NCBI GenBank assembly: GCA_017991415.1 | Contig: JAGOQR010000002.1 | Span: 17,026 to 81,025 of the forward strand | DNA: 64,000 bases | Direction of reading: 5' to 3' | From: Candidatus Magasanikiibacteriota bacterium | GTDB taxonomy: Bacteria > Patescibacteriota > Patescibacteriia > Magasanikbacterales > GWA2-37-8 | Part shown: one piece after another, positions 1-64,000 of the stretch | How the letters are laid out: each line of letters begins with the position of its first letter | How positions within the stretch are numbered: the stretch's first letter is position 1 | Position numbers and translations under genes: made by a program | The notes under the pieces: model-generated | The model's input: the letters and a program-made list of their open reading frames with translations, nothing else | Database searches by the model: none | What the model was told of the DNA's origin: nothing

Positions 1-2721
1 GTTAGCAGCTGCTAATTTTACTTTAGCTAACTGTACGCCAGTCTGGTTAGGACCATAGATCTTGGAAAGAGTTGTAGCGTCGGATACGGAAGTAACGTTT
101 AAGTTACCAGCACCAACTGTTACTTGTTGACCAGCAACAATGCTGCCAGTTCCACTTGTTCCACTGTCTTTACCAGTATAGTTGTAACTAGCAAAAGAAG
201 TAGTTACTACTCCAGAAGCTCCGGATGTAATATAAGCTTTCAATTGCAATGTTACTGTCTGACTCTTCAAAACAGTTAAGTCAAAGCTGTAGCTGTTAGA
301 TGTACTAGCAACTGTACTTTGAGTTGTTCCTAACTGAGTTGAACCGTTCCAAAGGGACATGTTCTGGAACATTTCGGAAGCTTGACCTGTAGCAAGACCA
401 AAGTTTACGCTAACACTACTCAAGCGAACATCTTCAGAAGTACCAGCTGTACAAATGTACTGACCGATAACTGTAGTTGAACCTGGAGCGCGAGTAACGT
501 TACCCATGGCTGTATCCTTATAACATGTCAATGAAGTTGCATTAACAGTTAATTGGTTAGCTTCTGTACTTGTGTTTACTGCACTTGGTAAACCGTCAGC
601 AAAATCTAAGGTAGAAAGTCTCTTTCCGTAGAAGTTACCAATACCAACTTTATAGCTTACGCCAGAAGTTGCTACTGAATCAACACTACCAACTACTTCT
701 AAAGTCTTAGTTTGGTTGGAAGTTAAGTTGATGTAACTTGACAATGTGTTCTGAGCTCCGCCTGCATATAGGGAAGCAGTAGAAGCAGCAACAGTCAAGT
801 AAACAGTTCCGTCTGCAGCATCACGAACAACTACGTTGCCAGTGAGTTTTGTCTTTGAACCGCTGCCTTGGTTAATACCAAGACCCATTTTGCGCAATTC
901 CATACTTTCACCAACACCTTTAACATCGAAACGAGCTAACACAATATTTTGTGCGCCAGAAGAAATGTTTCCAGCAGGAGCAGTAGTGGATTTGTTAACG
1001 GTTAAAGTACCAGAACCCATGTTGAACCAACCACTTGTACTTGTTGTATCAGTAAAGCTGGTAGGTAGAACGTAGAAACCAGTAGTTATACCTTTTACTA
1101 ACATGTCATAATCACTCTGTAGGTGAACATTGAAGTTACGGGTTGAACCGTTTACAACGTCAACTTTTACAGATAAATCACGACTTGTGCTCTTTGGTAC
1201 AACGTAAGGAGTAGCAAAGTTAACTGTTACATAGCGGTTACTCATTGAAGCAGTCATTCCAAGTTGAGTTCCATTTGGGGCAAAAACGCTCCAGTTGGCT
1301 AAATCATTATCTTGGATAGTACCAGCTACAAAGAAAGTAAGCTTTGAAATAGAGATATCTTCGTTACCACTTGATTCGGTAAATCTGAATTTAGCAACTT
1401 CTTTTTGTAAGTCACCAATTTGCAGGTTACCAGAAGCTGTGCTTGCTGGTTGAGTTGCTTGTCCGCCAACTGATTGACCTGAAACAGTATAGGAAGCTAA
1501 GGAAGCATTTCCATCAATGATAGCCATTTGGTTACCAACGATTGGGAATGAACCGCCAACTGTACCATTACTCATTACATCAGTAGAAGCAGCAACACTG
1601 AATCCTACTAAGCCAGAGTTGGCAGCAGGAGCGATGTTAACAGCAACTGTCAAAGATTCAGAAGCTCCAGCGCCTACGAGTACTGGGTATGAACCAAAAC
1701 TTACAGTAATTTTGTTATCTGAAGTTAAGGAAGTCATAACATCACCGTGGCGATTTCCCATTGAATCCCAAACACTAACACCAGTAATATTGCTATTTGC
1801 AATCAAACCAGTTTTAGTCAAAGTAAGACCTGTAACTTGAGTAGCTGCACTAGCACTAAAGTTAAGTTTCAAAACTTTGTTATAAGCAGAACCGTCAGCT
1901 AGGTTACCGGCAGCTGGATTATCAGCAGCTAAAGTAACGGAAAGGTTTCCACCAGTAACTGGAGTAGAAACGATAGCACCGTCTTGAGTTCTGTTGGTTA
2001 GAACAGATTCCATAGCATCAATCATGGTGCCAACGGTTGTACCAGTTAGGTAAGAAGCAGGAACAGCATGAACGAAAGCAGCTTTAAATCTGTTTGCGGT
2101 CATACCAGTAGCTGTAACTTCACGTAATACATTGCTTGCAGCAACATACCAAGTTTTTCCAGCATTGCTTACGAGCATACCTTCATGAACCATACCAGAA
2201 ACATCAGCTCCTCTATTTACATAGTGAGGCCAGAATGCGTCTGCAACAGTCATTACTTTATAGTTTGCTCCATACAAAGCTGTAGCATCAGTTGTACTGA
2301 TTTTAGCTAAAGAGTTTCCAGGTAATACAGCATACAATTGATCTGAAGAAATTCTCTTCAAAAGGTATGCACCAGAGCGGTAGTTAACAGCGCCTGGGTA
2401 AGAACTAGGAACAGCTAAAGAATCAAAACAGTCCTGTGTTATTGTTACATAACCAGCATACTGATTTGCAGCAGTAGCTGAAAGACCTGTCCAACTCTTG
2501 AATTCATCCCCTGAAGGGAAGTATAAAATTTGATTATTTTTGTTGACAGCATAGATAGCTGCTTTACCAGATACCTTTACCATGTCACCGGCGGAAAGCG
2601 TTGGACAAACTGCTGCATTTGCAACAGGAACCAAAGCTGCAACGCCTAGAGCCCACAACATAGTAGCTCCAACAACGCTAACCGTAAAGATTTTTTTTAC
2701 GGATTTTAATACATCGGTCAT
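1..2721 (-). CDS. large secreted repeat-rich surface protein (S-layer-like); 5' end only, C-terminus runs off window start
   Basis: ATG at 2721 (minus) followed by a signal-peptide-like N-terminus (MTDVLKSVKKIFTVSVVGATMLWALGVAALVPVANA). Plus-strand frame-1 triplets spot-checked over 1-240 carry no tta/cta/tca, so the minus frame is open there. Thr/Ser/Val/Gly/Asn-rich beta-rich repetitive composition. No competing ORFs over 2.7 kb. Missing from the ORF track presumably because it is truncated by the window edge. Confidence 0.5.
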   Translation of the reverse strand, partial: MTDVLKSVKKIFTVSVVGATMLWALGVAALVPVANAAVCPTLSAGDMVKVSGKAAIYAVNKNNQILYFPSGDEFKSWTGLSATAANQYAGYVTITQDCFDSLAVPSSYPGAVNYRSGAYLLKRISSDQLYAVLPGNSLAKISTTDATALYGANYKVMTVADAFWPHYVNRGADVSGMVHEGMLVSNAGKTWYVAASNVLREVTATGMTANRFKAAFVHAVPASYLTGTTVGTMIDAMESVLTNRTQDGAIVSTPVTGGNLSVTLAADNPAAGNLADGSAYNKVLKLNFSASAATQVTGLTLTKTGLIANSNITGVSVWDSMGNRHGDVMTSLTSDNKITVSFGSYPVLVGAGASESLTVAVNIAPAANSGLVGFSVAASTDVMSNGTVGGSFPIVGNQMAIIDGNASLASYTVSGQSVGGQATQPASTASGNLQIGDLQKEVAKFRFTESSGNEDISISKLTFFVAGTIQDNDLANWSVFAPNGTQLGMTASMSNRYVTVNFATPYVVPKSTSRDLSVKVDVVNGSTRNFNVHLQSDYDMLVKGITTGFYVLPTSFTDTTSTSGWFNMGSGTLTVNKSTTAPAGNISSGAQNIVLARFDVKGVGESMELRKMGLGINQGSGSKTKLTGNVVVRDAADGTVYLTVAASTASLYAGGAQNTLSSYINLTSNQTKTLEVVGSVDSVATSGVSYKVGIGNFYGKRLSTLDFADGLPSAVNTSTEANQLTVNATSLTCYKDTAMGNVTRAPGSTTVIGQYICTAGTSEDVRLSSVSVNFGLATGQASEMFQNMSLWNGSTQLGTTQSTVASTSNSYSFDLTVLKSQTVTLQLKAYITSGASGVVTTSFASYNYTGKDSGTSGTGSIVAGQQVTVGAGNLNVTSVSDATTLSKIYGPNQTGVQLAKVKLAAAN

Positions 2722-2940
2722 AATTTTAAATTATTATTCTTTAATCTAGTGCGCCCCGCTAAAATACGAAGTCGCTAGATTAAAGTTTGTTTCAATCAAC
2801 GAAACCGTTAGGTTTGTTGATTGAACTACAATGGTTTTACGAGCTTCTATAAGCCCTCGACCTGATGTAAAACCGCGATTAACACTTTCCTTCCCGCCTC
2901 CTCCGATACAATATCGAAAAAATACGGGATTTTATCTCTC

Positions 2941-2978
2941 TCCTCTGTGCTATAGAAATTAATCTATTCCACAGAGGA
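2941..2978 (-). terminator. hairpin (tcctctgtg / cacagagga) downstream of the anti-sigma gene; no clear U-run
   Basis: 9-bp inverted repeat 16 nt after the stop of the 2994..4334 gene. No adjacent T-run, so weak. Confidence 0.2.
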
Positions 2979-2993
2979 AAGAAATAATTTAGA

Positions 2994-4334
2994 TTATCTT
3001 AAGGTAGTGGTTGGTTTTGGAACTATTACTGGAGTGGTTGATACATTTATTTTTATAGTATTTGATGTAGTTACTCCAACACTAAGGCTACTACTAACAG
3101 GGGTAGTTGTAACAAAAATACTAGTAGAAGCAGTAAGTGGAGCATCTGCCGCAACTGCAACTACTGGCAAGATGCCTTGCACTGCCTTTAATGTATCGTC
3201 AGTAATTTTTTCAACTTGAGTACTCACTGCATTAGCTTCTTTTATTTTTCCAACAGCTAGGGAAAGATTATCTTGAGACAATAATATCTGCCCTTCACTT
3301 ACCGTTTCTCCCGTTTTAACATTAAACTGCTGGGCTGTGTTTACAGCTGCCTGGGTTTGTTTGGAAGTCTCTTCTATTTTATCGGATAATTCTTGTGTAT
3401 TATTGGATGTAGATGAATTTTTAATATCTTGAACAATAGCAGCATTTACTTCTGTTTTAACTATACCTACAGCTTTGTTTACTTCCACCATACTTTGCTT
3501 GGACTCGGCCGCATCTGTTACCGCTGATTGAAGCTGCTGGTTAATGGCTGCCTTAACCTCATCTTTTGATACACTCACATCTCCTTGTAAATGCTTCTCT
3601 ACCATAACTTCTACAGCTTTTACCGCTGTTTCTTTTGCTATATCTTTTACTTGAGAAACTTGAGTTGATAAATCGCCTGTACTTGCAACATCGTTGATAA
3701 GTAAATTAACTTTAACTTCTTTTAAAACTTTTTGTATATCCTGAGTAGTTTGATTAATATTTTTTGCAGCCTCTCCAGTTGAACCGTTAGTTGTTTTTAT
3801 TTCTTCTAATTTATTACTTACGCTATTTAATTCTTGTTTTAAATCATTAACTGTTTTGGAAACAATTTCAATTTTTGAAGGATCGTTCTGAGAAACAATA
3901 CTTTTTATTTCTACAGCTCTTCTTTTAGCAAATTCACCGTGCAGACTAGCGGCCTCATTTTTATTGCCAACAACCTCAGCACTTACTGACTGAAATGTTT
4001 CAGTTGCGCGCTTTGCAGAATAAAGCCATTCGCCAGGTAATGATTCGTAAGAAGCACTTACAGTTGCAACCCAACTTCCAACACCCATAGCCAGGATAAG
4101 GATTATCGCTGTCATTGGTTTGATAACTCTATATACCAATGTTTGTGGCAAGAAAATTGAAGTTGCTTGCCAAAAATTATCGACATTAAACTTAATTCGA
4201 TTATTATTTTTTGTAGAAACAGTATTTCTAATCTGAGACAACAAAAGCTCTCGGTTATTTTTTAACCATTCTTCACTCGGTCCAGTATCAGCATGCTTCA
4301 AGGATTTCAATTGTCTGATTATTTCTTTAGACAT
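2994..4334 (-). CDS. membrane-anchored anti-sigma-factor-like protein (short cytoplasmic N-domain, one TM helix, long coiled-coil ectodomain, S/T/P/V-rich C-terminal tail)
   Basis: Immediately downstream of and co-oriented with the ECF sigma gene. One hydrophobic helix (AIILILAMGVGSWVATV) about 75 aa from the N-terminus. Lys/Glu/Gln-rich heptad-like ectodomain. Low-complexity T/P/S/V tail. Confidence 0.4.
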   Translation of the reverse strand: MSKEIIRQLKSLKHADTGPSEEWLKNNRELLLSQIRNTVSTKNNNRIKFNVDNFWQATSIFLPQTLVYRVIKPMTAIILILAMGVGSWVATVSASYESLPGEWLYSAKRATETFQSVSAEVVGNKNEAASLHGEFAKRRAVEIKSIVSQNDPSKIEIVSKTVNDLKQELNSVSNKLEEIKTTNGSTGEAAKNINQTTQDIQKVLKEVKVNLLINDVASTGDLSTQVSQVKDIAKETAVKAVEVMVEKHLQGDVSVSKDEVKAAINQQLQSAVTDAAESKQSMVEVNKAVGIVKTEVNAAIVQDIKNSSTSNNTQELSDKIEETSKQTQAAVNTAQQFNVKTGETVSEGQILLSQDNLSLAVGKIKEANAVSTQVEKITDDTLKAVQGILPVVAVAADAPLTASTSIFVTTTPVSSSLSVGVTTSNTIKINVSTTPVIVPKPTTTLR

Positions 4335-4364
4335 AACGTATTAACTATACCTTTACCCGATTTT

Positions 4365-4937
4365 TTATACTTTATTTTCTAACAATTCTTTTAATTTATG
4401 TAAGGCTCTATGCAATGTTACTCGTATTGATACTCGGCCCTTTCCAGTTATCTCGGCAATCTCACTCACTTCTAATTCATCGACATATCTTAGAGTAACA
4501 ATTTCTCGATATTCTTGTTTTAAATTTTTTAAAGCTTTAATGATTTTTTGAACTTCAATTTTTTCTCCTATTTTTTCTTCGAAGCCAATCACCCAACTTT
4601 CTTTACCTTGTATATTCTCGCCCCCATCATCATCGATGGAAAAAACTTCTTTATGACTTGTTTTCGAACGATACAAGTCAATAACAGAGTTGCGCGCTAA
4701 TTTATATAAAAGACCGCTAAAACTTTCTATACTTTTTTTCTCATTTATATATCGCCATGCTTTCAAGAACACTTCAGAAGTAATATCTTCGGCCTCTTCA
4801 CGATTTGCAACTTTAAAAAAAACAAAGCTATAGATTCGTCTAGCATAAATATCATATAGCTGAGCAAAAGCTTCTGGATCCTTTTTGGTGTGAAGCTTAA
4901 AGAGGAGGATTTTTTCAGAGATTTTATTTCTAGACAT
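4365..4937 (-). CDS. ECF-type RNA polymerase sigma factor (sigma-70 family regions 2 and 4)
   Basis: Region-2-like EAFAQLYDIYARRIYSFVFFKVANREEAEDITSEVFLKAW and region-4 HTH LRYVDELEVSEIAEITGKGRVSIRVTLHRALHKLKE. The track ORF begins at a TTG (5006) with 23 hydrophobic non-sigma residues, so the ATG at 4937 (MSRNKISEK...) is preferred. Confidence 0.75.
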   Translation of the reverse strand: MSRNKISEKILLFKLHTKKDPEAFAQLYDIYARRIYSFVFFKVANREEAEDITSEVFLKAWRYINEKKSIESFSGLLYKLARNSVIDLYRSKTSHKEVFSIDDDGGENIQGKESWVIGFEEKIGEKIEVQKIIKALKNLKQEYREIVTLRYVDELEVSEIAEITGKGRVSIRVTLHRALHKLKELLENKV

Positions 4938-5123
4938 TATAGTAGACGTAGAAATAAGAATTATGTTACAGTTTTCGAAAATCACATTAATTTTCAACCA
5001 TTTCAATGGTTAACATGTTAGCAAAATAAAGGGCAGAAGTCAAATAGAGACCATAGAATTTAAAATGATTTTTGATGCTTCAAATTAATGCTCAGCTGCA
5101 AAAAAAGAAATTAAATTTTGTAT

Positions 5124-5159
5124 TTTTTATTTGTATACTCTAGTGTATACAAATAAAAA
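5124..5159. promoter_or_regulatory. perfect palindrome tttttatttgtatac-N6-gtatacaaataaaaa (operator-like) in the divergent sigma/HTH intergenic region
   Basis: 15-bp perfect inverted arms with a 6-bp spacer (tctagt), read directly from the sequence. Confidence 0.45.
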
Positions 5160-5200
5160 ATACGAGAAAAATCCTTGAGAACAAGAGCTTTACCCCTGTT

Positions 5201-5244
5201 TTTTACAGTATTTGTATACACTTGTGTATACAAATACTGTAAAA
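5201..5244. promoter_or_regulatory. second perfect palindrome ttttacagtatttgtatac-N6-gtatacaaatactgtaaaa, about 80 bp from the first, sharing the core ATTTGTATAC
   Basis: 19-bp perfect inverted arms with a 6-bp spacer (acttgt). Same 10-bp core as the first palindrome. Confidence 0.45.
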
Positions 5245-5373
5245 ATAAAATCATAAAAACAGAGATAACCGTCGTATTATTGACAAAAAACCAATTATTT
5301 GATATACTTGTCTAGATTAGTCTATACAAACACAAATTAAAATAGACTTACATAATCTTTTGATCTACTCCCT

Positions 5374-5718
5374 ATGGAACAAATTGTGCCACATGCCGAG
5401 CCTACAAAAGAAGTAATACGAGTTTCAATATCTGAAGCTGCGAAATTATTTGGCGTAAACTCACAAACTATTCGTAGAGCAATCGCCTCTAAGGAGGTCA
5501 TTTATATAGTGGTGGCTGGACGATATAAGCTCAATTTTGAAAGCCTTGTTAAATGGTCCCAGCGACACACCACTATAAAAAACAAGCTTGAAAAAAAAGG
5601 GATCGGTCAATTTATTGGTGATTGGAAAATTAAAAATCCGCTCTACTCCCCTAGCCCAAAAATTGTGCCTAGTAAAAAAACAGACGACTCACCAAGCACT
5701 TCTCCCGAAACTCTTTAA
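5374..5718 (+). CDS. small DNA-binding protein, excisionase/HTH_17-type helix-turn-helix
   Basis: VSISEAAKLFGVNSQTIRRAIASKEVIYIVVAGRYKLNFESLVKW matches the excisionase-family HTH pattern (target-Glu-Ala-Ala-x-Leu-x-Gly-Val-Ser...Ile-Arg-Arg). Divergent from the ECF sigma operon across the palindromes. Confidence 0.5.
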   Translation: MEQIVPHAEPTKEVIRVSISEAAKLFGVNSQTIRRAIASKEVIYIVVAGRYKLNFESLVKWSQRHTTIKNKLEKKGIGQFIGDWKIKNPLYSPSPKIVPSKKTDDSPSTSPETL

Positions 5719-5721
5719 ATC

Positions 5722-5749
5722 AAAAACCTCCTCTATTCGGGAGGTTTTT
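5722..5749 (+). terminator. rho-independent terminator (aaaaacctcc-tctattc-gggaggttttt)
   Basis: GC-containing stem flanked by an A-run and a T-run, directly after the stop of the 5374..5718 gene. Confidence 0.55.
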
Positions 5750-5818
5750 AATTTATTTATATAGTTGTAGAAAACGCATATACGATATATAATAACCCTG
5801 CAAAATACTAACAAAAAT

Positions 5819-7564
5819 ATGCTTAATTTTCTTAAAAATCACTATCACAAAAAATACCACGGCATGTATCAGCATGCAAAAAAACTCTTTGTTTTTGACC
5901 TTGCCCTACTATCTCTCGCTATTGTCATGATGATAAGTAGCGCAGTGTTATTTTTCTGGAAACCGAGCATTGCTGGTCTTATTAACATCTCTCTCTCTTT
6001 GGGCCAAGAACGAATACAAAGCGGTGACGCAGTCCGACTAACTATTGATTATACAAATAATAGCAAACAAAATTTGAAAGATGTATCCCTTGGACTGCGT
6101 TTACCAGAAGGTTTTATTATAGACCGCACCAAAACATCAAGCGATACCTTTTCTGAGCACTCTATCTTTACTGCAATAAAAGAATTAAAAGCTGGCGCTT
6201 CTGGACAATCAGAAATCTACGGTCAATTTTGGACAGAACCAAAAGCAGAAAAACATTTTATTGCCAACCTTTCGTACAGACCAGAAAATAAAAATAGTCG
6301 GGAACAAAAACTATCTTCTTTAATATCAACTATTTCTGACAGTATTCTGGTTGGCAAAATTACCATACTCACCTCTACTTTTTCAAATACACCTGTACAA
6401 TTCACGTACACCCTTCAAAACTTGAGCGACAACCAAATCAGCAATATCTCACTTACACACAACTTAAACAAAGGTGCTATTGCCGAAAAAGATCTATCCA
6501 ACATCTCTCTTTCACCAAACGGAATCAAAGTAATACAAGGGGGATTTACGAGCCCAGAAAAATCGGGCAAGTACACATACTCCATCACACCCCAGGTGCT
6601 AGCCAACAACCACCTTATTCCACAAGGCTCGCTCAATACCGAACTAAACATTATTTCACCACAAATAATCTCTGGTGCTCGCTTATTAGGCAATGTAGCA
6701 TTTGCAGAACCAGGGCAAGTATTGCCAGTAGAAATAAGATGGGAAAATACAAGTAACTTTAAACTCGAAAACCTGACGCTTCACATTACAACCAACCTCA
6801 CTGGAGCCATTGATTGGAAAAAAACTGCCCGAGAAAATGGAGCTACAGCCGAAAATAATGGAATATTTTTTGATAGCAAATCCAGAACTAGTCTTAGTAA
6901 CGGCTCTCCAAAAAATAGCGATACATTTACGGTAAATATATACCTACTTTCCACCCTGGGCTTACCTCAAACAGAGAACGCTAAACTAGAAATATACCCA
7001 ATAATGAAAGCAAGTGCCCCTGGAATAACTGATGCAACATTTAGCCAGGACGGCTCTCGCACATCCCTTCCACTCGCCACAGAAGTAAAATTTATCGACA
7101 CAGAGGCGCGCTATTACACAGCCGAAGGCGATCAGTTGGGCCGCGGAACTCTTCCACCTACTGTTGGCAAAAATACCAAATATTGGGTTTTTGTAAAAAT
7201 AGCCAACACCTCTAACGCTTTAGAGAACATTAGCTTTAACACTACATTACCCGAAGGTGTCGAATTGAGCGGCAAACAAAGCACTACTATTGGCCCTCAG
7301 CTGCTCTATAATGCTCTTAACCGCTCTATTTCTTGGCAATACTATACTTTGCCCGCAAACAGCCAAACCGGCCTTTATTTTGAAGTGTCAGTTACTCCTA
7401 ATCAGTCCCAGGTTGGAAAAAATATACAGCTTACTAACTCTCTTAATTTCTCGGCTACAGATGATTATGTTGGAAAAAAATTCAACATCTCCCACACCCC
7501 AATCTTCAACACGCTTAACAAAAACGACCGAGGCTCCAACCTCGGATCAAAGGTACTTCCTTAG
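5819..7564 (+). CDS. membrane-anchored protein with repeated DUF11/CARDB-like beta-sandwich repeats
   Basis: N-terminal TM segment (LFVFDLALLSLAIVMMISSAVLFFW). Recurring motifs of the type DAVRLTIDYTNNS...LPEGF and GQVLPVEIRWENTSN...LENLTLHITTNLTG. Asn/Ser/Thr-rich. Confidence 0.4.
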   Translation: MLNFLKNHYHKKYHGMYQHAKKLFVFDLALLSLAIVMMISSAVLFFWKPSIAGLINISLSLGQERIQSGDAVRLTIDYTNNSKQNLKDVSLGLRLPEGFIIDRTKTSSDTFSEHSIFTAIKELKAGASGQSEIYGQFWTEPKAEKHFIANLSYRPENKNSREQKLSSLISTISDSILVGKITILTSTFSNTPVQFTYTLQNLSDNQISNISLTHNLNKGAIAEKDLSNISLSPNGIKVIQGGFTSPEKSGKYTYSITPQVLANNHLIPQGSLNTELNIISPQIISGARLLGNVAFAEPGQVLPVEIRWENTSNFKLENLTLHITTNLTGAIDWKKTARENGATAENNGIFFDSKSRTSLSNGSPKNSDTFTVNIYLLSTLGLPQTENAKLEIYPIMKASAPGITDATFSQDGSRTSLPLATEVKFIDTEARYYTAEGDQLGRGTLPPTVGKNTKYWVFVKIANTSNALENISFNTTLPEGVELSGKQSTTIGPQLLYNALNRSISWQYYTLPANSQTGLYFEVSVTPNQSQVGKNIQLTNSLNFSATDDYVGKKFNISHTPIFNTLNKNDRGSNLGSKVLP

Positions 7565-7571
7565 AAGTCAA

Positions 7572-8753
7572 CTACTTTAAAAAAGTAAAAAAACTTTTTA
7601 ACGTAAACCAGGTAAACGTTGCTAGTACAGGTATTGCCAGTAGCCAGAAGTGACGTAACCCATATGAGGAATCATCCAAATCCCCTTTTTTTCTGGCTTG
7701 CCAACAAACAAATACAAGCAACAACGCCTCAGCACCAATCACTGCCCCTCCTGCAACACTTAAAATTGTAATAAACTCACGCAAACCAAAGATAAATAAA
7801 AGAATCGGAACGCCAATCACTAAAAATTCTGCTAACACGGTATTAATTTTGCTATCCCATACAAAACTCTGTTTCAACGCAATACCTGATCCAATAAAGC
7901 CTGCACTCATAGCTAAAATAGCAAAAATATTACTTAATACGAGCACTCCTGTACCAAATTTTTCTCCTAATCCAATAGTAGCTATTTCTGAAGTTTGTAG
8001 TCCTGTGGCACCCACCACTGCCAGGGCAAATATAATATACACAGCCACTGGTATCAAAGACCCAATAATCAAAGCCTTCTTAAAACTTTTTTGATCTTTT
8101 GGTAATAATGCATGCGCCTCTATTATTGCAGGTGTCCCATTTAAAGCAAACAAGATGACTCCGTATGGTAAAAAAATATTACTCAGATCTGTGTACGCCC
8201 AATGAGCAATTTTAAAATCCTTTAAAATAAAAATTGAAAGACCTACTATAATACTTATTACAATAATACTAAGAATTTTTTCTACAACTTTTATAGTTTG
8301 CAAGCCACGCCAGACTATAATACTCGCAATAGCCCAAAAAACACCGCTCCATACAACTGGCTCACCACCAAATAAAGCGGCAAGCGACTGTCCTTCGCCG
8401 GCTATATAGGCAAGCAGGGCACCAAAAGACCCAAAAATAATCATGACATTAATAAAATATTTAGGCCACCTGCCTAGATATTTGCCAACCAAACCCGGTA
8501 TTTGCAAAGATTCTTTGGTTTTTACTGCTATTTCTCCAAGCATAAGATTAAGAGATAGCATAATAAAACCCAACACGAGTATATAGGCAATACCAACTTT
8601 GAGACCTACTTGCGCAACAACATACGGAACGCCTAAGACACCAGCTCCGATAGTCATACCCGTAATCATAAATACTGCATCGGCAACTGAAACTGGTTTT
8701 TTATATACACCTTGATGTAAAATAATTTTTTTCTCCTCAACCAACCTACTCAT
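7572..8753 (-). CDS. amino acid permease (AAAP/aromatic amino acid permease-like, 10-11 TM)
   Basis: N-terminal ITGMTIGAGVLGVPYVVAQVG motif typical of Trp/Tyr-type and AAAP permeases. Multi-TM hydropathy. Confidence 0.5.
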   Translation of the reverse strand: MSRLVEEKKIILHQGVYKKPVSVADAVFMITGMTIGAGVLGVPYVVAQVGLKVGIAYILVLGFIMLSLNLMLGEIAVKTKESLQIPGLVGKYLGRWPKYFINVMIIFGSFGALLAYIAGEGQSLAALFGGEPVVWSGVFWAIASIIVWRGLQTIKVVEKILSIIVISIIVGLSIFILKDFKIAHWAYTDLSNIFLPYGVILFALNGTPAIIEAHALLPKDQKSFKKALIIGSLIPVAVYIIFALAVVGATGLQTSEIATIGLGEKFGTGVLVLSNIFAILAMSAGFIGSGIALKQSFVWDSKINTVLAEFLVIGVPILLFIFGLREFITILSVAGGAVIGAEALLLVFVCWQARKKGDLDDSSYGLRHFWLLAIPVLATFTWFTLKSFFTFLK

Positions 8754-8820
8754 ATATAAAAGTAAATTTAAAAAATGATAATATAATTATAACACACTTT
8801 AATAAAATAACCTCTTACGC

Positions 8821-8850
8821 TTGACAAAATTGCTATTTTATGGTTAAAAT
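8821..8850 (+). promoter_or_regulatory. sigma-70-like promoter TTGACA-N18-TAAAAT carrying the extended motif ATTTTATGGTTAAAAT
   Basis: ttgaca at 8821-8826 and taaaat at 8845-8850. Points toward the GC-rich lipoprotein gene. Confidence 0.35.
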
Positions 8851-8874
8851 ACTGAGTTCTTTTAATGAATTCTT

Positions 8875-8928
8875 AGAACTAGCAAGAATTTTGAGCACTA
8901 CACATTGCCCAAAATTCTCGCTAGTTCT
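8875..8928. repeat. long hairpin (18-bp arms agaactagcaagaatttt / aaaattctcgctagttct, one mismatch) with loop ...cactacacattgccc, at the left edge of GC-rich island 1
   Basis: Inverted repeat read directly. The loop shares the 9-mer acacattgc with the H3 hairpin loop at 25493-25554. Confidence 0.4.
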
Positions 8929-8987
8929 GGCAGCCTCGCCCGATATCCGGGAAAGGTTTTGTCTCCTACCGAGAGAGTGAGGATCAC

Positions 8988-9587
8988 ATGCGTACCACGC
9001 TCACGATCACGACGACCATGGCACTGCTGATGCTCATCCTGGGCTGCAGCTCCACCAACGTCAAGCGCGCAACCACCGCCAAGTCGGCCAAGGTGACCGC
9101 CACGACGAAGACGGAGTCCAAGGAGGCGAGGAAGAAGTCGAGCGACAAGAGCGCCGAGGTCAAGAAGAAGTCGAGCAGCAGCGGCACGGTCATCGGCTAC
9201 TCGACGAAGTCGGACTACATCGTGCGGGTCTCGGGACAGAAGAACCCCGAGGTCATCCAGTTCTTGCGGCGGCTGGAGAACCAGTGCAGCTGCCCCGACG
9301 ACCTGATCACCCAGCGCATCAAGCCCACGAAGACGACTGGCAACGACGTCAGTGCGTTCAAGCTGTCGCTCTCGCCAGGAATGGGGGCGCACATCGTCTT
9401 CCAGGTGATGGTCGACGACCCCAACAACAGCGAGAACAGGGTCTACCTAAGTGAGCAAGACTGGCCGTCAATCACAGCGTTTGACGGCACCATCGACTCC
9501 CTGCGAGAAGTCGGCGTGTGGAGGAGTGGCTCCTACGGCGGCAAGGGGCGGGGGCTGTTCAAGATCGAGGAGCTCATCGTCGAGTAG
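8988..9587 (+). CDS. lipoprotein of foreign (high-GC) origin, function unknown
   Basis: Lipobox LILGC after a hydrophobic signal peptide. Almost every codon ends in G or C (roughly 60% GC by eye) against a roughly 35% GC host. SD-like GAGG 7 nt upstream. Confidence 0.55.
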   Translation: MRTTLTITTTMALLMLILGCSSTNVKRATTAKSAKVTATTKTESKEARKKSSDKSAEVKKKSSSSGTVIGYSTKSDYIVRVSGQKNPEVIQFLRRLENQCSCPDDLITQRIKPTKTTGNDVSAFKLSLSPGMGAHIVFQVMVDDPNNSENRVYLSEQDWPSITAFDGTIDSLREVGVWRSGSYGGKGRGLFKIEELIVE

Positions 9588-9646
9588 AAGCGCGTGCTTC
9601 TGCAGGATGCCAGGAAGGGCAAGGACGCGGAGCCTTGTCCCGTGTT

Positions 9647-9682
9647 GTAACTATAATTTGTATATATACAAATTATAGTTAC
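9647..9682. repeat. 36-bp perfect palindrome gtaactataatttgtata|tatacaaattatagttac at the right edge of GC-rich island 1
   Basis: Perfect inverted repeat with no spacer. Half-site AATTTGTATA resembles the 5124-5244 palindromes. Confidence 0.5.
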
Positions 9683-9704
9683 CGGGATAAGGATACTAAA
9701 ATTT

Positions 9705-9737
9705 AAAACAGCCCCGATACTATCGGGGCTGTTTTAT
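9705..9737. terminator. bidirectional rho-independent terminator (aaaacagccccgata-c-tatcggggctgtttt)
   Basis: Perfect GC-rich stem with an A-run on one side and a T-run on the other. Lies between the lipoprotein gene (+) and the tRNA genes (-). Confidence 0.6.
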
Positions 9738-9741
9738 TATG

Positions 9742-9815
9742 TAGGCGCTTAGGGATTCGAACCCTAGACCTCCTCGGTGTAAACGAGGCGCTCTAACCAA
9801 CTGAGCTAAACGCCC
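9742..9815 (-). tRNA. tRNA-Val (anticodon TAC)
   Basis: Minus-strand cloverleaf GGGCGTT-TA-GCTCAGTTGGTTAGAGC-G-CCTCG-TTTACAC-CGAGG-AGGTC-TAGGGTTCGAATCCCTA-AGCGCCT-A. Anticodon loop TT-TAC-AC. Confidence 0.7.
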
Positions 9816-9878
9816 GATTTATCGATATAATCCACAAAGCAGTTGTCTTAAATTGCTTATTTAAGAAAATTACTTTCG

Positions 9879-9951
9879 TGGGTCGGCTGGGGATCGAACC
9901 CAGGACCACTGCCTTAAAAGGGCATTGCTCTACCAGCTGAGCTACCGACCC
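9879..9951 (-). tRNA. tRNA-Lys (anticodon TTT)
   Basis: Minus-strand cloverleaf GGGTCGG-TA-GCTCAGCTGGTAGAGC...CTTTTAA...CTGGGTTCGATCCCCAG-CCGACCC-A. Perfect 7-bp acceptor stem. Confidence 0.7.
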
Positions 9952-10014
9952 AAATTTTGAATAAATACGTATATGACTTTACGGACTTAATTCTATACTA
10001 ATTTAAAAAAATAA

Positions 10015-11088
10015 TCAAGAGCTAATACTTTTTATAATCTCTACTATCTTGAGGGGGTTGGCTGGGGGCAAAACTGTATGCAAACGGTCAGCTAAATACT
10101 CTCTTGTTTCGGGTAATTCTATCATATCTGCCACAATTCTGGCCAACTTAAGACCACTATCAGTTCTTTCATCCAAAACTATAGCTGCCTTATTTTCTAC
10201 CAATAATTTAGTATTTACTTCTTGATGAGTCCCAGACATCGGAATAAGGATTGCTGCTTTGCCCAAAGCAGCAAGCTCTGTAATTGTACCAAAACCAGCG
10301 CGAGCAATAACTACATCGGCAATAGCATACACATCTCGGATGCCAGATTTTAAAAATTGATAGACATGATAATTAGGAAATACTTTGGTTGCATTTTCTT
10401 GTAATTGTTTAGGTCTTTCTTTACCTACTAAATGAATAACATGCCAATTTCGCGGCCAAGCTGGTAACGCCTCAATAACTAATTTGTTTATGGTAGATGA
10501 GCCCGTACCACCTCCCATAGCCAAAATTATTGGCGCACCTTCTGGAATATTAAATTTTTTTCTTGATTCAACTATACTTTGTACCGACAAATCACGCACT
10601 GGATTTCCAATCCACTCTGTCTTATACTCTGGAAAAGCAGATTGACTATCACGCAATGCAGTTGTAATTTTTTTGGCAGTGTATGACATTATTTTGTTTG
10701 CCAAACCAACTTGAGCATCCTGTTGATGAACCCATGCTGGAATTCCCAAAGCAAAAGCAGCCGCATGAAGCGGCACACTTACAAAACCACCAGCAGTAAT
10801 AAGCAAGTCTGGTTTCTTTTGCCATAACAAAAATAAAGATTGAAAAAAACCAAATACTATTTTGAAGATATCAAAGATATTCCACAGAGAAATATAGCGA
10901 CGAAGTTTGCCCGATATAATAGTAAAAAATGGAATATTATACTCGGCAATTAATTCTTTTTCAGGACCACGCTCGGTACCCACCCAAAAAAACACGGCTT
11001 GAGGATCATGTTTTTTATATATTTCTGCTACCGCTAAAAGTGGCACCACTGGCCCTAATGTACCTCCGCCAGAGAACATTATTTTCAT
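10015..11088 (-). CDS. murG: undecaprenyldiphospho-muramoylpentapeptide beta-N-acetylglucosaminyltransferase MurG
   Basis: MKIMFSGGGTLGPVVPLLAV N-terminal G-loop. Conserved MurG C-terminal domain (PMSGTHQEVN...). The track ORF starts at an upstream TTG (11115); the ATG at 11088 is preferred. Confidence 0.8.
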   Translation of the reverse strand: MKIMFSGGGTLGPVVPLLAVAEIYKKHDPQAVFFWVGTERGPEKELIAEYNIPFFTIISGKLRRYISLWNIFDIFKIVFGFFQSLFLLWQKKPDLLITAGGFVSVPLHAAAFALGIPAWVHQQDAQVGLANKIMSYTAKKITTALRDSQSAFPEYKTEWIGNPVRDLSVQSIVESRKKFNIPEGAPIILAMGGGTGSSTINKLVIEALPAWPRNWHVIHLVGKERPKQLQENATKVFPNYHVYQFLKSGIRDVYAIADVVIARAGFGTITELAALGKAAILIPMSGTHQEVNTKLLVENKAAIVLDERTDSGLKLARIVADMIELPETREYLADRLHTVLPPANPLKIVEIIKSISS

Positions 11089-11173
11089 AATCAAAATGAG
11101 TGAGCGAGGCGACAAACTTGCTTAATCACCTCCGAACGAATTAGTTTATATCTTAATATAATCAAGATATTAT

Positions 11174-12364
11174 TTAAGAAAATAATTTACTTTTTTCCAT
11201 TTCCTGCATAAGAACAGTTAACCTGCTAGCAGCAGCACCTAGGTCTAACCGACCATTTTGTTTGGCGCACGATTTAGTCATATCAAATACCAATTCTTGT
11301 AAATCTCTAACAAGCTTCATGCTATCAGGATTAAGATCTTTTCGAACAGAAAGCAGGTAATCTTCTATAATATCTTCTAGGCAACAACCAAACTGGAATA
11401 CTTCTTCGTACGGACTAATTTTAAATTTATTATCCTGATTTTCGTCTAAAATACCTGTACCGTATAAATTATTTTTTTGAAACTTACTTATAGGAGCTTG
11501 TAAACCTCGACCATATTTTCCACCTTTACCAATACGCATATACACTTCCACACCTTTTCTTACCAATCCTTCTAAATCGAAAAGAACTCCCTGTAATTTT
11601 TGACCGTGTTGCTCTACGCCCAAATTAGAGGGGTGGATATCTTGCAGCACTAGTCCATGGCTATCCAAATAAAGAGCTGCGTTTATACAGTCTCTCAACA
11701 CAGAAAGAGCAGGGAGAAATTTTTTTTTGCCCAAAGATTGATTTTCTAAAAAATCACTCAGTGAAACAAAAGATCGTTTTTCATAAATGGCCACGTGATT
11801 TTGCTCATCATACTTGACCATCCGAACAACATTAGGATGTGACGGAAGCTTTAAAAAATCCTTATGAGCAAGCGCAATCTCTTCTCTATATTCTTCATTT
11901 AAATTTTGTTGATCTTTTAAGATTTTCTCAGAACCATTATTAATATCAAAAATGATACTAATATTATTTTTGTCTCGAGGGCTATCCGTTTTTGGTCGCA
12001 CTAAATCGATAATAAAAAGATAAATTGTACTATCAATCTTACCTTTTAACTCTTCAATCAATGCTTTTTTTACCCTATCTACAGTTTTTTGTAAAATTAA
12101 AATATCGTCGTGAGATAATGTTGTATTATTATCTGCAGACACCGCCCGGAAAGACCTTTGGATTTTTTTATCACTCAGCGCATCTATAACAAAGGATATT
12201 TTTTCATCCTTATGCGCTGTTTCTATTTCTGCAAGATGAGAGATAATAGCCTGAGCATACTGTTGAAGTTCGGCGTGAGCAATAACATCATTATTAACTA
12301 ATTTTGCTTCTAAGTCGTCTTTAGGAGAAATGCGCATCTCTGGAGCAAAAGACTCTATTTTCAT
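11174..12364 (-). CDS. hypothetical protein with an atypical protein-kinase-like C-terminal domain
   Basis: HPNVVRM, LVLQDIHPSNLGV (HxD...N catalytic-loop-like) and FDLEGL (DFG-like) motifs. Lies in the dnaG-rpoD operon position. Confidence 0.3.
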   Translation of the reverse strand: MKIESFAPEMRISPKDDLEAKLVNNDVIAHAELQQYAQAIISHLAEIETAHKDEKISFVIDALSDKKIQRSFRAVSADNNTTLSHDDILILQKTVDRVKKALIEELKGKIDSTIYLFIIDLVRPKTDSPRDKNNISIIFDINNGSEKILKDQQNLNEEYREEIALAHKDFLKLPSHPNVVRMVKYDEQNHVAIYEKRSFVSLSDFLENQSLGKKKFLPALSVLRDCINAALYLDSHGLVLQDIHPSNLGVEQHGQKLQGVLFDLEGLVRKGVEVYMRIGKGGKYGRGLQAPISKFQKNNLYGTGILDENQDNKFKISPYEEVFQFGCCLEDIIEDYLLSVRKDLNPDSMKLVRDLQELVFDMTKSCAKQNGRLDLGAAASRLTVLMQEMEKSKLFS

Positions 12365-12366
12365 AA

Positions 12367-13680
12367 TTAATAATCTTTCAACTTACTAATAATATCCATG
12401 TGCTGAATCTTTTCGAGTGCTTTTGCCTCAATCTGACGAATACGTTCACGGGTCACATCAAATTCTTTTCCTACTTCTTCCAAAGTATGCGTTACTCCGT
12501 CGGTAAGACCAAATCTCATTTCCAAAATCTTTTGTTCACGAGGAGAAAGATCTTTAATTGCGTCTTTAACATAATCTTTGAGGATTTGAAGCCCTGCTAC
12601 TCTATCTGGAGACATATTTTTTACATCCTCTACAAAGTCTTGCAACGAAGAATCATCATCGTCATCATCACCAACTGACATTTCGAGCGATACAGTATCT
12701 TGAGAAATTTTAATAATATGATTGATTTTATCTACTTCTTCGCCCATTTCTGCAGCTAATTCTTCTGGAGTTGGATCACGACCCAAATCTTGCAACAACC
12801 GACGCTGAACCTGCTGGAAACGGTTAATAGTTTCCACCATATGCACGGGGATACGAATTGTGCGTGATTGATCGGCCAAGGCACGTGTAATAGCCTGACG
12901 TATCCACCACGTAGCATACGTAGAAAATTTATACCCTTTACGGTAATCAAATTTTTTCACAGCTCTAAACAAGCCTATATTACCTTCTTGGATTAAATCG
13001 AGTAATGATAATGATTTACCAACAAATTTCTTGGCAATTGAAACTACTAATCTTAAATTTGCTTCAATTAGTTTTCTATCTGCTTCTTTATCTCCTCTTT
13101 CTTTACGTTTTGCCAAAGACACCTCTTCGGCTGCTTTTAGCAGCGGTATTTTACCAATTTCTCGCAAATACATCTGAATAGAATCAGAAGAAATCTGCCC
13201 TAAATCAAATGGCGTATCCATATCTGGCTGTGCGCCTTGAAATTGTTTTAACAGCTGCACACTTTCAGTTTTTCGACCAAGCAAATTACCTGTCATTTCT
13301 ACGATAGTCACGCCATTTTTATCTAACAAATCCATAAACCCTTCATATAGATCTAGATATCGTTCTGGCCTCGAAAATACTGCTTCTGCTTCGGTTTGAG
13401 TAATAAAACCACGAGTACGCCCTTTGGCGACCAAAGCCCAGATATCTTTAAGAGTTGGCTCAAGCACTATTTCTTCTGGCTCGACTCGTTTATTTTTTTT
13501 ATTTTTAAAAAAATTATTTTTCTTATTTTGCGCGACATGGTTCTTACCTGTAAATTTTTTCTTTAAAACTTTTACGCTTTTTGATTTTACTAAAACTTTT
13601 TTCTCCCTTTTTTGCTCACGCGTATGTTTAACGCGCAATGGCTTGGAAGCTTTCTTGATTGTACCCTTTTTTTTCACCAT
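12367..13680 (-). CDS. rpoD: RNA polymerase primary sigma factor RpoD (sigma-70) with Lys-rich N-terminal extension
   Basis: Regions 1.2-4 present, including [38 protein letters not shown] and the region-4 [30 protein letters not shown]. Confidence 0.9.
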
Positions 13681-13713
13681 AGGGATACTTTATATAAAAT
13701 TAACGTGGATTAT

Positions 13714-15501
13714 TTAACCTAACTCTACTATTTCTTTTAAAATCTTTTGAACCTCTTCTGAATTTTTATCTTTTTCAGCTTCTTTTAACGAATCGTATAA
13801 TGCCTGCCGCCTCTCTTTGTGCCACTCCCCTTTTATGGCACTAAATAAATTGGACAGCTCTTTTATGGCCATCTCTACATCAAAACTACCGTAATCTTTA
13901 TCTATTTTCAGGACTAAAATATCAATGGCAGATCGTTCTTCAGGCGTCAAACCTTGTTTAAAGGCTTCGATATTAACACTCCCATTATAGTGTTTTTTTA
14001 AAGACTCGTAAAGCCCAAGCATAGGGGTACCACTAAAAAATTCTGCCCGTAAATGCGGCATATACTCTGGCACTATCTTGGGAAACTTGAGCAATAATGC
14101 AAAAAAGCTTTCAGACAATGCATGTATTTTACCCTTTTTATCCCAAGTACTCTCTTTTATTTTTACATCTTCAACACTGGCTGCCCTGGTACTATTTGTA
14201 TTATTTTTTGGTACTGCAATTGCAGAAATACGTCGCATTTCTGTCACAAGTGTAGCCCTTTCCACATTTATCTCTTCGGCTAATTTATTAATCCAATGTT
14301 CCCGCTCAACAGCATACGGAATACGAATAATCTCGGACAACAAATTATTAGCAATCTTCTGCTTTTCTTTTGGATCAGTTTTATCAACATCTAAAAAATT
14401 GGCGCTAAAATACCAATCCATTATTTCTTTAGCATCTGCAACTGCTTTAAACCAAACTGCTTTATCTTTTTTCAAACATTCATCTGCATCTTTGCCTGCA
14501 CCAGGTGGAATTTGAATAATCTTTATACTCATCCCTTGCTCAAGAGCCAAATCTATACCGCGTTTTGCCGCGTTTTGACCAGCTGCATCAGCATCAAAAG
14601 CAATGGCAATATTATTAGAATATCTTTTGAGCAGCTTAATCTGCTCAAACGTAAGCGCTGTACCCGAGGAAGCGACTACGTTTTTCATACCTGCCTGATG
14701 ACAGGCTATCACATCCATCTGACCCTCAACCAGCACCACAAAATCCTTAGCTTTAATATCTATTTTTGCCTTATTGAGGCCGTATAAAACCCTGGACTTA
14801 TCATATACAAGTGTCTGTGGCGTATTAACATATTTCCCACCTGACTTCTCCGTTTCAACAAGCACTCGCCCCGTAAAGCCAACCGCATTGCCATGAGCAT
14901 CCCAAATTGGAAACATTATTCTACCGCGAAACCGATCATAAAAACCCCCGCCATCTTTTTTTATAACCAAACCAGAAGCAACCAAATCATCGATATTATT
15001 ACCCTTATTTAAAAGATACTTAGTAAGCAGGTCCCACTGATCAGGAATAAAACCTATCTGCCAATCTACAATCGTTTCGTGAGATAACTCGCGCCTTTTT
15101 AAATAATCCCTTGCTCCAACAGAAGCTGGAATTTCCAACAAAAAATGATGGAAAAAATGAGCGGCCTTATTATTTATTTCAATGATTCTATTTTTTTGAC
15201 TTTTATTAACTTCGTTCGCATATGTATCCAATTTTACCCCTGCTCTCTGCGCCAAAATTTTAAGTGCTTCAGAAAAATCAAGGCCTTCCATTTCCTGCAC
15301 AAAAGAAAAAACATCGCCACCTTTTCCACAACCAAAACAATGCCAAAATTGCTTTTCTGGCTGTACCATAAATGAAGGTGATTTTTCGTTATGAAACGGA
15401 CAATTGGCTTTCCAGTTTATACCAGCTTTTTTAAGCTGTACGTACTCCCCGATAATCTGCACAATGTCCAGCCTATCTTTTATAGCTTGCGTGTCGGTCA
15501 T
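13714..15501 (-). CDS. dnaG: DNA primase DnaG
   Basis: CHC2 zinc finger CPFHNEKSPSFMVQPEKQFWHCFGCGKGGDVFSFV and TOPRIM domain (VVLVEGQMDVIACHQAG...AFDADAAG). Confidence 0.9.
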   Translation of the reverse strand: MTDTQAIKDRLDIVQIIGEYVQLKKAGINWKANCPFHNEKSPSFMVQPEKQFWHCFGCGKGGDVFSFVQEMEGLDFSEALKILAQRAGVKLDTYANEVNKSQKNRIIEINNKAAHFFHHFLLEIPASVGARDYLKRRELSHETIVDWQIGFIPDQWDLLTKYLLNKGNNIDDLVASGLVIKKDGGGFYDRFRGRIMFPIWDAHGNAVGFTGRVLVETEKSGGKYVNTPQTLVYDKSRVLYGLNKAKIDIKAKDFVVLVEGQMDVIACHQAGMKNVVASSGTALTFEQIKLLKRYSNNIAIAFDADAAGQNAAKRGIDLALEQGMSIKIIQIPPGAGKDADECLKKDKAVWFKAVADAKEIMDWYFSANFLDVDKTDPKEKQKIANNLLSEIIRIPYAVEREHWINKLAEEINVERATLVTEMRRISAIAVPKNNTNSTRAASVEDVKIKESTWDKKGKIHALSESFFALLLKFPKIVPEYMPHLRAEFFSGTPMLGLYESLKKHYNGSVNIEAFKQGLTPEERSAIDILVLKIDKDYGSFDVEMAIKELSNLFSAIKGEWHKERRQALYDSLKEAEKDKNSEEVQKILKEIVELG

Positions 15502-15574
15502 ACGTGAATTAAATGAAACACTTATACAAAAATACTACCCTATAAAGGCAATAAAGAAAAGTGCCAGCAATTTT

Positions 15575-16288
15575 CTAACCTTTTGCCTCTAATCGAGCAA
15601 AAATACTTAGGATTTTAGGAGTTTCTGGCGTATCTTTTACAACTCTGCTCAAATAGCTATCAAAATCTTCCCCATCCTGCACATAGCTCGGAAACATACT
15701 CATACGTTCTCTCATAGTCTCCTTATTTAGTTCGGGATGAAACATAAAACCCCAGATTCTCTTACCTGCTACCCTAAAGGCACTCCATGGAACCTTACTT
15801 GATTTAGCCAATGGGATAATATGCGGCGGTAAATCACTTGGCGTATCCTTGTGCCCTAAATGAACCGTAAATTTTTGAGGTAGCTGAGAAAAAATAGGGT
15901 CATCTTCCGCATGTTTAAAAAGCTCGACTTCAAAAGTACCTGTTTCTTGCATAGCTGGATCACACACCACCTTGCCCCCTTGATGCAGAGCCAAAATTTG
16001 CGACCCAAAACAAATACCCATAGTTGGAATATTTTTTTCAACTACTCGATCCAAAAAATTAAAAACTTTGGGAAGCCACGTATTTTCTCCATCTCCTTTT
16101 GATAAATAAAATTGCCCGCTACCACCCAAGATTATTCCAGAAAAATCATCTATCGTAAGAGTGCTCAAATCATCTTCAATGGCATTAAAAAAACTAAAGT
16201 TTGCATCTGAACAAATACTTGTAAAACATTTTTGCGCATGCTCTTTTGAAGCATCTATACTAAATTGAACAACAAGAACTTTATTCAT
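15575..16288 (-). CDS. class I glutamine amidotransferase-like protein
   Basis: GATase1-like motif MGICFGSQILA with catalytic Cys and downstream His (FHPE). Confidence 0.5.
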   Translation of the reverse strand: MNKVLVVQFSIDASKEHAQKCFTSICSDANFSFFNAIEDDLSTLTIDDFSGIILGGSGQFYLSKGDGENTWLPKVFNFLDRVVEKNIPTMGICFGSQILALHQGGKVVCDPAMQETGTFEVELFKHAEDDPIFSQLPQKFTVHLGHKDTPSDLPPHIIPLAKSSKVPWSAFRVAGKRIWGFMFHPELNKETMRERMSMFPSYVQDGEDFDSYLSRVVKDTPETPKILSIFARLEAKG

Positions 16289-16291
16289 ATA

Positions 16292-17557
16292 CTACTCTCT
16301 TCGAAGGGCATCAATTGGATTAAGCTCGGCAGCTTTTTTGGCAGGATAAAGCCCAAATAAAACTCCGATACAAGCAGAAAATCCGACTGATAAAATTATA
16401 GAAAAAACAGGAATACTATATACCCAATTAAAGTTATTTGAAATTGCAATAAAATATACAAGAAGCGCAAGTAATGCGCCAATTATCACGCCGACCACAC
16501 CGCCAATAAAAGTAAGTAAAACAGACTCAAAAAGAAACTGCCACAATATATCCTTTGATCGCGCGCCCAACGCCTTACGCAACCCTATTTCAAAAACTCT
16601 TTCTGAAACAGAAACATACATAATATTCATAATACCAACGCCGCCTACAACCAAAGAGATACAGACTAAGGCTACTAACAAAAATGTTATTCCGCTCACA
16701 ACACTACCGAGAATGGATACTGCCTCTTCCATGGTATTAATTGTGAAATCATCTTTATTCGGATCAGTAATATCATGGTTAGCACGGATTATTTGATTAA
16801 GATCCTCCACAGTTTGTTTTGATAAATTTTTATCTTTCATTTTGGCAATAATGTTTCGCACATAGTCTATACCTAAAACTCTTTTTTGCATGGTCTTAGT
16901 GGGCAAAATAATCATATTATCCATGTCCATACCAAAACTAGCCCCTCGCTTTACTGCAGTGCCAGCGACTCTAAAGGGCTTACCTTTAATATAAATAGTT
17001 TTTCCTGCAGCTGTATCATCACCAAACAATTTTTCTTTTACGCTCGAGCCTAGAACTACTATTTGTGTTAACGAATCCTCTTCTTCTTTGGTAAACATTC
17101 TCCCTTCGGCCAAGCTAAATTTTTCTACCTCAGGCATATTATAGCCTTGACCAACAAGCGTTACCGTTTTTATCTGACCCTGATAAGAAACTACTGCTTG
17201 GCCTATTACCCATCCATACGCCGCCACAATATTTGGATGCTTGCCAACATCTACGGTATCGCTATTTTTTAATGTAGTAATAGTTACTCCACTTGATTGC
17301 CCAATCGCATTTTCTGTTGAAGAACCTTTGGTGCTTGGAATTTTTACCTCAATGCTAAGCGTATCAGAACCAAACACTTCTAGCTGACTCATAATAAATT
17401 TATCCAAACCTCGGCCTGCAGCCAAAATAGTTATCACTACTGCAATACCAATACTAATGCCGAGAATCGTTAAGACAGACCTTGTTTTTTGCGCTAACAA
17501 AGAAGTTATAGCTAACTTAATATTTGTTCTGAGACTATCAAAAAAATAACTATTCAT
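16292..17557 (-). CDS. ABC transporter permease, MacB/FtsX family
   Basis: N-terminal TM helix, large MacB-like extracytoplasmic domain, C-terminal FtsX 3-TM bundle. The ATG at 17557 is preferred over the track TTG at 17572. Confidence 0.7.
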   Translation of the reverse strand: MNSYFFDSLRTNIKLAITSLLAQKTRSVLTILGISIGIAVVITILAAGRGLDKFIMSQLEVFGSDTLSIEVKIPSTKGSSTENAIGQSSGVTITTLKNSDTVDVGKHPNIVAAYGWVIGQAVVSYQGQIKTVTLVGQGYNMPEVEKFSLAEGRMFTKEEEDSLTQIVVLGSSVKEKLFGDDTAAGKTIYIKGKPFRVAGTAVKRGASFGMDMDNMIILPTKTMQKRVLGIDYVRNIIAKMKDKNLSKQTVEDLNQIIRANHDITDPNKDDFTINTMEEAVSILGSVVSGITFLLVALVCISLVVGGVGIMNIMYVSVSERVFEIGLRKALGARSKDILWQFLFESVLLTFIGGVVGVIIGALLALLVYFIAISNNFNWVYSIPVFSIILSVGFSACIGVLFGLYPAKKAAELNPIDALRRE

Positions 17558-18788
17558 ATCGTAGTGCTTCAATTGGGTTTAATTTACTTGCGCGTCTGGC
17601 AGGGACGATACCAAAAACCAAACCAATACTAACACCAACAACACAAGCAGTAAAAATCGATGAAAAAGAAACAACTATGTCCCAATGATACCCTTGACTT
17701 TGCGCTATCTTTCCAGCCACAAACGAAATAAGGGTTCCAAGTAAAATCCCTGCAAGAGCTCCTAAAAAAGTAATCATTACCGTTTCAATTAAAAATTGAG
17801 TGATAATATTACGATTAGTAGCACCAACCGCTTTGCGCAAACCAATCTCTCTTGTTCTTTCTTGTACGGCTGCTAACATAATATTCATAATACCGATACC
17901 ACCTACGATAAGCGAAATAGCAGCAATCGCTGATAAGAAAATTTTGAGCGCATTGGTAATATTGGTAAGTGCATCAAGTCCTTGCGCTGTTGTACGAACT
18001 GAAAAATCGTCCTCTTCAGGATTAGTAATTTTATGTCGTTCACGTAAAACCTGCTTAATATACTCTACTGCCTTATCCACGTTTTCTGCTTTATCTATTT
18101 TTATACGCCCAAAGCTTACATAATCTATCCCGAGTAATAATTTTTGAGCAGTGGTAATCGGAGTATAGACCTGGTTATCTTGATTTTGGAAACCGCTACT
18201 TCCTCTTTCTACCATAACACCGATAACCGTAAACGGTGTTTTTTTAATTCTAATCTGCTTACCAAGCGGATCGGTACCCTCAAACAATTCTTTTGCCACC
18301 TGACTACCAAGCACCACCACCCGAGCAAGACCCTTTTCTTCTTCTTCAGAAAAAAATCTTCCTACTCGCACCTCAGTATCTTCGACATTAGGCAGATCTG
18401 CTGATACACCCACAAAACTAGTATCAGTTTTATTATCACCCCAATTAATTGTTTCTGCACCACGCACATACCCTGTAACAGAAACAATACTAGGAAATTC
18501 AGGCCCTGTAAGAGCTTTCATATCTTCGTATTTAAGGGTGGTTACAACTATTCCCATTGCCGAGGCTGGAGGACCGTTGTCTTCTGATTTTCCTGGTAAG
18601 ACACCAATTAGATTTGAACCAAGACTTGTAACCTGATTTAAAATTAAGCTTTGCGCGCCCGCACCCACTGACATCACCACAATTACAGACATGATTCCAA
18701 TAACAATACCAAGCATCGTCAAAAATGATCGTACTTTATTACGACCAATAATACTTAAAACACTGCGAATTTCTTTTAAAATATTCAT
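17550..18788 (-). CDS. ABC transporter permease, MacB/FtsX family (second, paralogous subunit)
   Basis: Same architecture as the neighbouring permease, with clear similarity in the C-terminal FtsX domain. Confidence 0.7.
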   Translation of the reverse strand: MNILKEIRSVLSIIGRNKVRSFLTMLGIVIGIMSVIVVMSVGAGAQSLILNQVTSLGSNLIGVLPGKSEDNGPPASAMGIVVTTLKYEDMKALTGPEFPSIVSVTGYVRGAETINWGDNKTDTSFVGVSADLPNVEDTEVRVGRFFSEEEEKGLARVVVLGSQVAKELFEGTDPLGKQIRIKKTPFTVIGVMVERGSSGFQNQDNQVYTPITTAQKLLLGIDYVSFGRIKIDKAENVDKAVEYIKQVLRERHKITNPEEDDFSVRTTAQGLDALTNITNALKIFLSAIAAISLIVGGIGIMNIMLAAVQERTREIGLRKAVGATNRNIITQFLIETVMITFLGALAGILLGTLISFVAGKIAQSQGYHWDIVVSFSSIFTACVVGVSIGLVFGIVPARRASKLNPIEALRYE

Positions 18789-18809
18789 AAAATTCTCAGG
18801 TTCTTTCGA

Positions 18810-19532
18810 CTATTTTATCAACTCATTTCCTTCTTTTGCAAGCAATCTGTTAGCAACCAAAGAATCTTCAATTATCAGACCATCCTTGATACGTAAAATA
18901 CGTTTTGCATGCTCTGCAGTATATTTTTCATGGGTTACCAAAATAATGGTACGGCCCGATTCGTTGAGACCTTGTAAAATCCGCATCACCTGAAGACCTG
19001 ATTTTGAATCTAAATTACCTGTTGGTTCATCAGCAAAAATAACGGACGGATTATTTACCAAAGACCTGGCAATAGCTACTCGCTGCTTCTCACCACCAGA
19101 TAATTGATTAGAAAAATAATCTAACCGATGTTCAAGACCCACAGAAACAAGCGCCTCTTTTGCTTTTTTTTCTCTCTCTGCCTGATCCATTTTAACATAG
19201 GTAAGAGGCAACATAACATTTTCCATTACAGTAGTGCGTGGCAACAAATTAAAGGCCTGAAATACAAACCCCACTTGATTACTTCGCATTTGAGCAAGTT
19301 GATCATCCGTCAAATCACTCACATTTTTACCATCAAAAATATATTCACCAGTTGTCAGTTTATCCAAAAAACCAAGAATATGCATGAGGGTAGACTTGCC
19401 AGATCCACTAGGACCCATTATAGCTACAAACTCCCCTTTTTCGATATTAAAATTCAAGCCATGCAATACACCGGTTTTTACACCCTCATTTTCGTAATTC
19501 TTTATTAAATTTTTTATCTCTATAAGTGCCAT
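18810..19532 (-). CDS. ABC transporter ATP-binding protein (MacB/LolD-type)
   Basis: Walker A GPSGSGKST, signature LSGGEKQRVAIARSL, Walker B IIFADEPTGNLD. Confidence 0.85.
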   Translation of the reverse strand: MALIEIKNLIKNYENEGVKTGVLHGLNFNIEKGEFVAIMGPSGSGKSTLMHILGFLDKLTTGEYIFDGKNVSDLTDDQLAQMRSNQVGFVFQAFNLLPRTTVMENVMLPLTYVKMDQAEREKKAKEALVSVGLEHRLDYFSNQLSGGEKQRVAIARSLVNNPSVIFADEPTGNLDSKSGLQVMRILQGLNESGRTIILVTHEKYTAEHAKRILRIKDGLIIEDSLVANRLLAKEGNELIK

Positions 19533-19534
19533 AA

Positions 19535-21094
19535 TTATTTTACACTTAAGATGACATCATCTCCTTCACTCAAACCTTCTAAAATCTCTACTCGGCCACT
19601 ATCAGCCCGAATACCTAATTTAACATCTACATCAACTGATGTGCCATTTTCTAGAACCTTAACATACTTTCCCTTATCTCCTGTTCGTACAGCTCTTAAT
19701 GGGATAAAGAGAGCACCCACACGAGAATCTGTGCTAATTTTAACATTAGCCGTCATGCCAGGCTTAATATCTTTTTCTGAATCATTAATGGTAATAGTTA
19801 CCTTGTAATAAACCACGTCGGAAATATCTGTTGAACCTGGCTCCATATTTATAACTTTACCACTAAACTGCACATCATCTCCAAACGCATCAAGCGTAAT
19901 AGCTACGGTATCACCAATTTTTAATTTAGAAATATCAGTTTCTGGAATATCAACTTTTACTTCGTAGTGAGGAACAAAAATTCGTACCATCTCTTCACTA
20001 GAAGCAGTAAACTCTCCTACTTTTTTATTAATAGAAGTAACAACTCCATCTATTGGAGCCCGAATAATAGCCTTATTACGATTTGCCACGGCTTGCGACA
20101 GGGCAGCTCTATAGGCAGCAATATCTACCTCACGTACTGGATTTATTTTATTTTTATAATTTGCCAACGCTTGATTATAGAGAGCTTCTTTTATTTTTAA
20201 GGATACTTTACCATCAGCAATCGCTTGTTTAGCATTGGTTAGACTCGTAAGCTGAACATTCATACTAGTTCTTGCAGTATCAATAGTAGTTTTTTTAGTT
20301 GATAGAGAAGTTTGAGAAAGGCTTGCCCCTGTAACTGACGCATTAAGCACATCACCAGTCGCAACAAGCAATTTATTCATCTGCACATACGTTTCAATAG
20401 AGGATACGAGCGCAGCATCAATTTCGGCAGCTGGGGAAGCACTGGTAAGAGGCCCTACCTTAATTCTATTTTGCGCAACCAAACTCTTAACAAGCTGATA
20501 CTGAGAATTAGCTAAATTCAATTTATCTAAATCAGAAACAGATAACAACGATTGAAATTCATCATTAGCACTTGTATTATCTATACCTAAAATATTATCC
20601 ACTTGCACAAGACCATCATCTAATTTTATAAGAGATGATTGCAATACAACTACAGAATCTTCGTAGGCATTAACAACTACCTGACTATTCTGCAAATCTG
20701 CTTCTGCTTGGTCGAGCACCGCCTTATAATAATCTTTTTCGGACTGGGTACCTCCAGCCAATTTTTGATTCAAGTTTGCCTGAGCTTGAGCTACGGCCGC
20801 ATTTAATTCGGCGAGTTTTAGACTAGCCAATACCTGGCCTGCCTTTACTTTGGCTCCAGCAATCACACTTACCTTTTCTATCACTCCTGGGACTTCAAAA
20901 CGCAGAGACAAATCACTTTGCGATTCTACTTTACCAGTTGCTTCAACGGTTTGCTGCAAATCACCTTTTTCTACTTTCACCGTTTCGTACTCTGGTGGTT
21001 TGTTAGCTTTTTTAACCTGACCATATACAACTACCCCTACCAAAGCGAGGGCCGCTATAATAACGTAGAACTTTTTTAACTTAAAAATTCCCAT
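19535..21094 (-). CDS. HlyD/MacA-family periplasmic adaptor (membrane fusion protein)
   Basis: N-terminal TM anchor, biotinyl-lipoyl-like halves flanking a long coiled-coil, C-terminal beta-barrel domain. First gene of the ABC efflux operon. Confidence 0.65.
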   Translation of the reverse strand: MGIFKLKKFYVIIAALALVGVVVYGQVKKANKPPEYETVKVEKGDLQQTVEATGKVESQSDLSLRFEVPGVIEKVSVIAGAKVKAGQVLASLKLAELNAAVAQAQANLNQKLAGGTQSEKDYYKAVLDQAEADLQNSQVVVNAYEDSVVVLQSSLIKLDDGLVQVDNILGIDNTSANDEFQSLLSVSDLDKLNLANSQYQLVKSLVAQNRIKVGPLTSASPAAEIDAALVSSIETYVQMNKLLVATGDVLNASVTGASLSQTSLSTKKTTIDTARTSMNVQLTSLTNAKQAIADGKVSLKIKEALYNQALANYKNKINPVREVDIAAYRAALSQAVANRNKAIIRAPIDGVVTSINKKVGEFTASSEEMVRIFVPHYEVKVDIPETDISKLKIGDTVAITLDAFGDDVQFSGKVINMEPGSTDISDVVYYKVTITINDSEKDIKPGMTANVKISTDSRVGALFIPLRAVRTGDKGKYVKVLENGTSVDVDVKLGIRADSGRVEILEGLSEGDDVILSVK

Positions 21095-21098
21095 ATGA

Positions 21099-21317
21099 TT
21101 ATTTTAAATGTTTATTTAATATAGTAAGCAAGCTTTGCATCATTTTTTGAGGTACCAAAATCAGTTTACCGAAATGTTCTACTACCAAAAACTGATCTCC
21201 GTTTTTTAATTTTAATTTGCCACGAGCTTCTTTCGGAATAACAATCTGACCACGCTCTCCCAAAACAGTAGTGCCGTACACCTTAATACCATCTTTATCA
21301 AGAAAATCCTTTGCCAT
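21099..21317 (-). CDS. AbrB/MazE/SpoVT-family DNA-binding protein
   Basis: ERGQIVIPKEARGKLKLKNGDQFLV swapped-hairpin barrel motif. 4 bp upstream of the efflux operon. Confidence 0.5.
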   Translation of the reverse strand: MAKDFLDKDGIKVYGTTVLGERGQIVIPKEARGKLKLKNGDQFLVVEHFGKLILVPQKMMQSLLTILNKHLK

Positions 21318-21376
21318 AAATCAAACAATTTAAGTATGATTAATCATACTTATCATACTCGGTTTTACCCCACGCG

Positions 21377-22849
21377 TCAATGGCGTGTAATAGCCCGTTC
21401 CCAATCCTGTGTTTGGCTTAGATACACATCTTTAATCTTAAAAAAATATTCCTTGGCAGCATCGTGATCGTTTGGAATAATTCCATCAAGAATTGCCTCC
21501 TCAATAGCTTCTTTTATCCTTCCTACAGTTGGGCCAGGTTTTAACCCAGCTAATTCCATTATTTCTTCCCCTCGTAACGGCGACTGAAACGCTCTAAGCT
21601 TGTCTTTTTCCAGAACCTCAGCAATCTTTTTTTCTAAAAAATCATAGTTTTTTAGTCGTTTTTCTTTTTTGTATGGATTACCACTCGTAATATCGCTCCG
21701 ACCAAGAATCAACAAATCTTCTAATTCTTCACCTAAATTTACTACCAACCGACGTACCGCCGAATCAGTAATACCATCATCCATCAGGCCTATTGGCTGC
21801 ATATGCCAACGCACTAATTTTGCTAAATAATCGGTGTCATTTTTAGAAAAACGTAGTCGTTTACTTATTCCATAGACCATTTTCTTACCAACATGTTCAT
21901 GTTGATGAAATGTCCAGCCAATTTTTGGCATTAATTTTTTAGTAGCTGGTTTACCAATATCATGGAATAACCCTGCCAAACGAAGCAGCGTTTTGTTCGA
22001 TCGTTCGGCAACATTATCCACTACTTTAAATGTGTGAACCAAATTATCTTTATGTTGATGACCATATACATCCTCTACTCCTTCTAGTTTAGAAATTTCT
22101 GGTAAAACCAAATCTAGTAAATGTGTTTGCCACATTAAGGTAAGACCGGTAGACGGCTTTGGACATGCCATTAATTTAAAAAGTTCTTCGCATACCCGCT
22201 CTGCGGAAATAATCTTCAGTCGTTCTCGATTACTATGAATAGACTCTAATGTTTTTGCTTCAATAAAAAAATCGAGCTGACTGGCAAACCGCACAGCTCG
22301 CATCATACGCAACGGATCGTCAATAAAAGTTTTGTCTGGATCAAGGGGTGTGCGCAGTGTTTTATTCTCCAAATCTTTTTGCCCATCAAAAGGGTCGATA
22401 ATTTCTTTTTTGAGTTTATCTACGCTTGGCCAAGAACGACTGCAAAAAACTGATACGGGGGCAGCCATGGCATTCACTGTAAAATCTCTCCTCGCTAAAT
22501 CTTCTGCGAGCGTGGTCTGTTCTACTTTTGGCTTACGTGAATTTGAATCATATTTTTCGGTGCGTGCTCCTGCAAACTCTAACACCATTTGTTCGGACTC
22601 GCCCTCAGCTTGAAAAATATAACGAGCAGTATCAAAATCAGGAAACTCAACCAAACTACCAATCTGCTTAAGCGCGTCATCAAATTTTTTAGCAAATTCC
22701 AAACCACTTCCTACTACCACAAAATCGACATCTTTTTTTTGCTCCCTGCCTAACAAAAAATCACGCACAAAACCACCCACTACAAAAACTGGTAATGCGT
22801 GCTCCTTTGAAACCAAATCAACCTGCTTAAATATTTTCTGCACATTCAT
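21377..22849 (-). CDS. cca: CCA-adding tRNA nucleotidyltransferase with HD domain
   Basis: Pol-beta nucleotidyltransferase motif GGFVRDFLLG...DVDF, RRDFTVNAMA, and HD domain (HDIGKP). Confidence 0.75.
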   Translation of the reverse strand: MNVQKIFKQVDLVSKEHALPVFVVGGFVRDFLLGREQKKDVDFVVVGSGLEFAKKFDDALKQIGSLVEFPDFDTARYIFQAEGESEQMVLEFAGARTEKYDSNSRKPKVEQTTLAEDLARRDFTVNAMAAPVSVFCSRSWPSVDKLKKEIIDPFDGQKDLENKTLRTPLDPDKTFIDDPLRMMRAVRFASQLDFFIEAKTLESIHSNRERLKIISAERVCEELFKLMACPKPSTGLTLMWQTHLLDLVLPEISKLEGVEDVYGHQHKDNLVHTFKVVDNVAERSNKTLLRLAGLFHDIGKPATKKLMPKIGWTFHQHEHVGKKMVYGISKRLRFSKNDTDYLAKLVRWHMQPIGLMDDGITDSAVRRLVVNLGEELEDLLILGRSDITSGNPYKKEKRLKNYDFLEKKIAEVLEKDKLRAFQSPLRGEEIMELAGLKPGPTVGRIKEAIEEAILDGIIPNDHDAAKEYFFKIKDVYLSQTQDWERAITRH

Positions 22850-22881
22850 AACTCTTTTAGCAAACTAACACTCATCTAAAA

Positions 22882-23916
22882 TTATACTTTTTTATTGTTT
22901 CCTACTCGCCTATCAGCCACCTCTTGTTCGACCCAACCTTCTTTAACTAGTTTTTTAACAGAATTTTCCATGGTTTCCATACCGTCTTTAATACCTGTCT
23001 GAATAGAAGACTTAATTTGACCAACTTCATTATTACGAATTAAATTAGCCACTGCAGGAGTGTTAATTAGAATCTCTCGTGCTGGCACTCGACCACCATC
23101 TTTGGCTGGTAACAACTGTTGCGCTACTACCCCTCGTAGAACTGCAGATAGCTGGATAAGCACTTGTTTTTGTTTTGCACCTTCAAACACATCAACGATA
23201 CGCTCTACCGCTTCGGCAGCTGTAGGGGTATGTAAGGTAGAAAATACCAAGTGACCAGTTTCAGCAGCAGTAAGCACAGTAGCAATAGTTTCTGGATCAC
23301 GCATCTCACCCACAAAAATAACGTTAGGATCTTGACGCAACACATATTTAAGCGCATTAGCAAAAGAATTTGTATCTTTGCCAACTTCGCGTTGTTCAAT
23401 GAGACTTTTTTTATCTTGAAAAGCAAATTCTATAGGATCTTCAATGGTAATAACATGAGTTTTGCGTGTCTTATTTATCTCCTCAATCATAGAGGCAATG
23501 GTAGTAGTTTTTCCAGAACCAGTCGGGCCTGTAATCAAAACTAGACCATCAAGCAGTTTGGTCATTTCCATAAGTACAGGTTCGAAACGTAAATCTTCTG
23601 GACTTGGAATACTCGCTGGAATAACACGAGCGCTTAACCCTGCATTATCACTTTGCTGATGTAAATTAACTCTAAAACGAATATCGCCTACTCCGTAACT
23701 AATATCTAGTTCTTTCTCTGTCGCATATTTTACCTGCTGTTCTTTGGTTAGCAATTCATTAATCTCAGCAAGGAGCTCTTTATTACTGAGCGGCTTATCA
23801 TCCAAATCTTTGAGCTCTCCTTCTACGCGAATCATCGGCAATTCACCGCCAATTAAATGCAAATCTGAAGCATCCTGTTTAATAGCTTCTTTAAAATAAG
23901 AGTCTAGCTTGAGCAT
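22882..23916 (-). CDS. pilT: type IV pilus retraction ATPase PilT
   Basis: Walker A GPTGSGKTTT, Asp box, His box. About 344 aa, typical of PilT. Confidence 0.8.
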   Translation of the reverse strand: MLKLDSYFKEAIKQDASDLHLIGGELPMIRVEGELKDLDDKPLSNKELLAEINELLTKEQQVKYATEKELDISYGVGDIRFRVNLHQQSDNAGLSARVIPASIPSPEDLRFEPVLMEMTKLLDGLVLITGPTGSGKTTTIASMIEEINKTRKTHVITIEDPIEFAFQDKKSLIEQREVGKDTNSFANALKYVLRQDPNVIFVGEMRDPETIATVLTAAETGHLVFSTLHTPTAAEAVERIVDVFEGAKQKQVLIQLSAVLRGVVAQQLLPAKDGGRVPAREILINTPAVANLIRNNEVGQIKSSIQTGIKDGMETMENSVKKLVKEGWVEQEVADRRVGNNKKV

Positions 23917-24016
23917 ACAAATAACTTAGTAAAAATTAATTTTATTGCTTTAATAATAACACAGGACTCTCCCTCTGAGAAGAGAGCCCCTTACAGACTA
24001 ACACTGAGGCAGTGCA

Positions 24017-24604
24017 TTAATTAAATATAACTTCCACTTCCCTATCTCCCGCTACCAATCGCACTAATCGTTCAATTTCTTTTTTTGTATTATCTTTAGC
24101 TTCACTTTGTACTGCATCGCTGTGCGCCGCTTCCAAAGCCGCTTCTTTGAGCTTGGCATACGCCGCATTGTATCCATCATCATTATTAAAAACCTTTTTT
24201 AAAAGTCCTTGTTTATTTTGCAAGGTAACATCTCCTATTAACTCTACACCATGATCTTCAAGAGCAGACACAGTTACCGAAACTTTGCGCACATCTACCT
24301 GAATATCTTCTGGCGAAAGCTTATTTAAATCTACCCCTAAACTGGCTTTCATAGTACCTATAGCTACAATATCTTGCCCCCAGAAAAAATCCTTAAACGA
24401 ACTTCCTGTAGAACGATCGATCTTTATCTGCTGTGTAATTATATATGTCTCAGTTACCAAAAACCCTTCATGCTTAAGCGCTTGCACAATAGATTGAGAA
24501 CTTATCTGCTCACCTGGTTTATTTGGTTTTCCTAGACGGTAACCCAACAAAACACCTCCCAGTAAAACAAACAGAACCCCAATAATAATTAATTTATTTT
24601 TCAT
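24017..24604 (-). CDS. membrane-anchored protein, DUF4230-like
   Basis: Start taken at the ATG at 24604 (MKNKLIIIGVLFVLLGG...). The track ORF extends to 24922 only by reading through the GC-rich insert. Confidence 0.45.
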   Translation of the reverse strand: MKNKLIIIGVLFVLLGGVLLGYRLGKPNKPGEQISSQSIVQALKHEGFLVTETYIITQQIKIDRSTGSSFKDFFWGQDIVAIGTMKASLGVDLNKLSPEDIQVDVRKVSVTVSALEDHGVELIGDVTLQNKQGLLKKVFNNDDGYNAAYAKLKEAALEAAHSDAVQSEAKDNTKKEIERLVRLVAGDREVEVIFN

Positions 24605-24664
24605 ACTAACTAATATTAAAATACCTCTATTATACTTATCTAAACGTACCACAAAGACTGTCCT

Positions 24665-24690
24665 TTGCCAAGCAAATTTTATGGTAAAAA
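24665..24690 (+). promoter_or_regulatory. third copy of the ATTTTATGG(T)TAAAAT promoter-like motif (TTGCCA-N15-TAAAAA), immediately left of hairpin H2
   Basis: aaattttatggtaaaaat matches the 8835-8850 motif with one deleted base. The -35 and spacing are poor. Confidence 0.2.
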
Positions 24691-24696
24691 TTAAAC

Positions 24697-24758
24697 AAAA
24701 AGACCGCCTGCTCATTATTTTCCACACTATGAAAAATAATGAGCATAGAGGCGGTCTT
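24697..24758 (-). terminator. hairpin H2 (cassette-associated): aaaagaccgcctgctcattatttt / aaaataatgagc-ATAG-aggcggtctt, loop ccacactatg; acts as a rho-independent terminator for the minus-strand GC-rich gene
   Basis: About 22-bp stem with a 4-nt bulge. A run of T follows on the minus strand. Homologous to H3. Confidence 0.55.
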
Positions 24759-24827
24759 CTGGTTGAATCCGCATATGCCCCCTGTGCCAGGAAGGAAGCA
24801 AGGCGAATGAGTATAGGAGGGCGATGG

Positions 24828-25220
24828 TCAGTTCGCCCAGGAGAACGACTCGAACGGAAGCGCCGAAGCCATGACTCGCACCTGCGGAGCCTCACCGGTG
24901 CTCCGCGGCTCGATCCAGTCACGGCTGCGACGCACCTTCTTGCGCGTCGGCCCCACCACTGCAGCCATCGGAATCTTCTTGAAGATCTCGATCACGCCGG
25001 TGGGCTTCTCCCCCTTGCAGATCTTGTTGATCCGCATCCAGAGCGGCTCGGTCAGCAGCTCCGACTTGTCGAACGCGCAGACCGTGCCAGAACCACCTGC
25101 ATCATGCCTCACGTGCGGACGAGGCCGCTCGCTCGTGGCGAGCGGTCCCTTGACGTAGCGGCAGACCGTCCCATCGGGACGCTTCTGAACCAACACGAAC
25201 ACAAACAGTTGCTTGCTCAT
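24828..25220 (-). CDS. small protein (130 aa) of foreign high-GC origin, function unknown
   Basis: ATG at 25220 with GAGAGG 7 nt upstream (MSKQLFVFVLVQKRPDGTV...). Third codon positions are almost all G/C. The opposite-strand ORF is Arg-rich antisense noise. Confidence 0.5.
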   Translation of the reverse strand: MSKQLFVFVLVQKRPDGTVCRYVKGPLATSERPRPHVRHDAGGSGTVCAFDKSELLTEPLWMRINKICKGEKPTGVIEIFKKIPMAAVVGPTRKKVRRSRDWIEPRSTGEAPQVRVMASALPFESFSWAN

Positions 25221-25452
25221 CGGAACGCACCTCTCATGATTGCCGAGAAAAGAAACCTCACATTTTGGCTGCGAAAAGCTCAGGTAGAGCATCTTGGAAA
25301 CAGTCACCCCCCGTGACTGCTCCTACTTTTCACATGAAAATGCCAAACTGCAAACTGTATACTTAATGTAAAAATATACACTATGCAAGTTAGCATTATT
25401 CAAGTAAAGATAGGCCAAACGTAAATAACAAAAAAATTAAAAGAACTACAAG

Positions 25453-25481
25453 ATTATAGCCATAAAATACTCAAATGTCAA
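25453..25481 (-). promoter_or_regulatory. perfect consensus sigma-70 promoter TTGACA-N17-TATAAT on the minus strand, carrying ATTTTATGGCTATAAT
   Basis: tgtcaa at 25476-25481 and attata at 25453-25458 (plus coordinates), spacer exactly 17. Directed at the GC-rich gene starting at 25220. Confidence 0.5.
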
Positions 25482-25492
25482 TATAAATTAAA

Positions 25493-25554
25493 AAAAGACC
25501 GCCTGTTTATTATTTTCACACATTGCATAAAAACAATAAACATAAGGCGGCCTT
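25493..25554 (-). terminator. hairpin H3 (cassette-associated): aaaaagaccgcctgtttattatttt / aaaacaataaac-ATA-aggcggcctt, loop cacacattgcat; terminator of the second GC-rich gene
   Basis: Homologous to H2, with compensatory stem changes (gctc/gagc versus gttt/aaac) and the same bulge position. A T-run follows on the minus strand. Confidence 0.55.
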
Positions 25555-25589
25555 CTTCGTGCGCCGCGGACACCCTGCTCCCCGAGGAG

Positions 25590-25841
25590 CTAGAGTGCCG
25601 AAGGACGGAGATCGCTGAAGTCGCAGATCAGCGTCTGCGCACCAGGGAACAGAGGAACATGACCACGGTGTGGTGAGACGTTGGCATCTCGCATCAGTTT
25701 GATGAAGGCCGAGAGGTTCGCATGTCGATCTGGAGTGGCGACAGGCACCTTTTCGAACGGAAAGAAGGCTTGGAACACCTCCACATCGCCATCCTGACGA
25801 CCAACCTTCACGATACAGTGAACTCGCAGAGTCTTCTTCAT
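25590..25841 (-). CDS. small protein (83 aa) in GC-rich island 3, function unknown
   Basis: ATG at 25841 (MKKTLRVHCIVKVGRQDGDVEV...); an alternative GTG start lies at 25883. GC-rich codon third positions. Weak N-terminal resemblance to the 24828..25220 product. Confidence 0.35.
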   Translation of the reverse strand: MKKTLRVHCIVKVGRQDGDVEVFQAFFPFEKVPVATPDRHANLSAFIKLMRDANVSPHRGHVPLFPGAQTLICDFSDLRPSAL

Positions 25842-26042
25842 AGGAGGCCTTGGAAACCCTTGAGAGAACGTTGCACAACGCACAGAAGTCCTGAATGGAA
25901 ACCATACAATGGCTACGAAAAGTCGCTTATGCGACCTCTCACTTCTGTCTTATAGGCATTGCTAATTTGCATACTCCTCACCTCGTACAGAGATGGTAAA
26001 TATGCAAATTAACAAACGCGATTATTTGAAAGAACTTGCAGC

Positions 26043-26071
26043 AGTATACACACAAAAAACACGTCTGTCAA
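26043..26071 (-). promoter_or_regulatory. sigma-70-like promoter TTGACA-N17-TATACT on the minus strand, upstream of the island-3 gene
   Basis: tgtcaa at 26066-26071 and agtata at 26043-26048 (plus coordinates), spacer 17. Confidence 0.4.
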
Positions 26072-26106
26072 CAGAAGCATACAGACACTTGAATACCTAC
26101 GATTGT

Positions 26107-27189
26107 TTAAAGTTCTAAAAGTGTATTTTCTCCTAAAATCATCTTTTGCTCACTTGACTTACTTTGCATAACAGTTACGCCCGAACCAATAATACTACCT
26201 GCAATCTTAACATTGGCACTTATATGACATTTATTGAGAATAATAGAGTCGCTAATTTGAGCATTTTTAATAGTACTCCCCGCACCAATAGTAGTGTTAG
26301 GATAAATAACACAATCCTCGAGAGTGCAGTTTTCAGCAATAAGGACTGGGCCTGTGATTTTTACATTTTTATTTACTGTGGTGCCAATACCAATCCGCAC
26401 CTTACCCTCTATGTACGCGCCAGGCTCAACAATACCTTCTACCTTAAAATTTTCTGGAATAATTTCTTTAAGCAAAAGCTCGCTCGCTAAAATTAAATCC
26501 TCTGGTTTGCCCGTATCCTTCCACCAACCCGTAATTTCTTTATACCCAACACGTAATTTATTTTTCAAAAAATCGGAGTGTATGCTCGATATTTCGTATT
26601 CTCCCCTATCACTTTTAGCAATATTATCGAATGCGTTAAAAAAAACTTTCGGACCATATAAATAAATACCTGTAACTGCAAAATCGTTGGGCGGCACCTT
26701 CGGTTTCTCCACCACGTCTATCAACTTTCCTTGATCATCTAAAACTGGCACACCAAATCGTTCTGGATCTGGTACTTTGGACAAAGCAAGCATACAATCA
26801 TAATTACCATGGGAAAATTCATCAATAAAAGTATCCAAGCTACCCAAAATAACATTATCTGATAAATAAAACAAAAACGGATCATTCCCAATAAATTTTT
26901 CGGCCTGTTTAACTACATGGGCAATGCCTTGTGGGCCACCCTCTTGCTCAAAGAAAGTGATATTGACTCCCCAATGCCCTCCATCACCAATATATTTTTG
27001 TAACTCTGTATCACCTGGATTAGTGTTTATAAAAATATCAGTCACACCCGCAGCTACCACTTTTTCAATAGCATGAAAAATCATTGGCTTATTGGCCAAC
27101 GGAATTAAATGTTTATTCATGGTAGAGGTAACTGGGCGTAACCGTGTTGCTCTTCCCCCTCCCGTTAAAATAGCTTTTTTAATTTTCAT
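26107..27189 (-). CDS. sugar-phosphate nucleotidyltransferase (glucose-1-phosphate thymidylyltransferase-like) with C-terminal left-handed beta-helix domain
   Basis: N-terminal GGGRATRLRP G-loop. Hexapeptide repeats in the C-terminal third. Confidence 0.6.
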   Translation of the reverse strand: MKIKKAILTGGGRATRLRPVTSTMNKHLIPLANKPMIFHAIEKVVAAGVTDIFINTNPGDTELQKYIGDGGHWGVNITFFEQEGGPQGIAHVVKQAEKFIGNDPFLFYLSDNVILGSLDTFIDEFSHGNYDCMLALSKVPDPERFGVPVLDDQGKLIDVVEKPKVPPNDFAVTGIYLYGPKVFFNAFDNIAKSDRGEYEISSIHSDFLKNKLRVGYKEITGWWKDTGKPEDLILASELLLKEIIPENFKVEGIVEPGAYIEGKVRIGIGTTVNKNVKITGPVLIAENCTLEDCVIYPNTTIGAGSTIKNAQISDSIILNKCHISANVKIAGSIIGSGVTVMQSKSSEQKMILGENTLLEL

Positions 27190-27213
27190 ACATTCAAATA
27201 ATTTTACAAAACC

Positions 27214-28308
27214 TTACCAAAAAATAATACGCTTTGCAACAAACCAATATGCGGTCATGAGTGGATTTGCAACATATTTGAGCAATGGATTATCAATATC
27301 TTTTTCATCAAAAATTACTTTGTCTACAGCTGTGGCCAACATGTAACTATCTGACACTTTCCGAATTGATTGGATATGCTTTCTTTTTTCTAACCAAAGG
27401 GCCCAATGGCGTGGCGTAAGCCAATATGTATATACTTGCATTTTTAAAGAAAACCAGCCAGCCATAATGGAAAATAATACCAATCCAGCCTCCATAATAA
27501 TAGCCATCGGCAATAGCAAAAGCAGTGTTGGCCATTTAAAATACATCAGCATAACTGCAAACCGATTTCTTTCCATGTTATAAAATTTATCCTTATTACG
27601 ACTGAATTGATACTTGTGATAAAAAATAGCATCTCTTATTATGGAGACCTTGTATCCCACCGCTTTCATGCGAAGCGAATATTCCAAATCTTCATGATAC
27701 ATAAAAAAATCCTTATCCCAAAAACCATATTCTGTAAGCAGTCGCGCGCGCATAATTATAGAAGCGCCGCTTGCATAACCAACTTCTTGGACTTCCTGCA
27801 ACTGTAAATCGCTTTTTTTAAACCTAAAACTACCACAATAACCGAAACCTAAATAATGAAAAGAGTTGCCTGCAGTGTTAACTAAATCTGTTTCTGGATA
27901 AAGCAAAAGCAATGATTGAGCGGCTCCAATCGTACTATCTTTTTCCATAGCCCGAACCATCTTTTCCAAACAATCGGCGGCCATAAAGCCATCGTTATTA
28001 TGAAAATAAATATAATCAAAACCATGTTTAAGCGCCCAGGCTATACCGACATTATTTCCTCCAGCAAAACCTAAATTCTCTGCTTGCGGCAACAAGGTAA
28101 CATGCGGAATTGTTTTTCCAGAAATAGGCATCAATTTTTCTTCCAAAGCTCTCATAGAAGAACCTGCCTGTGGATGAGGATTATCTACAACTACAAATTC
28201 TACCCTTTCTTTAGGATATGTACTTTTTTCTAAAGCCGAAATAGCATCATCCAAATAAATTTCTGAATGATAGGATAGATAAATAATTGCCACTTTTGGA
28301 TACTCCAT
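27214..28308 (-). CDS. family 2 glycosyltransferase with C-terminal TM segments
   Basis: GT-A fold with a DxD-containing N-terminal domain (VVVDN). Hydrophobic C-terminus. Confidence 0.6.
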   Translation of the reverse strand: MEYPKVAIIYLSYHSEIYLDDAISALEKSTYPKERVEFVVVDNPHPQAGSSMRALEEKLMPISGKTIPHVTLLPQAENLGFAGGNNVGIAWALKHGFDYIYFHNNDGFMAADCLEKMVRAMEKDSTIGAAQSLLLLYPETDLVNTAGNSFHYLGFGYCGSFRFKKSDLQLQEVQEVGYASGASIIMRARLLTEYGFWDKDFFMYHEDLEYSLRMKAVGYKVSIIRDAIFYHKYQFSRNKDKFYNMERNRFAVMLMYFKWPTLLLLLPMAIIMEAGLVLFSIMAGWFSLKMQVYTYWLTPRHWALWLEKRKHIQSIRKVSDSYMLATAVDKVIFDEKDIDNPLLKYVANPLMTAYWFVAKRIIFW

Positions 28309-28316
28309 ACAGATAT

Positions 28317-29165
28317 TTAGTGGGTAAAAAATTTAAAATTATTTCGCCATTTCCACATATATTTAAGCCAGCTTGCCAGATGAATACGGGCCAATTTATT
28401 TTTTACCAAAGCTCTCAACACACCTGGTATTTTTGCTGACTCTCGAGTATGTTTATGCGTAATTATAATATCATGGACATAGTATATTGGCCAACCAAAA
28501 TTCCACATGGTGCGACACCAGTCACTGTCTTCCAAATACATAAAATACCGCTCATCAAACCAACCTACCTGATCAACAGTTTCTTTGCGCACCATCATAG
28601 CTGCTCCCAAGACCCAATCAACGGGCATCGTACTGTTATGATCAAAATCTTTCATAAGTAGCTTATCAGAGAATCTGCGAATCCAGGCGTATTTTTTATC
28701 CAAATTTATTTGCTTTAAAGGCTTGATGAGCATTGATTGTAAATCAAAACGATAACAAGAATATTGCAAACTGCCATCGGTATTAAGTAATTTTGGACCA
28801 ACGCAACCAATTTTAGGATGGTCATCCATAAATTTAATAAGCCGCTCAATTACTTTGGAATTTTCTGGCAGAACAGTATCTGGATTAAGGGCAAAGTAAT
28901 AACGAGCTGGGGTTGATTTAAAACCCATCGTATTACCTTTGCCAAAACCAATATTACCATTACAATCTACGTACTTTACTTGAGGGTATTTGGAAGCTAA
29001 TTCTTCTTTAATATTGTCTTTATTTTCTGAATTATCGGCTACTGTAACTTGTATAGCATAAGGACAATCTGAAACATCTTTAAAAACCGAAGCGAGCGCA
29101 TCAAGAATATCATTCTTCATTAAATAATTGAGAAAAACAATATTTATATCTTTTACATGCTCCAT
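28317..29165 (-). CDS. family 2 glycosyltransferase
   Basis: GT2 motifs (TVADNSENKD...LNPDT...YLEDSDW). Confidence 0.6.
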   Translation of the reverse strand: MEHVKDINIVFLNYLMKNDILDALASVFKDVSDCPYAIQVTVADNSENKDNIKEELASKYPQVKYVDCNGNIGFGKGNTMGFKSTPARYYFALNPDTVLPENSKVIERLIKFMDDHPKIGCVGPKLLNTDGSLQYSCYRFDLQSMLIKPLKQINLDKKYAWIRRFSDKLLMKDFDHNSTMPVDWVLGAAMMVRKETVDQVGWFDERYFMYLEDSDWCRTMWNFGWPIYYVHDIIITHKHTRESAKIPGVLRALVKNKLARIHLASWLKYMWKWRNNFKFFTH

Positions 29166-30199
29166 AACGCGCGCACCTCTCGCCAGTTTAATTTTCTGGC
29201 ATGTTTAATAAAGTTTCTTTTTTTCTTTAAAATTTTCCTTAGAACCCACACCTCGCGTAGCCCAACCAAAACGGCACGATCAAAAATTAAAAAATAAACG
29301 AACTTCTTTAGTTCATACCACAAAATCCAAGGAAAATCAAGGGTTACATTCTGCCAATACTCATTCTTATACAACGTCATCAGATGGTTTTTGTAACTAT
29401 GATATTTTACCCATTGAGACTGCCCTTTCTTATTATGAGCAGCAGCCCTATCGCTCGCCTGTTTTGGTCCAGCCGCAGAACGATCATGGTAAGCAACTGC
29501 ACCGAGTAAAACACCTGCTTGCAGACCGAGGGCTGCCATTCGGTACGCCAAATCGACATCCTCTTTGTATGCATGATACGACTCATCAAAAACTGTGCCG
29601 TCCTCTGGAAAAACTACCTCTTGCAACGCAGATCTTCTAAAGACTGGCAGCGCCCCAGAAACACCAAATACCCGCAACAAATCCAAGTTGTGCAACTTGT
29701 TTTTTACCGCTTCCCACTGTTGTCCTGTATACTGCTCTACCACTCGCCTGTTACGATATACCTGCAACCCAAGCGTATCTATTTGATTAGTAAAACTATT
29801 TACTAAATTTTTATCTGATTCGATAAAATTCCACTTCATCAATCTCGGCGATACAACTGCAAGACTAGAATTATTATCCAAAAATGTAACTACCTTTTCC
29901 AAACAGTCCGAAGTCAAATACATATCCTGGTTGAGCATCAAAATATACTCACCATTTGTTTTTTTAAAGGCCATATTATGACCACCAGCAAACCCCAAAT
30001 TAGTTTTATTTTCTACCAATTCATGCTGGACTGAAAAATTTACTAATTCTTTTTTCATTGCTTCTACCATGCCATCGGTAGAGTTATTATCAATAACAAG
30101 CAGCTCCCAATTTTTAAAAGATTGCTTACGCAAAGAATCAAAAAGAAATGGTACGTACTTTGCCCCATTCCAGGTAACTAAATGCACGGAAAGTTTCAT
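29153..30199 (-). CDS. family 2 glycosyltransferase
   Basis: GT2 motifs (LLVIDNNSTDG...MLNQDM). Confidence 0.6.
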   Translation of the reverse strand: MKLSVHLVTWNGAKYVPFLFDSLRKQSFKNWELLVIDNNSTDGMVEAMKKELVNFSVQHELVENKTNLGFAGGHNMAFKKTNGEYILMLNQDMYLTSDCLEKVVTFLDNNSSLAVVSPRLMKWNFIESDKNLVNSFTNQIDTLGLQVYRNRRVVEQYTGQQWEAVKNKLHNLDLLRVFGVSGALPVFRRSALQEVVFPEDGTVFDESYHAYKEDVDLAYRMAALGLQAGVLLGAVAYHDRSAAGPKQASDRAAAHNKKGQSQWVKYHSYKNHLMTLYKNEYWQNVTLDFPWILWYELKKFVYFLIFDRAVLVGLREVWVLRKILKKKRNFIKHARKLNWREVRALWSM

Positions 30200-30213
30200 A
30201 TATTTCTTTTATC

Positions 30214-31071
30214 TTACTCATGATGAATAAATGTGGCGCGCCACCAAGCCATAGCAATGCCAACTGGCCGCAACAAAAAAATCCACATCCATTTATACCA
30301 TGGTTCCCATTTTTGAAAATATAACAACATACTCGCGGTAAACTGTTTTTGTTTCCAGAGACTAGCTCGCTGTTTAAAACTTTGCCCAACATAATCTATG
30401 CAACTAATAATTGGTGTATGCATCACTTTAAATCCTAGTTTTTTTACTTCTTTGCAAAGATCAACATCTTCAAACCAAATAAAATATCGTGGATCAAACA
30501 CCCAGCCTAATTTTTGATAAACCTCTCGTCGCATAATCATAAAAGATCCGCGCACGGAGTCTACTTCTTGCTCCACACAAGCATCAAAGTCTTTAAATAA
30601 ATACGTATCAGTAATTTTTGGAAATAAGTGAGGTAATTTTAAAATTATAGCCAACTGATCCCAAACTTTTGGGAATCGACGCGGCTGCGCATCTGTATTT
30701 AAATTTCCATGCTCATCTAAAAGTTTACAGCTCGCCAAACCCACATCTGAATGTTTTTCCATCCAATCTACCATTATATCCAAACTGCCTGGTGCCACCC
30801 GCATATCAGGATTTAAAAAAAGCAAAAAATCGCCTTGAGCGATCTTGGCAGCTTGGTTATTAGGGTAAGCAAAACCAGTATTACTATTATTTTTTATAAG
30901 TTTTATATGAGAAAACTCTGTTTCAATAATACGTACTGTATCATCAGTCGAAGCGTTATCTACAATAATGTGCTCAAACAAAATATCTTGACATCCCGCT
31001 AACACAGATTTAATTTGCTCTCTTATGAGAGCAGCAGAATTCCAAGTAACTGTAATTATGGAAAGCCGCAT
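30214..31071 (-). CDS. family 2 glycosyltransferase
   Basis: GT2 motifs (IVDNASTDD...FLNPDM...WFEDVD). Confidence 0.6.
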   Translation of the reverse strand: MRLSIITVTWNSAALIREQIKSVLAGCQDILFEHIIVDNASTDDTVRIIETEFSHIKLIKNNSNTGFAYPNNQAAKIAQGDFLLFLNPDMRVAPGSLDIMVDWMEKHSDVGLASCKLLDEHGNLNTDAQPRRFPKVWDQLAIILKLPHLFPKITDTYLFKDFDACVEQEVDSVRGSFMIMRREVYQKLGWVFDPRYFIWFEDVDLCKEVKKLGFKVMHTPIISCIDYVGQSFKQRASLWKQKQFTASMLLYFQKWEPWYKWMWIFLLRPVGIAMAWWRATFIHHE

Positions 31072-31074
31072 AGA

Positions 31075-32139
31075 TTATTTTTTAAGTTCAGCCTTAAAAA
31101 AATCTACAAACGGAATAGCAGTTGGATCTATGCCCTGCAACATAGCTGAATAAAAACTTATATAGCTGCTCAAAATCAAAACCTCACACGCTTGAGCGAG
31201 CTTATTTTTTTCTTGAGCTACATATACAGCATATCCAATATTGTTTTTATCTAAGATCTTTTTAGTAATTTCATATCTTTTTTGCACACGGCTATCGTAC
31301 AAACCAGATTCTACCATTAAAAATGTAACTCCATTTTTATTAGCTTCTGGATAAAGCATGCCTTCCATTAAGTGATGATTTAGTTCTGGCACAATAAAAT
31401 AACCAGCAAAACGCTTAGCATTTTCATTCATCTGATTAGCTGCAATATGCACATTCCCCGATAAATGCTCAGAGGCTACATACCAAACACTCTTACCAGA
31501 CAAGTTTGCCGCCAATTGTTTGGCTCTATTTTTTTCTTGAGCTGCACCAACCCCAAATACCGAATTATAATGGGCAATTACCTGTAAACAATTTTTTATT
31601 TGTGAGCTAGATACCTGCAACAGTCCAACCTGAACAAGCAATGCAATTTGCCCAAATACAGAATACCCTAACCCCATACGAGGTGAGCCACACGGATTAT
31701 TGTTGGTAGAAAAAATGAGGCTAGGAATCTTATTTTTCTGAGCCCATTCCCCCAATTTCCCTCCAGAACAAATTACTAAAATTTTTGCTTTTTTCTTTTT
31801 TGCCTCCCCCGCTGCGCTTACCACTTCTTCGGTAGAACCAGAATAACTCGAGGCAATGACAAGTGTTTTTTCAGAAATAAAACTTGGAATTTGATATCCA
31901 TTTATAATTTCTACTGGAACTGCAAGATTTTTAAAAAAAATAGATTTAATAACATGTGCACCCAAAGCTGACCCACCCATGCCCAACACCACAATACTAG
32001 TTACTTTTTTATACGCAGATGGAATTTTTATTTTTTTTGCCTGAGCCAACACTTCTTCTATCTGCTGACCGAAGAGCTCTATACTCCCCAACATATTTTT
32101 GGAGTCTAGTTGACTAATTTTTTCTTTATTATCCAACAT
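31075..32139 (-). CDS. SIS-domain sugar isomerase (bifunctional phosphoglucose/phosphomannose isomerase-like)
   Basis: Two SIS-like halves (VVLGMGGSALGAHV ... ILVICSGGKL). Confidence 0.45.
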   Translation of the reverse strand: MLDNKEKISQLDSKNMLGSIELFGQQIEEVLAQAKKIKIPSAYKKVTSIVVLGMGGSALGAHVIKSIFFKNLAVPVEIINGYQIPSFISEKTLVIASSYSGSTEEVVSAAGEAKKKKAKILVICSGGKLGEWAQKNKIPSLIFSTNNNPCGSPRMGLGYSVFGQIALLVQVGLLQVSSSQIKNCLQVIAHYNSVFGVGAAQEKNRAKQLAANLSGKSVWYVASEHLSGNVHIAANQMNENAKRFAGYFIVPELNHHLMEGMLYPEANKNGVTFLMVESGLYDSRVQKRYEITKKILDKNNIGYAVYVAQEKNKLAQACEVLILSSYISFYSAMLQGIDPTAIPFVDFFKAELKK

Positions 32140-32151
32140 AAAATATTAATT

Positions 32152-33093
32152 TTAATACTGACCTAGGTTTGTTACTAGCCCCAACTTCTCTTTAGTTTCT
32201 TTATTAACTTTTTCCATTACCTTACCTGCACCATCACTATCCATATTTTTCTTTAATTCTACCATTACCTCCTTCATTCTTTCATGAATTTCTTTTAAAT
32301 GAATTCCTATGTTATTCAACTTTGTTGTATCAAGCACTGCATCTACTCGTTCGGCGAGGGTCATCTTGTTTAACTCTTCTTTGCTAATTTTTACAAATTC
32401 CATCTCTGGTTTTACAATTTCCTTCAGCGCAAGCGCTATCTCATACGGAGTAGTAACTCCTGGATTCACTACATTGTACACACCAGTTTCATCTCGAGAA
32501 ATTAAATCATGTGTTACCTGCATTAAATCTTCTACAACCGTACAAGAATTAGGTGTATCAATAAATTTATTGTACGTCAGCATTTTAGTGAGTGCGTTAC
32601 GCGGATCTACTTTGGCAGATAATAGCTGCCTTGGCCTTAATAATAAGGCCTGTAAACCATGGCGCTTTTGGCGATGGACAAGCATTTCTTCGGCCCATAC
32701 CTTTGTCCAAGAATAAAAACAAAGAGGGCTTGGCACTACAAATTCTGTTTGAGCATCAGCCGCGTTTTTACTTTCCAAAACACAGCCACTCGAAATGTGA
32801 AGTAAATAAATATTTTTTTCTTGACAGACCCTACCTACCACATCGGCGCCCATCGTATTAATTTCAAAAGCTTCTGTTTTATTTTGTTCACACCAGTCAA
32901 TATTGGTTTTAGCGGCAGTATTAATAACCAAATCTGGATTAACTATTTCTATTTTTTCTCTAACGGTCTGTTCATTGCGAACATCTAACTCTGAACCAAA
33001 AATAGCCACTGTTACACCTTGGTTTTCAAAATAATCTTTATAGAATGTTCCCAACTGTCCCGCACCTGTAATTAATATCCTTTTTGGCTGCAT
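32152..33093 (-). CDS. dTDP-4-dehydrorhamnose reductase-like (RmlD family) NAD(P)-dependent reductase
   Basis: ILITGAGQLG Rossmann motif; ...DLVINTAAKTNIDWCEQNKTEAFEINTMG...LLHISSGCVLES pattern. The ATG at 33093 is preferred over the track TTG. Confidence 0.5.
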   Translation of the reverse strand: MQPKRILITGAGQLGTFYKDYFENQGVTVAIFGSELDVRNEQTVREKIEIVNPDLVINTAAKTNIDWCEQNKTEAFEINTMGADVVGRVCQEKNIYLLHISSGCVLESKNAADAQTEFVVPSPLCFYSWTKVWAEEMLVHRQKRHGLQALLLRPRQLLSAKVDPRNALTKMLTYNKFIDTPNSCTVVEDLMQVTHDLISRDETGVYNVVNPGVTTPYEIALALKEIVKPEMEFVKISKEELNKMTLAERVDAVLDTTKLNNIGIHLKEIHERMKEVMVELKKNMDSDGAGKVMEKVNKETKEKLGLVTNLGQY

Positions 33094-33110
33094 ACACAAA
33101 ATTAAGATAA

Positions 33111-34121
33111 TTAGTTTTTTTCTGAGTATTGTTTTTTAAAATATTCCAAATGCTCTCCATTTTTTAATGGCTGCCACCAGGCTGTATTATTTTTATACCA
33201 CGCGATTACTTCTCGCAAACCTTGCAAAAAATCTTTTTCTGCTTTCCAACCTAAATCTTTGGTAATTTTTGAACAATTAATTGCATAGCGCCTATCATGA
33301 CCTGGCCTATCTTTTACAGGCTCAATCATATCTTCTGCCATACCCATTTCGGTCAAGATGAGTTTTGTTAATTCAATATTTTCCATTTCTGTTCCAGAGC
33401 CAATATTATATACCTCACCCGGTTTTGCCTTATGCAACACCGCATCAATTGCTCGACAATGGTCGCTCGTATGAACCCACTCACGAACATTCTTACCATC
33501 TCCATATAACGGAACTTTTTTACCTTCTAATAAATTAGTAATAAAAAATGGGATTAGTTTTTCTGGGTATTGATTTGTGCCATAAAAATTACAGCTATGT
33601 GTTACCACTACTGGCGTTTGATAGGTAACAAAGTATGCACGACAGAGGTGGTCGCCACCAGCCTTGGCAGCAGAGTATGGACTGTTCGGGAAAAAAGAAG
33701 AGTCTTCACTAAAACTTCCTTTTTCTATACTTCCATACACCTCATCGGTGGACACCTGTACCATCTTGGCCAATTTAAAATTCTTAGTAGCTTCTAATAG
33801 ATTAAACGTACCAAGCACTTCCGTACGTAAAAATGTATCAGGATCCATAATAGACCTATCTACATGAGTTTCTGCTGCATAGTTTACAATTGCATCAATA
33901 CTATATTTTTGCACTACAGTATTTACCTCTTCTCTATTACAAATATCACCACGAACAAATGTATATCGAGGATTATCAGAAACTTCTCGCACATTTTCTA
34001 AATTTCCAGCGTATGTAAGTTTATCAAAATTTACAACATGGTATTCTGGATATTGAGCGAGGATATATTTTATAAAATGGGAGCCCATAAACCCCGCTCC
34101 TCCACAAACTAGTAATTTCAT
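33111..34121 (-). CDS. rfbB: dTDP-glucose 4,6-dehydratase (RmlB)
   Basis: MKLLVCGGAGFMGSHF Rossmann motif, catalytic TDEVYG/YSAAKA motifs. About 337 aa. The ATG at 34121 is preferred. Confidence 0.7.
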   Translation of the reverse strand: MKLLVCGGAGFMGSHFIKYILAQYPEYHVVNFDKLTYAGNLENVREVSDNPRYTFVRGDICNREEVNTVVQKYSIDAIVNYAAETHVDRSIMDPDTFLRTEVLGTFNLLEATKNFKLAKMVQVSTDEVYGSIEKGSFSEDSSFFPNSPYSAAKAGGDHLCRAYFVTYQTPVVVTHSCNFYGTNQYPEKLIPFFITNLLEGKKVPLYGDGKNVREWVHTSDHCRAIDAVLHKAKPGEVYNIGSGTEMENIELTKLILTEMGMAEDMIEPVKDRPGHDRRYAINCSKITKDLGWKAEKDFLQGLREVIAWYKNNTAWWQPLKNGEHLEYFKKQYSEKN

Positions 34122-34133
34122 AGAAAACAATAA

Positions 34134-35234
34134 TTAAATTTTACTTGACCTGCTCACACTTGCAACCACGCCTACGGCAGCGAGCGCAATAAGCATCGCT
34201 GACCCCCCGTGGCTGATAAACGGCAAGGGCACACCCGTAAGAGGCAATAACCCAATAATAGTACCAATATTTAAAAAAGATTGCCAAATAAACCATATCA
34301 TAATCCCTGCTGCAAGTAAACGACCAAACTCATCGGGCGCACCCTTAGCAATCTTAAGGCCACGTAGCGCTAAAAATGTAATTAAAAAAACCAAACCAGT
34401 AGTCATAAGCAAGCCCATTTCTTCTGCAATCACCGCAAAAATTGAATCGGCCTGCACTTCTGGAAGATACTGAAACTTTTGTCTTGAATGACCAAGACCT
34501 GTGCCCCAAAAACCTCCAGACCCCACAGCAAGATAAGCTTGATTTATTTGATATCCAATACCTTGGGGATCGAGTTCTGGGTGCAAAAATGTAGTAAGCC
34601 GTTCCACTCTATATGGAGCTACTAGTAAAAGCACAACAAAGGCTACTACACCCACCAGACCAAGGATAAGCAGATATACCTTGGGAATATGCGCTAGATA
34701 TAACATGGCAAAAATAATTACTACCAAAATAGAAAGCGTACCAACATCTGGCTGGGCCAGTATGAGTAAAATAGCTGGTGATAACATAGCAAAAATTGGC
34801 ACTAATCCATTTTTCCAATCTCTCAGATCCCTTCCTTCAGAAAGAAGTTTAGCAAGAATGATAATAAGGGTAAGTTTTACAAACTCTGATGGTTGAAAAC
34901 TAAGACCAAAAAGCTGCACCCAACTTTTTGATCCATTTATAACAAGCCCTACCCCTGGTATAAATACCAAACAAAGCGCTATTAAGGAAAAAAAGTATAA
35001 GATTCCTCCAAATTTCTGCAAAAACCTATAATTAATCTTAGCTAAAACGAGCAACAAAAATAGTCCTGGCAAAAAACCAAACAACAGTTGTTTTTTAACA
35101 AAAAAATAAGTATCGCCAAACTTAGCGTAACCCATCGGAGCGCTTGCCGAAGCAAGCATCACTAGTCCAAATATCACTAAAATTGCAAAAAGTAATAAAA
35201 ATAATCTATCTGCTGATTGTTTAATTTTCTCCAT
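34134..35234 (-). CDS. ftsW: SEDS-family peptidoglycan glycosyltransferase FtsW/RodA
   Basis: 10-TM profile with the conserved large extracytoplasmic loop and C-terminal PLPFISHGGSAM motif. Confidence 0.7.
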   Translation of the reverse strand: MEKIKQSADRLFLLLFAILVIFGLVMLASASAPMGYAKFGDTYFFVKKQLLFGFLPGLFLLLVLAKINYRFLQKFGGILYFFSLIALCLVFIPGVGLVINGSKSWVQLFGLSFQPSEFVKLTLIIILAKLLSEGRDLRDWKNGLVPIFAMLSPAILLILAQPDVGTLSILVVIIFAMLYLAHIPKVYLLILGLVGVVAFVVLLLVAPYRVERLTTFLHPELDPQGIGYQINQAYLAVGSGGFWGTGLGHSRQKFQYLPEVQADSIFAVIAEEMGLLMTTGLVFLITFLALRGLKIAKGAPDEFGRLLAAGIMIWFIWQSFLNIGTIIGLLPLTGVPLPFISHGGSAMLIALAAVGVVASVSRSSKI

Positions 35235-35254
35235 AAAACCTATTTGTTCTTAAT

Positions 35255-35611
35255 TTACGAATTAAGTTTTACCAGAAAAATGATACTAGCCATTAAAAAT
35301 AGATGGAAAAATAACACCCAAAAACTTAATAACCGACCCAAAAATTTATCAAATGAATAAGAGAGTGAAGAAAATAAAAAATTGACTATAATTACCATAA
35401 TCCCAGCTAGTGGCATATAAAAAATCTGCCACCAATCACCTACCAAATCAACCCCAAAAATGATATTATAGTGCAAAAATACCTGGCCAACATCTGGTCT
35501 AATATTAGCGATCAAATCCCACCACAAAAATATCTGGATTAAAAGTACTCCTATAAATGGTACAGAGATCCATAGGTCACGAAAGAATAGTTTAGGAGGA
35601 TAAAATATCAT
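35255..35611 (-). CDS. small integral membrane protein, unknown
   Basis: Three predicted TM helices. No recognisable motif. Confidence 0.3.
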   Translation of the reverse strand: MIFYPPKLFFRDLWISVPFIGVLLIQIFLWWDLIANIRPDVGQVFLHYNIIFGVDLVGDWWQIFYMPLAGIMVIIVNFLFSSLSYSFDKFLGRLLSFWVLFFHLFLMASIIFLVKLNS

Positions 35612-35680
35612 AATAAACCAGTATAGATGTCCATTAAAAATGGGCTAAATTCTGCTTTATTTTAGCAATTTTACTATATA

Positions 35681-35709
35681 TTGACAAGTTTACCGATTTA
35701 TACTATAAT
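35681..35709 (+). promoter_or_regulatory. perfect consensus sigma-70 promoter TTGACA-N17-TATAAT upstream of rpmA
   Basis: ttgaca at 35681-35686 and tataat at 35704-35709, spacer 17. Confidence 0.5.
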
Positions 35710-35753
35710 AAGCCCACGATTTTTGTTAATTGCTAATTGTTAATTTTTAAAAT

Positions 35754-36032
35754 ATGTCTCATAAAAAAGCGGGTGGCTCCACTCGGTTGGGTCGCGATTC
35801 TGCCGCTCAACGCTTAGGTGTTAAACTTCACGATGGTGAAGTAGTTAAAAAAGGAATGATTATCATTCGCCAAAGAGGCACTAAATTCCACCCTGGAAAA
35901 AATGTCAAAAAAGGCGGAGATGACACAATTTTTGCTATGGCAAACGGTAAGGTGAAATTCACCCAACATAAAAGACGTCGTTTTGACGGCACTATGAAAA
36001 TGTTCAAATTTGTTCACGTTGTCACAGAATAA
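35754..36032 (+). CDS. rpmA: 50S ribosomal protein L27
   Basis: [24 protein letters not shown] is the canonical L27 N-terminus. Confidence 0.9.
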
Positions 36033-36039
36033 TAACACT

Positions 36040-36076
36040 AAAACAAAAAACCTCCTGCTAACAGGAGGTTTTTTGT
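36040..36076. terminator. bidirectional rho-independent terminator (aaaaaacctcctg-ttagc-aggaggttttttg)
   Basis: Perfect stem with A/T runs on both sides, between the convergent rpmA gene and the epimerase gene. Confidence 0.6.
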
Positions 36077-36083
36077 TTTAGTG

Positions 36084-36977
36084 TTATTTCTTAAGCTGTA
36101 ACAAACCTTCTTGAAGCGTAACGGTTGGCTCCCAACCCAGCACACTCTTTGCTAAACTTCTATCCGCTTCAATAAAACGCATCTCCCCAAAACGCGGATC
36201 AATATTAACAGTTTCACCTCCAATTAAAGCAGCTATTTCATTAACGCTTGTTTGCTTGCCTGATCCAATATTAATTGGAGCACCACTATTAATTATATTT
36301 TGATTCCAAGCTAAAATATTTGCTCGCACAACATCCGAAACATGCACATAATCACGAGTACTTTTACCATCTCCTACTATGGTTAATTTCTGTCCTTTTT
36401 TCTGCTGCTCCAAAAAAATTGGAATGACCATAGGGTAAGAACCTGTAGCCAATTTCCGCGGCCCAAAAACATTAAAATAACGAAGGCAAACGGTTGATAA
36501 ATTATACAACGAAGAAAATAAACGGCAATATTCTTCTCCCATCAACTTATGGAGACCGTATGGACTGAGCGGTCTGGTAATAAAAGATTCTTGAATTGGC
36601 AGCACCTTTTGCTCGCCATAGGTGGCGCACGAAGAAGAAAAAACTACTTTTTTAACGTTATTTTCCTTGGCGGCCAACAACACATTAAGCGTTCCTGTTA
36701 CATTAATTTCATGCGTAGTAGCTGGATCCTCAACAGACACTTGCAATCGCGGATCTGCCGCCAAATGGAATACTGCTTCAACGCCTTTAAAAATTTTACT
36801 GATTTTTTTATAATCACGTATATCTGCCTTATAAAACTTTGCTTTTTTATTAATAAATTCTTTTTTTCCAAGCATTAAATTGTCAACTACAAACACCTCA
36901 TGACCAAGAGCCACCAAAGCGTCAGTGAGGTGGGAACCAATAAATCCCGCACCTCCCGTAACAACTAACTTAGACAT
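36084..36977 (-). CDS. NAD-dependent sugar epimerase (UDP-glucose 4-epimerase-like, short form)
   Basis: VVTGGAGFIGSH Rossmann motif; YxxxK (YGLHK). Confidence 0.55.
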   Translation of the reverse strand: MSKLVVTGGAGFIGSHLTDALVALGHEVFVVDNLMLGKKEFINKKAKFYKADIRDYKKISKIFKGVEAVFHLAADPRLQVSVEDPATTHEINVTGTLNVLLAAKENNVKKVVFSSSCATYGEQKVLPIQESFITRPLSPYGLHKLMGEEYCRLFSSLYNLSTVCLRYFNVFGPRKLATGSYPMVIPIFLEQQKKGQKLTIVGDGKSTRDYVHVSDVVRANILAWNQNIINSGAPINIGSGKQTSVNEIAALIGGETVNIDPRFGEMRFIEADRSLAKSVLGWEPTVTLQEGLLQLKK

Positions 36978-36986
36978 ATAGGAATA

Positions 36987-38393
36987 TTATAATTTATTTC
37001 CTGGTAAAAACGGAGATCCGACAGATATAATACTATAACCTTTTTTTTGCAAACTTTCAAACCGACCTTGCAATATTCTTCTGCCATCCATTACTAAATA
37101 TGGGGCACTGCATACTTTTTCTATTTTTTCTCCCAGCAAACTAAACTGAGGCCAATCGGTCAAGATAATACAAGCATCACTTTGTTCAAGAGCTTGCTCT
37201 TCACTATCTGTATAATTTATTTTTTCGTCCCGAGAACCATTCTTGGATAAAAACGATTTAAACATTGGCAGAGCGGTAGGGTCATATACTTTAATTGCAG
37301 CCACTCCGTCAGCTATTAAATGATTAACAATATCAAATGCAGGAGAATTTCGAACATCATTAGTACCTTGCTTAAATGCAACCCCTAATATTGCAATTGT
37401 TTTTCCTTTCCAAGAAAAACTTGCTTCTTTTTCCGCTCGACTATAAAAATAGTCTCGCTGAAACTTATTTTCTTCTAAGGTTAGACGCACCTGATGAGCC
37501 CTACCTCCAGCTTCCTCTATCTGATGGGCCAATGAAGCGGCGTCTTTTATAAAACAGCTCCCTCCCGCATAAACACTGTCATAAAAACCCCAGGTGCCAA
37601 TACGAGGGTCGCTTGTAATAATTTTACGCACATTTTCAAACCGTACATCAGCAAACGATTCACAAACTCTCCCCATAACGCTAAACGTATTGGCCAATCT
37701 ATTAAACAACAAAAAATTTGCTAATAACTTACCAGCTGCAGCCTCAAATGGGTTAACTTCAATATATTGAATGGAAGTCGCATTGTGAAAACGACCGTAA
37801 ACCTCTCTCATTACCGCAAAATCCTTTTCACTTTCTGCCCCGATAATAATTCTATCTGGCCGCACAGAACCTTCCATAGCCTTACCCTCTACTAAGAATT
37901 CTGGATTAGAAACTACACCAATATTTTTTACACCATGACTATTCATTATATTACTTGTTTCTCTAACCATATTTATCGGCACGGTACTTTTATTTACAAT
38001 CACAACATACTTACTTTGCTCGCCATTATTTCTTTTCAATAAATTATCAGCCAATTTTTCCGTAGCCTGGTAATAAAAAGAAAGGTCAGACTCACCTTCT
38101 GAATTATTTTTTTCAGGTGTAGGTAAACATAAAAAAATAGCATCAACTGATTCTAGGCTTTCAATTACCTCGTCATAATTACTAGAAAATTTTATTCTCT
38201 CTTTATTTAAAAGCAACATTTCTCCCAGCCCTTTTTCAAATAAACACGACTCTATCTGATCGATATCATTTGAGCCTAATTTTTTTATTTTACTGTCATC
38301 TATATCATAGACAAGCACATCATGCCCAGAATCTGCCGAGATAGCAGCTGAACAAGTCCCCACATAACCAGATCCTATATATAAAATTTTCAT
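36987..38393 (-). CDS. UDP-glucose/GDP-mannose 6-dehydrogenase family protein
   Basis: MKILYIGSGYVGTCSAAIS N-terminal NAD motif. Catalytic Cys region GGSCFIKD. Confidence 0.65.
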   Translation of the reverse strand: MKILYIGSGYVGTCSAAISADSGHDVLVYDIDDSKIKKLGSNDIDQIESCLFEKGLGEMLLLNKERIKFSSNYDEVIESLESVDAIFLCLPTPEKNNSEGESDLSFYYQATEKLADNLLKRNNGEQSKYVVIVNKSTVPINMVRETSNIMNSHGVKNIGVVSNPEFLVEGKAMEGSVRPDRIIIGAESEKDFAVMREVYGRFHNATSIQYIEVNPFEAAAGKLLANFLLFNRLANTFSVMGRVCESFADVRFENVRKIITSDPRIGTWGFYDSVYAGGSCFIKDAASLAHQIEEAGGRAHQVRLTLEENKFQRDYFYSRAEKEASFSWKGKTIAILGVAFKQGTNDVRNSPAFDIVNHLIADGVAAIKVYDPTALPMFKSFLSKNGSRDEKINYTDSEEQALEQSDACIILTDWPQFSLLGEKIEKVCSAPYLVMDGRRILQGRFESLQKKGYSIISVGSPFLPGNKL

Positions 38394-38437
38394 ATATTAA
38401 TTATAGATAAAGCCAGAATTTTTTAATTAAACAATTA

Positions 38438-39295
38438 TTATTTTAAATAATTCATAAGCAACGCAACTGCCATTCTAATTTTTATTCCCAGCCAAATAAT
38501 AAAATTAAAAAGTATATTATACTGGCTATAAAAATGCTTTTTATAATACAGCCACATTGATTCATAAAAATTAACCAGTGATTGCACTCGGCGCTTGCCG
38601 CTACTCTGACCACCAAAATGAATTATTCGTGCGTCACTTACATAGACTGTTTTCCAGCCCTTATCAAACACTCTCTTAGAAAAATCTAAATCTTCACCAT
38701 ACATAAAAAACATCTCATCAAACCCACCCAACTCTTGATATACTTGCCTACGAAACATCATGGCTGCCCCTGATAGCGCCTGGGTAGGGCCAGTAATTTC
38801 TGGATCAGAAGCAAACTGTTTGTAGTTATTTATCACCTTATTTTGTTTAAAAATTTTGGTCAAACCGAACAGATGAAAAAAGGAATTTATCGGGTTTGGT
38901 AACATACGACGACAAGCATGCTGGAAACTCAAATCTCTATTTAGAAGACGGGGGCCTACCATCATAGTATCAATGTGCGAGTCCAGATAGCTTACTAATT
39001 TATTCAGAGCACCGTCTAAAACTACAACATCTGTATTTAAAAACATGAGGTAATCCCCTTTTGCTATTTTCAACCCTTGATTATTAGCTTTACCAAAACC
39101 AACATTTTCTGTATTTGCGATAAGTACTACCTGCGGAAATTCAGCTTTGATCATTTCTACACTGCCATCAGCAGAATTATTATCAATAACAATTATCTCA
39201 AAATCAAACCCTTTGGTTTCTTTCAAAACAGAGGCTATAGCATCTTTTGTCAACTCTTTTGTTTTCCAATTAACCAAAATAACTGATAATTTCAT
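38438..39295 (-). CDS. family 2 glycosyltransferase
   Basis: IVIDNNSADGS...FLNTDV GT2 motifs. Confidence 0.6.
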   Translation of the reverse strand: MKLSVILVNWKTKELTKDAIASVLKETKGFDFEIIVIDNNSADGSVEMIKAEFPQVVLIANTENVGFGKANNQGLKIAKGDYLMFLNTDVVVLDGALNKLVSYLDSHIDTMMVGPRLLNRDLSFQHACRRMLPNPINSFFHLFGLTKIFKQNKVINNYKQFASDPEITGPTQALSGAAMMFRRQVYQELGGFDEMFFMYGEDLDFSKRVFDKGWKTVYVSDARIIHFGGQSSGKRRVQSLVNFYESMWLYYKKHFYSQYNILFNFIIWLGIKIRMAVALLMNYLK

Positions 39296-39312
39296 ATACT
39301 ATAATTACCTTT

Positions 39313-40278
39313 TTACGGCTCAAATTTAATCTTCCCAGTTTTTCTTTCGTACACACCCACTGGCCAACCACACATCTTAGCAAGATCTCCATAAGCCACT
39401 AATATAGGCACCAAAATAAAACCGATTATCTTTTTTAAAAAAGATAAATGTTTAGAGAAAAAAATCCATCGTAGCCAAAATCTTCTTACATAGTCTAAGA
39501 ACCCTAATAAAAATATAAGCATAAACCACTTACTAACAGATAGCGATAAAAACAACAAAATAATATTTATGAAATAATAAGTATATCTTATAATCTGCCT
39601 ACGCAGCCACAGCTTACCATGCCCATCACTTCTAGTATACCCAAATAACTGTTTAAAATAAGTTTTTAGAGTTGTTCGAGGTCTCCAAAAAACCAAGGGC
39701 TCACGAACATACTCTACCTGTATGCCAAGTTTGAAAATCTTAAAATCAAAGACCACATCTTCACAAAGCGGGATCCACTCTGGATACCCACCTGCTTTTT
39801 CCCAAACCTCTTTTTTAAAGGCAACCGAGCGACTTGATGGCAGCCATCTTTTACTAAGTTCAGCAGGTGCAGGCACTGTTGCGGCTGCAATTCCATAGAC
39901 GAGCAGACCATCTTCTTTTTTAAACCATGGACCAAATCCAGTTGTAACAAAAATGCTTTGGCCAGATAAAATAGGATCGGTGATTTTTCTAAACCAATTG
40001 ATATCATAATTACAACCCGCATCTGTTACCACAATAATATCACCTCTTGTTTTAGAAATAGCAAAATTACGACCAGTTGAAATATTACCAGGGTGCTGAA
40101 AAACAGTAATTAAATTATTTTGCTTACTCTTCTCGACCAGAAACTCCCAAGTCCCATCCTGTGAACCTCCATCTACGATAACTATCTCATCTGGTAAAGA
40201 TGTCTGAGACAGAACACCTTCTAGCCAATCAGGCAGATTATTTTTTTCATTTAAAACTGTAGCAATAAGTGAGATCAT
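39313..40278 (-). CDS. family 2 glycosyltransferase with C-terminal TM segments
   Basis: IVIVDGGSQDGT...VVTDAG GT2 motifs. Hydrophobic C-terminus. Confidence 0.55.
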   Translation of the reverse strand: MISLIATVLNEKNNLPDWLEGVLSQTSLPDEIVIVDGGSQDGTWEFLVEKSKQNNLITVFQHPGNISTGRNFAISKTRGDIIVVTDAGCNYDINWFRKITDPILSGQSIFVTTGFGPWFKKEDGLLVYGIAAATVPAPAELSKRWLPSSRSVAFKKEVWEKAGGYPEWIPLCEDVVFDFKIFKLGIQVEYVREPLVFWRPRTTLKTYFKQLFGYTRSDGHGKLWLRRQIIRYTYYFINIILLFLSLSVSKWFMLIFLLGFLDYVRRFWLRWIFFSKHLSFLKKIIGFILVPILVAYGDLAKMCGWPVGVYERKTGKIKFEP

Positions 40279-40305
40279 AGACTACCCTATCTTTGTTAAA
40301 AAATA

Positions 40306-40788
40306 TTAACCATTTACTAAATCCCAAGAATACGGAATTTTCTTAGACAATGGATCAAGACGAGTAATTTCTTCTTTGTCATGCGGCAAGGTGGCACAAT
40401 TAGCAACAATAACTGGCGTAATACTAATGCATTTAAATCCGTTCCACACACCTGCTGGCACTTTAACCAACAATCTATTATCCTCTCCTATATATATTTC
40501 CATCAGGTTACCTTTTGTAGCACTCCCCTTACGATCATCATATAAAACTAATTTTGCCATACCATAAATTGCGCTATACATAAGCGCCATTTCTTTATGT
40601 AAATGCCAAGCTTTAATTACGCCTGGATTAGCTTTTGAAAAATATATCTCTCCAAATTTCTCAAAAATAGGATTATCGTTACGTAACATATGATAAATAG
40701 CCCCGCGCTCATCGGGAATAACAGTAAGTTTTTGTATTTCCACGCCCTCAATAGGGCCTCCCGTAACACCAAATAGTTGGTCTGCCAT
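40306..40788 (-). CDS. cupin-fold dTDP-4-dehydrorhamnose 3,5-epimerase-like protein (RmlC family)
   Basis: RmlC-like cupin core (DERGAIYHMLR...KAWHLHKEM...LYDDRKGSAT). Confidence 0.45.
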   Translation of the reverse strand: MADQLFGVTGGPIEGVEIQKLTVIPDERGAIYHMLRNDNPIFEKFGEIYFSKANPGVIKAWHLHKEMALMYSAIYGMAKLVLYDDRKGSATKGNLMEIYIGEDNRLLVKVPAGVWNGFKCISITPVIVANCATLPHDKEEITRLDPLSKKIPYSWDLVNG

Positions 40789-40791
40789 ATA

Positions 40792-41736
40792 TTATAATTT
40801 CTTAAAGTTAAGGTGGTAATCAATAGTTTTTTGCAGACCCTCCTCTATTCCAATCTTTGCTATCCAACCAAGCTCATCATGAGCTTTTTTTCCATCACAA
40901 GAGACATAAAAAATCTCATTCTTTTGATAGGGCTTATCATATCGCACCAACCCAGAGATTGCAAGCTTATCTTCTAAGATATGGATTATATTTTTAATCG
41001 AAACAGGCTTATTACTGCCGACATTAAACACGACATGATTCGACTTTTTTGATATCGAAAAATCAATCGCTTTTATAAAGGCATCTACAACATCACTCAC
41101 ATACGTAAAATTCCACTGCTGCTCCGAAGGAGTTAATTGGATCTCTTTTTTATCAATAAAATTTTTAATTAAATATGAAAAAAGTTTTTCATTATCTTTA
41201 GGGCCATATGCTGAAAATATTCTTAAATATACCGATGACAAGCCGTACCAACGAGCATAATCGCCTAGCAAATCATGCACCATTAACTTTGTACGTGCAT
41301 ATAGGTTATACGGCTTAACAGGTGATGATTCGGAAAGAATGCTTTTATGCTCTAGATCATACTCAAAAAAACTACCTGCCGAGACAATTGATTGAACATT
41401 ATATTTTATCATAATATCCAGCAATGTTGCAGGAAAAACAATATTAGCATCCATAAGCTGTTTAGCTTCCGCAGATGAGCTGTGATATTTTATATACTTG
41501 GCGGCTAAATGAACAACACAATCAATTGACTGCTCTACAAATGCACGCTCCATATCTTCAAGCGTATCGCTGTATATTTTTATATTTTCATGTTGAAGCA
41601 CGTCTTTTATCCGCCATGTATCAGAATGAGCGCGCACAATTACAGATACAACACAACCTGATTCTAACAACTCAGCAACCAAATGGGACCCAATGAAGCC
41701 TGTCGCCCCCGTAACCAAAACATGCTGTACTTTCAT
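40792..41736 (-). CDS. NAD-dependent epimerase/dehydratase family protein
   Basis: VLVTGATGFIGSHL Rossmann motif; YxxxK (YARTK). Confidence 0.55.
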   Translation of the reverse strand: MKVQHVLVTGATGFIGSHLVAELLESGCVVSVIVRAHSDTWRIKDVLQHENIKIYSDTLEDMERAFVEQSIDCVVHLAAKYIKYHSSSAEAKQLMDANIVFPATLLDIMIKYNVQSIVSAGSFFEYDLEHKSILSESSPVKPYNLYARTKLMVHDLLGDYARWYGLSSVYLRIFSAYGPKDNEKLFSYLIKNFIDKKEIQLTPSEQQWNFTYVSDVVDAFIKAIDFSISKKSNHVVFNVGSNKPVSIKNIIHILEDKLAISGLVRYDKPYQKNEIFYVSCDGKKAHDELGWIAKIGIEEGLQKTIDYHLNFKKL

Positions 41737-41746
41737 AGATTTAAAT

Positions 41747-42628
41747 TTATGACAAGAAATTTTTTAACCGTTTAACCAGCAAACTAAGAGGTCCTAGTAT
41801 TACCACTTCTGCAATAATAGCACGCCGCCTCCACCCCGAATAATGCTTTTTTACAAATAGAACGAGGCTCTGTAGGGTTAGCTGTAGTCGGCGCTTATCA
41901 TACCGAGTCTTAAAACTACCGCCATACACGTGCATCACAGGATCACAATTGATAACAATACATTTCCAACCAGCTTTACGTAACCGTAAACATAAATCAG
42001 TATCTTCAAAATACATATAAAAATCTTCGGCCATAAAACCAACATCACTCACTGCTTTTTTTCTTAAAAAGATAGCTGCCCCCGTAACATAATCGAGCTC
42101 GAGTCCACTCGCAGGAATTGTCTGAGGAAATATTCCAATTTGTTTAATTTTTTGCCTGAATGATACAGGCAGCAATTTACTGACTGGCAATAAATATAAA
42201 AACACATTAAGCGGTGTAGGAAAGAAGCCACCAACTGATTGCAGCGATTTATTGGGGTATACGAGCTGAGGACCAACTGCACCAACCTCTGGATGAGATT
42301 CTAAATATGCATATAGTTCTTCGAGGCTATGAGCGCCTGTTTCTGTATCACTGCTAAGCAACCAGACATACGGCTGTGTCGCAAACTCACGCATAGCCCG
42401 GTTATTTGCCCCTGCGTACCCTAAATCTTTTTCATTTTGAATATACTGTACCTGGGGGAAAGCAGCGCGCAAATATTTTATAGTTTCGTCACCAGAATTA
42501 TTATCAATAATAATTACCTGTTGTGGCAAAGAAGCTGAGGCATACAAAGCCTGCAATGCTTTCATGGCAAACTCTTTTGTTTTATACGTACTAATTATGA
42601 CAGATACTGGCAAAATTTTCTTTTCCAT
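41747..42628 (-). CDS. family 2 glycosyltransferase (tandem paralogue A)
   Basis: GT2 motifs. Strongly similar over its whole length to the next gene. Confidence 0.6.
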   Translation of the reverse strand: MEKKILPVSVIISTYKTKEFAMKALQALYASASLPQQVIIIDNNSGDETIKYLRAAFPQVQYIQNEKDLGYAGANNRAMREFATQPYVWLLSSDTETGAHSLEELYAYLESHPEVGAVGPQLVYPNKSLQSVGGFFPTPLNVFLYLLPVSKLLPVSFRQKIKQIGIFPQTIPASGLELDYVTGAAIFLRKKAVSDVGFMAEDFYMYFEDTDLCLRLRKAGWKCIVINCDPVMHVYGGSFKTRYDKRRLQLTLQSLVLFVKKHYSGWRRRAIIAEVVILGPLSLLVKRLKNFLS

Positions 42629-42638
42629 ATATCCATTT

Positions 42639-43517
42639 TTAAATAAAAGATTTAAGTTTTTTAAAAAACAAACTAACTTTAGACAAAATAAAAATCTCTA
42701 TCAAAATTCCTATTTTTTTTGGACCTGTGTAGTAACGTTTAACAAAAAAAACAAGACTACTCAAAAATAACCCCAAACGTCTCTCGTCATACTTTGTTTT
42801 AAAACTACCCCCATAGACATGCATCACAGGATCTGTATCAATAGCCCGTATGTGCCAACCTGCTTTTTTTAATCGCCAACACAGATCTGTTTCCTCAAAA
42901 TACATAAAATAATCCTCGGAAAGCAACCCTACTTGATCGAGTGCTTCTTTGCGTAACAAACAGGCAGCCCCTGTCACATAGTCTAGCTCAATACCATCTT
43001 TTTGGATTGGCTGAGGGTACAAAGCAATACTTTTAAATGTATACAGAATTTTTTTTGGTAAAAAAATAGTAAAAGGCACCAAGTACATAAAAACATTTTG
43101 TACTGTTGGAAAAAATCCTCCTACTGATTGCCACTCGCGGTTTGGATATACAAGCTGAGGACCAGCAGCAGCAATCTTCGGATGTAGGGAGATAAAATTA
43201 ACCAATTCTTCCAAACTTTTTTTACCAGTTTCAGTATCGCTATTTAAAAGCCAAATATACGGCTGGGTAGAAAATTGTCTAATAGCCTGATTATTAGCTT
43301 TGGCAAATCCTAAATTTTCCTTATTAGCAATAACCTTAATATAAGGAAATTCACGCGCCAGAGCCTCTATGCTACCATCCTGCGAGTCATTATCTACCAG
43401 AACAACTTCTGCAGGCTCTACACTTGAATTATATAAAGCCAAAATAGCCTGCCGCGTCAGCACCAAAGTCTTATAGTTAACTATCACCACGGTAACTGGA
43501 ACAACTTTTTTTTCCAT
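42639..43517 (-). CDS. family 2 glycosyltransferase (tandem paralogue B)
   Basis: Shares QPYxWLLxSDTETG, SVGGFFPT, LDYVTGAA, DPVMHVYGGSFKTxYDxRRL with 41747..42628. Confidence 0.6.
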   Translation of the reverse strand: MEKKVVPVTVVIVNYKTLVLTRQAILALYNSSVEPAEVVLVDNDSQDGSIEALAREFPYIKVIANKENLGFAKANNQAIRQFSTQPYIWLLNSDTETGKKSLEELVNFISLHPKIAAAGPQLVYPNREWQSVGGFFPTVQNVFMYLVPFTIFLPKKILYTFKSIALYPQPIQKDGIELDYVTGAACLLRKEALDQVGLLSEDYFMYFEETDLCWRLKKAGWHIRAIDTDPVMHVYGGSFKTKYDERRLGLFLSSLVFFVKRYYTGPKKIGILIEIFILSKVSLFFKKLKSFI

Positions 43518-43523
43518 ACTACC

Positions 43524-45770
43524 CTATTTAAGAGTTAACAGATACACTGCATACTTATAGTCATAGCTTTGCCTACCAGTTAGTCGCTGTTTAAGCTTTA
43601 ACAAGGTAGGATCTGTCGGAACAGATTGAAATGTATCGACTACTACAAAACCATTTGGAATCTTGTCTGATGTGCCAGCGGATTCATATGCGCTATCCCC
43701 ATCAGAGCCAGTCGTAAAAAACCAAAATCGACTTTCTCCTACAATTGAACCAGCAAATACTTTTTCAAGATTGATTGGTGTTAAATTTTGAAAATATGTA
43801 TCTTTATAAAAATCATACAAACCAATACCCGCATCACCATTAATAATCAAATAGTCCCCTGTTCGTGCGTTGTTTTTTACAAATTCATAGCCTTTAAAAC
43901 CATTAAAATAACTTCCATTGATATACTGTGCAGACTGATAAAAATTATATAGGCCGCAGAGCGATACAACTACCATAGCGCCTAAAATAAAATATTTTCC
44001 TATACGATTCTTAACCTGCCAAGCGATTGTGCTTACCAGCATAATAAATAAGGGGAAGGCTACAAAAACATACTTAGGATACACGATAAAATTATATCGT
44101 GGATTAGCATAATTTAGAAAAAGCACATTCAATATAATTGAAGAAAAAAATAGGTATAGCAGAAGGTATGTTGGCTGGGAAAAATTCTTTCTATACAAAC
44201 CTCTTACCAAAAAGAACAGCAACGTAATCATAGTTACTACTCCCAAACCAAAAACTACCCAATTCCAAGGCAATATATTTTCCCCAAAAAAATAAGAGTA
44301 AAAATGAATCAAAAAATCGGATACTTTATCTATCAGAGATCGGCCTAGCAAGCTTGCTTTTTCAAAGCCCTTATCATGCTGCTTAAAAATCCTGAGATAA
44401 AATAGGTATACAATAGGTAAAAATGAAGTAGCGAGCGCTGCCTGACCAAGAAACCATTGTTTGATTACCATAACCCTGGTCGTTCTTATAAGAGTATAAA
44501 AGTAGTAGAGATTAACTAAAACGACTTCATATATGAAATGAGGCATATCAGCATAGCCAAGAAGTGCTGCAAAAATTAAAAATTTTATGAATGATTTTTT
44601 TTCATACCCCTGTAATATAATTTTGCAAAAATAAAACAAACTTACGAGCATCAAAAATCCAGACAGACTATGATATCGAGCCATTTGTGAAATAAGCAGA
44701 AAATAAGAAGAAATTGAGGTTAAGAATACAGTCCATCTGGCCAGCACCTTGTCCTTAAACAATAAAACAGAAAAATAATACACGGTAATTAATATGCCAA
44801 GACCAGATACCATAGAAACCAACCTAATACCGAGCTCCTTAGCGGCAAATAATTTATAAGAAATGATTACTAGAAGATAATACAGTGGCGGATGATTATC
44901 AGGGACTTTAAAGTATGCACGTAAAAAATCAATTGGATTTGGATTCTGATACATATACTCCAAAACAGCCTGCTCATCCATCCAAAAAGACCGCGCACTC
45001 ACCCTATATAAAAGCAAAAAAAGACCTAAGAGTAAAAGCCCTATAAAATACAAACTACTTTTATCATCTTGCAGCAACCGAGCCACCTTATAAAGAGAAT
45101 ACTTGGCAATCTGACCAAAAAATAGGAAGTATTCACTATAATTTAATTTTGAAGTGCTAAATTTTCTGATTCTAAATACAAACGGTATTTCTTTGAAATG
45201 GGTATACCTGGCTTTAACCAAAATTTCTAGTAAAATCTTATACCCTTTTGTTTCTAAGTTAACCCCGTCTAGAATACTCTTTTTAATAAAGAAATAACCA
45301 CTTAACGGATCCTTAACCTTGGTTAGTTTTGAGGCAAAAAATACCCCTACATTTGATACTAATTTTCTCCACCATTTCCATTTTTCTACAGAGCTCCCCG
45401 GGCTAAACCTACTACCAATAGCAACGTCTTGCTGCTCTAAAGAAAAAATTAGATCATTTAATATTTTTGGATCGTGGCTTAAGTCTGCATCCATCACACC
45501 AACATACGGGCGATTTGATAATGCAAAGCCCTCAATCACTGCACTGCCGAGCCCTAATTTACCAGAGCGATGGATAACCTGAATAGGATATTTTTTTTTC
45601 AAGTCTTCAGCCACAGCGCCAGTTCCATCTGGAGACGCGTCGTCAACAAAAATAATCTCCGCATCGATTCGAGCCCTATCCAAATTACTAAAAATTTCTT
45701 CTACCAATAATGGCAGATTGAGAGCCTCATTATAGGTAGGAATAATAATTGATACTTTCATCTCTGACAT
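43524..45770 (-). CDS. fusion: polyprenyl-phosphate sugar synthase-like GT2 domain (Dpm1/ArnC-like) + large polytopic GT-C-like membrane domain
   Basis: N-terminal 230 aa carries VSIIIPTYNEALNLPLLV...FVDDASPDGT...GVMDADLSHDP. It is followed by about 500 aa with 11 or more TM helices. Confidence 0.5.
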   Translation of the reverse strand: MSEMKVSIIIPTYNEALNLPLLVEEIFSNLDRARIDAEIIFVDDASPDGTGAVAEDLKKKYPIQVIHRSGKLGLGSAVIEGFALSNRPYVGVMDADLSHDPKILNDLIFSLEQQDVAIGSRFSPGSSVEKWKWWRKLVSNVGVFFASKLTKVKDPLSGYFFIKKSILDGVNLETKGYKILLEILVKARYTHFKEIPFVFRIRKFSTSKLNYSEYFLFFGQIAKYSLYKVARLLQDDKSSLYFIGLLLLGLFLLLYRVSARSFWMDEQAVLEYMYQNPNPIDFLRAYFKVPDNHPPLYYLLVIISYKLFAAKELGIRLVSMVSGLGILITVYYFSVLLFKDKVLARWTVFLTSISSYFLLISQMARYHSLSGFLMLVSLFYFCKIILQGYEKKSFIKFLIFAALLGYADMPHFIYEVVLVNLYYFYTLIRTTRVMVIKQWFLGQAALATSFLPIVYLFYLRIFKQHDKGFEKASLLGRSLIDKVSDFLIHFYSYFFGENILPWNWVVFGLGVVTMITLLFFLVRGLYRKNFSQPTYLLLYLFFSSIILNVLFLNYANPRYNFIVYPKYVFVAFPLFIMLVSTIAWQVKNRIGKYFILGAMVVVSLCGLYNFYQSAQYINGSYFNGFKGYEFVKNNARTGDYLIINGDAGIGLYDFYKDTYFQNLTPINLEKVFAGSIVGESRFWFFTTGSDGDSAYESAGTSDKIPNGFVVVDTFQSVPTDPTLLKLKQRLTGRQSYDYKYAVYLLTLK

Positions 45771-45773
45771 AGA

Positions 45774-46931
45774 TTATTTAATAGTACTAAACCCCTCTCT
45801 ATTTTGCCAAAAATAGTGCCAACTGCAAACTATATTATTATGACACTCGTCAAGAATAGTAAAAACATGAGCATATCGTAAGGTATTTTGAAGAATATAC
45901 GGTGCTACTACCAAAAGAATAATCACAAAAATACTGACATACTTCCAAAATTTTCCTTTTTTAAATAGTTCATACAAAGCATATACAGCTATAGGTAAAA
46001 ATAGCCATGCGGAAATAAATACTGTTCGAGCAATAAATACTGGCCAAGAAAAATATGAAAAAGATGTGGGTAGTATGGCTAACAAATATACTCCTATATC
46101 TTTATCAACACTACGGCGATTTTTATAGAGCAACCCTAAACCACAAATAACTGGAATCCAGACTAAATTATAAGTACTTACATTTACACCAAACCAACGT
46201 ATAAATTTATAATTATCTGGACCCCAGTACTTCCATGTATCAAGAATATATGTAAACGAAGAAAAACCTATCTCCAGACCTCGCAACGAATTGATTACCA
46301 TAGTAATCAGAGGGAAAAAAGCAAACAATACTAGATACTGAATTGTTCTTTTTAAATTATTATTCTCTAATAAGATAATTATCCCTGCAAAAACTGCCCC
46401 CATGGCACCAGATTCTTTTGTAAGCATGCCAAATGCCACCGAAACACTGCTGAGCAGCAACCAACCATTGTGTTTTTGTTCTCGCCATCGCCAAATGGCA
46501 TATATAGTAAGTACACACCAAAAATAACCTCCGATATCTTGCACTTGGGTTAAGCCATATCGAATCATGGCATAGTTTGTAGCTACAAGTAATGCAGTTA
46601 TAAAACCAATCCATTTATTCTTAAAAACCCGAGCAACTAAAGCATGGGTAAGAAACAAGAGGCCGAAGTAAAAAATAATATTTATAACAATAATACTTTG
46701 TGCAGGAGATAAGAAAAAAAGAAGCTTGGCGCCCACAAGCGGATAGAAAGGCACCATATATCGATTAGGTACTAATACTTGGCTTTCACCTTTGAAAAAC
46801 TCAACCGTACTAATAAAGGTATCTGTATCATTGTTTGGATGAAAACCAAACGCAACATAAAAAATAACCAGATTTAAAACTCCAATAATAAAGAGCGCTA
46901 TATGTAGACTATTTTTTCTAAAAAAATCCAT
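45774..46931 (-). CDS. polytopic membrane protein, GT-C-like glycosyltransferase candidate
   Basis: 10 or more TM helices. No soluble domain. Confidence 0.3.
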   Translation of the reverse strand: MDFFRKNSLHIALFIIGVLNLVIFYVAFGFHPNNDTDTFISTVEFFKGESQVLVPNRYMVPFYPLVGAKLLFFLSPAQSIIVINIIFYFGLLFLTHALVARVFKNKWIGFITALLVATNYAMIRYGLTQVQDIGGYFWCVLTIYAIWRWREQKHNGWLLLSSVSVAFGMLTKESGAMGAVFAGIIILLENNNLKRTIQYLVLFAFFPLITMVINSLRGLEIGFSSFTYILDTWKYWGPDNYKFIRWFGVNVSTYNLVWIPVICGLGLLYKNRRSVDKDIGVYLLAILPTSFSYFSWPVFIARTVFISAWLFLPIAVYALYELFKKGKFWKYVSIFVIILLVVAPYILQNTLRYAHVFTILDECHNNIVCSWHYFWQNREGFSTIK

Positions 46932-46953
46932 ACATGTATAGATCTATCTTGAT

Positions 46954-47670
46954 TTAATATGTTTTAATACGCCATTTTAAAATAGTCCACAACACAACCA
47001 ACCCGTCTCGATATCGAATTTTTTTTCCTTCAGCAAAAGTTCTTGGGTTATAATGAATAGGAACTTCAATAATGTTGAGCCCCTTTCTAAATAGCTTACA
47101 CAATAATTCAATATCATAGGCAAAACCATTGGCTTCAATTGGCACATGAGCCATAAGCTGACGAGGAATTATTTTGTAACAAGAAAAAAAATCCGTGCCT
47201 CGACGATTATATAACAGATTGATACTAGTAATTATGAGTTTATTGCCCAAATAGGTAAGCGGATGCGGATGAGACCAGCCCGTTCGATAATTATTTGGAC
47301 CATTAAACAAGACTCGTGAACCAACACTAATGTCTGCTTTTTTTTCAAGCACTGGCGCAAGCAAGGCGGCTAAATCTTCTGGATCATATTCAAGGTCAGC
47401 ATCCTGAATAGTGATATAATCCCCTGTTGCCTCAGCAATACCTATTTTTACGGAAGCACCCTTACCGCTATTTTTCTCTTTAAAAATAACTTTATAGGTG
47501 TTCGCTATATTTTTTAAAATCTCTTTAGTACCATCTATTGAACAATCATCAACAATGATGATTTCTTTTTCACAATGAGGTAACACAACCTGATCTACTT
47601 TTTTTAGTATTTCAAGAATTGTATTTTTCTCATTATAAACTGGAATAACTATGGAAAGCTTGACAGACAT
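46954..47670 (-). CDS. family 2 glycosyltransferase (polyprenyl-phosphate glycosyltransferase-like)
   Basis: MSVKLSIVIPVYNEKNT...IVDDCSIDGT...IQDADLEYDP. The ATG at 47670 is preferred over 47694. Confidence 0.6.
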   Translation of the reverse strand: MSVKLSIVIPVYNEKNTILEILKKVDQVVLPHCEKEIIIVDDCSIDGTKEILKNIANTYKVIFKEKNSGKGASVKIGIAEATGDYITIQDADLEYDPEDLAALLAPVLEKKADISVGSRVLFNGPNNYRTGWSHPHPLTYLGNKLIITSINLLYNRRGTDFFSCYKIIPRQLMAHVPIEANGFAYDIELLCKLFRKGLNIIEVPIHYNPRTFAEGKKIRYRDGLVVLWTILKWRIKTY

Positions 47671-47671
47671 A

Positions 47672-48835
47672 TTACAATAACGAACTATACACATGAGCTA
47701 ACTTCTTCTTAAAGAGATCTACATCAAATCGTCCTTTTTCTTTTACACAAGCCTCTTTTAAACTACGGTAAAGATTATCATTGTCCAGTGCCAACAGGGC
47801 TTTTTTAAATGCTACCGGGTTTGCGTCAACTACCAAAATACCTGCAGATCCTACAACTTCAGGAATAGCCCCAGAAGTTGTACTAATGATTGGACAGCCT
47901 TGCAAAATAGCGTCTACTAAAGAGTAACCAAACTGCTCTTGCCAGGTCCTCGTTGGCGTACTACCTAAAAGAAAAGAATGGGCATGTTTATATAATTGTT
48001 TTATTTCTTTATTTGAAATACTGCCAATAGATATAACGGTATCAGACAGGCCAAGCTCCAAAACTAATCTGCGAAAATTGAGAGACTCTTTACCATCTCC
48101 AACCACTACTAATTTTCTATTTTGTTGTTTTGTTTCTCTTAGGTACATCTTCCAGGCATACAAAACATCGTAGATGCCTTTTTCCCAAACCATACGACCA
48201 ACAAAAAGACTGAACACGCTATTTTTTAAATTTAGAGTTTCAACGAGCGTACCAGCACCTGCCTCTATAGTAAGCGCTGGATAAACCACTTCTACCTGGT
48301 TTTGTGCAGCGCCCATCTCGTAAGCCAACTCGGCTGAATCGTGAGAATATGCCAAAAATTTATCTACCCCTAAAATAGTTTCTTTAATTATACCATTTAT
48401 TTTTTTTCTCCAATACTGGGGTGGGGAGCTAAAACCTGGCCAATAATTATATTCAAATCTCCCGAATGTATTATCAACAAAATTAGCAACTACTTTAAGT
48501 TTCGGATTATTCTTTTTTGCCCGCACACACTGAAGCGTATAATAGTTATACGCTTCAACACCATGCGCAATATTAAAATCTATAAGTTTTTTTTCTAGCC
48601 CAAACATTCGTTGATATTGACCAAACCCATATTTAAAATAATTTTTTAAAAAAAAATTATCCGCTGTAGCAGGCAACCTTACAACCTCTAGGTTGATATT
48701 ATGCAAAGGGAAAACATTTTTTCTACCACAAAAAGCTGTCGTTTCAAACTGATCTCCTAAACCTTCCCACAAGGCTGCTTCTTGCTCTTTAAGACTATCT
48801 CCGCGAACTAAAGCGATTTTTATTTTTTCTCCCAT
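47672..48835 (-). CDS. GT-B fold glycosyltransferase (family 4-like)
   Basis: C-terminal GT1/GT4 motif FVGRMVWEKGIYDV...E...FGYSLVDA. Confidence 0.55.
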   Translation of the reverse strand: MGEKIKIALVRGDSLKEQEAALWEGLGDQFETTAFCGRKNVFPLHNINLEVVRLPATADNFFLKNYFKYGFGQYQRMFGLEKKLIDFNIAHGVEAYNYYTLQCVRAKKNNPKLKVVANFVDNTFGRFEYNYWPGFSSPPQYWRKKINGIIKETILGVDKFLAYSHDSAELAYEMGAAQNQVEVVYPALTIEAGAGTLVETLNLKNSVFSLFVGRMVWEKGIYDVLYAWKMYLRETKQQNRKLVVVGDGKESLNFRRLVLELGLSDTVISIGSISNKEIKQLYKHAHSFLLGSTPTRTWQEQFGYSLVDAILQGCPIISTTSGAIPEVVGSAGILVVDANPVAFKKALLALDNDNLYRSLKEACVKEKGRFDVDLFKKKLAHVYSSLL

Positions 48836-48847
48836 AATAGATTTTTA

Positions 48848-49837
48848 TTAAAGCTTTTTCATTCGCCCGCTTATTTGCTCCATCATTTTAGTTACTTTAT
48901 ATCCAAAATCAAAACCGGTAAGTGGTGTTTTGCCCATATTTACACATTCAATAAAATGATCGAGCTCGTTTTTTAAAGGCTCTTGAGCAACAACCGAAGC
49001 AATAACTGGCTGATCAGCTGCACCAGGTAAAAATAAAGAGGATTGTTTTTTATCCCAAACTGGATATTTATGTTGGAACGATTTTAATTTATGCTCATCA
49101 CGATCATTAAAAAGTACCATGCCACTATCGCCTACTAGGGTAATTTTCCTAACTTTTTCAGGCCAGTACCAAGAGGTTAATAAATGGACCATGAGACCGC
49201 TTTGAAATGTTACGCTCACCGCCCCAAAATCATCGTTGTTAGTTTTGCCAATTGAACGACGAGCCCCCGCAACGCTCTTTACCTTACCAGGAGAAAATAG
49301 ATATTCTAAAATAGCACAATCATGAATAGCTGCATCCATAAAACTACCTACATCAGCACGAAATGGGCCGCAATACAGGTTTTCACCGAGAACATACTTT
49401 ACTATGCCAAGTTCTTTAATATGATTTTTAAGATATCGAATGTAATCATTATATACATATTGAAAACCAACCATGAAGACTAGTTTTTTATTTTTTTTCA
49501 ATTCTTTTTTAATAGCATGTGTTTCCGCAACACTAATAACCATCGGCTTTTCAACAAAAACATGCTTGCCCGCACGAAGGGCTTTCACAATTACCTGAGC
49601 ATGAGTAGATGGCGGTGTGGCAATTACCACACAATCAATACACACGTCATTAATAATCTCATCTGCATCCAAACTAATTTTTACATTCTCAGGAAGATGA
49701 ATAGCACTTTTTTTAAACACGTCGCCAGATTTATTTGCCACTGCTACCAACTGCACATCTGGATTTTCCTGCAATAAACGAGCATAATGCTTACCAAAAT
49801 GCCCTAACCCTATGATCCCAAATTGCAGGGTTTTCAT
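48848..49837 (-). CDS. Gfo/Idh/MocA-family NAD(P)-dependent oxidoreductase
   Basis: LQFGIIGLGHFGKHYARLL N-terminal Rossmann motif; EKP motif. Confidence 0.6.
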   Translation of the reverse strand: MKTLQFGIIGLGHFGKHYARLLQENPDVQLVAVANKSGDVFKKSAIHLPENVKISLDADEIINDVCIDCVVIATPPSTHAQVIVKALRAGKHVFVEKPMVISVAETHAIKKELKKNKKLVFMVGFQYVYNDYIRYLKNHIKELGIVKYVLGENLYCGPFRADVGSFMDAAIHDCAILEYLFSPGKVKSVAGARRSIGKTNNDDFGAVSVTFQSGLMVHLLTSWYWPEKVRKITLVGDSGMVLFNDRDEHKLKSFQHKYPVWDKKQSSLFLPGAADQPVIASVVAQEPLKNELDHFIECVNMGKTPLTGFDFGYKVTKMMEQISGRMKKL

Positions 49838-49856
49838 ATTTTAAATCAAACTAATT

Positions 49857-52148
49857 TTATGCCAACACACTTTTCATCCACCTATACGAACGACGTAGAC
49901 CATCGTGCAAATTAATGGATGGATGGTAATCAATCATTGATTTTGCTTTGGATAAATCAGGACATCGTCTTGATGGCTCATCTTGCGGATAGGTCTCTGG
50001 GTAGTTCACTAGGCTTATTTCAACTTTTTTATCAGTCACAACTTCTGCCACAACATCTGCCAAACTTTTCATGTTAATTTCTTGATCATCATTACCAATA
50101 TTAAATACTTCTCCATTTTTATCAGAAAGCAATACCTTAAAGAAACCAATCATTGCGTCTGAAACATAACAAAAAGTACGTGTTTGATTGCCTTTATCAT
50201 GTACGGGGAGTGGCATACCAGCGATAGCTTGGCTTAAGAATGTGGGTACTACCCGATAATCTTTAGCGCTCATACCTGGCCCATATACATTAAATGGACG
50301 AACAAATTTTACTGGGGTCTTGTGTGTTTGGTAATAGGCCATGCAAAGTGTTTCACCAAGGCGTTTGGACTCATCGTAGCAAGATCTTGGACCAATTGAA
50401 GAAACATTTCCTTTATATGTTTCAGGAGTAGGGATAAACTTTGGATCCGGATCACCATAAATTTCACTGGAACTAAAATACAAAATACTCTTAACATTTT
50501 TTGCCATGCCTAATTTTAGCATGTTATTTAAGCCTAAGACAGTCCCTTCAATTGTTTCGATTGGAAACTTTTTATAATATACAGGAGATGCAATACCCGC
50601 AGCAGAAACTATATAATCGATCGGTGTATCAATAGTAATTTCATTACAAATATTATGTTCTTTAAACTCAATATGTTCACTATATAAATCTTTAAGAAGA
50701 TTATTCTTTCTACCAACAATATGATTATCCAACGAAAGAATTTTACATGGTTCTTTAAAGTATTTTTTATTAAGCAAATCTATAATGGCTGTAAAATAAC
50801 TGCCAATAAAACCAGACCCACCTGTAATTAACACACGCTTACCTTCAAGAGGCTTGGCAATTTCGGCAATAGCCTTGGTAATAACGTCAAGATCTTCCTC
50901 TACTACACCGTTAACAATATGCGCAAACGGCACGGGAATAATAAAATTAGTAAAATCTGGGCACTGCTTAATGATAGAATCAGCAAAATTCCAGGCCAAA
51001 ATTAATATATAGTCTGGCGGAGTTTCCGCAAGGGCTGTTTTTGCTAATACTGGAATATGTGTTCCTGGTGTATATAAACCTTGCTTCCAAACACTATCAT
51101 CCACGACATAATCAACAATATCTGGCCCAATATTAAAATAGTTTAATAAGGTATTGCCTTTTGCTGGCGCGCCATAAGCAACAATACGTTTTCCTTTAGC
51201 TTTTAAATCTGCGAGCAAATCCAAAAGCCGTGTTTTATTTTCGGTAATTTTCTGTTGGAAATTTAGATGTGTTTCTATATCATGAATTTTTACGGCATCT
51301 TCTTGAGCAATAAATGCATTCACACTTGGCATAACCTGATTTTTTCCACCATTTTTTTGCACAAAAACCCTCAAGGAACCACCGTGAGTATCTGTTCTAT
51401 CAACGTCAAAAACTTCCATACCCAAACGCTTGAATAAGGTGCTTATAGTTTTAACTGTGAAATACGAAAGATGCTCGTGATATATTGTATCGAATAAATT
51501 CTTACCAATTAAATCTACTAAGTAATAGGCTTCAATAATAAATACACCGTCATCAGCAAGTAGTGTTTTTACACCAGCCACCACCTCGTCTAAATCGTCT
51601 ATATGAGGAAACACACTTGTCGCTGTCATGATTGATGCTTTGCCTTTTTCTGCTACTATTTTTTGAGCAACTTCTGAAGTAAAATAAGCGGCCATTGTTT
51701 CAATTCCATTTTTAGTAGCCATAGCTGCAATGTTGGCAGCTGGGTCAACTCCCATTACTTTTACACCAGCTTCTTTATACGGACGTAATAAAATTCCGTC
51801 ATTGCTCCCAATATCGACTACTAATGATTCGTTATTTAGACCAAACCGATTTATCATTTCTCCTGCAAACGTTTTGAAATGAGAAACGAACACGGGAGAA
51901 GTTGAAGACGTATACACATAGTTACCGAATAAAAGATCTGGCGAAACAACATGCCCAAGCTGAACAAAAGAACAGTCTTTGCAAAAAAATAGCTCTAAGG
52001 GAAAACTAGGTTCATCGTTTCCAAGATCCTCTTTTTTTAAAAAAGCATTAGCTGGCGGAGTACTTCCCAGACTTAAAACTTTTTCTAAATTTTTCCCCTT
52101 ACAAACACGACAGATTTCACTTTTTTTGTACAAAGATTCATTGGACAT
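49857..52148 (-). CDS. bifunctional fusion: NDP-sugar C-methyltransferase domain (TylC3-like) + UDP-glucuronate decarboxylase/UXS-like short-chain dehydrogenase domain
   Basis: N-terminal zinc ribbon CRVCKGKNLEKV...LANAFL...FFCKDCSFVQL, SAM-MTase core and C-methyltransferase C-terminal domain (about 410 aa). This is followed by VLITGGSGFIGSY...SSSEIYGDP...YDESKR (about 330 aa). Confidence 0.55.
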   Translation of the reverse strand: MSNESLYKKSEICRVCKGKNLEKVLSLGSTPPANAFLKKEDLGNDEPSFPLELFFCKDCSFVQLGHVVSPDLLFGNYVYTSSTSPVFVSHFKTFAGEMINRFGLNNESLVVDIGSNDGILLRPYKEAGVKVMGVDPAANIAAMATKNGIETMAAYFTSEVAQKIVAEKGKASIMTATSVFPHIDDLDEVVAGVKTLLADDGVFIIEAYYLVDLIGKNLFDTIYHEHLSYFTVKTISTLFKRLGMEVFDVDRTDTHGGSLRVFVQKNGGKNQVMPSVNAFIAQEDAVKIHDIETHLNFQQKITENKTRLLDLLADLKAKGKRIVAYGAPAKGNTLLNYFNIGPDIVDYVVDDSVWKQGLYTPGTHIPVLAKTALAETPPDYILILAWNFADSIIKQCPDFTNFIIPVPFAHIVNGVVEEDLDVITKAIAEIAKPLEGKRVLITGGSGFIGSYFTAIIDLLNKKYFKEPCKILSLDNHIVGRKNNLLKDLYSEHIEFKEHNICNEITIDTPIDYIVSAAGIASPVYYKKFPIETIEGTVLGLNNMLKLGMAKNVKSILYFSSSEIYGDPDPKFIPTPETYKGNVSSIGPRSCYDESKRLGETLCMAYYQTHKTPVKFVRPFNVYGPGMSAKDYRVVPTFLSQAIAGMPLPVHDKGNQTRTFCYVSDAMIGFFKVLLSDKNGEVFNIGNDDQEINMKSLADVVAEVVTDKKVEISLVNYPETYPQDEPSRRCPDLSKAKSMIDYHPSINLHDGLRRSYRWMKSVLA

Positions 52149-52159
52149 ACTTATAAATT

Positions 52160-52555
52160 CTAGATCAAATTAACACGAACGGTATCTTCTTCGTAATTTT
52201 CTTGACTACGAGATTTTAAAGCCATAACAACCCAAACAGAGTCTTCGGTGAATTTCATAGCATGAGCAATCATCGGACCCGAAAAAACCATGTCACCAGC
52301 CTCAAGCATTACTCTTGTTTCTTGGCTCAAATCAGGCTGACCATCTTTAAGAGGCGCTTCGATATATTCCATTTTTCCAGAATACATATATACATAATGA
52401 CCATCTTCTTTATGATAGTGATTAGCGCGCACAGAACCTTTTGTAGAAGTAATTAATAAAATACTCTTAATTGAGGTTTTGCCATCATCTAACAGCTTTG
52501 TAATTGACCCTCGTGCATCAGTAAAATCTGGCTGAATATTTTTTGTAATCTCCAT
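52160..52555 (-). CDS. cupin-fold sugar 3,4-ketoisomerase-like protein (FdtA/WxcM-like)
   Basis: 131 aa. DARGSITKL...VRANHYHK pattern resembling FdtA-type dTDP-4-keto-6-deoxyhexose isomerases. Confidence 0.4.
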   Translation of the reverse strand: MEITKNIQPDFTDARGSITKLLDDGKTSIKSILLITSTKGSVRANHYHKEDGHYVYMYSGKMEYIEAPLKDGQPDLSQETRVMLEAGDMVFSGPMIAHAMKFTEDSVWVVMALKSRSQENYEEDTVRVNLI

Positions 52556-52620
52556 ATTTATGGTAATTTAAGATAAATAAATGACTATAAAATTATATTA
52601 TAAAGCCTAAACAAAGTCAA

Positions 52621-53448
52621 TTACCGATGTTTTAAACTTTTTTGTATCCTCCACACTTCTAAATAAAGGGAGAAATAGTATATATACTGCTGAAAAGCCA
52701 AATTCCAACCCGTATAACTAGCCCACAAACCATTTTTGAGCTGCCCTAAGAAGGTCTTTATAGGATACACCATCAGATGAAATAATGGGTAACGCACTAC
52801 GTGACTTGCATATGCCTTCCATTTATCAGGGGTTGTATTAAAGCATTCATAAGAAACCAACTCGGGGAAAAAATATCGCGCATGAAGAGGTACCCACATA
52901 CCTTTTTTTCTTCTAAAACTTTTCCAAGAGATATTATTGTACGCGGGTCTATGCCTCAAAAAAATACCAAGCTTTTCACTTTTTCCATCGACTTCCCCCA
53001 TAGCATGAGGAATACCTACAAAATGCATTGCAGTTTTATTAAAAAGACAGCCTTTTTGAATACCATTCGCATAAAAAGCATTCGAACCATCCCACATTTC
53101 CCAATTAAAAATATACCGATTCACCCCATTTGTATGTTCTATCTTCTCTCTAATTAAAGAGAAGTCTTTTGCTTCTAGATACTCATCAGCATCAACGAGT
53201 AGTATCCAGTCCCCTATAGCCTGGTTAAAACAAAAAACAAAGTGCAGGGTAGAAATACCAGCATGAGGTCTAACAAAAACTTTATCTGTATATTCCCGAG
53301 CAATATCTAGGGTCTTATCCTTACATTCACCGTCATGCACGACAATTATTTCGTCAACCAAATTCTTAATGCTCTCGAGGCAACGTCTTATTACTTTTTC
53401 TTCGTTAAAAACGATGAGGCACGCTGAGATTTTTTTGTCTTCCGCCAT
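52621..53448 (-). CDS. family 2 glycosyltransferase
   Basis: ISACLIVFNEEKVIRRCLESI...VHDGECKDKT...LVDADE. Confidence 0.55.
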   Translation of the reverse strand: MAEDKKISACLIVFNEEKVIRRCLESIKNLVDEIIVVHDGECKDKTLDIAREYTDKVFVRPHAGISTLHFVFCFNQAIGDWILLVDADEYLEAKDFSLIREKIEHTNGVNRYIFNWEMWDGSNAFYANGIQKGCLFNKTAMHFVGIPHAMGEVDGKSEKLGIFLRHRPAYNNISWKSFRRKKGMWVPLHARYFFPELVSYECFNTTPDKWKAYASHVVRYPLFHLMVYPIKTFLGQLKNGLWASYTGWNLAFQQYIYYFSLYLEVWRIQKSLKHR

Positions 53449-53460
53449 ATGCTTAAATAA

Positions 53461-54192
53461 TTATTTGAGATTTTTCTTTAAAAATTCCTCTACCTCTTTA
53501 TATTTTTCCATATCATCAATACACTTCGTATAATCATCACATTCATAACTATAAAATTTAAGACCGCGTCTGACAATATCGGGCAGAAGTTGTTTGCCGA
53601 TCTCAAAATACGTGTTAGCGGGAACATATCGAAGAATCTCTTTTTTCAAAATAAAGACACCCTTCATTCTATACGCATTGGCATAAGTTGTGGTGTGAGG
53701 TTTGGGATGTATTGCTACATAACCGTTATCAGCAGCGACTTCAGCCACATCCGCATCTTGATAATAGTCGGTTTTTTGCATTTTTTGAATACCAAGAGCA
53801 TCTGAATAGTTTGCAAACTCTTTTTCCATTTTAGAATAATCCATCAAACTAAACATGTCTCCATAAATCACAAAAAAAGTACTATCTAACAAACTTTCAA
53901 AATCTTTTACGCCGCCGGCTGTGCCCAAAGCTTCTTTTTCTTGAAAATAATTTATTTTTACCCCCCACGGCTTACCATCTCCAAAATAATCACGGATAAT
54001 ATCAGGAAGGTGATATAAATTTATAAAAAACTCTGTCACACCATGTTTTTTAAATTGCTCTATATTCCACTCGAGAAGCGGCTTATCAAAAAAAGGAATC
54101 ATTGGCTTTGGCATGGTGTCAGTTAGTGGACGCATGCGAGTGCCCAGACCAGCACATAAAATAACTGCTTGCTTAATCTTAATGCTATCCAT
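53461..54192 (-). CDS. D-glycero-alpha-D-manno-heptose 1-phosphate guanylyltransferase-like nucleotidyltransferase (HddC-like)
   Basis: AVILCAGLGTRMRPLTDTMPKPMIPF G-loop. 243 aa, no LbH domain. Sits next to the gmhA/hddA/gmhB genes. Confidence 0.5.
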   Translation of the reverse strand: MDSIKIKQAVILCAGLGTRMRPLTDTMPKPMIPFFDKPLLEWNIEQFKKHGVTEFFINLYHLPDIIRDYFGDGKPWGVKINYFQEKEALGTAGGVKDFESLLDSTFFVIYGDMFSLMDYSKMEKEFANYSDALGIQKMQKTDYYQDADVAEVAADNGYVAIHPKPHTTTYANAYRMKGVFILKKEILRYVPANTYFEIGKQLLPDIVRRGLKFYSYECDDYTKCIDDMEKYKEVEEFLKKNLK

Positions 54193-54198
54193 ATAATT

Positions 54199-54798
54199 TT
54201 ATCTTTCTATAATTTGCACAGCCTGCCTCAAATCTTTTACTTCGAAATCAGGTTTTATATTTTTATATTTTTTATCTAATCTGGCATGTCCAGGACCAGT
54301 CTTTACTAAAATAGTTTTAAGGCCTGATTTTTTTCCAGCAACTATATCAATCAGAGCATCCCCGACCATAAAACTTTTTTTTATATCAATTTTTAACTGC
54401 TTAGAAGCACGAAGAATCATCCCAGGCGCTGGTTTTCGACAACGACAACGCACGCGATATTTTTTAAGGTTTGCTTTCGGGTGGTGTGGACAAAAATGCA
54501 CAACATCTATACGTGCTCCTTTTTTTTTCAATCTATTAATAAGAGCTGCGTGAATTGCATCGATCTCTTTCTCGTCGACCATCCCACGGGCAACAACTGG
54601 TTGATTTGTTATTACAATTACTAAAAAACCATTCCGGTTTAACTCGCGAATTGCAGATGATACTCCAGGCAAAAGCCGAAGATCTTGTACAGAATGCATT
54701 AAATCAACATGCTGAATAATTGTTCCGTCACGATCAAAAAAAACCGCTTTATTTAAACGAGAATTAACTTTTATAGGTGCAAAACTTTCCTCATTCAT
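54199..54798 (-). CDS. gmhB: D,D-heptose 1,7-bisphosphate phosphatase GmhB (HAD family)
   Basis: FFDRDGTI HAD motif I, and the GmhB-specific zinc-binding CPHHP...CRCRKPAPGM motif. Confidence 0.7.
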   Translation of the reverse strand: MNEESFAPIKVNSRLNKAVFFDRDGTIIQHVDLMHSVQDLRLLPGVSSAIRELNRNGFLVIVITNQPVVARGMVDEKEIDAIHAALINRLKKKGARIDVVHFCPHHPKANLKKYRVRCRCRKPAPGMILRASKQLKIDIKKSFMVGDALIDIVAGKKSGLKTILVKTGPGHARLDKKYKNIKPDFEVKDLRQAVQIIER

Positions 54799-54831
54799 AA
54801 ACGACCCTTATGCTTAACTATACTTCCTAAA

Positions 54832-55422
54832 TTATCCTGCTGAATGATCAAAATAATCTTGAAAATATGTAATAATAAGATGCAGCACAACACAATGCAC
54901 TCCTTCGACTATTCCGTATTCTCCTTTTTCGGTTTTCACTAAAATTTTTGCATCGGATAATTCGTTAAGCTTTCCCCCATCAAAGCCAGAGAGGCCAATT
55001 ACAGGTACCTTACGTGATTTTGCTAACTCAACTGCCTTTATTATATTTATTGAGTTGCCAGAACTCGATATAGCAATTATTACATCTGCATCTTGCAGAT
55101 AATTTTGCAACGGACCAGCAAAGACCATATCATACCCAATATCATTGGCCCAAGCAGTAAGTTCTGACTCTGTAGAAGGCAATCGCACTGCCTGAAAACG
55201 CCGTGAATGTTTTTCTAAATTATGACTAAAAACAGTTTTATTAAAATCACCAACCCAATGAGTCGCCAAAGCCAAAGACCCTCCGTTACCAAAAATATAA
55301 ATACGACCATCACGCTCATAACAGGCCTGCAAAATATTTATTGCTTTAGCAATTTCTTCGTGAGGCAGATTCTCTAAAGAACCTGTAGCTTTATTGGCAA
55401 ATTTTTTTATATATTCAAGCAT
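54832..55422 (-). CDS. gmhA: phosphoheptose isomerase GmhA (SIS domain)
   Basis: IYIFGNGGSLALATHWVGDF and ISSSGNSINI SIS motifs. About 196 aa. Confidence 0.7.
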   Translation of the reverse strand: MLEYIKKFANKATGSLENLPHEEIAKAINILQACYERDGRIYIFGNGGSLALATHWVGDFNKTVFSHNLEKHSRRFQAVRLPSTESELTAWANDIGYDMVFAGPLQNYLQDADVIIAISSSGNSINIIKAVELAKSRKVPVIGLSGFDGGKLNELSDAKILVKTEKGEYGIVEGVHCVVLHLIITYFQDYFDHSAG

Positions 55423-55429
55423 ACTATAT

Positions 55430-56455
55430 TTATACTAGATTTGTGTGAGGAGCATGACCTTCGTTATACAAAATCTCTGCACCAGACTTAGCAAATTTGA
55501 TTGGTATTTCCTGGAAATTCAACATATTATTTTCAGTAGCAATTTTTTTCATTGCTTGTTGTATTGCAGATTTTTTTTCTGGTGAAGATAGAAACATGAC
55601 ACACCCACCGCCACCTGCACCTAATACTTTTCCTCCCCAAGCTCCCGCTTCCATACCTGCCTCATATAATTTATCTATTAAAGGATTGGAAACATTCGAA
55701 GCCAACGACTTCTTTTTTACCCACCCATTATGCAGCATCCAGCCCAATCCTTTAAAATCTCCTGCGAGCAAACGCGCTTCAAACTCCAACACAGAGTCAG
55801 CCATCTCTTTAAGTGTTTCAAATTTTTTGTCGATATTTGTTTTTTGTTCAGTAAGAACACTCGAGGCATTACGAGTAAGGCCAGTAAAAAAAACTGACAA
55901 ACTATTTTCTAAAATGGAACTTTTTTTATAATCTAAAAGTACAGGTCGTACGTCTACAGAATCATCCGCATTAAACTGTATAACATTAAAACCACCAAAC
56001 GAAGATGCAAACTGATCTTGCGGACCAATTGGCTCTCCCAACAATTCTATCTCCAGACGAGCTGCATATTTTGCCGCTTCATACGGATCCAATTTCTTGC
56101 CTAAAAAAGCATGAAGCGCTTTACCAAGTGCTACCGAAAAACTAGAGGAAGAACCTAGCCCAGTTTTAGCAGGCAAATTTGCAAATGAGCTTATTTCAAT
56201 ATTTTTATGGATACCAAGATCAAGCAGCGCGGCTTTGATGCGTGTATGCTGCAACTCTGCAGGATGATCAACAGTCTCTGTGAGAGAATATTTAGCAGAA
56301 ATTTTATCTATAAGGGGTGTGTGATTAACTACCACATAGACATATTTATCTATAGCGGTAGATATAACACGACCTGTATATTTTCGGTAAAAATCTGGTA
56401 AATCAGTCCCCCCACCCACAAAACTCATGCGTAACGGCGCTCTTACTATAATCAT
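55430..56455 (-). CDS. GHMP-family D-glycero-D-manno-heptose 7-phosphate kinase (HddA-like)
   Basis: MIIVRAPLRMSFVGGGTDLPDFY N-terminus and GHMP motif PAKTGLGSSSS. The ATG at 56455 is preferred. Confidence 0.6.
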   Translation of the reverse strand: MIIVRAPLRMSFVGGGTDLPDFYRKYTGRVISTAIDKYVYVVVNHTPLIDKISAKYSLTETVDHPAELQHTRIKAALLDLGIHKNIEISSFANLPAKTGLGSSSSFSVALGKALHAFLGKKLDPYEAAKYAARLEIELLGEPIGPQDQFASSFGGFNVIQFNADDSVDVRPVLLDYKKSSILENSLSVFFTGLTRNASSVLTEQKTNIDKKFETLKEMADSVLEFEARLLAGDFKGLGWMLHNGWVKKKSLASNVSNPLIDKLYEAGMEAGAWGGKVLGAGGGGCVMFLSSPEKKSAIQQAMKKIATENNMLNFQEIPIKFAKSGAEILYNEGHAPHTNLV

Positions 56456-56582
56456 AAGTAACAAATTAACGTGGGTCAAATGGCCCGCTAAAAGTTGAAT
56501 TTAGCGGTATATTACGCTATCCCATATTTTTTTCAAGCCCACCACACTTCTGGCTCGAAAGGATTTGATATAAAAACGAGAT

Positions 56583-57683
56583 CTATTTTATGCCTATTTT
56601 TAATTTTTTTAACGACTGAATATCGGCCCGCTTATCAAAACCCTCTTTTTTATACCAAGCTACATACTCTGCAATAGCATCTTGTGTCGTATATTGAGGA
56701 GCCCAGCCGAACTTTTTAAGTTTAGAGATATCAGAAACTGCATGCCTCGTATCCGTGCGACGATAGCCCCCCACCATTATTTCTGACATTGAACCAGCGA
56801 TACGCTTAACATCTGCTGCAAAATCAATAATAGCATGTTTTTTTCCACCACCAACATTAAATATACTAAAATCAGTTTCATGATTTGTGAGCGCTAAAAC
56901 ATTAGCCCGCACGACATCATGTACATTAACAAAATCTCTCGTGCTTCCACCGTCCTCGTAGACAGTAATGGGCACTCCAGCGATCGCCTGGCTAACAAAA
57001 ATTCTCAGCGCTCCTGAATATATATTTTTTGGCGACTGACGTTCTCCTTGCACTATAGAGTAACGTAAGCAGGTAGTAGGAATATTGTAGGTCTTGCCCA
57101 GCAGTAAAGAAATTTCTTCCAAGGATTTCTTTGATAATCCGTACGAATTGGTTGGCAAAATTATTTGATCTTCTGCAAAAGAAACTGGTGTAGCCGCAGA
57201 ACCACAGGCACAGACAATATTCCAATGAGAGTTATCAAGTTGCTCCTGGGAACGTAATGGGGCATAAAAAAACTTCTTTTCGCGATTACAGATATACTGA
57301 CCATCACCGTACACAAACTGAGAGCTAGCCAAAACAACTTTTTTTATTGGCAATTTTTTCTCCACAATACATTCATACAAAAACGATGTGGAAACAGAGT
57401 TGGTTTGAAAAAAAGTACTAAAATCCAAACGCTGATCTTGATAAGCGGCTAAATGCAATACGGCAGATACACCCTTGAGAGCCTTTAACCAATCTTGTTT
57501 TTTTCGCACATCGCCACGCACCAAATCATACCCTTTTTTAGCAAGATACTTAGGCCATTTTCCAGCATGAACTTCTTTCTGTAGATTATCTAAAATACGA
57601 ATTTTCCAACCCTGCGCAGCCAACTCGTCGGCTGTATGAGACCCAATAAATCCAGCACCGCCAGTAATAAGAATAGTTTTCAT
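56583..57683 (-). CDS. NAD-dependent epimerase/dehydratase family protein (candidate GDP-heptose-modifying enzyme)
   Basis: ILITGGAGFIGSH Rossmann motif. The ATG at 57683 is preferred. Lies adjacent to the heptose genes. Confidence 0.45.
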   Translation of the reverse strand: MKTILITGGAGFIGSHTADELAAQGWKIRILDNLQKEVHAGKWPKYLAKKGYDLVRGDVRKKQDWLKALKGVSAVLHLAAYQDQRLDFSTFFQTNSVSTSFLYECIVEKKLPIKKVVLASSQFVYGDGQYICNREKKFFYAPLRSQEQLDNSHWNIVCACGSAATPVSFAEDQIILPTNSYGLSKKSLEEISLLLGKTYNIPTTCLRYSIVQGERQSPKNIYSGALRIFVSQAIAGVPITVYEDGGSTRDFVNVHDVVRANVLALTNHETDFSIFNVGGGKKHAIIDFAADVKRIAGSMSEIMVGGYRRTDTRHAVSDISKLKKFGWAPQYTTQDAIAEYVAWYKKEGFDKRADIQSLKKLKIGIK

Positions 57684-57810
57684 ACATCTATATTTAGAAG
57701 CATAATAAAAATAACTTACCATGCTTAAACATAAAAATCAATGCATGTAAATTAAATTGACCCACTGCTTTATCAAAGCAATGGGCCGAAGTCGAATTTT
57801 TCTATTACTC

Positions 57811-58368
57811 CTACAAGGCGGTAAGATAAGCAATTGCTTGTCTAACACACTCCTCAATCGTATGTGGCGGCGAGGTATCAAGTTCAAGGTGTGGCAAGAC
57901 TGGTGTGTCATAGCGACTCTTGACTTCGTGATACCGTGCAAGTGAGTTCACAGACGAAACAGAGTTAACGCCGAAATGGCGTCTAGAAAGACGATCTGCA
58001 ATTTCTTGATCTGTATCATTCTGAGGATGACACCAGATAACTCGCAGATTCACCGAGGGGCAACCAGTCAACACACGTTGAAAATTCTCCCAGTAACTGG
58101 ACCGAGAGAACGTCGCTGTAATGATGAGAGATTTGCCCACTCTCAAACCAATACCAACTGCAGCGTACAAGAGCTCGTAACTACCCTTCATCTCCACCCG
58201 ATCCAATTCCATTGCAGCCTCGGAAACATCGGGGAAAGGATTGGGCAAACCAAAGTGCAAAGCACGGATTCGATCAATATCGAGCCAGTGAATGCCAAGT
58301 TCACTAGAGATCTGACTTGCCAGAGTATCCTTGCCAGACACTGGCCAACCACAAATAACCACGATCAT
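57811..58368 (-). CDS. P-loop NTPase/kinase (AAA_33-like), noticeably higher GC than its neighbours
   Basis: Walker A ICGWPVSGKDT at the N-terminus. About 185 aa. Roughly 48% GC by eye against a roughly 35% flank. Confidence 0.4.
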   Translation of the reverse strand: MIVVICGWPVSGKDTLASQISSELGIHWLDIDRIRALHFGLPNPFPDVSEAAMELDRVEMKGSYELLYAAVGIGLRVGKSLIITATFSRSSYWENFQRVLTGCPSVNLRVIWCHPQNDTDQEIADRLSRRHFGVNSVSSVNSLARYHEVKSRYDTPVLPHLELDTSPPHTIEECVRQAIAYLTAL

Positions 58369-58455
58369 TTGGGGTAGTTGGAGTAGTTGTTTAATCACTC
58401 TAATTCTCCTTGCAAAGGAGTATAATTGTTTTTTATTCCTTAGTCAATTATATGT

Positions 58456-59787
58456 TTAAATACCAAATCGGTGCTCCAAAAAATCTCTGACTTTAAAATA
58501 AAACTGCCTTGGCTTATTCAGCACATTAATGCAAACTTCCCCAATCGACAATTCTCCAAACTCTTGCTTGAGGCGTTTTTTATACTCTTCCTTATAGGCC
58601 AGAATTTCTTCCTGCGAAGGATAGAAATCAACACCCTTATAGTAACTAATTATTTTTGGATCAACATATTGATTGTTCTGCACCATTTTTTCAACTGCAA
58701 TCTTTTCTAGTTGCTCAGCAGTTCTTTTTGGATCATACATGCGGGCAACTTTTTCACGAGCTGCTTCTCCCATTTGAAGCCTCTGATTTTTATTTTTATA
58801 TAGATACTCTACTGCTCGAGCAAATGTTTGTGGATGATTAGCAATAATACCCGTTTTCATATGCTCAATCATTTCGAGCTGATTATTATCGCGATCTGGC
58901 GTAGAATTAATTACAACTGGTTTTTTAAATACCCCCGCTTCAGCTAATGTCATACCAAATGATTCTCCAATTTTTGAAGTATGAGTATAGACATCAATCG
59001 TTTTAAAAAATAACGCAACTTCACGATCATCAAGCGTGGCAGGCAACAAAATATAATGATCTTTATATTTACTTGCCCGCACTCTTCTTTTTCTTGATTC
59101 TGGCATTTCTTGAACAATAAATTTTATATTAGGCACAAGCTTAACAAGATATGGCATCATATACAACAGCAGGTCACTCCATTTTTCTATAGCTGGACGA
59201 CACAATTTACCTATCACAAAATCGCCCTCTCTGATGCCTAATTTATTTTTATAAGCCTGTATATCAGCCTCTGATACCTGTATAGCATCCCAACCGGCAC
59301 AATCAATAGGATGGTAGACAATCTTAGTTTTTTCAAAATCAAAGCGCCCCACTTCCTTTATATATCTTTCATTGAGCATCATCTTACTAACCTGCAAACT
59401 ACAGTCAATCAGAGGAAAACTTTTCTCATCAAATTTACCAAAAAAATTAGTTTCTAAGATAACAATTTTTGGGTTAATCAACTTTGCCTGACGATACAAT
59501 TCATATTGAAACGAATCATAATGACCAGACCGATGCATATGAATAATATCTATCTTCCATTTTTTTATCGCTTCTTTCACTACTTCAATATTTTTATCTG
59601 CAATCACGTACTCTGTGCCAATACGAGTAAAGTCCTGCTCTTTCCCTCCTACTTTTCCTTCAGAAAGCACTTTAGCTTCAAACCATTCTCTATTTATACC
59701 TTTACAAAAATTCAAAACAATCCGATTGGTACAATCAATCTTATGAATAATCTCTAAAATATTAATTTTTTGATTTGTATGTGTCAT
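58456..59787 (-). CDS. GT-B fold glycosyltransferase (family 4-like)
   Basis: C-terminal SKIGESFGMTLAEAGVFKKPVV GT1/GT4 motif. Confidence 0.5.
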   Translation of the reverse strand: MTHTNQKINILEIIHKIDCTNRIVLNFCKGINREWFEAKVLSEGKVGGKEQDFTRIGTEYVIADKNIEVVKEAIKKWKIDIIHMHRSGHYDSFQYELYRQAKLINPKIVILETNFFGKFDEKSFPLIDCSLQVSKMMLNERYIKEVGRFDFEKTKIVYHPIDCAGWDAIQVSEADIQAYKNKLGIREGDFVIGKLCRPAIEKWSDLLLYMMPYLVKLVPNIKFIVQEMPESRKRRVRASKYKDHYILLPATLDDREVALFFKTIDVYTHTSKIGESFGMTLAEAGVFKKPVVINSTPDRDNNQLEMIEHMKTGIIANHPQTFARAVEYLYKNKNQRLQMGEAAREKVARMYDPKRTAEQLEKIAVEKMVQNNQYVDPKIISYYKGVDFYPSQEEILAYKEEYKKRLKQEFGELSIGEVCINVLNKPRQFYFKVRDFLEHRFGI

Positions 59788-59796
59788 AAAAATTAA

Positions 59797-60573
59797 TTAA
59801 TTATGGGCGAACAGTTTAAATTTATACATTGCCCTAGATACTATAAGAATAATAAAATTTACTACGGATTGAGTCCAAGATAATTGCATGCCACTATTTT
59901 TAAAGACATCTGGCAATGGCTCTGTTATAGAGCGCCCAACAATACAGTAGGTTAATATTCTGCGATTAATTCTCTGCCCTCCCGATGTATAATCTTCACG
60001 ATCTTTAGATGAGCGAGCCAAATGAGTTAAATGCCAAAATTTATGCTGCAATAAATATATTTTTTTTGTCTTAAAAAAATCCTCGCCTTTTTTTGTATAC
60101 GGTGCATCTTCATTATAACTCCCCTTCCAACAAACATCTCCGTTTTTTATAAAACGAGCAGTTGTATAGCTTTGTTTATAATGTCTATGATATACGTCTC
60201 CTACACATTCATAAAAATTACTGGTAATACCCTCGTACAAACCGCCATTCATAATTTGGACTGCCTCAAGCACTGCTTCTTTTTTCCAAACCTCATCACC
60301 GTCCAAAATCATAAACCAGTCAGTTTTTGTTCGCTCAATCATCTCTTGGCGCAACGCTGTATGCCGAACTTTATCAGCACTGCCCTTTTCTTCAAAAATT
60401 ATTTTATGAGGATACGTTAATTGTAGTTGTTTTATTATAGCAACTGTTTTATCAGTAGAGCCTGTATCGAAAACCAATACTTCATCAACAAAATCTATAA
60501 CAGAAGAAATGGCATAACCAATAAAATTTTCTTCATTCTTTACCAAACAGTGAGCAGTAAGTGTTACGGACAT
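59797..60573 (-). CDS. family 2 glycosyltransferase-like protein
   Basis: HCLVKNEENFIGYAI...LVFDTGSTDKT...ILDGDE. Confidence 0.5.
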   Translation of the reverse strand: MSVTLTAHCLVKNEENFIGYAISSVIDFVDEVLVFDTGSTDKTVAIIKQLQLTYPHKIIFEEKGSADKVRHTALRQEMIERTKTDWFMILDGDEVWKKEAVLEAVQIMNGGLYEGITSNFYECVGDVYHRHYKQSYTTARFIKNGDVCWKGSYNEDAPYTKKGEDFFKTKKIYLLQHKFWHLTHLARSSKDREDYTSGGQRINRRILTYCIVGRSITEPLPDVFKNSGMQLSWTQSVVNFIILIVSRAMYKFKLFAHN

Positions 60574-60585
60574 AAATTTCTATAA

Positions 60586-61887
60586 TTACATTGCTACTAT
60601 ATCCTTTTTTTTAAGTAGGTACAAAGCACAGAATATGTTGTAAAGAAGCGATACTAATATGCCAAGGCCAAACGTATACGCGGCGCCCATAATTCCAAAA
60701 ATAGGGATAAGAATGATATTGCCGATAATATTAACAAGCAAACCAGTAAAACCAGCCCAAAAAACTAAGTGCGTCCGATTAAAAACAGTAATAGTCAAAG
60801 AAAAAGGAATAGCGATAATATTTAAGACCAAACTATATGCCAACACCAGATACACAGGCATGGAAGACAAATATTTTTGACCAAAAAATAATGGGATTAG
60901 GAACTGAGATGGATAGATAAACAACGCCACGCTAATTGCCACAACCAGAGTCCACTTAACAGTGCGTTTAATAAAAATAATAAGCGCAGCTTTATCAGTC
61001 AAGCTACTGGCTCTTGGCGTAAGAGCCGAATTAATAGAGCTATAAATTAATGGGAAGAACTGAATAAGCTGGTAGGCCACATTATAGATAGCCACATTGG
61101 CCAGGCCCATCAAACGACTAATCATAACACTATCAATTCTTGTAGCAAAAATAGACATGAGCGAAGAAATTGTTAACCAAAAACTAAATTTAACCAAATC
61201 AGAATGCAACTTGCTCTTTGCTTCGGTGCTAATAACAGTCTTGCGAAAATTTTCTGGCAAAACTTTATAGTTGGTTAAAAATAAAAGCCACGGAACAAAA
61301 ATATATACTGAGAGATATGCAAAGAGATTAGTCACACCAAAAGCAAGTAAAATTATAGCTATAATTAAACGGAGCACCCCTTTGAGCGACTGAAGCGAGG
61401 CATTATAAAAAAATCTTTGCTTTGCTTGCAAAAAAGTAGCAAGGAATCCAAGCAACACAACCCCTCCAATACCAAGGAAGGAATATGCTAAATATGGCGC
61501 CACCTCAGGCTCACCCAAAACATACCTGGCGAGAGGGTAGGAAAAAACAACTCCCCCAACGGTAAGCACCCAGGTCAAGGCCACACGCCATTGCCAGATT
61601 GTTTTTATCAACTGACTTAACTTCTCTGACTGGTTAGTAGAAATATAATAGGGGGCAAACCTAAGCAGCCCTGCATTAAGACCAAAATCTGATAATTCAG
61701 CTACCGTACTCAGAGCCAAAATCGAAAGAGAAAAAACACCAAAACGATCGGCATTCATCATGCGTGCCAATAAAATATTTAAAACAAATAAAGAAACGCC
61801 ATTGATGAGATAACTAAAATAAATAAAGCTGGCGTGATGCAGGGCTTTTTTTTGAAAAATTAATTTTACTCTTTCTTGAATATGCAT
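60586..61887 (-). CDS. MOP-superfamily polysaccharide flippase (Wzx-like)
   Basis: 12-14 TM helices. Typical Wzx-like length and organisation. Confidence 0.5.
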   Translation of the reverse strand: MHIQERVKLIFQKKALHHASFIYFSYLINGVSLFVLNILLARMMNADRFGVFSLSILALSTVAELSDFGLNAGLLRFAPYYISTNQSEKLSQLIKTIWQWRVALTWVLTVGGVVFSYPLARYVLGEPEVAPYLAYSFLGIGGVVLLGFLATFLQAKQRFFYNASLQSLKGVLRLIIAIILLAFGVTNLFAYLSVYIFVPWLLFLTNYKVLPENFRKTVISTEAKSKLHSDLVKFSFWLTISSLMSIFATRIDSVMISRLMGLANVAIYNVAYQLIQFFPLIYSSINSALTPRASSLTDKAALIIFIKRTVKWTLVVAISVALFIYPSQFLIPLFFGQKYLSSMPVYLVLAYSLVLNIIAIPFSLTITVFNRTHLVFWAGFTGLLVNIIGNIILIPIFGIMGAAYTFGLGILVSLLYNIFCALYLLKKKDIVAM

Positions 61888-61890
61888 ATA

Positions 61891-63426
61891 TTATTCTTTG
61901 ACTGATTTACCAGAAGCAGCAATAGAATCTTCAATATTATAATTAACCATTCTCCACTTATAGAGATAGTACGACGGATATACGAACACTGAAATTACAA
62001 CATAATAAAAAAACCACAGATGCATGGTGGCATCTCCCCCATTAGTAATCTGAAAATTAAGCATCCATACGAAGTAAAAAAATAATGGTGAGATGGTAAT
62101 CCAAGCAGTAATTTTTTTTATATATTCATTTTTACTTTTTATATACGCCATTATACCAAGCGGCAAAAGCCACGTTGTATACCATGGCCAGACTGCCTTT
62201 TGCCAAAAAATCATATACACCACCATACTCACAAAAAATGCATTTAAAAAATCGACTTCACTTAAAACCGCTCTTCTAAAAATAACTAATAGAGATTTTT
62301 TGATAAATGGATACATAAAATATAAAACCACCGACAACAAACCAAATTGTACAAACCTGGTTAGATACCAATGATAGTTGACTCCAATCAAAAAATTGAA
62401 TAATGGCGCAAGCGTATAATAGAGAACAGCAAAGGTACTACTGACTGCCCATTTTGATAGTTTTGATATGGTGTCAAAAACAATAAATCCGCGCCAAAAT
62501 GTACCCCATGCCAAAACAGTTATAATTGCGGAAATTAATATACCAGCCAATTGCCCACCAAGCATCTTCTTCCAATTTTGCCCATCTATATCTTGCCACC
62601 ACTTAACCACAAACCATGGCACAAAAAATATTGGTATAAATTTTATCCAAATACCTATAAACAAACACGGCAATACCAACCACCATTTTTTACGTTGAGC
62701 AAAAATTAAAGCTATCAGAATAAATACCAGCCAAATCGCATCAAAATGACCACTTACCATCCATTCAAACAACGCTGCTGGCTGTAACAGCCATAATAGC
62801 CATAGATTATTTTTCTCTACTGCATTCGAAGAAGTGTCCAAAAATTTCCACAAAAGCCAACCTAACAAAAAGAAAAATAGACCAACAACTACTTTCCACA
62901 AGAGAATAAAGATAACTACATTGTCATGACTTATAGCATACAGGGCACCGAAAACTCGAGCCGTAACAGGTCCATACGGAAACTTATCATTTAATTTTGC
63001 GGGCGGTTGTACAAAGTGGTTTTCTCTATTCCATTCCTGCACAAACATATCTGTACCAGCATGCTCAGCCTTGCCCGCATAAAAATAAAATACCACATCT
63101 CCAGAAGCAAAAGGCACAACCAAAGAAGCCAAAAAAATAAATAGGGCTGCTATCCATACAATTTTTTTGCTGTATGGTTCCTTTTCACGATTTTGATAAA
63201 ATTTCCACAAAAAAAATCCTGAATAAACAAGACAAGTAAAAATTAAAAAAAGCAAACAAACAAGTGTGACTCGTAACCCTGCACTGAGGTGAGCCGAACA
63301 AAAAAGCCAGCTCATACCAAAATAGCATGCACGCCCAACTATCTTTGGATATTGCAATACCGAAAATAACGCTAGAGCTAACCAGCCTGAGAGACCAAAG
63401 GTAATGGCCTTCCTGAGATAGGACAT
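61891..63426 (-). CDS. polytopic membrane protein (GT-C-like glycosyltransferase or polymerase candidate)
   Basis: 14 or more TM helices. Confidence 0.3.
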   Translation of the reverse strand: MSYLRKAITFGLSGWLALALFSVLQYPKIVGRACYFGMSWLFCSAHLSAGLRVTLVCLLFLIFTCLVYSGFFLWKFYQNREKEPYSKKIVWIAALFIFLASLVVPFASGDVVFYFYAGKAEHAGTDMFVQEWNRENHFVQPPAKLNDKFPYGPVTARVFGALYAISHDNVVIFILLWKVVVGLFFFLLGWLLWKFLDTSSNAVEKNNLWLLWLLQPAALFEWMVSGHFDAIWLVFILIALIFAQRKKWWLVLPCLFIGIWIKFIPIFFVPWFVVKWWQDIDGQNWKKMLGGQLAGILISAIITVLAWGTFWRGFIVFDTISKLSKWAVSSTFAVLYYTLAPLFNFLIGVNYHWYLTRFVQFGLLSVVLYFMYPFIKKSLLVIFRRAVLSEVDFLNAFFVSMVVYMIFWQKAVWPWYTTWLLPLGIMAYIKSKNEYIKKITAWITISPLFFYFVWMLNFQITNGGDATMHLWFFYYVVISVFVYPSYYLYKWRMVNYNIEDSIAASGKSVKE

Positions 63427-63494
63427 AATCGAAAGGTATGGCCGAAATTAATATAACTATAAATTAACGCGTTGAGATTTTGAACGATAGCTGC

Positions 63495-64000
63495 TTACGA
63501 TTCGTAGGCGCTCAAAAAATCTGCAAAACATTCAACAATATACGCCATCATTTCTTTGGTAAGCCCTGGATATACGCCGATCCAGAACGTATTATTCATA
63601 ATTAAATCAGTATTTTTAAGATCTCCAACAACTCTATATTCTATTTTATTATTTATAAAATACGGCTGCTTAGTAAGATTGCCTGCAAACAAATACCGAG
63701 TAGCAATTTGCTTCTCCTGAAAGAATTGAACAATAAGATCTCGATCAAACGGCGCATCAGGTTTGATAGTAAGCAAGAACCCGAACCAACTTGGGTCAGC
63801 ATTATCCAACCACTTTGGTAAAATGAAATATTTTTCAAATTTCTGCAACGCAGAATACAAAATCTTAAAATTTTCTTTGCGTTTTGCTACAAAACTTTCC
63901 AATTTATCAAGCTGCGCCACTCCCAAAGCAGCTTGAATATCGGTAACCTTCAAATTATAACCTAGCTCTGAATAAATATATTTATGATCATAGCCATACG
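63495..64000 (-). CDS. DegT/DnrJ/EryC1/StrS-family sugar aminotransferase, C-terminal part (5' end beyond window)
   Basis: C-terminal domain motifs ...DIQAALGVAQLDKLESFVAKRKENF...WFGFLLT... The ORF is still open at the window end. Confidence 0.6.
   Translation of the reverse strand, partial: YGYDHKYIYSELGYNLKVTDIQAALGVAQLDKLESFVAKRKENFKILYSALQKFEKYFILPKWLDNADPSWFGFLLTIKPDAPFDRDLIVQFFQEKQIATRYLFAGNLTKQPYFINNKIEYRVVGDLKNTDLIMNNTFWIGVYPGLTKEMMAYIVECFADFLSAYES

Follow-up and report, generated by a model that had tools for sequence, protein, structure and literature searches.

Deviant GC content is the standard signal by which recent horizontal transfer is called. Among the closest described units that carry it are phage morons, single genes with their own sigma-70 promoter and intrinsic terminator and a composition sharply off that of their neighbours, which occupy intergenic slots that are empty or otherwise filled in relatives. 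The unit described here comes from a 64-kb (64,000-nucleotide) stretch of DNA of a Candidatus Magasanikiibacteriota bacterium (the window, meaning the whole stretch that was analysed) and resembles morons in all of this: it has its own promoter, a single ORF, its own terminator and a deviant composition. However, its location is the core chromosome of a CPR bacterium and not a prophage, its composition persists across species rather than marking a recent arrival, and it adds a conserved 5′ box and long stem-loops at both the 5′ and the 3′ side.

Islets mobilized by tyrosine integrases share with this unit a position next to a tRNA gene (here tRNA-Val), a variable slot and an odd composition, and a repeat of the tRNA 3′ end is found nearby in one related genome (L008) and apparently in a second (L011). 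Unlike those islets, the unit has no integrase gene in 1–32 kb and no bracketing att repeat in the window, shows no decay of its composition toward that of the host, is separated from the tRNA by a terminator and encodes a lipoprotein whose family is inherited in place. Integron cassettes, with their attC sites, are small single-ORF units, sometimes in tandem, each with a long imperfect terminal hairpin and with diverse cargo, mostly of unknown function. The Magasanikbacteria units share these features, but each has its own promoter, their hairpin ends vary and covary, no IntI-like integrase is found in 32 kb and no attI was identified. They also lack conserved R/L core boxes: the GTAAC/GTTAC ends vary (GTACC, GTAGC, GTGCC).

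Two further likenesses concern the message and the protein. Among mRNA end stabilisers, the ompA 5′ stem-loop, the Bacillus 5′ stabilisers, the 3′ retroregulator of B. thuringiensis cry and the RNase III sites of phage T7 were compared. The resemblance lies in long, stable stem-loops at two places in the message of an abundant envelope protein, near its 5′ end and immediately ahead of its terminator, and in structures conserved by covariation, with a putative function for the hairpins of the present unit. Borrelia ospC-type loci, hypervariable and maintained by recombination, have deeply divergent surface lipoprotein alleles between near-identical flanks, with sharp recombination boundaries, as is the case here (alleles of 38% identity), although the protein is unrelated, the host is a CPR bacterium and the compositional contrast is extreme. 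We know of no description of a 5′ box and hairpins combined with a GC-rich, U-poor body in an AT-rich genome, and the literature searched contained no account of the phenomenon.

Our main reading, to which we assign a probability of roughly 0.6, is that positions 8821–9736 form a transcription unit of one gene, complete in itself, which has long resided in Candidatus Magasanikbacteria in a variable slot flanked by an amino-acid permease gene and tRNA-Val.

The lipoprotein gene and its control elements

The initial annotation, made from the sequence by eye, described the segment 8929–9646 as a foreign island of about 60% GC encoding a 199-aa lipoprotein with G/C-ending codons. The description holds on measurement: GC is 0.61, compared to about 0.37 across the window, and the lipoprotein ORF (8988–9587, plus strand) has a GC of 0.47, 0.46 and 0.92 at codon positions 1, 2 and 3, compared to 0.47, 0.37 and 0.28 in the adjacent permease. 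Almost all of its codons end in G or C (GC3 about 0.28 in the neighbours), the reverse of the codon usage of the host. The leaders and trailers of the cassettes are likewise GC-rich (0.48–0.76).

The precursor starts with a type II signal peptide (MRTTLTITTTMALLMLILG, followed directly by the lipobox cysteine) that has an N-terminal basic residue, a hydrophobic stretch and, at the end of the lipobox, Cys20 (TGC, 9045–9047). The cysteine is kept in five of the six aligned homologues and is missing from that position in L065. Next comes a tether rich in Lys, Ser and Thr, encoded by 9048–9182, with two 21-nt direct copies at a spacing of 33 nt (9123–9176), a region in which an orthologue lacks 99 nt (33 aa). 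The remaining 134 residues, encoded by 9183–9584, form a predicted beta-sandwich domain; the AlphaFold2 model of the lipoprotein is all-beta, with a pLDDT of 77.6. Matches of the 199-aa protein to lipoprotein profiles are weak and limited to the N-terminus. Scans of the proteins of this and two other GC-rich islands in the window with Pfam, PHROGs, NCBIfam and PADLOC gave only N-terminal lipoprotein-like noise, a PDB sequence search found no match, and Foldseek against the PDB returned nothing with E < 1e-3, only generic beta-sandwiches.

GC-rich stretches in AT-rich genomes are often RNA genes, and long ORFs are present in several frames of the island, which could point to a structured non-coding RNA instead of a protein gene; an assembly chimera would be another trivial explanation. 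Both readings are refuted and retain a negligible probability. The structure of the locus is identical in three independent assemblies, with the same junctions assembled independently from several sequencing runs and studies. As for the RNA, the codon-position signal, a dN/dS of 0.25 relative to an orthologue, coding-region indels in multiples of three, a confident fold prediction and the lack of an Rfam match all argue for a protein gene.

Transcription of the gene would start from a sigma-70-type promoter, TTGACA-N18-TAAAAT (8821–8850, plus strand), which had been noted initially and matches the consensus at 11 of 12 positions; it is kept in the orthologue L001. Four nucleotides past the −10 element, close to the expected 5′ end of the transcript, is the conserved box AGTTCTTTTAA (8855–8865, plus strand). 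The pattern AGTTCTTTYAA occurs three times in 64 kb (0.26 expected), each time downstream of the promoter of one GC-rich gene, and in the loci of relatives high GC follows six of 12 boxes, compared to 0–1 for control motifs. The box is followed by the long 5′ stem-loop reported before (8875–8928, plus strand), with 23-nt arms (8875–8897 and 8906–8928) that are 91% complementary, a folding energy of −28.2 kcal/mol (z = −6.6) and compensatory changes in 10 of 23 pairs across six species. The untranslated leader (8929–8987, plus strand; 58% GC), with a Shine–Dalgarno sequence GAGGA at 8979–8983, is homologous in L001, L010, L011 and L066.

Two smaller motifs did not hold up. The 9-mer ACACATTGC, which had been proposed as a signal shared between the loops of two hairpins, has two copies in the window, a number reached or exceeded in 20 of 100 shuffles, and is not kept in the orthologous hairpin loop; it was rejected on both grounds. 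ATTTTATGG has three copies in the window (1.9 expected), all of them at islands, and its plus-strand copy at 24676 was rejected for its chance frequency and its absence from the orthologue.

At the other end of the gene, a GC-rich trailer (9588–9632, plus strand; 64% GC) leads into a compound 3′ stem-loop (9633–9692, plus strand; −35.6 kcal/mol, z = −5.9) made from a GC base (CCTTGTCCCG/CGGGATAAGG), an internal loop on the 5′ side and an AT-rich upper stem. The upper stem is the perfect 36-bp palindrome (9647–9682; 18 + 18 nt) to which attention had first been drawn. Compensatory changes are seen in 10 of 20 pairs across nine sequences, around an invariant portion, GUA.CUAU...AUAG.UACCGGGA. 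The bidirectional intrinsic terminator that had been placed next to it is indeed present (9704–9736; −24 kcal/mol, z = −9.3), with T runs on both strands, and is common to the cassette and the convergent tRNA operon, with tRNA-Val(TAC) at 9741–9815 and tRNA-Lys(TTT) at 9878–9951, both on the minus strand and both recognized from the start. These tRNAs are the sole matches to the Rfam 15 covariance models, and permissive Rfam scans added only sub-threshold generic hairpin or terminator types (microRNA precursors, leaders and sRNAs). The 3′ hairpin pattern had 20 matches in viral contigs, all by chance and none with a hairpin or a GC-rich neighbour; in metagenome contigs it had three hits (L091, L092 and L093), of which L091 and L093 are copies of the L008 locus.

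The unit would work as follows. A transcript from the strong promoter would open with the box, followed by the 23-bp stem-loop and the GC-rich leader with its ribosome-binding site. The product would be exported by its signal peptide, lipidated at Cys20 and held by a disordered Lys/Ser/Thr-rich tether, displaying the 134-aa beta-sandwich at the surface, and the message would be closed by the GC-rich trailer, the long conserved 3′ stem-loop and the terminator. Both conserved stem-loops probably function within the RNA, in end protection or processing; the roles suggested for box and hairpins come from their conservation. A role at the RNA level would fit with the hammerhead-like ribozyme that takes the 3′ position in some relatives.

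Homologues and allele exchange in the permease/tRNA-Val slot

A HMMER search, run exhaustively against 1.84 billion representatives, found homologues of the lipoprotein only in Magasanikbacteria, in five homologous clusters. The three that were looked up (P0007, P0008 and P0010) each have this permease gene next to them or nearby, and L010 and L011 have a homologue in the same permease/tRNA-Val slot. In seven lineages, the GC3 of the homologues is 0.68–0.92, while that of their neighbours is 0.28–0.39. Fourfold sites at conserved residues are identical between distant members only at chance level (10–22 sites per pair). Synonymous difference, taken over all three islands together, is about 0.24 per site, compared to 0.54 in the adjacent permease, where it is based on only 33 codons.

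The locus was initially taken for a recently arrived island of high-GC origin that a mobile element had placed beside tRNA-Val, with a junction of promoter plus hairpin, its GC not yet ameliorated. Several observations are as such a transfer would leave them: codon usage is the inverse of the host's, the proteins are orphans, the slot is variable and empty in one relative, and tRNA-Val ends are duplicated in L008 and apparently, in part, in L011. Against it stand the same-slot homologues in low-GC lineages. Their occurrence in related genomes of similarly low GC was the very observation named at the outset as fatal to the idea, and recent transfer is thus unsupported. A GC3 of about 0.9 that persists among neighbours of about 0.3 despite randomised synonymous sites is not explained by foreign DNA that has yet to ameliorate. 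None of the 1.84 billion representatives added a homologue from outside Magasanikbacteria, and phage and plasmid collections had no tblastn match to the proteins of islands 2 and 3 or to the lipoprotein domain. In addition, the GC-rich stretch of leader and signal peptide has diverged between L010 and L011 in step with the AT-rich flanks. Recent transfer is largely refuted by these results and we consider it quite unlikely. Versions in the same place in relatives, with the same odd composition, instead indicate a long-resident, fast-changing cassette, and the GC-rich composition is an old, maintained property of the lipoprotein family and of the sister cassettes described below.

The comparison of orthologous permease/tRNA-Val intervals that had been suggested bears out variability of the slot, but not its vacancy in relatives generally, since GC-rich homologues occupy it elsewhere. 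Only L060 is empty (40 nt). Unrelated low-GC genes fill the interval in L007, L009, L012, L037 and L044, and a different GC-rich cargo is present in L008 and L056. L008 has an att-like scar, in which the 3′ end of tRNA-Val recurs as a 20-nt direct repeat around a different insert of 130 nt, and L011 has what appears to be a similar partial copy of the tRNA end. Cargo turnover, tRNA adjacency and these scars show that DNA from outside does enter the slot, and an unsampled GC-rich reservoir may exist.

Between L010 and L011, the permeases are 93% identical over the first 188 residues and the flanks mostly 72–98%, whereas from just past the lipobox to the 3′ hairpin identity drops to only 20–60%. 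L006 is a mosaic of the alleles of the window and of L004, with informative sites dividing 14:0, then 0:24, then 63:0. To judge from these alignments, cassette alleles are exchanged as modules with sharp boundaries. Divergence of the permease correlates weakly and non-significantly with that of the lipoprotein (rho 0.44, p 0.10), which fits allele exchange without proving it. On the main reading, homologous recombination among Magasanikbacteria would replace the alleles of the hypervariable mature domain, in keeping with a surface protein that takes part in host or phage contact. In this uncultivated symbiotic lineage, the hypervariable surface lipoprotein marked by the cassette is a plausible factor in contact with hosts or phages.

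Possible causes of the GC-rich composition

What keeps the cassette GC-rich can be approached from two sides. Recombination-associated GC-biased gene conversion is established in bacteria, and a resident gene at a recombination hot spot could have become GC-rich as a by-product of it, with no selection on RNA or protein. Recombination is visible at these loci, both in the sharply bounded replacement and in the three-way mosaic, and the rise in GC extends beyond third positions to the leader and trailer, which are non-coding. However, the shift in GC3 from 0.28 to 0.92 is, to our knowledge, far above the conversion effects reported for bacteria, and not much heteroduplex would form in the core between alleles that are 20–60% identical. 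The modules of promoter and hairpin also recombine and yet remain AT-rich, so that strong selection would be needed in any case. We regard biased conversion as an unlikely explanation; were it correct, the persistent GC would mean that conversion is unusually strong here.

The other side is selection. Selection on the RNA, perhaps for its stability or insulation, may preserve a message body that is rich in GC and poor in U. Selection of this kind would have to be strong, holding hundreds of synonymous sites at G or C for a still hypothetical benefit.

A broader proposal, which we put forward tentatively and hold to be possible rather than probable, is that Magasanikbacteria, and perhaps other CPR bacteria, keep compositionally insulated cassettes in which a common 5′ box and a long 5′ hairpin precede a GC-rich, U-poor message and the 3′ position is taken by a hairpin or a hammerhead ribozyme. 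Their G/C content would be actively maintained across divergence at the species level by an undescribed mechanism or selective pressure, and the modules would be shuffled among genomes. Active maintenance would imply that messages in AT-rich reduced genomes are under a constraint not recognised so far, for instance on RNA stability, processing or insulation.

Sister cassettes and possible mobility

The window has two sister cassettes on the minus strand. I2 (24694–25481) has its promoter and box at 25481–25437, a 5′ hairpin at 25408–25329, a GC-rich leader, a CDS for 130 aa at 25220–24828 (GC3 0.81, dN/dS 0.60) and a compound 3′ hairpin at 24764–24694 that doubles as terminator. I3 (25491–26071) has its promoter and box at 26071–26026, a 5′ hairpin at 26019–25956, a CDS for 84 aa at 25844–25590 and, again doubling as terminator, a compound 3′ hairpin at 25558–25491. 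The bias of I3 is only moderate (GC3 0.59).

All three islands follow a common plan. A TTGACA-N17/18-TAnAxT promoter precedes a AGTTCTTT(T/C)AA box and a long 5′ hairpin; leader and CDS, both GC-rich, come next, and a long 3′ hairpin follows them. The combined pattern TTGACA-N16-19-TAWAMT-N3-6-AGTTCTTT is found three times in the window, once per island, where none is expected, and the six cassette hairpins have fold z values between −5.5 and −9.3. The family resemblance that had been claimed for the control regions of the islands is real. It had been described as a promoter motif plus hairpin on the low-coordinate side of every island, which is true of the physical layout and wrong in functional terms. 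The hairpins at 24694–24764 and 25491–25558 are U-tailed terminators of minus-strand genes, not left junctions, and the motif at 25460 reads on the minus strand, as part of the island 2 promoter. The supposed common left junction combines two kinds of element, those 5′ of a plus-strand gene and the terminators 3′ of genes on the minus strand, which counts further against a recent foreign insertion.

The identical layout is seen around unrelated GC-rich cargo in L008, L021, L025, L042, L056 and L065. Tandem cassettes are formed by I3 and I2 in the window and by two units in L065, and cassettes adjoin tRNAs in L025 and L040. Hammerhead type III-like elements lie directly 3′ of GC-rich ORFs in L049 and L055, and the hammerhead core motif is also present in L054. 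One layout around cargo without homology, seen in tandem arrays and at more than one locus, cargo replaced within one slot, tRNA adjacency and hammerhead-like elements at cassette ends could all suggest an undescribed mobile gene-cassette system, in which the box and the terminal hairpins or ribozymes serve as recognition or processing sites at the DNA or RNA level. The evidence makes this improbable. The Pfam-annotated large ORFs at 1–32 kb have core functions only and include no integrase or other recombinase, transposase or reverse transcriptase, and no target duplications were found. Hairpin sequences differ among the cassettes of one genome, making a single recognition protein unlikely, and ordinary homologous recombination in the conserved flanks explains the exchanges.

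Known mobile systems fare no better. Integration at a tRNA hot spot, as first envisaged, is opposed by the missing integrase and by the single copy of the tRNA-Val 3′ 20-mer in the window, even when three mismatches are allowed. An attC reading of the hairpins was rejected because their core sequences vary and no enzyme gene is present in 1–32 kb. A DGR was rejected as well: no template-like second copy of any island sequence occurs in the 64 kb, no reverse transcriptase gene is found in 1–32 kb, and the divergence of the lipoprotein spans the whole mature domain. Nor does an IS200/IS605-type element fit, because the two ends are dissimilar and an enzyme gene is again missing. The common box and hairpins offer concrete elements for testing.

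Other GC-rich islets in the related genomes encode ordinary enzymes (OMP decarboxylase, NUDIX) and look like plain transfers.

The lipoprotein gene and its composition

The window comes from a metagenome-assembled genome of Candidatus Magasanikbacteria, a member of the candidate phyla radiation (CPR), and has a mean GC content of about 0.37. Three segments are far richer in GC: 8929-9646 (0.61), about 24760-25320 (0.60) and about 25557-25960 (0.54). The first lies in the slot between an amino-acid permease gene and tRNA-Val. On the plus strand, a promoter (TTGACA-N18-TAAAAT, 8821-8850) is followed by an inverted repeat (8875-8897/8906-8928, fold z = -6.6), an open reading frame (ORF) of 199 aa (8988-9587) with a signal peptide and a lipobox (MRTTLTITTTMALLMLILG followed by C), a perfect palindrome of 36 bp (9647-9682) and a terminator stem (9704-9736), beyond which tRNA-Val and tRNA-Lys lie on the minus strand. 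All the features that the initial annotation had ascribed to this segment are thus present. The product is identical to NCBI protein KBC69_02550.

The segment is a genuine protein gene. An assembly artefact is ruled out, since the locus was recovered independently from other sequencing runs, one of them giving an identical contig (L003). Two contigs of a sister lineage (L001 and L002) share the permease start, promoter, hairpin, gene, palindrome, terminator and tRNA-Val. Against the sister orthologue, dN/dS is 0.25, GC at third codon positions (GC3) is 0.90 vs 0.92 over aligned codons, and coding-region indels preserve the reading frame; the largest of them, 99 nt, falls in the tether that follows the lipobox. 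The product reads as a lipoprotein, with a domain evidently under purifying selection. AlphaFold2, run on an alignment of six sequences, predicts an all-beta mature domain of 134 aa (pLDDT 77.6, pTM 0.76), for which Foldseek returned weak, generic beta-sandwich similarities in the PDB and nothing more. Rfam gave no match besides the tRNAs. At 9123-9176, the tether contains two direct copies of 21 nt, 33 nt apart and with 86% identity. In the sister lineage exactly 99 nt are missing from this region, which suggests that tether length varies through repeat gain or loss.

GC at the three codon positions is 0.47/0.46/0.92, compared with 0.47/0.37/0.28 in the neighboring permease. In the pooled lipoprotein and island 2 genes, AAG:AAA is 29:0 and ATC:ATT is 17:1, as against 13:63 and 9:75 in three host genes, nearly a mirror image of the host's codon choice. 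The untranslated leader (GC 0.58) and trailer (0.64) are GC-rich as well, so the bias is regional rather than purely codon-level, and T makes up 14% of the coding strand, giving a GC-rich, U-poor message body. Long antisense or out-of-frame ORFs of 129-211 aa within the GC-rich segments (8898-9392, minus; 24681-25316, plus; 25516-25905, minus) were rejected as genes, as their GC peaks at the wrong codon positions in sequence that is poor in stop codons.

Homologues and the permease slot in relatives

The GC-rich segment had been proposed to be a foreign island, a view that a best BLASTP hit in high-GC taxa would have supported. A word-indexed search of 5.8 billion proteins matched only the lipoprotein itself and its sister orthologue. 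Among 1.84 billion representatives searched exhaustively with HMMER, five clusters were homologous; two further matches were spurious repeat proteins. The genomic context of three homologues was looked up, and in each case the same amino-acid permease gene is adjacent or nearby, on the divergent strand. Scanning species-representative genomes with the permease yielded 56 loci; in L010 and L011, family members occupy the permease slot. The GC3 of the gene is 0.68-0.92 across seven lineages, with neighbors at 0.28-0.39. Such GC-rich homologues in the same slot of low-GC relatives, which the initial annotation had named as a refuting observation, largely refute a recent transfer. In distant members, fourfold-site identity at conserved residues is close to the expectation from composition (e.g., 0.41 vs 0.35 and 0.37 vs 0.35), which indicates that synonymous sites have wholly turned over with the G/C preference still kept; to judge from these alignments, the composition persists. 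The pooled synonymous difference of a close pair is about 0.24 per site in the three islands vs 0.54 in 33 adjacent permease codons, which, though the sample is small, is the opposite of what decaying foreign DNA would show under AT-biased mutation.

The slot itself is NEVERTHELESS variable. The initial annotation had asked whether it is empty in related genomes; it is so in L060, where 40 nt separate the permease from tRNA-Val; in L010 and L011 it is filled by family members, and in other relatives by different cargo. L007, L009, L012, L037 and L044 have low-GC genes there that are unrelated and lie on the opposite strand, while a different GC-rich lipoprotein (L008) or a GC-rich non-lipoprotein (L056), both with GC3 of 0.85, is found on the same strand as in the window. 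In L008 (4990-5170), a 20-nt stretch of the tRNA-Val 3' end, CGAATCCCTAAGCGCCTACA, is directly repeated on either side of a GC-rich insert, about 130 nt long, situated between tRNA-Val and the cassette terminator. The arrangement resembles an att scar or a miniature integrated element; the insert has no Rfam match. L011 has a similar layout with a partial copy of the tRNA end, and no such repeat was found in the window. A dedicated mobile cassette system may exist, but neither enzyme nor target-site evidence for one was found. No integrase, transposase or reverse transcriptase is found among the ORFs of 1-32 kb, whose products have core functions (ECF sigma factor, DUF11 protein, permease, MurG, RpoD, DnaG, MacB/HlyD transporter, a poly(A)-polymerase-family (CCA-adding-type) nucleotidyltransferase, PilT, DUF4230, sugar nucleotidyltransferase, glycosyltransferases and PGI).

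A common cassette plan

Islands 2 and 3 lie on the minus strand and encode proteins of 130 aa (25220-24828, GC3 0.81) and 84 aa (25844-25590, GC3 0.59). A left junction of promoter motif plus hairpin had been proposed for all three islands. The promoter, box and hairpins are common to all, but in islands 2 and 3 the low-coordinate hairpins have U runs behind them on the minus strand, which makes them terminators instead of 5' junctions. In 64 kb, the pattern TTGACA-N16-19-TAWAMT-N3-6-AGTTCTTT has exactly three occurrences (0 expected), at 8821 (plus), 25481 (minus) and 26071 (minus), each of them upstream of one GC-rich gene and correctly oriented with respect to it; the box AGTTCTTTYAA alone occurs only at these sites (0.26 expected in the window). 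Each cassette has a long 5' stem-loop (8875-8928, 25408-25329, 26019-25956) and a long 3' stem-loop whose base is GC and whose upper stem is AT-rich (9633-9692, 24764-24694, 25558-25491), and all six fold with z of -5.5 to -9.3. Both stem-loops of the permease slot are conserved, with compensatory changes between species at 10 of 23 pairs of the 5' stem-loop and 10 of 20 of the 3' stem-loop, the latter with an invariant GUA.CUAU...AUAG.UACCGGGA. A 9-mer noted in two hairpin loops is at chance level, and neither it nor a plus-strand copy of ATTTTATGG at 24676 is conserved.

The leader of island 2 (about 225 nt, 25221-25445, minus) is much better conserved between lineages than its coding sequence, whose protein is 74% identical with a dN/dS of 0.60. 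It holds the long hairpin 25408-25329 and a GC hairpin, GCAGTCACGGGGGGTGACTG, and may be a regulatory RNA element. The island 3 ORF (25590-25844, minus) is apparently unannotated in the NCBI record, its sole match being a Logan-derived protein. It has its own promoter, box and hairpins and is kept in two other populations (dN/dS 0.25 over 37 codons).

Similar units are found in relatives. The 56 permease loci (L007-L062, about 620 kb) contain about 40 short GC-rich segments (300-1000 nt, GC at least 0.15 above the locus mean), many just upstream of the permease gene or beside tRNAs. The encoded proteins mostly lack a Pfam match, and several of them have signal peptides or lipoboxes; a few segments encode ordinary enzymes. 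GC-rich islets seem to be typical of the phylum in general. Many segments follow the order promoter, GTTCTTT(T)AA-like box, hairpin, GC-rich leader and ORF, long 3' hairpin and terminator, and L065, another relative's contig, has two such units in tandem. High GC follows the exact box in six of 12 occurrences, compared with 0-1 for control motifs or the upstream side. In more distant Magasanikbacteria loci, full-length type III hammerhead-like matches directly follow the GC-rich ORF (L049:3770-3836 and L055:1138-1203), with an intact CUGAUGAG...CGAAA core and scores of 30.9 and 41.8 bits, both short of Rfam's 48.5 gathering threshold; the core motif recurs in L054, near 3561. These elements occupy the place of the long 3' hairpin in the window's cassettes, and this shared position provides the chief argument, an indirect one, for an RNA-level role of the 3' elements.

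Recombination between modules and possible function

The permeases of L010 and L011 are 93% identical over the first 188 residues, and their flanks, mostly 72-98% identical, take in the promoter, box, 5' hairpin, GC-rich leader and signal peptide. Identity falls to 20-60% (38% for the protein) in the stretch that runs from just past the lipobox to the 3' hairpin. L006, from a third population (SRR28520274), is a clean three-segment mosaic when compared with window 24927-25720 and sister-lineage contig L004: it has the window allele in the island 3 gene (informative sites 14:0), the sister-lineage allele in the terminator, promoter, box and 5' hairpin (0:24), and the window allele again in the island 2 ribosome-binding site and gene (63:0), with breakpoints near cassette module boundaries. 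Alleles are exchanged, as read from these alignments, and coding and control modules reassort by homologous recombination. A serious rival explanation of the GC-richness is GC-biased conversion at a recombination hot spot, and an unsampled GC-rich reservoir is a less likely one.

The main explanation proposed is selection on RNA, which would keep the message body GC-rich and U-poor; the stem-loops would protect or define the message ends, and the box would serve as a 5'-end or operator signal. The layout itself reads as a transcription unit, and we class it as an autonomous accessory-gene cassette. The nearest concepts are phage morons, tRNA-adjacent islets, integron cassettes, message end-stabilizers and recombining surface-lipoprotein loci, none of which fits the whole combination. 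No description of this combination was found in the literature searched. The maintained composition and the common layout have a substantial chance of reflecting something so far undescribed.

Some 4 kb away from the lipoprotein cassette, a gene for an ECF-type sigma factor adjoins one for a DUF5667 protein (2994-5006, minus), which we speculate could be an anti-sigma-like partner. The cassette promoters look sigma-70-type, and no link to the ECF-type factor was established. Many of the relatives' contigs (L007, L009-L011, L013, L016 and many more) are titled "uncultured Gammaproteobacteria" despite Magasanikbacteria-type synteny and permeases (49-76% identical among those tabulated). In the wider set with such synteny and permeases, which takes in L037 and L062, one contig is titled "Candidatus Udaeobacter" and another "archaeon". 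Such titles are probably taxonomic mislabels of deposited MAGs.

Follow-up and report, generated by a model that had tools for sequence, protein, structure and literature searches.

Two moron-like GC-rich single-gene units between core genes of a Candidatus Magasanikiibacteriota chromosome

The concept of the phage moron is said to stem from Hendrix and Juhala. A moron is defined as a lone ORF with a promoter on one side and a terminator on the other, set between genes that are neighbours in relatives and differing in nucleotide composition (PMC4378225). Positions 24605-26106 of the window (the whole stretch of DNA analysed, 64,000 nucleotides from a Candidatus Magasanikiibacteriota bacterium) hold two minus-strand single-gene units, A and B, each with a promoter, a structured leader of about 200 nt, a GC-rich ORF and a hairpin terminator. 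They, and a third unit (C, below), resemble phage morons in having one ORF with its own predicted sigma-70 promoter and intrinsic terminator, in composition (GC 0.54-0.63 against 0.30-0.40; GC3 0.60-0.90 against about 0.3), probably in their placement between otherwise neighbouring genes, and in their accessory, often homologue-free cargo, which in one case here is a lipoprotein. Unlike morons, the units are in the core chromosome of a member of the Patescibacteria, between glycan-synthesis and pilus genes and not in a phage or prophage (there were no PHROG matches and no viral-contig relatives), and their leaders are long and structured. A further difference is that the ORF changes from species to species within a conserved promoter-leader and terminator, and we know of no description of such a conserved scaffold with a changing ORF for morons. 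Chromosomal hotspots and replacement islands are also found at a fixed position between core genes, with accessory content differing among relatives, atypical composition and evidence of recombination in their flanks. By comparison the present case is very small, with one or two genes in 0.6-1.5 kb, and has no mobility genes; in contrast to replacement islands its conserved flanks reach promoter, 5′UTR and terminator, so that what is swapped is limited to ribosome-binding site, ORF and about 30 nt.

Integron cassettes as a rule lack promoters of their own and are expressed from a common Pc promoter. The likeness to integron or CALIN arrays lies in the tandem arrangement of units of one gene, with an imperfect hairpin of about 60 nt at the end of each and unrelated cargo between similar hairpins; the differences are that there are no conserved R/L cores and no integrase, that the hairpins are of the terminator type, that only one to two units are present and that each has a promoter of its own (11-12/12 consensus). 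Patescibacteria have tiny genomes, their hosts are mostly unknown and there is almost no genetics for them. A survey of gene transfer in the group inferred transfers from donor-recipient homology and found them mostly within Patescibacteria (PMC12455944). The present case is like those in that a streamlined genome gains single genes, some of unknown function, and unlike them in its lack of a detectable donor, its extreme GC3 and its conserved expression scaffold. The features of the region and its borders, in the order of transcription, are:

26107..27189, minus strand: last gene of the glycan locus, a sugar-nucleotidyl (NTP) transferase; upstream core gene and left border of the slot
26043..26071, minus strand: promoter of unit B, TTGACA-N17-TATACT, 11/12 consensus match
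25842..26042, minus strand: leader (5′UTR) of unit B, AT-rich and structured, starting AGTTCTTTCAAAT, with a long hairpin (arms 25959-26015) and a second hairpin
25590..25841, minus strand: ORF B, 83 aa, KBC69_02635, basic (pI 9.2), GC about 54%
25493..25554, minus strand: hairpin H3, predicted two-tier intrinsic terminator of unit B (-34.9 kcal/mol, z -7.6; covariance model 89 bits)
25453..25481, minus strand: promoter of unit A, TTGACA-N17-TATAAT, perfect consensus (12/12)
25221..25452, minus strand: leader of unit A, structured, starting AGTTCTTTTAAT (25447-25436)
24828..25220, minus strand: ORF A, 130 aa, KBC69_02630, basic (pI 10.2), GC about 62%
24697..24758, minus strand: hairpin H2, predicted two-tier intrinsic terminator of unit A (-39.4 kcal/mol, z -9.9; covariance model 87 bits)
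24017..24604, minus strand: DUF4230 gene, followed by pilT; downstream core gene and right border of the slot

The upstream border gene has orthologues (L014 and L018) with the PF00483 NTP_transferase domain and is 80% identical at its 3′ end to that of a sister species, while the downstream one is a DUF4230 gene (Pfam PF14014, E 5e-13) with orthologues at 74-78% identity in three related loci (L009-L011); the wider neighbourhood comprises glycan-synthesis genes, pilT, the CCA-adding enzyme, dnaG and rpoD. In the GC profile the flanks are at about 0.30-0.38, with 0.55-0.64 at 24700-25300 and 0.53-0.57 at 25500-25900. GC by codon position is 0.58/0.49/0.81 for ORF A and 0.66/0.39/0.60 for ORF B, the latter a typical coding pattern, against a GC3 of 0.27-0.31 in native neighbour genes. 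A first-pass annotation of the sequence had described two compositionally foreign GC-rich segments next to a DUF4230-like gene, each with one small minus-strand ORF with GC-biased third positions behind a near-consensus sigma-70 promoter, and had noted the absence of an integrase or recombinase gene from the window. GC profile and GC3 agree on the segments, the Pfam assignment and the promoter matches bear out the rest, and Pfam searches found no integrase, transposase or recombinase domain in the tested ORFs across the 64-kb window or in related loci. Target-site duplications were not found at the island borders. Codon and base composition are thus far from those of the recipient, and presence is patchy, the cargo being different in the window, in the sister species (L014) and in another Magasanikbacteria MAG (L009). 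A donor clade of matching composition with closer homologues was not found; A, B, C and X (the last two being units described below) are without matches outside the lineage.

Sharp GC transitions in a metagenome-assembled source are what a chimeric assembly, or reads of a high-GC organism contaminating the MAG, would also produce, and chimerism had been flagged at the outset as something to be checked at the junctions. The region is not chimeric, because independent assemblies cross all GC junctions: every one is spanned by contigs from several sequencing runs (Logan contigs of ERR7336230, ERR7337951, SRR28520274, SRR11088486 and ERR7338890). The identical DUF4230 protein is on at least seven contigs, two of them in the 0.2-1 Mb class, and two of these contig places are colinear with the window (SRR11088469, 100% over 8.6 kb; ERR8482633, 98.2%). 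The architecture recurs at the corresponding site of a divergent strain and of the sister species, and the probability left to an artefact is virtually nil. The cassette region of the 98%-identical strain is identical and hence carries no rate information. One further contig (L003) is mosaic, identical to the window in ORFs B and A but between 25605 and 25321 to the divergent strain; this is a sign of recombination, though as a 1-kb contig from a mixed community it is possibly itself an assembly mosaic.

A third unit of the same build, C, with a GC of 0.61, is outside the two-unit region:

8821-9697, plus strand: unit C, GC-rich
8821-8850, plus strand: promoter of unit C, TTGACA-N18-TAAAAT
8855-8866, plus strand: start of the leader of unit C, AGTTCTTTTAAT; the leader contains a long hairpin
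8988-9587, plus strand: ORF C, a lipoprotein of 199 aa with an LGC lipobox, KBC69_02550, GC3 0.90
9631-9697, plus strand: hairpin of unit C, GC-clamped and enclosing a 36-bp AT palindrome

The folds of unit C have z-scores of -5.8 and -9.6, its terminator differs from the H family, and it is present at the same site in other strains. Amelioration, the drift of foreign genes toward the AT-rich composition of the recipient, is consistent with the data; over C the window strain is the outlier among the three strains compared, so the direction of substitution is not polarised.

NCBI annotation calls the same ORFs A, B and C, each is preceded by a Shine-Dalgarno site, and dN/dS against the divergent strain is 0.64 for A, 0.25 for B (last 37 codons only) and 0.25 for C, at a dS of 0.2-0.4. 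GC islands of AT-rich genomes are often structured RNAs, the GC3 of B is merely moderate at 0.60, and the islands contain long alternative-frame and antisense ORFs that other gene callers choose, so the GC-rich segments, or at least B, might be genes for structured non-coding RNAs in which the ORFs are incidental. It is very unlikely that they are: three-base periodicity is strong in A and C (GC3 0.81-0.90), the frame of B has the composition usual for coding sequence, substitution in C and B is biased towards synonymous sites, and the Shine-Dalgarno sites and an Rfam search that was empty even at E 10 argue the same way. That search gave nothing credible in 24500-26200 and 8700-9760 at E 1-10, only sub-threshold noise; in the whole window Rfam found only two tRNAs, and ARAGORN found no tmRNA.

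The promoters of A and B are the best sigma-70 matches within 20-30 kb. In the whole window, both strands included, there are six sites with at least 11/12 matches, three of which would drive the GC-rich units A, B and C and one rpmA. A motif, ATTTTATGGYTAWAAT, is common to the promoters of A and C only, and the two share an exact 12-mer and 10-mer in register; yet global alignment gives z 3.6 for A against C and z 3.2 for A against the native rpmA promoter, and the similarity of the A and C promoters is no stronger than that of A to rpmA, so that their paralogy is at most suggested by the shared words. The promoter plus transcription-start motif had no match in JGI metagenomes. A plus-strand promoter candidate at 24665-24692 was discarded, its spacing being wrong and its motif not conserved in the divergent strain (L001). 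The leaders of A, B and C are strongly folded (z -3.8 to -7.6). That of B has the strongest fold (z -7.6), its long hairpin being the inverted repeat I1, and that of A (z -3.8) contains a long AT-rich hairpin and a CAGTCAC-GGGGG-GTGACTG hairpin. Between strains the leader of A is 94.7% identical over 25452-25264 and 52.6% over 25263-25221, with an abrupt fall at 25263, the final 43 nt, ribosome-binding site included, being hypervariable. A leader peptide in it was considered and dropped; strain differences in its 30-codon frame are nearly all non-synonymous.

Both hairpins, by sequence, have what is expected of an intrinsic terminator, namely a stable GC-containing stem-loop downstream of an ORF and a T run (5 T after H2 and 7 after H3), and H2 is between unit A and the DUF4230-pilT genes. 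H3 has a GC-rich base, a 3-nt bulge on the 5′ side and an AT-rich upper stem. Their homology, which the first-pass annotation had proposed together with the T runs, is evident from 92% identity of the arms over 26 nt with compensatory changes in the upper stem; in the hairpin family 10 of 27 pairs show compensatory changes. A covariance model scores 87-89 bits in the window at H2 and H3 only, the next best match being 23 bits, and in related loci its matches are restricted to the cassette hairpins. An ordinary terminator found genome-wide, which had been named as the observation that would speak against a link to foreign DNA, was not seen; in about 120 kb of the lineage H occurs only beside GC-rich cargo. 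A pattern scan of 185,579 species genomes, the source genome not among them, gave two unrelated terminators.

Imperfect hairpins of about 60 nt at ORF 3′ ends had also invited comparison with attC sites of integron or CALIN cassettes, and the flanks of H2, ATTCAAC ... GTTTAAT, are one mismatch from RYYYAAC/GTTRRRY. Neither H3 nor H2 of the divergent strain (L001) nor the sister-species hairpin (L011/L014) has such cores, however. H2 and H3 have the near-perfect stems and T runs of terminators, H3 is no hybrid site but a paralogue that has co-varied, a separate promoter serves every unit, the window has no intI and Rfam has no match, so that an attC identity is extremely unlikely.

The cargo proteins are all small and basic. 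Word-indexed search of 5.8 billion clusters gave a single homologue for ORF A, 74% identical and from the same lineage, and same-lineage matches only for B and C; among about 15 billion proteins there were no donor homologues of A, B, C or X, and a profile of A, run with HMMER exhaustively against 1.8 billion representatives, gave only spurious repetitive proteins. Because no donor homologue was found, it is solely composition that points to horizontal transfer of A, B, C and X. Searches of Pfam, PHROGs, NCBIfam and PADLOC found no family for A, B or C, only signal-peptide-like noise for C; a PDB sequence search gave nothing for A and C and only noise for X (E 0.7-0.8). A tblastn search of phage genomes with A gave one match, at E 0.4, and no relatives of A, B or C turned up in viral contigs. 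A weak PDB match of ORF B to a designed ankyrin repeat was set aside, as no single stretch supports it, as was kinship of A and B (BLASTP E 0.016 in a short non-colinear stretch). The AlphaFold2 models have pLDDT values of 45 (A) and 53 (B), which do not suffice for a fold search. As a guess by analogy with phage morons, which encode accessory functions, A and B could be accessory cytoplasmic factors, possibly nucleic-acid-binding. Small, variable, homologue-free ORFs in tandem at a variable site also recall orphan polymorphic-toxin/immunity modules, as had been proposed from the sequence at first sight, but there is no nearby full-length toxin gene and no shared 5′ homology (N-terminal) region, the four family searches are without a match, every unit comes with a promoter and a terminator of its own, and the cargoes at the site include an enzyme of purine salvage; this reading can scarcely be credited.

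In the sister species (L011, L014-L017) gene order is identical and the border genes are the same, and the slot holds other cargo, one unit, X, with a 137-aa ORF. Promoter and leader of X align to those of B (z 5.6), the promoters being orthologous (78% over 37 nt) and both leader hairpins being kept by different sequences, while its 3′UTR and hairpin align to those of A (z 9.9), the hairpin being orthologous to H2 (76% over 68 nt). ORF X is unrelated to A or B (z 0.9-2.1, hhalign probability 0.2). The proposal that conserved flanks enclose unrelated cargo thus holds between species, and a scaffold conserved while the interior differs completely between related species points to replacement of cargo in a fixed slot. 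In the other Magasanikbacteria MAG (L009) a GC-rich phosphoribosyltransferase gene (GC3 0.79) is inverted beside DUF4230; it encodes HPRT, hypoxanthine phosphoribosyltransferase (PF00156, 1e-22; PDB HPRT, 4e-29), which alone among the cargoes A, B, C, X and HPRT is in a known family, and a universal one. Downstream of the gene is an H-type hairpin (z 5.2-5.8 in comparison with H2/H3) that has no clean T run, and its promoter-leader is unlike those of all other units. Because the terminator of C differs and the promoter-leader of HPRT is unlike the others, the scaffold is locus-specific and not a general module. The sequence upstream of DUF4230 in L010 is unrelated. An empty site was found in no relative, so no insertion event is seen.

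The association of H with GC-rich cargo in four of four cases (A, B, X and HPRT), in both orientations relative to DUF4230, raises the thought of a new site-specific cassette system, analogous to integrons, in which H or the scaffold would be the recombination site and the recombinase would be encoded elsewhere. As direct repeats, H2 and H3 enclose promoter, leader and ORF of A in the way expected after integration of a circle, cargo differs between orthologous flanks, and the hairpins of C and of a unit D share the two-tier shape (GC base, AT top), with the 5′ bulge in the H family and C. Set against this, H3 has changed in both arms together and so is not a hybrid between two sites; H2 and H3 have T runs and are exactly at terminator positions, the L009 hairpin excepted as to the T run; the hairpin sequences of C and D are unrelated to H; the pattern is present in only two unrelated genomes of the 185,579 species representatives; and no recombinase was found in the window or in the related loci. 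We regard such a system as unlikely.

Another possibility is that these are native, fast-evolving, lineage-specific genes whose GC is kept by selection (on mRNA stability, structure or translation rate), with A, B and X as one gene whose copies have diverged past the point of recognition. There is no donor homologue anywhere, high GC3 persists in both diverged strains, the pre-ATG region of A is hypervariable at a dN/dS of 0.64, the cargo proteins are uniformly small and basic, and the predicted order of secondary structure, strand-strand-helix-strand, is similar for A and B, at low confidence. But selection on a lineage-specific protein does not explain HPRT, an ordinary enzyme family at GC3 0.79; the non-coding leaders of B and X align and their ORFs do not, the reverse of gradual divergence; and, inferred from strain rates, sister-species orthologues should still be 50-60% identical. 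Native origin is in our judgement distinctly unlikely.

Probably, then, A and B are horizontally acquired moron-like units in a conserved expression slot with turnover of cargo. The 1.5-kb region would be a small flexible hotspot between core genes (the end of the glycan locus and DUF4230-pilT), and A and B independent transcription units of one gene each. Transcription would start at a sigma-70 promoter close to consensus and equal in grade to that of native rpmA, at a level that may be high, to give a transcript with a strongly folded AT-rich 5′UTR of about 200 nt, then a Shine-Dalgarno site and the GC-rich gene for one small basic protein; the two-tier hairpin and T run would end the unit and insulate the next one or DUF4230-pilT. 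The coding segments may have come from one or more high-GC donors before the sampled strains split and would then have been retained as protein-coding genes. Promoter-leader and 3′UTR-hairpin would constitute a vertically inherited expression scaffold around an interior (ribosome-binding site, ORF and about 30 nt) that is wholly different between related species, and the likeliest route for its exchange would be homologous or homology-facilitated recombination in the scaffold after DNA uptake. More speculatively, Magasanikbacteria and perhaps other Patescibacteria might have dedicated slots, each with a conserved strong promoter, a structured leader and a two-tier hairpin as landing pads for DNA of high-GC partners, in which captured genes of the host or of host phages are expressed at once and are swappable between strains, the cargo (small basic proteins, a lipoprotein and a purine-salvage enzyme) acting at the symbiont-host interface; we hold this to be rather unlikely.

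Repeated installation of foreign genes under native signals, as it seems to have occurred here, would show how streamlined genomes gain functions, and the strong promoter, leader, terminator and tolerated insertion site are potential natural parts for Patescibacteria. If exchange of cargo is mechanistically directed, it would amount to a gene-capture system distinct from integrons; if only ordinary hotspot recombination is involved, the case would still stand as a well-documented analogue of phage morons on a chromosome. So extreme a GC3 in the cargo may be a fingerprint of its donor, and so perhaps of a partner organism, and were the idea of landing pads true the composition would point to the host of this uncultivated lineage. 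As to function, the purine-salvage gene of L009 fits the known nucleotide dependence of Patescibacteria.

The site between the NTP-transferase gene, the last of the glycan locus, and the DUF4230 and pilT genes is occupied by two tandem minus-strand units, A and B, each with a promoter and leader, a small ORF and a 3'UTR with a hairpin terminator (H2 in unit A, H3 in unit B). What the first-pass annotation saw here holds up overall and can be extended, both by what occupies the same site in relatives and by a third unit, C, so that the window has three such units and not two; its proposals of integron-like cassettes and of toxin/immunity modules do not survive. The reading favored here, with somewhat better than even confidence, is that the units came in by horizontal transfer, that each is one gene transcribed on its own, and that the cargo, the ORF, has been replaced within a conserved scaffold of promoter-leader and 3'UTR-hairpin. 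The features concerned are as follows.

8821-9697, plus strand: unit C, between an amino-acid permease gene and tRNA-Val/tRNA-Lys
10-24 kb: core genes (murG, rpoD, dnaG, an ABC/MacB efflux set, CCA-adding enzyme, pilT, DUF4230)
24697-24758: H2, hairpin terminator of unit A
24828-25220, minus strand: ORF A, 130 aa
25493-25554: H3, hairpin terminator of unit B
25590-25841, minus strand: ORF B, 83 aa
26-64 kb: glycan-synthesis locus, a single long locus
35681-36095, plus strand: unit of rpmA (ribosomal protein L27; gene 35754-36032), which stands alone on the plus strand, driven by a perfect TTGACA-N17-TATAAT promoter and closed by a simple terminator
15833-16320 of L010 (a more distant relative), plus strand: unit D, a fourth type, at a locus different from the DUF4230 site

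Window proteins correspond to NCBI entries whose locus tags begin with KBC69_, from a 279,767-bp contig of a Candidatus Magasanikbacteria MAG (Patescibacteria/CPR); mean GC is about 0.37, and the minus strand carries nearly all genes. A prophage origin was considered and rejected, as the neighbors are core genes and no phage family matches. A second lone plus-strand gene (114 aa, 5280-5718) has an 11/12 promoter, and the precomputed annotation of a related contig gives it a weak match to HTH_17 (excisionase-like DNA-binding) that a Pfam scan at E 1e-5 did not recover. A 72-aa MazE/AbrB-like antitoxin-type gene (21099-21317, minus strand), flanked by the genes for the CCA-adding enzyme and the efflux membrane-fusion protein, has its own promoter-like site and is not GC-rich; no partner toxin gene was seen, and the sister species lacks a gene at this position.

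The GC profile bears out the two GC-rich segments, with values of 0.55-0.64 at about 24700-25300 and 0.53-0.57 at about 25500-25900 against 0.30-0.40 around them. GC by codon position is 0.58/0.49/0.81 in ORF A and 0.66/0.39/0.60 in ORF B, so that the GC-biased third positions reported earlier are real, and the native comparison (pilT, the NTP-transferase gene and one glycosyltransferase gene) has GC3 of 0.27-0.31. The near-consensus sigma-70 promoters of A and B are the two best matches in 20-30 kb (12/12 and 11/12), their leaders of about 200 nt are strongly structured (fold z -3.8 for A and -7.6 for B), and H2 and H3, which end in T-runs, are homologous as had been claimed, with arms 92% identical over 26 nt and folding energies of -39.4 kcal/mol (z -9.9) and -34.9 kcal/mol (z -7.6), respectively.

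Matches of at least 11/12 to the promoter consensus number six in the 64-kb window, and since three of these drive A, B and C and another drives rpmA, whose promoter is a handy native yardstick for strength in this genome, the cassette promoters are of a native, strong type. The A and C promoters have TATTTTATGG before the -10 element and exact AGTTCTTTTAAT just past it in common; where they carry the latter, the unit B promoter has AGTTCTTTCAAAT. As the overall similarity of A to C (z 3.6) is no greater than that of A to rpmA (z 3.2), common descent of the A and C promoters is suggestive only.

Assembly artefact, the chimerism about which the first-pass annotation had been wary, is ruled out, because in short contigs from five independent sequencing runs all GC junctions of the three units are spanned. 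Of seven contigs looked up that have the identical DUF4230 protein, two belong to the 0.2-1 Mb class; at two of its places, 8.6 kb match the window colinearly, at 100% (SRR11088469) and 98.2% (ERR8482633) identity. That the segments are protein-coding and not RNA genes is clear from several sides: an Rfam search of the A/B and C regions found nothing even at permissive thresholds, the A, B and C frames have a normal coding GC pattern and Shine-Dalgarno sites and are the ORFs of the NCBI annotation, and in comparison with the divergent strain (L001/L004), where dS for the units is 0.22-0.41, dN/dS is 0.64 for A and 0.25 for C as well as for B (last 37 codons only). Instead of these ORFs, other gene callers chose one in an alternative frame (129 aa) and one antisense (211 aa); such calls are a typical mistake in GC-rich DNA.

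In a search of 5.8 billion protein clusters, A, B and C have homologues in their own lineage only. When an A profile was run exhaustively against 1.8 billion representatives, it gave only repetitive, spurious matches, and Pfam, PHROGs, NCBIfam, PADLOC, PDB sequences, phage genomes and viral contigs hold no credible match to these proteins. The cargo proteins are all basic (pI 9.2-11.4). AlphaFold2 models, of low confidence (pLDDT 45 for A and 53 for B), suggest a strand-strand-helix-strand order in both, with a disordered basic tail in A. Residues 35-70 of ORF B (25632-25739) have a weak PDB match to designed ankyrin-repeat proteins (E 2e-4, no single stretch being significant), and Pfam finds no ankyrin repeat in this ORF; the stretch is possibly a single degenerate repeat or a product of chance. 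The idea of orphan toxin/immunity modules fails, as a toxin gene, a shared junction and a domain match are all missing.

Unit C has a TTGACA-N18-TAAAAT promoter, a hairpin-rich leader, an ORF for a 199-aa lipoprotein (LGC lipobox) with GC3 of 0.90, and a GC-clamped hairpin. It is at the same site in other strains, one of which has a 33-codon low-complexity deletion; substitutions in C could not be polarized, the window strain being the odd one out among three. The unit C hairpin has as its upper stem a perfect 36-bp AT-only palindrome, GTAACTATAATTTGTATATATACAAATTATAGTTAC (9646-9681), kept in the divergent strain except for one loop base. Unit D has a TTGACA-N17-TAAGTT promoter, a leader hairpin, a 74-aa ORF rich in Lys, Arg and Ala (GC3 about 0.79, pI 11.4) and a two-tier hairpin followed by a T run. 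L010 has no unit at DUF4230; in place of a cassette, the sequence upstream of that gene (7620-7830) is non-coding and moderately GC-rich and contains several stem-loops.

The strongest evidence for cargo replacement comes from the same site in relatives, recovered by a DUF4230 protein scan and exact-protein look-ups. In the sister species (L011, L014-L017) the gene order is that of the window (glycan locus, NTP-transferase, the site, DUF4230, pilT, CCA-adding enzyme), and the site holds one unit, X, with an ORF of 137 aa (53% GC, GC3 0.64) without homologues. The X promoter is 78% identical to that of B, promoter and leader align with z 5.6, and both leader hairpins are retained in B and X though formed by differing sequences; the X 3'UTR and hairpin align to the A 3'UTR and H2 with z 9.9. 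ORF X resembles neither A (z 0.9) nor B (z 2.1), with an hhalign probability of 0.2, and the piece that cannot be aligned between the two species is approximately the ORF with its ribosome-binding region, plus about 30 nt. The earlier description of conserved flanks with unrelated cargo is thus upheld, and with the scaffold kept across species while cargo changes, the site behaves as a reusable slot for genes that may come from a high-GC donor and be highly expressed. A fast-evolving native gene, with GC richness maintained by selection, would also have diverged ORFs, such as A with its dN/dS, at a constant site; given the unrelated ORF X between orthologous flanks, this explanation is unlikely. 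No empty site was seen in the relatives recovered.

Exchange of cargo could proceed by recombination within the scaffold. Between the window and the divergent strain, identity is 94.7% in leader A (189 nt) and 85.8% in ORF A, with only 52.6% in the 43 nt that separate these two and end at the ATG (25263-25221), where the strains also differ by a 5-nt indel. L003 (SRR28520274; equivalent to window 25949-24936) matches the window strain exactly in ORF B and ORF A, whereas its segment 25605-25321, with H3, promoter A and leader A, has exactly the sequence of the divergent strain. From this mosaic and the drop in identity before the ATG, scaffold and cargo appear to have partly separate histories, keeping in mind that L003 is a 1-kb mixed-community contig that could itself be mosaic.

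Six aligned copies of the hairpin have compensatory changes at 10 of 27 pairs. A covariance model gives H2 and H3 87-89 bits and elsewhere in the window at most 23 bits, to short generic terminators, and in all related loci it matches cassette hairpins only. The refuting case named by the first-pass annotation, an ordinary terminator present genome-wide, is accordingly negative within about 120 kb of the lineage; of 185,579 species representatives, a set that lacks the source genome, just two have an exact-stem pattern, and both are unrelated. Such restriction to the units is what a site-specific mechanism using the hairpin would produce, and the integron reading is of this kind. RYYYAAC/GTTRRRY-like cores, with one mismatch, are at the window H2 only, and are missing at H3, at the divergent-strain H2 and in the sister species; the H3 arms have co-varied and are not a hybrid of two sites. 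Unlike integron cassettes in general, each unit has its own promoter, and, in agreement with the first-pass annotation, none of the ORFs tested has an integrase or transposase domain. A site-specific mechanism is consequently unlikely, and recombination within the scaffold is preferred.

A phage 'moron' is likewise an ORF of foreign composition that has its own promoter and terminator and lies between genes which would otherwise be neighbors (PMC4378225); the units here differ in residing in a bacterial core chromosome, and their unusual twist is the scaffold conserved across species with cargo replaced, an arrangement of which the literature searched held no description. Gain of genes by horizontal transfer has been documented for Patescibacteria generally (PMC12455944). 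Donor homologues were found for none of four of the five cargo types. In L009, another Magasanikbacteria MAG, a GC-rich HPRT-type (hypoxanthine phosphoribosyltransferase) gene adjoins DUF4230 (7100-7965, minus strand; protein MFA6424343.1; GC3 0.79; PF00156 at 1e-22, PDB HPRT at 4e-29); its orientation is opposite to that of the window units, its 3' hairpin resembles H2 and H3 (z 5.2-5.8), and it may serve to trace the donor lineage. L016 and L019, both from run ERR8482633, place the window species, with its units B and A, in one sample with the sister species and its unit X, and this makes DNA exchange between the two physically plausible.

Follow-up and report, generated by a model that had tools for sequence, protein, structure and literature searches.

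Two long hairpins, H2 and H3, in a 64-kb stretch of Magasanikbacteria DNA (64,000 nucleotides in full, hereafter the window) are probably compound Rho-independent terminators, and as such an ordinary feature. We propose that they are paralogous copies of a single 76-nt Rho-independent terminator module that would act in RNA transcribed from the minus strand, each copy ending a single-gene unit that would consist of a consensus sigma-70 promoter, a long structured leader, a horizontally acquired orphan gene of high GC, and the hairpin followed by its U-tract. Together, outer stem and U-tract would be the usual terminator of the clade, the AT-rich inner stem would be an extension at the position of the loop, and the 3–4 unpaired bases on the 5′ arm would be the junction of the two tiers, inherited by both copies. 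We infer that transcription actually stops at these hairpins. Coordinates of all features are collected in Table 1.

The arms of H2 and H3 are as the first-pass annotation had quoted them, and the GTTGAAT that it placed at 24762–24768 is there; the ATTAAAC that it reported is also present, but at 24690–24696, one base away from where it had been put. Folded as minus-strand RNA, H2 reaches −39.4 kcal/mol (z −9.3) and H3 −34.9 kcal/mol (z −7.7), and for neither hairpin was any of 200 shuffles as stable. The total stem is 26–31 bp in two tiers, with one contiguous bulge of 3–4 nt and both stems otherwise continuous, and the bulged hairpin is nested within the terminator stem. The outer stem reads GACCGCC/GGCGGUC, which gives G+C pairs at the base of the hairpin on the transcribed sense strand. 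The sequence after H2 is UUUUUGUUU and that after H3 is UUUUUUU, so the U-tract has the form U5GU3 or U7 and begins immediately after the hairpin. The bulge is at the identical location in H2 and H3 and in both strains for which the locus is at hand, in agreement with the earlier remark that the unpaired ATAG and ATA are equivalent in position. The CACAC noted earlier in both loops is present in this strain but absent from the sister strain L001, and this loop motif is not conserved.

Table 1. Positions of the hairpins, genes, and promoters discussed in the text (window coordinates unless L089 is given)
Feature	Position	Strand	Details
H2, compound hairpin in sense RNA	24698–24760	minus	fold and covariance model R1
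H2 outer stem, 12 bp	24698–24709 / 24749–24760	minus	arms AGAAGACCGCCU / AGGCGGUCUUUU
H2 bulge, 4 nt, 5′ arm	24745–24748		CUAU in RNA; ATAG on the plus strand
H2 inner stem, 16 bp, AT-rich	24710–24725 / 24729–24744		loop 3 nt
H2 U-rich tract, directly 3′	24685–24697	minus	UUUUUGUUUAAUUUU; tail of the 76-nt module in common with H3
H3, compound hairpin, paralogue of H2	25491–25558	minus	fold and covariance model R1
H3 outer stem, 14 bp	25491–25504 / 25545–25558		
H3 bulge, 3 nt, 5′ arm	25542–25544		UAU in RNA; ATA on the plus strand
H3 inner stem, 17 bp	25505–25521 / 25525–25541		loop 3 nt
H3 U-tract, directly 3′	25482–25490	minus	seven U, then AAUUU; reaches the −35 box of the next promoter
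Gene A, 130-aa orphan ORF	24828–25220	minus	GC-rich island ~24761–25335, 58% GC
Gene A promoter	25453–25481	minus	TTGACA-17 nt-TATAAT, 12/12; starts right after the H3 U-tract
Gene A leader, long imperfect hairpin	25328–25409	minus	AT-rich/GC-rich boundary; −35.6 kcal/mol sense, −20.8 antisense
Gene B, 83-aa orphan ORF	25590–25841	minus	second GC-rich island, ~25559–25950
Gene B promoter	26043–26071	minus	TTGACA-17 nt-TATACT, 11/12
Gene B leader, long hairpin	25959–26015	minus	−31.1 kcal/mol sense, −18.7 antisense
DUF4230 gene, native	24017–24604	minus	next downstream of H2
pilT	22882–23916		after the DUF4230 gene
NTP-transferase gene	26107–27189		opposite border of the locus
Island 1 bulged hairpin	9640–9685		CCG, UGUU, 16-bp stem, CGG; palindrome 9647–9682; separate terminator follows at 9704–9736
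Island 4 bulged hairpin, H4	L089 7901–7961		10-bp outer stem, ACCU bulge, ~16 bp stem, no U-run
Island 4 separate terminator	L089 7969–8002		after H4
Hairpin pairs at island ends			H1 and the 9647–9682 palindrome; gene A leader hairpin and H2; 25959–26015 and H3; leader hairpin and H4 (L089)

Several observations argue for termination. Like intrinsic terminators, H2 and H3 are stable sense-strand hairpins with basal G+C pairs and an immediate 3′ U-tract, on the coding strand they come just past a stop codon, and their pairing has been kept through compensatory and G·U changes. The distance from the stop codon to the hairpin is 67 nt between gene A and H2 and 31 nt between gene B and H3, and what comes next is a promoter matching the consensus at 12/12 positions after H3 and the DUF4230 gene after H2. 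The sister strain keeps this arrangement and both U-tracts, despite a gene A that is only 74% identical. The T-runs and the terminator role that had been assigned to the minus strand agree with U-tracts found after both hairpins and downstream of stop codons, termination itself being what these features suggest. Typical intrinsic terminators have stems of 5–14 bp; unlike these, H2 and H3 have two tiers, a bulge of 3–4 nt, and a hairpin of 16–17 bp, rich in A+T, in place of the loop. On the other side of the terminator reading, a bulged stem of 26–31 bp exceeds what terminators need.

To compare H2 and H3 with each other and with related DNA, we used local alignment and a covariance model. By local alignment, the similarity of the two hairpins is limited to 76 nt (24685–24760 and 25482–25556), and the flanks of this module have no significant similarity. 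The shared module is made up of the hairpin, the T-run, and TTTAATTT, and it begins exactly where the GC-rich DNA ends. Because H2 and H3 are paralogues of one module, their shared arms and the equivalent placement of the bulge are inherited and not convergent, and the two copies presumably arose by local duplication. The covariance model, R1, was built from four copies (H2 and H3 in two strains) and scores H2 at 85 bits (minus strand) and 47 bits (plus strand), with 94 and 33 bits, respectively, for H3. Scanning with such a model had been proposed as a way to find further copies. None came to light: in the 64-kb window R1 matches only H2 and H3, with the next match at 23 bits, the flanks (7 kb and 9.4 kb, about 16 kb in all) add no further copy, and in 57 Magasanikbacteria pilT loci (648 kb) it matches only ordinary short terminators at 16–24 bits. 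These matches in relatives cover the outer stem and the T-run only (for example, AAAAAACCGCC, a 5-nt loop, and GGCGGTTTTTT), and thus H2 and H3 would be the clade's normal terminator with an extra AT-rich stem of 16–17 bp; the outer stem of the short terminators in related genomes is nearly the same as theirs. A pattern for the outer stem (GAAGRCCGCCT, N30–60, AGGCGGTCTTTT) had 0 matches in GTDB representative genomes and 0 in IMG/VR, and its single match among JGI metagenome contigs (L004) lies within coding sequence and was set aside as chance. Against Rfam, two tRNAs were the only matches at gathering scores, and at E values up to 1 there were only generic hairpin matches resembling miRNA precursors, far below threshold. 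The hairpin H1 (8875–8928) was also tried as a family member and was rejected, with 10.6 bits under R1 and a stem that has drifted in the sister strain.

The stem differences between H2 and H3 had been described as compensatory, and the alignment bears this out: the inner stems carry GCTC/GAGC in H2 and GTTT/AAAC in H3, which amounts to two double changes from C-G to U-A. Our four-copy alignment consists of H2 and H3 of this strain plus the two orthologous copies of the sister strain, whose locus is given by L001 and L002 (Logan ERR7336230 and ERR7337951). Standard pairs make up 97.3% of the pair cells in these four copies, six pairs have changed on both sides, and the observed covariation score is reached by no column shuffle. 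The stems thus still covary when more copies are aligned, and selection for pairing is supported. The wobble cells of the four copies comprise 15 G·U and 0 A·C on the gene-sense strand, at about six independent sites, and every non-Watson-Crick position is a G·U pair on the sense strand and an A·C mismatch on the opposite strand. Since G·U pairs occur only on the gene-sense strand, the direction of the bias points to selection on RNA, and it would be the signature of selection on the transcript. Folding both strands gave a result of the same kind, in that all four copies fold more stably on the sense strand, with RNA and DNA parameters alike, the plus strand still folding but less well. For H3, the RNA values are −34.9 kcal/mol on the minus strand and −15.0 kcal/mol on the plus strand, and the values with DNA parameters are −14.9 kcal/mol for the sense strand and −11.6 kcal/mol for the opposite strand. 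The first-pass annotation had concluded from the paired changes and the shared bulge that the structure is not just a terminator. This step is not supported, because common descent explains the bulge and compensatory change is expected of a terminator stem, and so it is no argument against a terminator. In themselves, the hairpins change little, and they would be a clear case of a duplicated terminator with compensatory stem evolution; they also show how the direction of a G·U bias can tell RNA signals and DNA sites apart.

The genes that H2 and H3 follow stand out from a genome of about 37% GC in which the minus strand carries nearly all genes. Three islands in the window have 54–58% GC, those of genes A and B and a first one at ~8929–9648 that holds a lipoprotein gene, and a fourth of 61% GC lies 1.5 kb past the window end (L089 7262–7900). 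The island 1 lipoprotein has a GC3 of 0.92, and gene A has a GC3 of 0.81. The product of gene A is identical to a protein named KBC69_02630 by NCBI, and in parts the window matches contig JAHZTO010000001.1 of GCA_020049755.1 and Logan contigs of SRR11088469 at 100% identity. The sole relative of gene A is its sister-strain orthologue, at 74% protein identity, with a dN/dS of 0.64 between the strains and three in-frame indels that keep the frame. In a word-indexed search of 5.8 billion proteins, genes A and B and the lipoprotein had strain-level orthologues only, and the only matches from a full HMMER search against 1.8 billion representatives were translated tandem repeats, rejected as spurious. 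The foreign genes gave no Pfam match and no viral relatives, genes A and B have no detectable relationship to each other, and an AlphaFold model of the lipoprotein was unusable (pLDDT 33). The island 4 gene is a homologue of the adjoining native NUDIX gene (29% identity, E 6e-19). The closest species-level genome, L005, is without the DUF4230 gene and genes A and B at the syntenic spot, where an unrelated ORF of 92 aa is encoded on the other strand, and no clean empty site could be defined. We conclude that the high-GC genes are horizontally acquired and expressed from native-looking signals. An episymbiont-type genome of 37% GC carries several orphan genes of 58–61% GC that are common to at least two strains, each foreign gene being fitted with a near-consensus promoter and what would be a very stable terminator.

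Three of the four foreign-gene promoters match the sigma-70 consensus at 11/12 positions or better. This level is reached by six sites in the 64 kb, of which three serve the window's three GC-rich genes and another serves rpmA. L001 and L003 preserve the gene A promoter. Where AT-rich DNA meets GC-rich DNA, long hairpins lie in the leaders of genes A and B and the lipoprotein gene, and that of gene A is kept in L001 at −33.8 kcal/mol. Around H2 and H3, the layout is a tandem of ORF and then hairpin with a spacing of 795 bp, and the order of the units is identical in both strains.

This layout also bears on a reading at the DNA level that extends the tentative attC assignment of the first-pass annotation and in which H2 and H3 would be integron attC-type folded single-stranded recombination sites, or functional analogues of them, and the units mobile cassettes inserted by a site-specific recombinase. 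An attC site is likewise an imperfect hairpin of 60–70 nt after a small ORF without assigned function, in tandem, with unpaired bases on the strand opposite the ORF; in H2 and H3 these bases are on the 3′ arm of that strand, as in attC bottom strands, and the ORFs here are small, belong to no known family, and have foreign composition. An RYYYAAC-like box is found in one copy, as H2 is flanked by ATTCAAC, an exact RYYYAAC, and by GTTTAAT, one mismatch from GTTRRRY. The exact RYYYAAC motif sits at the 5′ foot of H2, and it counts among the observations that go against the terminator reading. At H3, however, both RYYYAAC and GTTRRRY are absent, as had been remarked at the outset for an equivalent core, and the R′-like GTTTAAT of H2 is GTTTTTT in L001. 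Unlike attC sites, the two hairpins lack conserved R″/R′ cores, an unpaired central spacer, and the two or three single extrahelical bases of the recombining (bottom) strand, in place of which they have one bulge of 3–4 nt. The strand that would recombine still folds, but it is the weaker one in all four copies, and the wobble pairs all favor the RNA-sense strand. Both units, unlike typical integron cassettes, come with a consensus promoter of their own, and the unchanged order of the units in both strains and a count of two copies, with none in the 57 related loci, GTDB representatives, JGI metagenome contigs, or IMG/VR, speak against mobile cassettes. The tyrosine recombinase that might have been expected on the contig was not found either: Pfam searches of the window ORFs of at least 100 aa gave no Phage_integrase, other recombinase, or transposase, and the genes called in the 7-kb and 9.4-kb flanks include no recombinase, for about 80 kb covered in total. 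The same Pfam searches show a window of housekeeping, transport, and pilus genes together with a large glycosylation cluster. With cores missing at H3, a single bulge in place of separate extrahelical bases, and no recombinase domain in about 80 kb, we regard the attC assignment as extremely improbable. Literature searches turned up no relevant work on integrons in the phylum and none describing islands of this kind. REP and MITE repeats are, like H2 and H3, intergenic, imperfectly palindromic, and present in more than one copy; unlike them, H2 and H3 are two adjacent copies, and searches of 80 kb of this genome, 648 kb of related loci, and three public collections revealed no dispersed family. 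It is also very unlikely that palindromic DNA marked or caused the foreign insertions, with breakage or fold-back repair at native palindromes capturing high-GC fragments and leaving AT-rich palindromes exactly at the junctions. At each end of all four islands, the switch between GC-rich and AT-rich DNA does fall at the foot of a long hairpin, and the similarity of H2 and H3 ends exactly at such a GC-rich boundary. Yet the G·U bias of the sense strand speaks for selection on RNA, H1 has diverged in the sister strain without losing its stability on the sense strand, and similar hairpins occur in native units. Because intergenic spacers are short, a foreign fragment that landed before a terminator would abut it anyway, and no repair signature or target duplication was seen.

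Next to termination, the compound form of the hairpins raises RNA processing. All four high-GC foreign genes in about 80 kb end in an AT-rich hairpin of 16–18 bp with a bulge of 3–4 nt on the 5′ arm. Phage T7 early genes are separated by bulged hairpins that are RNase III processing sites, and H2 and H3 resemble these in having about 20–30 bp of dsRNA, an asymmetric unpaired region, and a place between separately expressed genes; their length and internal unpaired region are those of an RNase III site (about 20 bp or more of dsRNA). In contrast to the T7 sites, they carry a U-tract and look like complete terminators, and their unpaired region is one-sided. It is possible, though unlikely, that the hairpins are RNase III-type signals for RNA processing or stability, either in addition to being terminators or instead. 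If the RNA were cut at the bulge or close to it, the foreign-gene mRNA would be left with a protective hairpin at its 3′ end, and this would be compatible with termination. The two tiers would suit such a role, with a lower stem of 10–14 bp, a one-sided bulge of 3–4 nt, and an upper stem of 16–17 bp. The same architecture recurs with unrelated sequence in H4 of the fourth foreign gene, which has no U-run and precedes a separate terminator, and in a weaker version at island 1, and long sense-biased hairpins also occur in the leaders of genes A and B. Against this, the bulge sequences differ (CUAU, UAU, UAA, ACCU, and UGUU), and native units end in long hairpins without such a bulge. The bulge of H2 and H3 is common by descent, which leaves H4 as one independent case. 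The recurrence of the bulged hairpin at four genes could be due to chance, given that H2 and H3 represent a single event and that island 1 has an outer stem of only 3 bp.

That two of the foreign genes carry the bulged hairpin apart from a canonical terminator is nevertheless an observation that runs against the terminator reading. We consider it quite improbable that the bulged hairpin is a distinct, structure-defined signal for domesticating or capturing foreign genes; such a signal could act in RNA processing or stabilization, or it could be the footprint of a hairpin-directed route of insertion. This reading starts from a packaging common to the four high-GC genes: a strong native promoter, a long leader hairpin where AT-rich DNA meets GC-rich DNA, and the bulged hairpin, which lies either within a canonical terminator (H2 and H3) or just ahead of one (9647–9682 and H4). 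If the bulged 3′ hairpin does have a function of its own, it would point to a way for small-genome bacteria to use foreign genes. An alignment of the four foreign-gene 3′ ends gave no convincing common sequence, and GATYCAAC, found directly 5′ of H2 and H4, was discarded as a common motif because this 8-mer is about as frequent in the window as chance would predict. With H2 and H3 taken as compound terminators, the inner hairpin may still serve a separate function. It also speaks for the terminator reading that 3′ hairpins of great length are nothing unusual in this genome: the native rpmA unit ends in a perfect 27-bp hairpin (36031–36088, −41 kcal/mol), and the native DUF5667 gene has a sense-biased 3′ hairpin at 2932–2987 (−33.8 kcal/mol, compared with −23.8 kcal/mol on the other strand).

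Four islands of 54-61% GC interrupt a Patescibacteria genome of 37% GC, and all four are common to at least two strains. Each carries one small gene, including the orphan genes A and B, and the fourth lies on a contig (L089) that extends beyond the end of the window. When we looked for matches of at least 11/12 to the sigma-70 consensus, only six sites were found in the 64 kb, and three of these six are placed to drive the three GC-rich genes of the window. The promoter of rpmA (35754-36032) is another of the six.

Locations of the GC-rich islands, their promoters and the bulged hairpins at island ends
Feature	Location	Strand	Gene or position
GC-rich island 1	window 8929-9648	+ (ORF)	ORF 8988-9587, 199-aa lipoprotein, GC3 0.92
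GC-rich island	window 24761-25335		one small orphan gene (gene A)
GC-rich island	window 25559-25950		one small orphan gene (gene B)
GC-rich island 4	L089 7262-7900		xenologue of the native NUDIX gene adjoining it
Sigma-70 promoter, match at least 11/12	window 8821-8850	+	GC-rich gene of island 1
Sigma-70 promoter, match at least 11/12	window 25453-25481	-	gene A
Sigma-70 promoter, match at least 11/12	window 26043-26071	-	gene B
Long hairpin, 4-nt bulge on 5' arm	window 9640-9685		3' boundary of island 1 foreign gene
Long hairpin, 4-nt bulge on 5' arm	L089 7901-7961		3' boundary of island 4 foreign gene

The bulged hairpins that close islands 1 and 4 are like H2 and H3, the paralogous minus-strand hairpins of genes A and B, in architecture but unlike them in sequence, and a distinct canonical terminator lies downstream of each (9704-9736 in the window and 7969-8002 in L089).

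Folded structures are also found in the leaders of these genes. The lipoprotein gene has in its leader the 23-bp hairpin H1 (8875-8928), which falls precisely on the left border of island 1; its antisense strand is the better folder in the window strain, and in the sister strain (L085), where the counterpart has drifted, the sense strand folds better. In the minus-strand leader of gene A (25222-25452, ~220 nt) the identity between strains is about 95%, as against 82% in the coding sequence, and the leader contains an 80-nt sense-biased hairpin (25328-25409); no Rfam family matched this leader. Compared with window positions 25321-25605, the Logan contig L003 (SRR28520274) is a clean mosaic, in which genes A and B are of the window type while H3, the promoter and the AT-rich leader are of the sister-strain type for 24 consecutive informative sites. 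Either strains have recombined here or the contig was misassembled into a chimera.

The content of the site upstream of pilT varies across the clade. The closest species-level genome (L005, 5505-6000) has an unrelated 92-aa ORF there on the opposite strand, and several genomes have GC-rich islands of their own, for example L038 4506-5300 with a 245-aa ORF. In two other Magasanikbacteria (L026 5384-5666 and L038 5472-5725), direct repeats of 64-73 nt, made up of a terminator and a tRNA 3' end, enclose a conserved GC-rich segment of ~140 nt beside the tRNA genes upstream of pilT, an arrangement that looks like an integration footprint at a tRNA gene.

Three perfect or near-perfect palindromes in the window (5120-5163, 5200-5245 and 9647-9682) share the core TTTGTATAC / GTATACAAA and resemble extended -10 boxes placed back to back, or else a shared operator. 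Between the genes for a membrane-fusion protein and a CCA-adding enzyme is a small gene (21099-21317, minus strand) that resembles antitoxins of the MazE/AbrB type, with no obvious toxin partner among its neighbours. From 26107 to 63953, ~38 kb of glycosyltransferase and sugar-nucleotide genes, all co-directional, form a single very large cell-surface glycosylation cluster.
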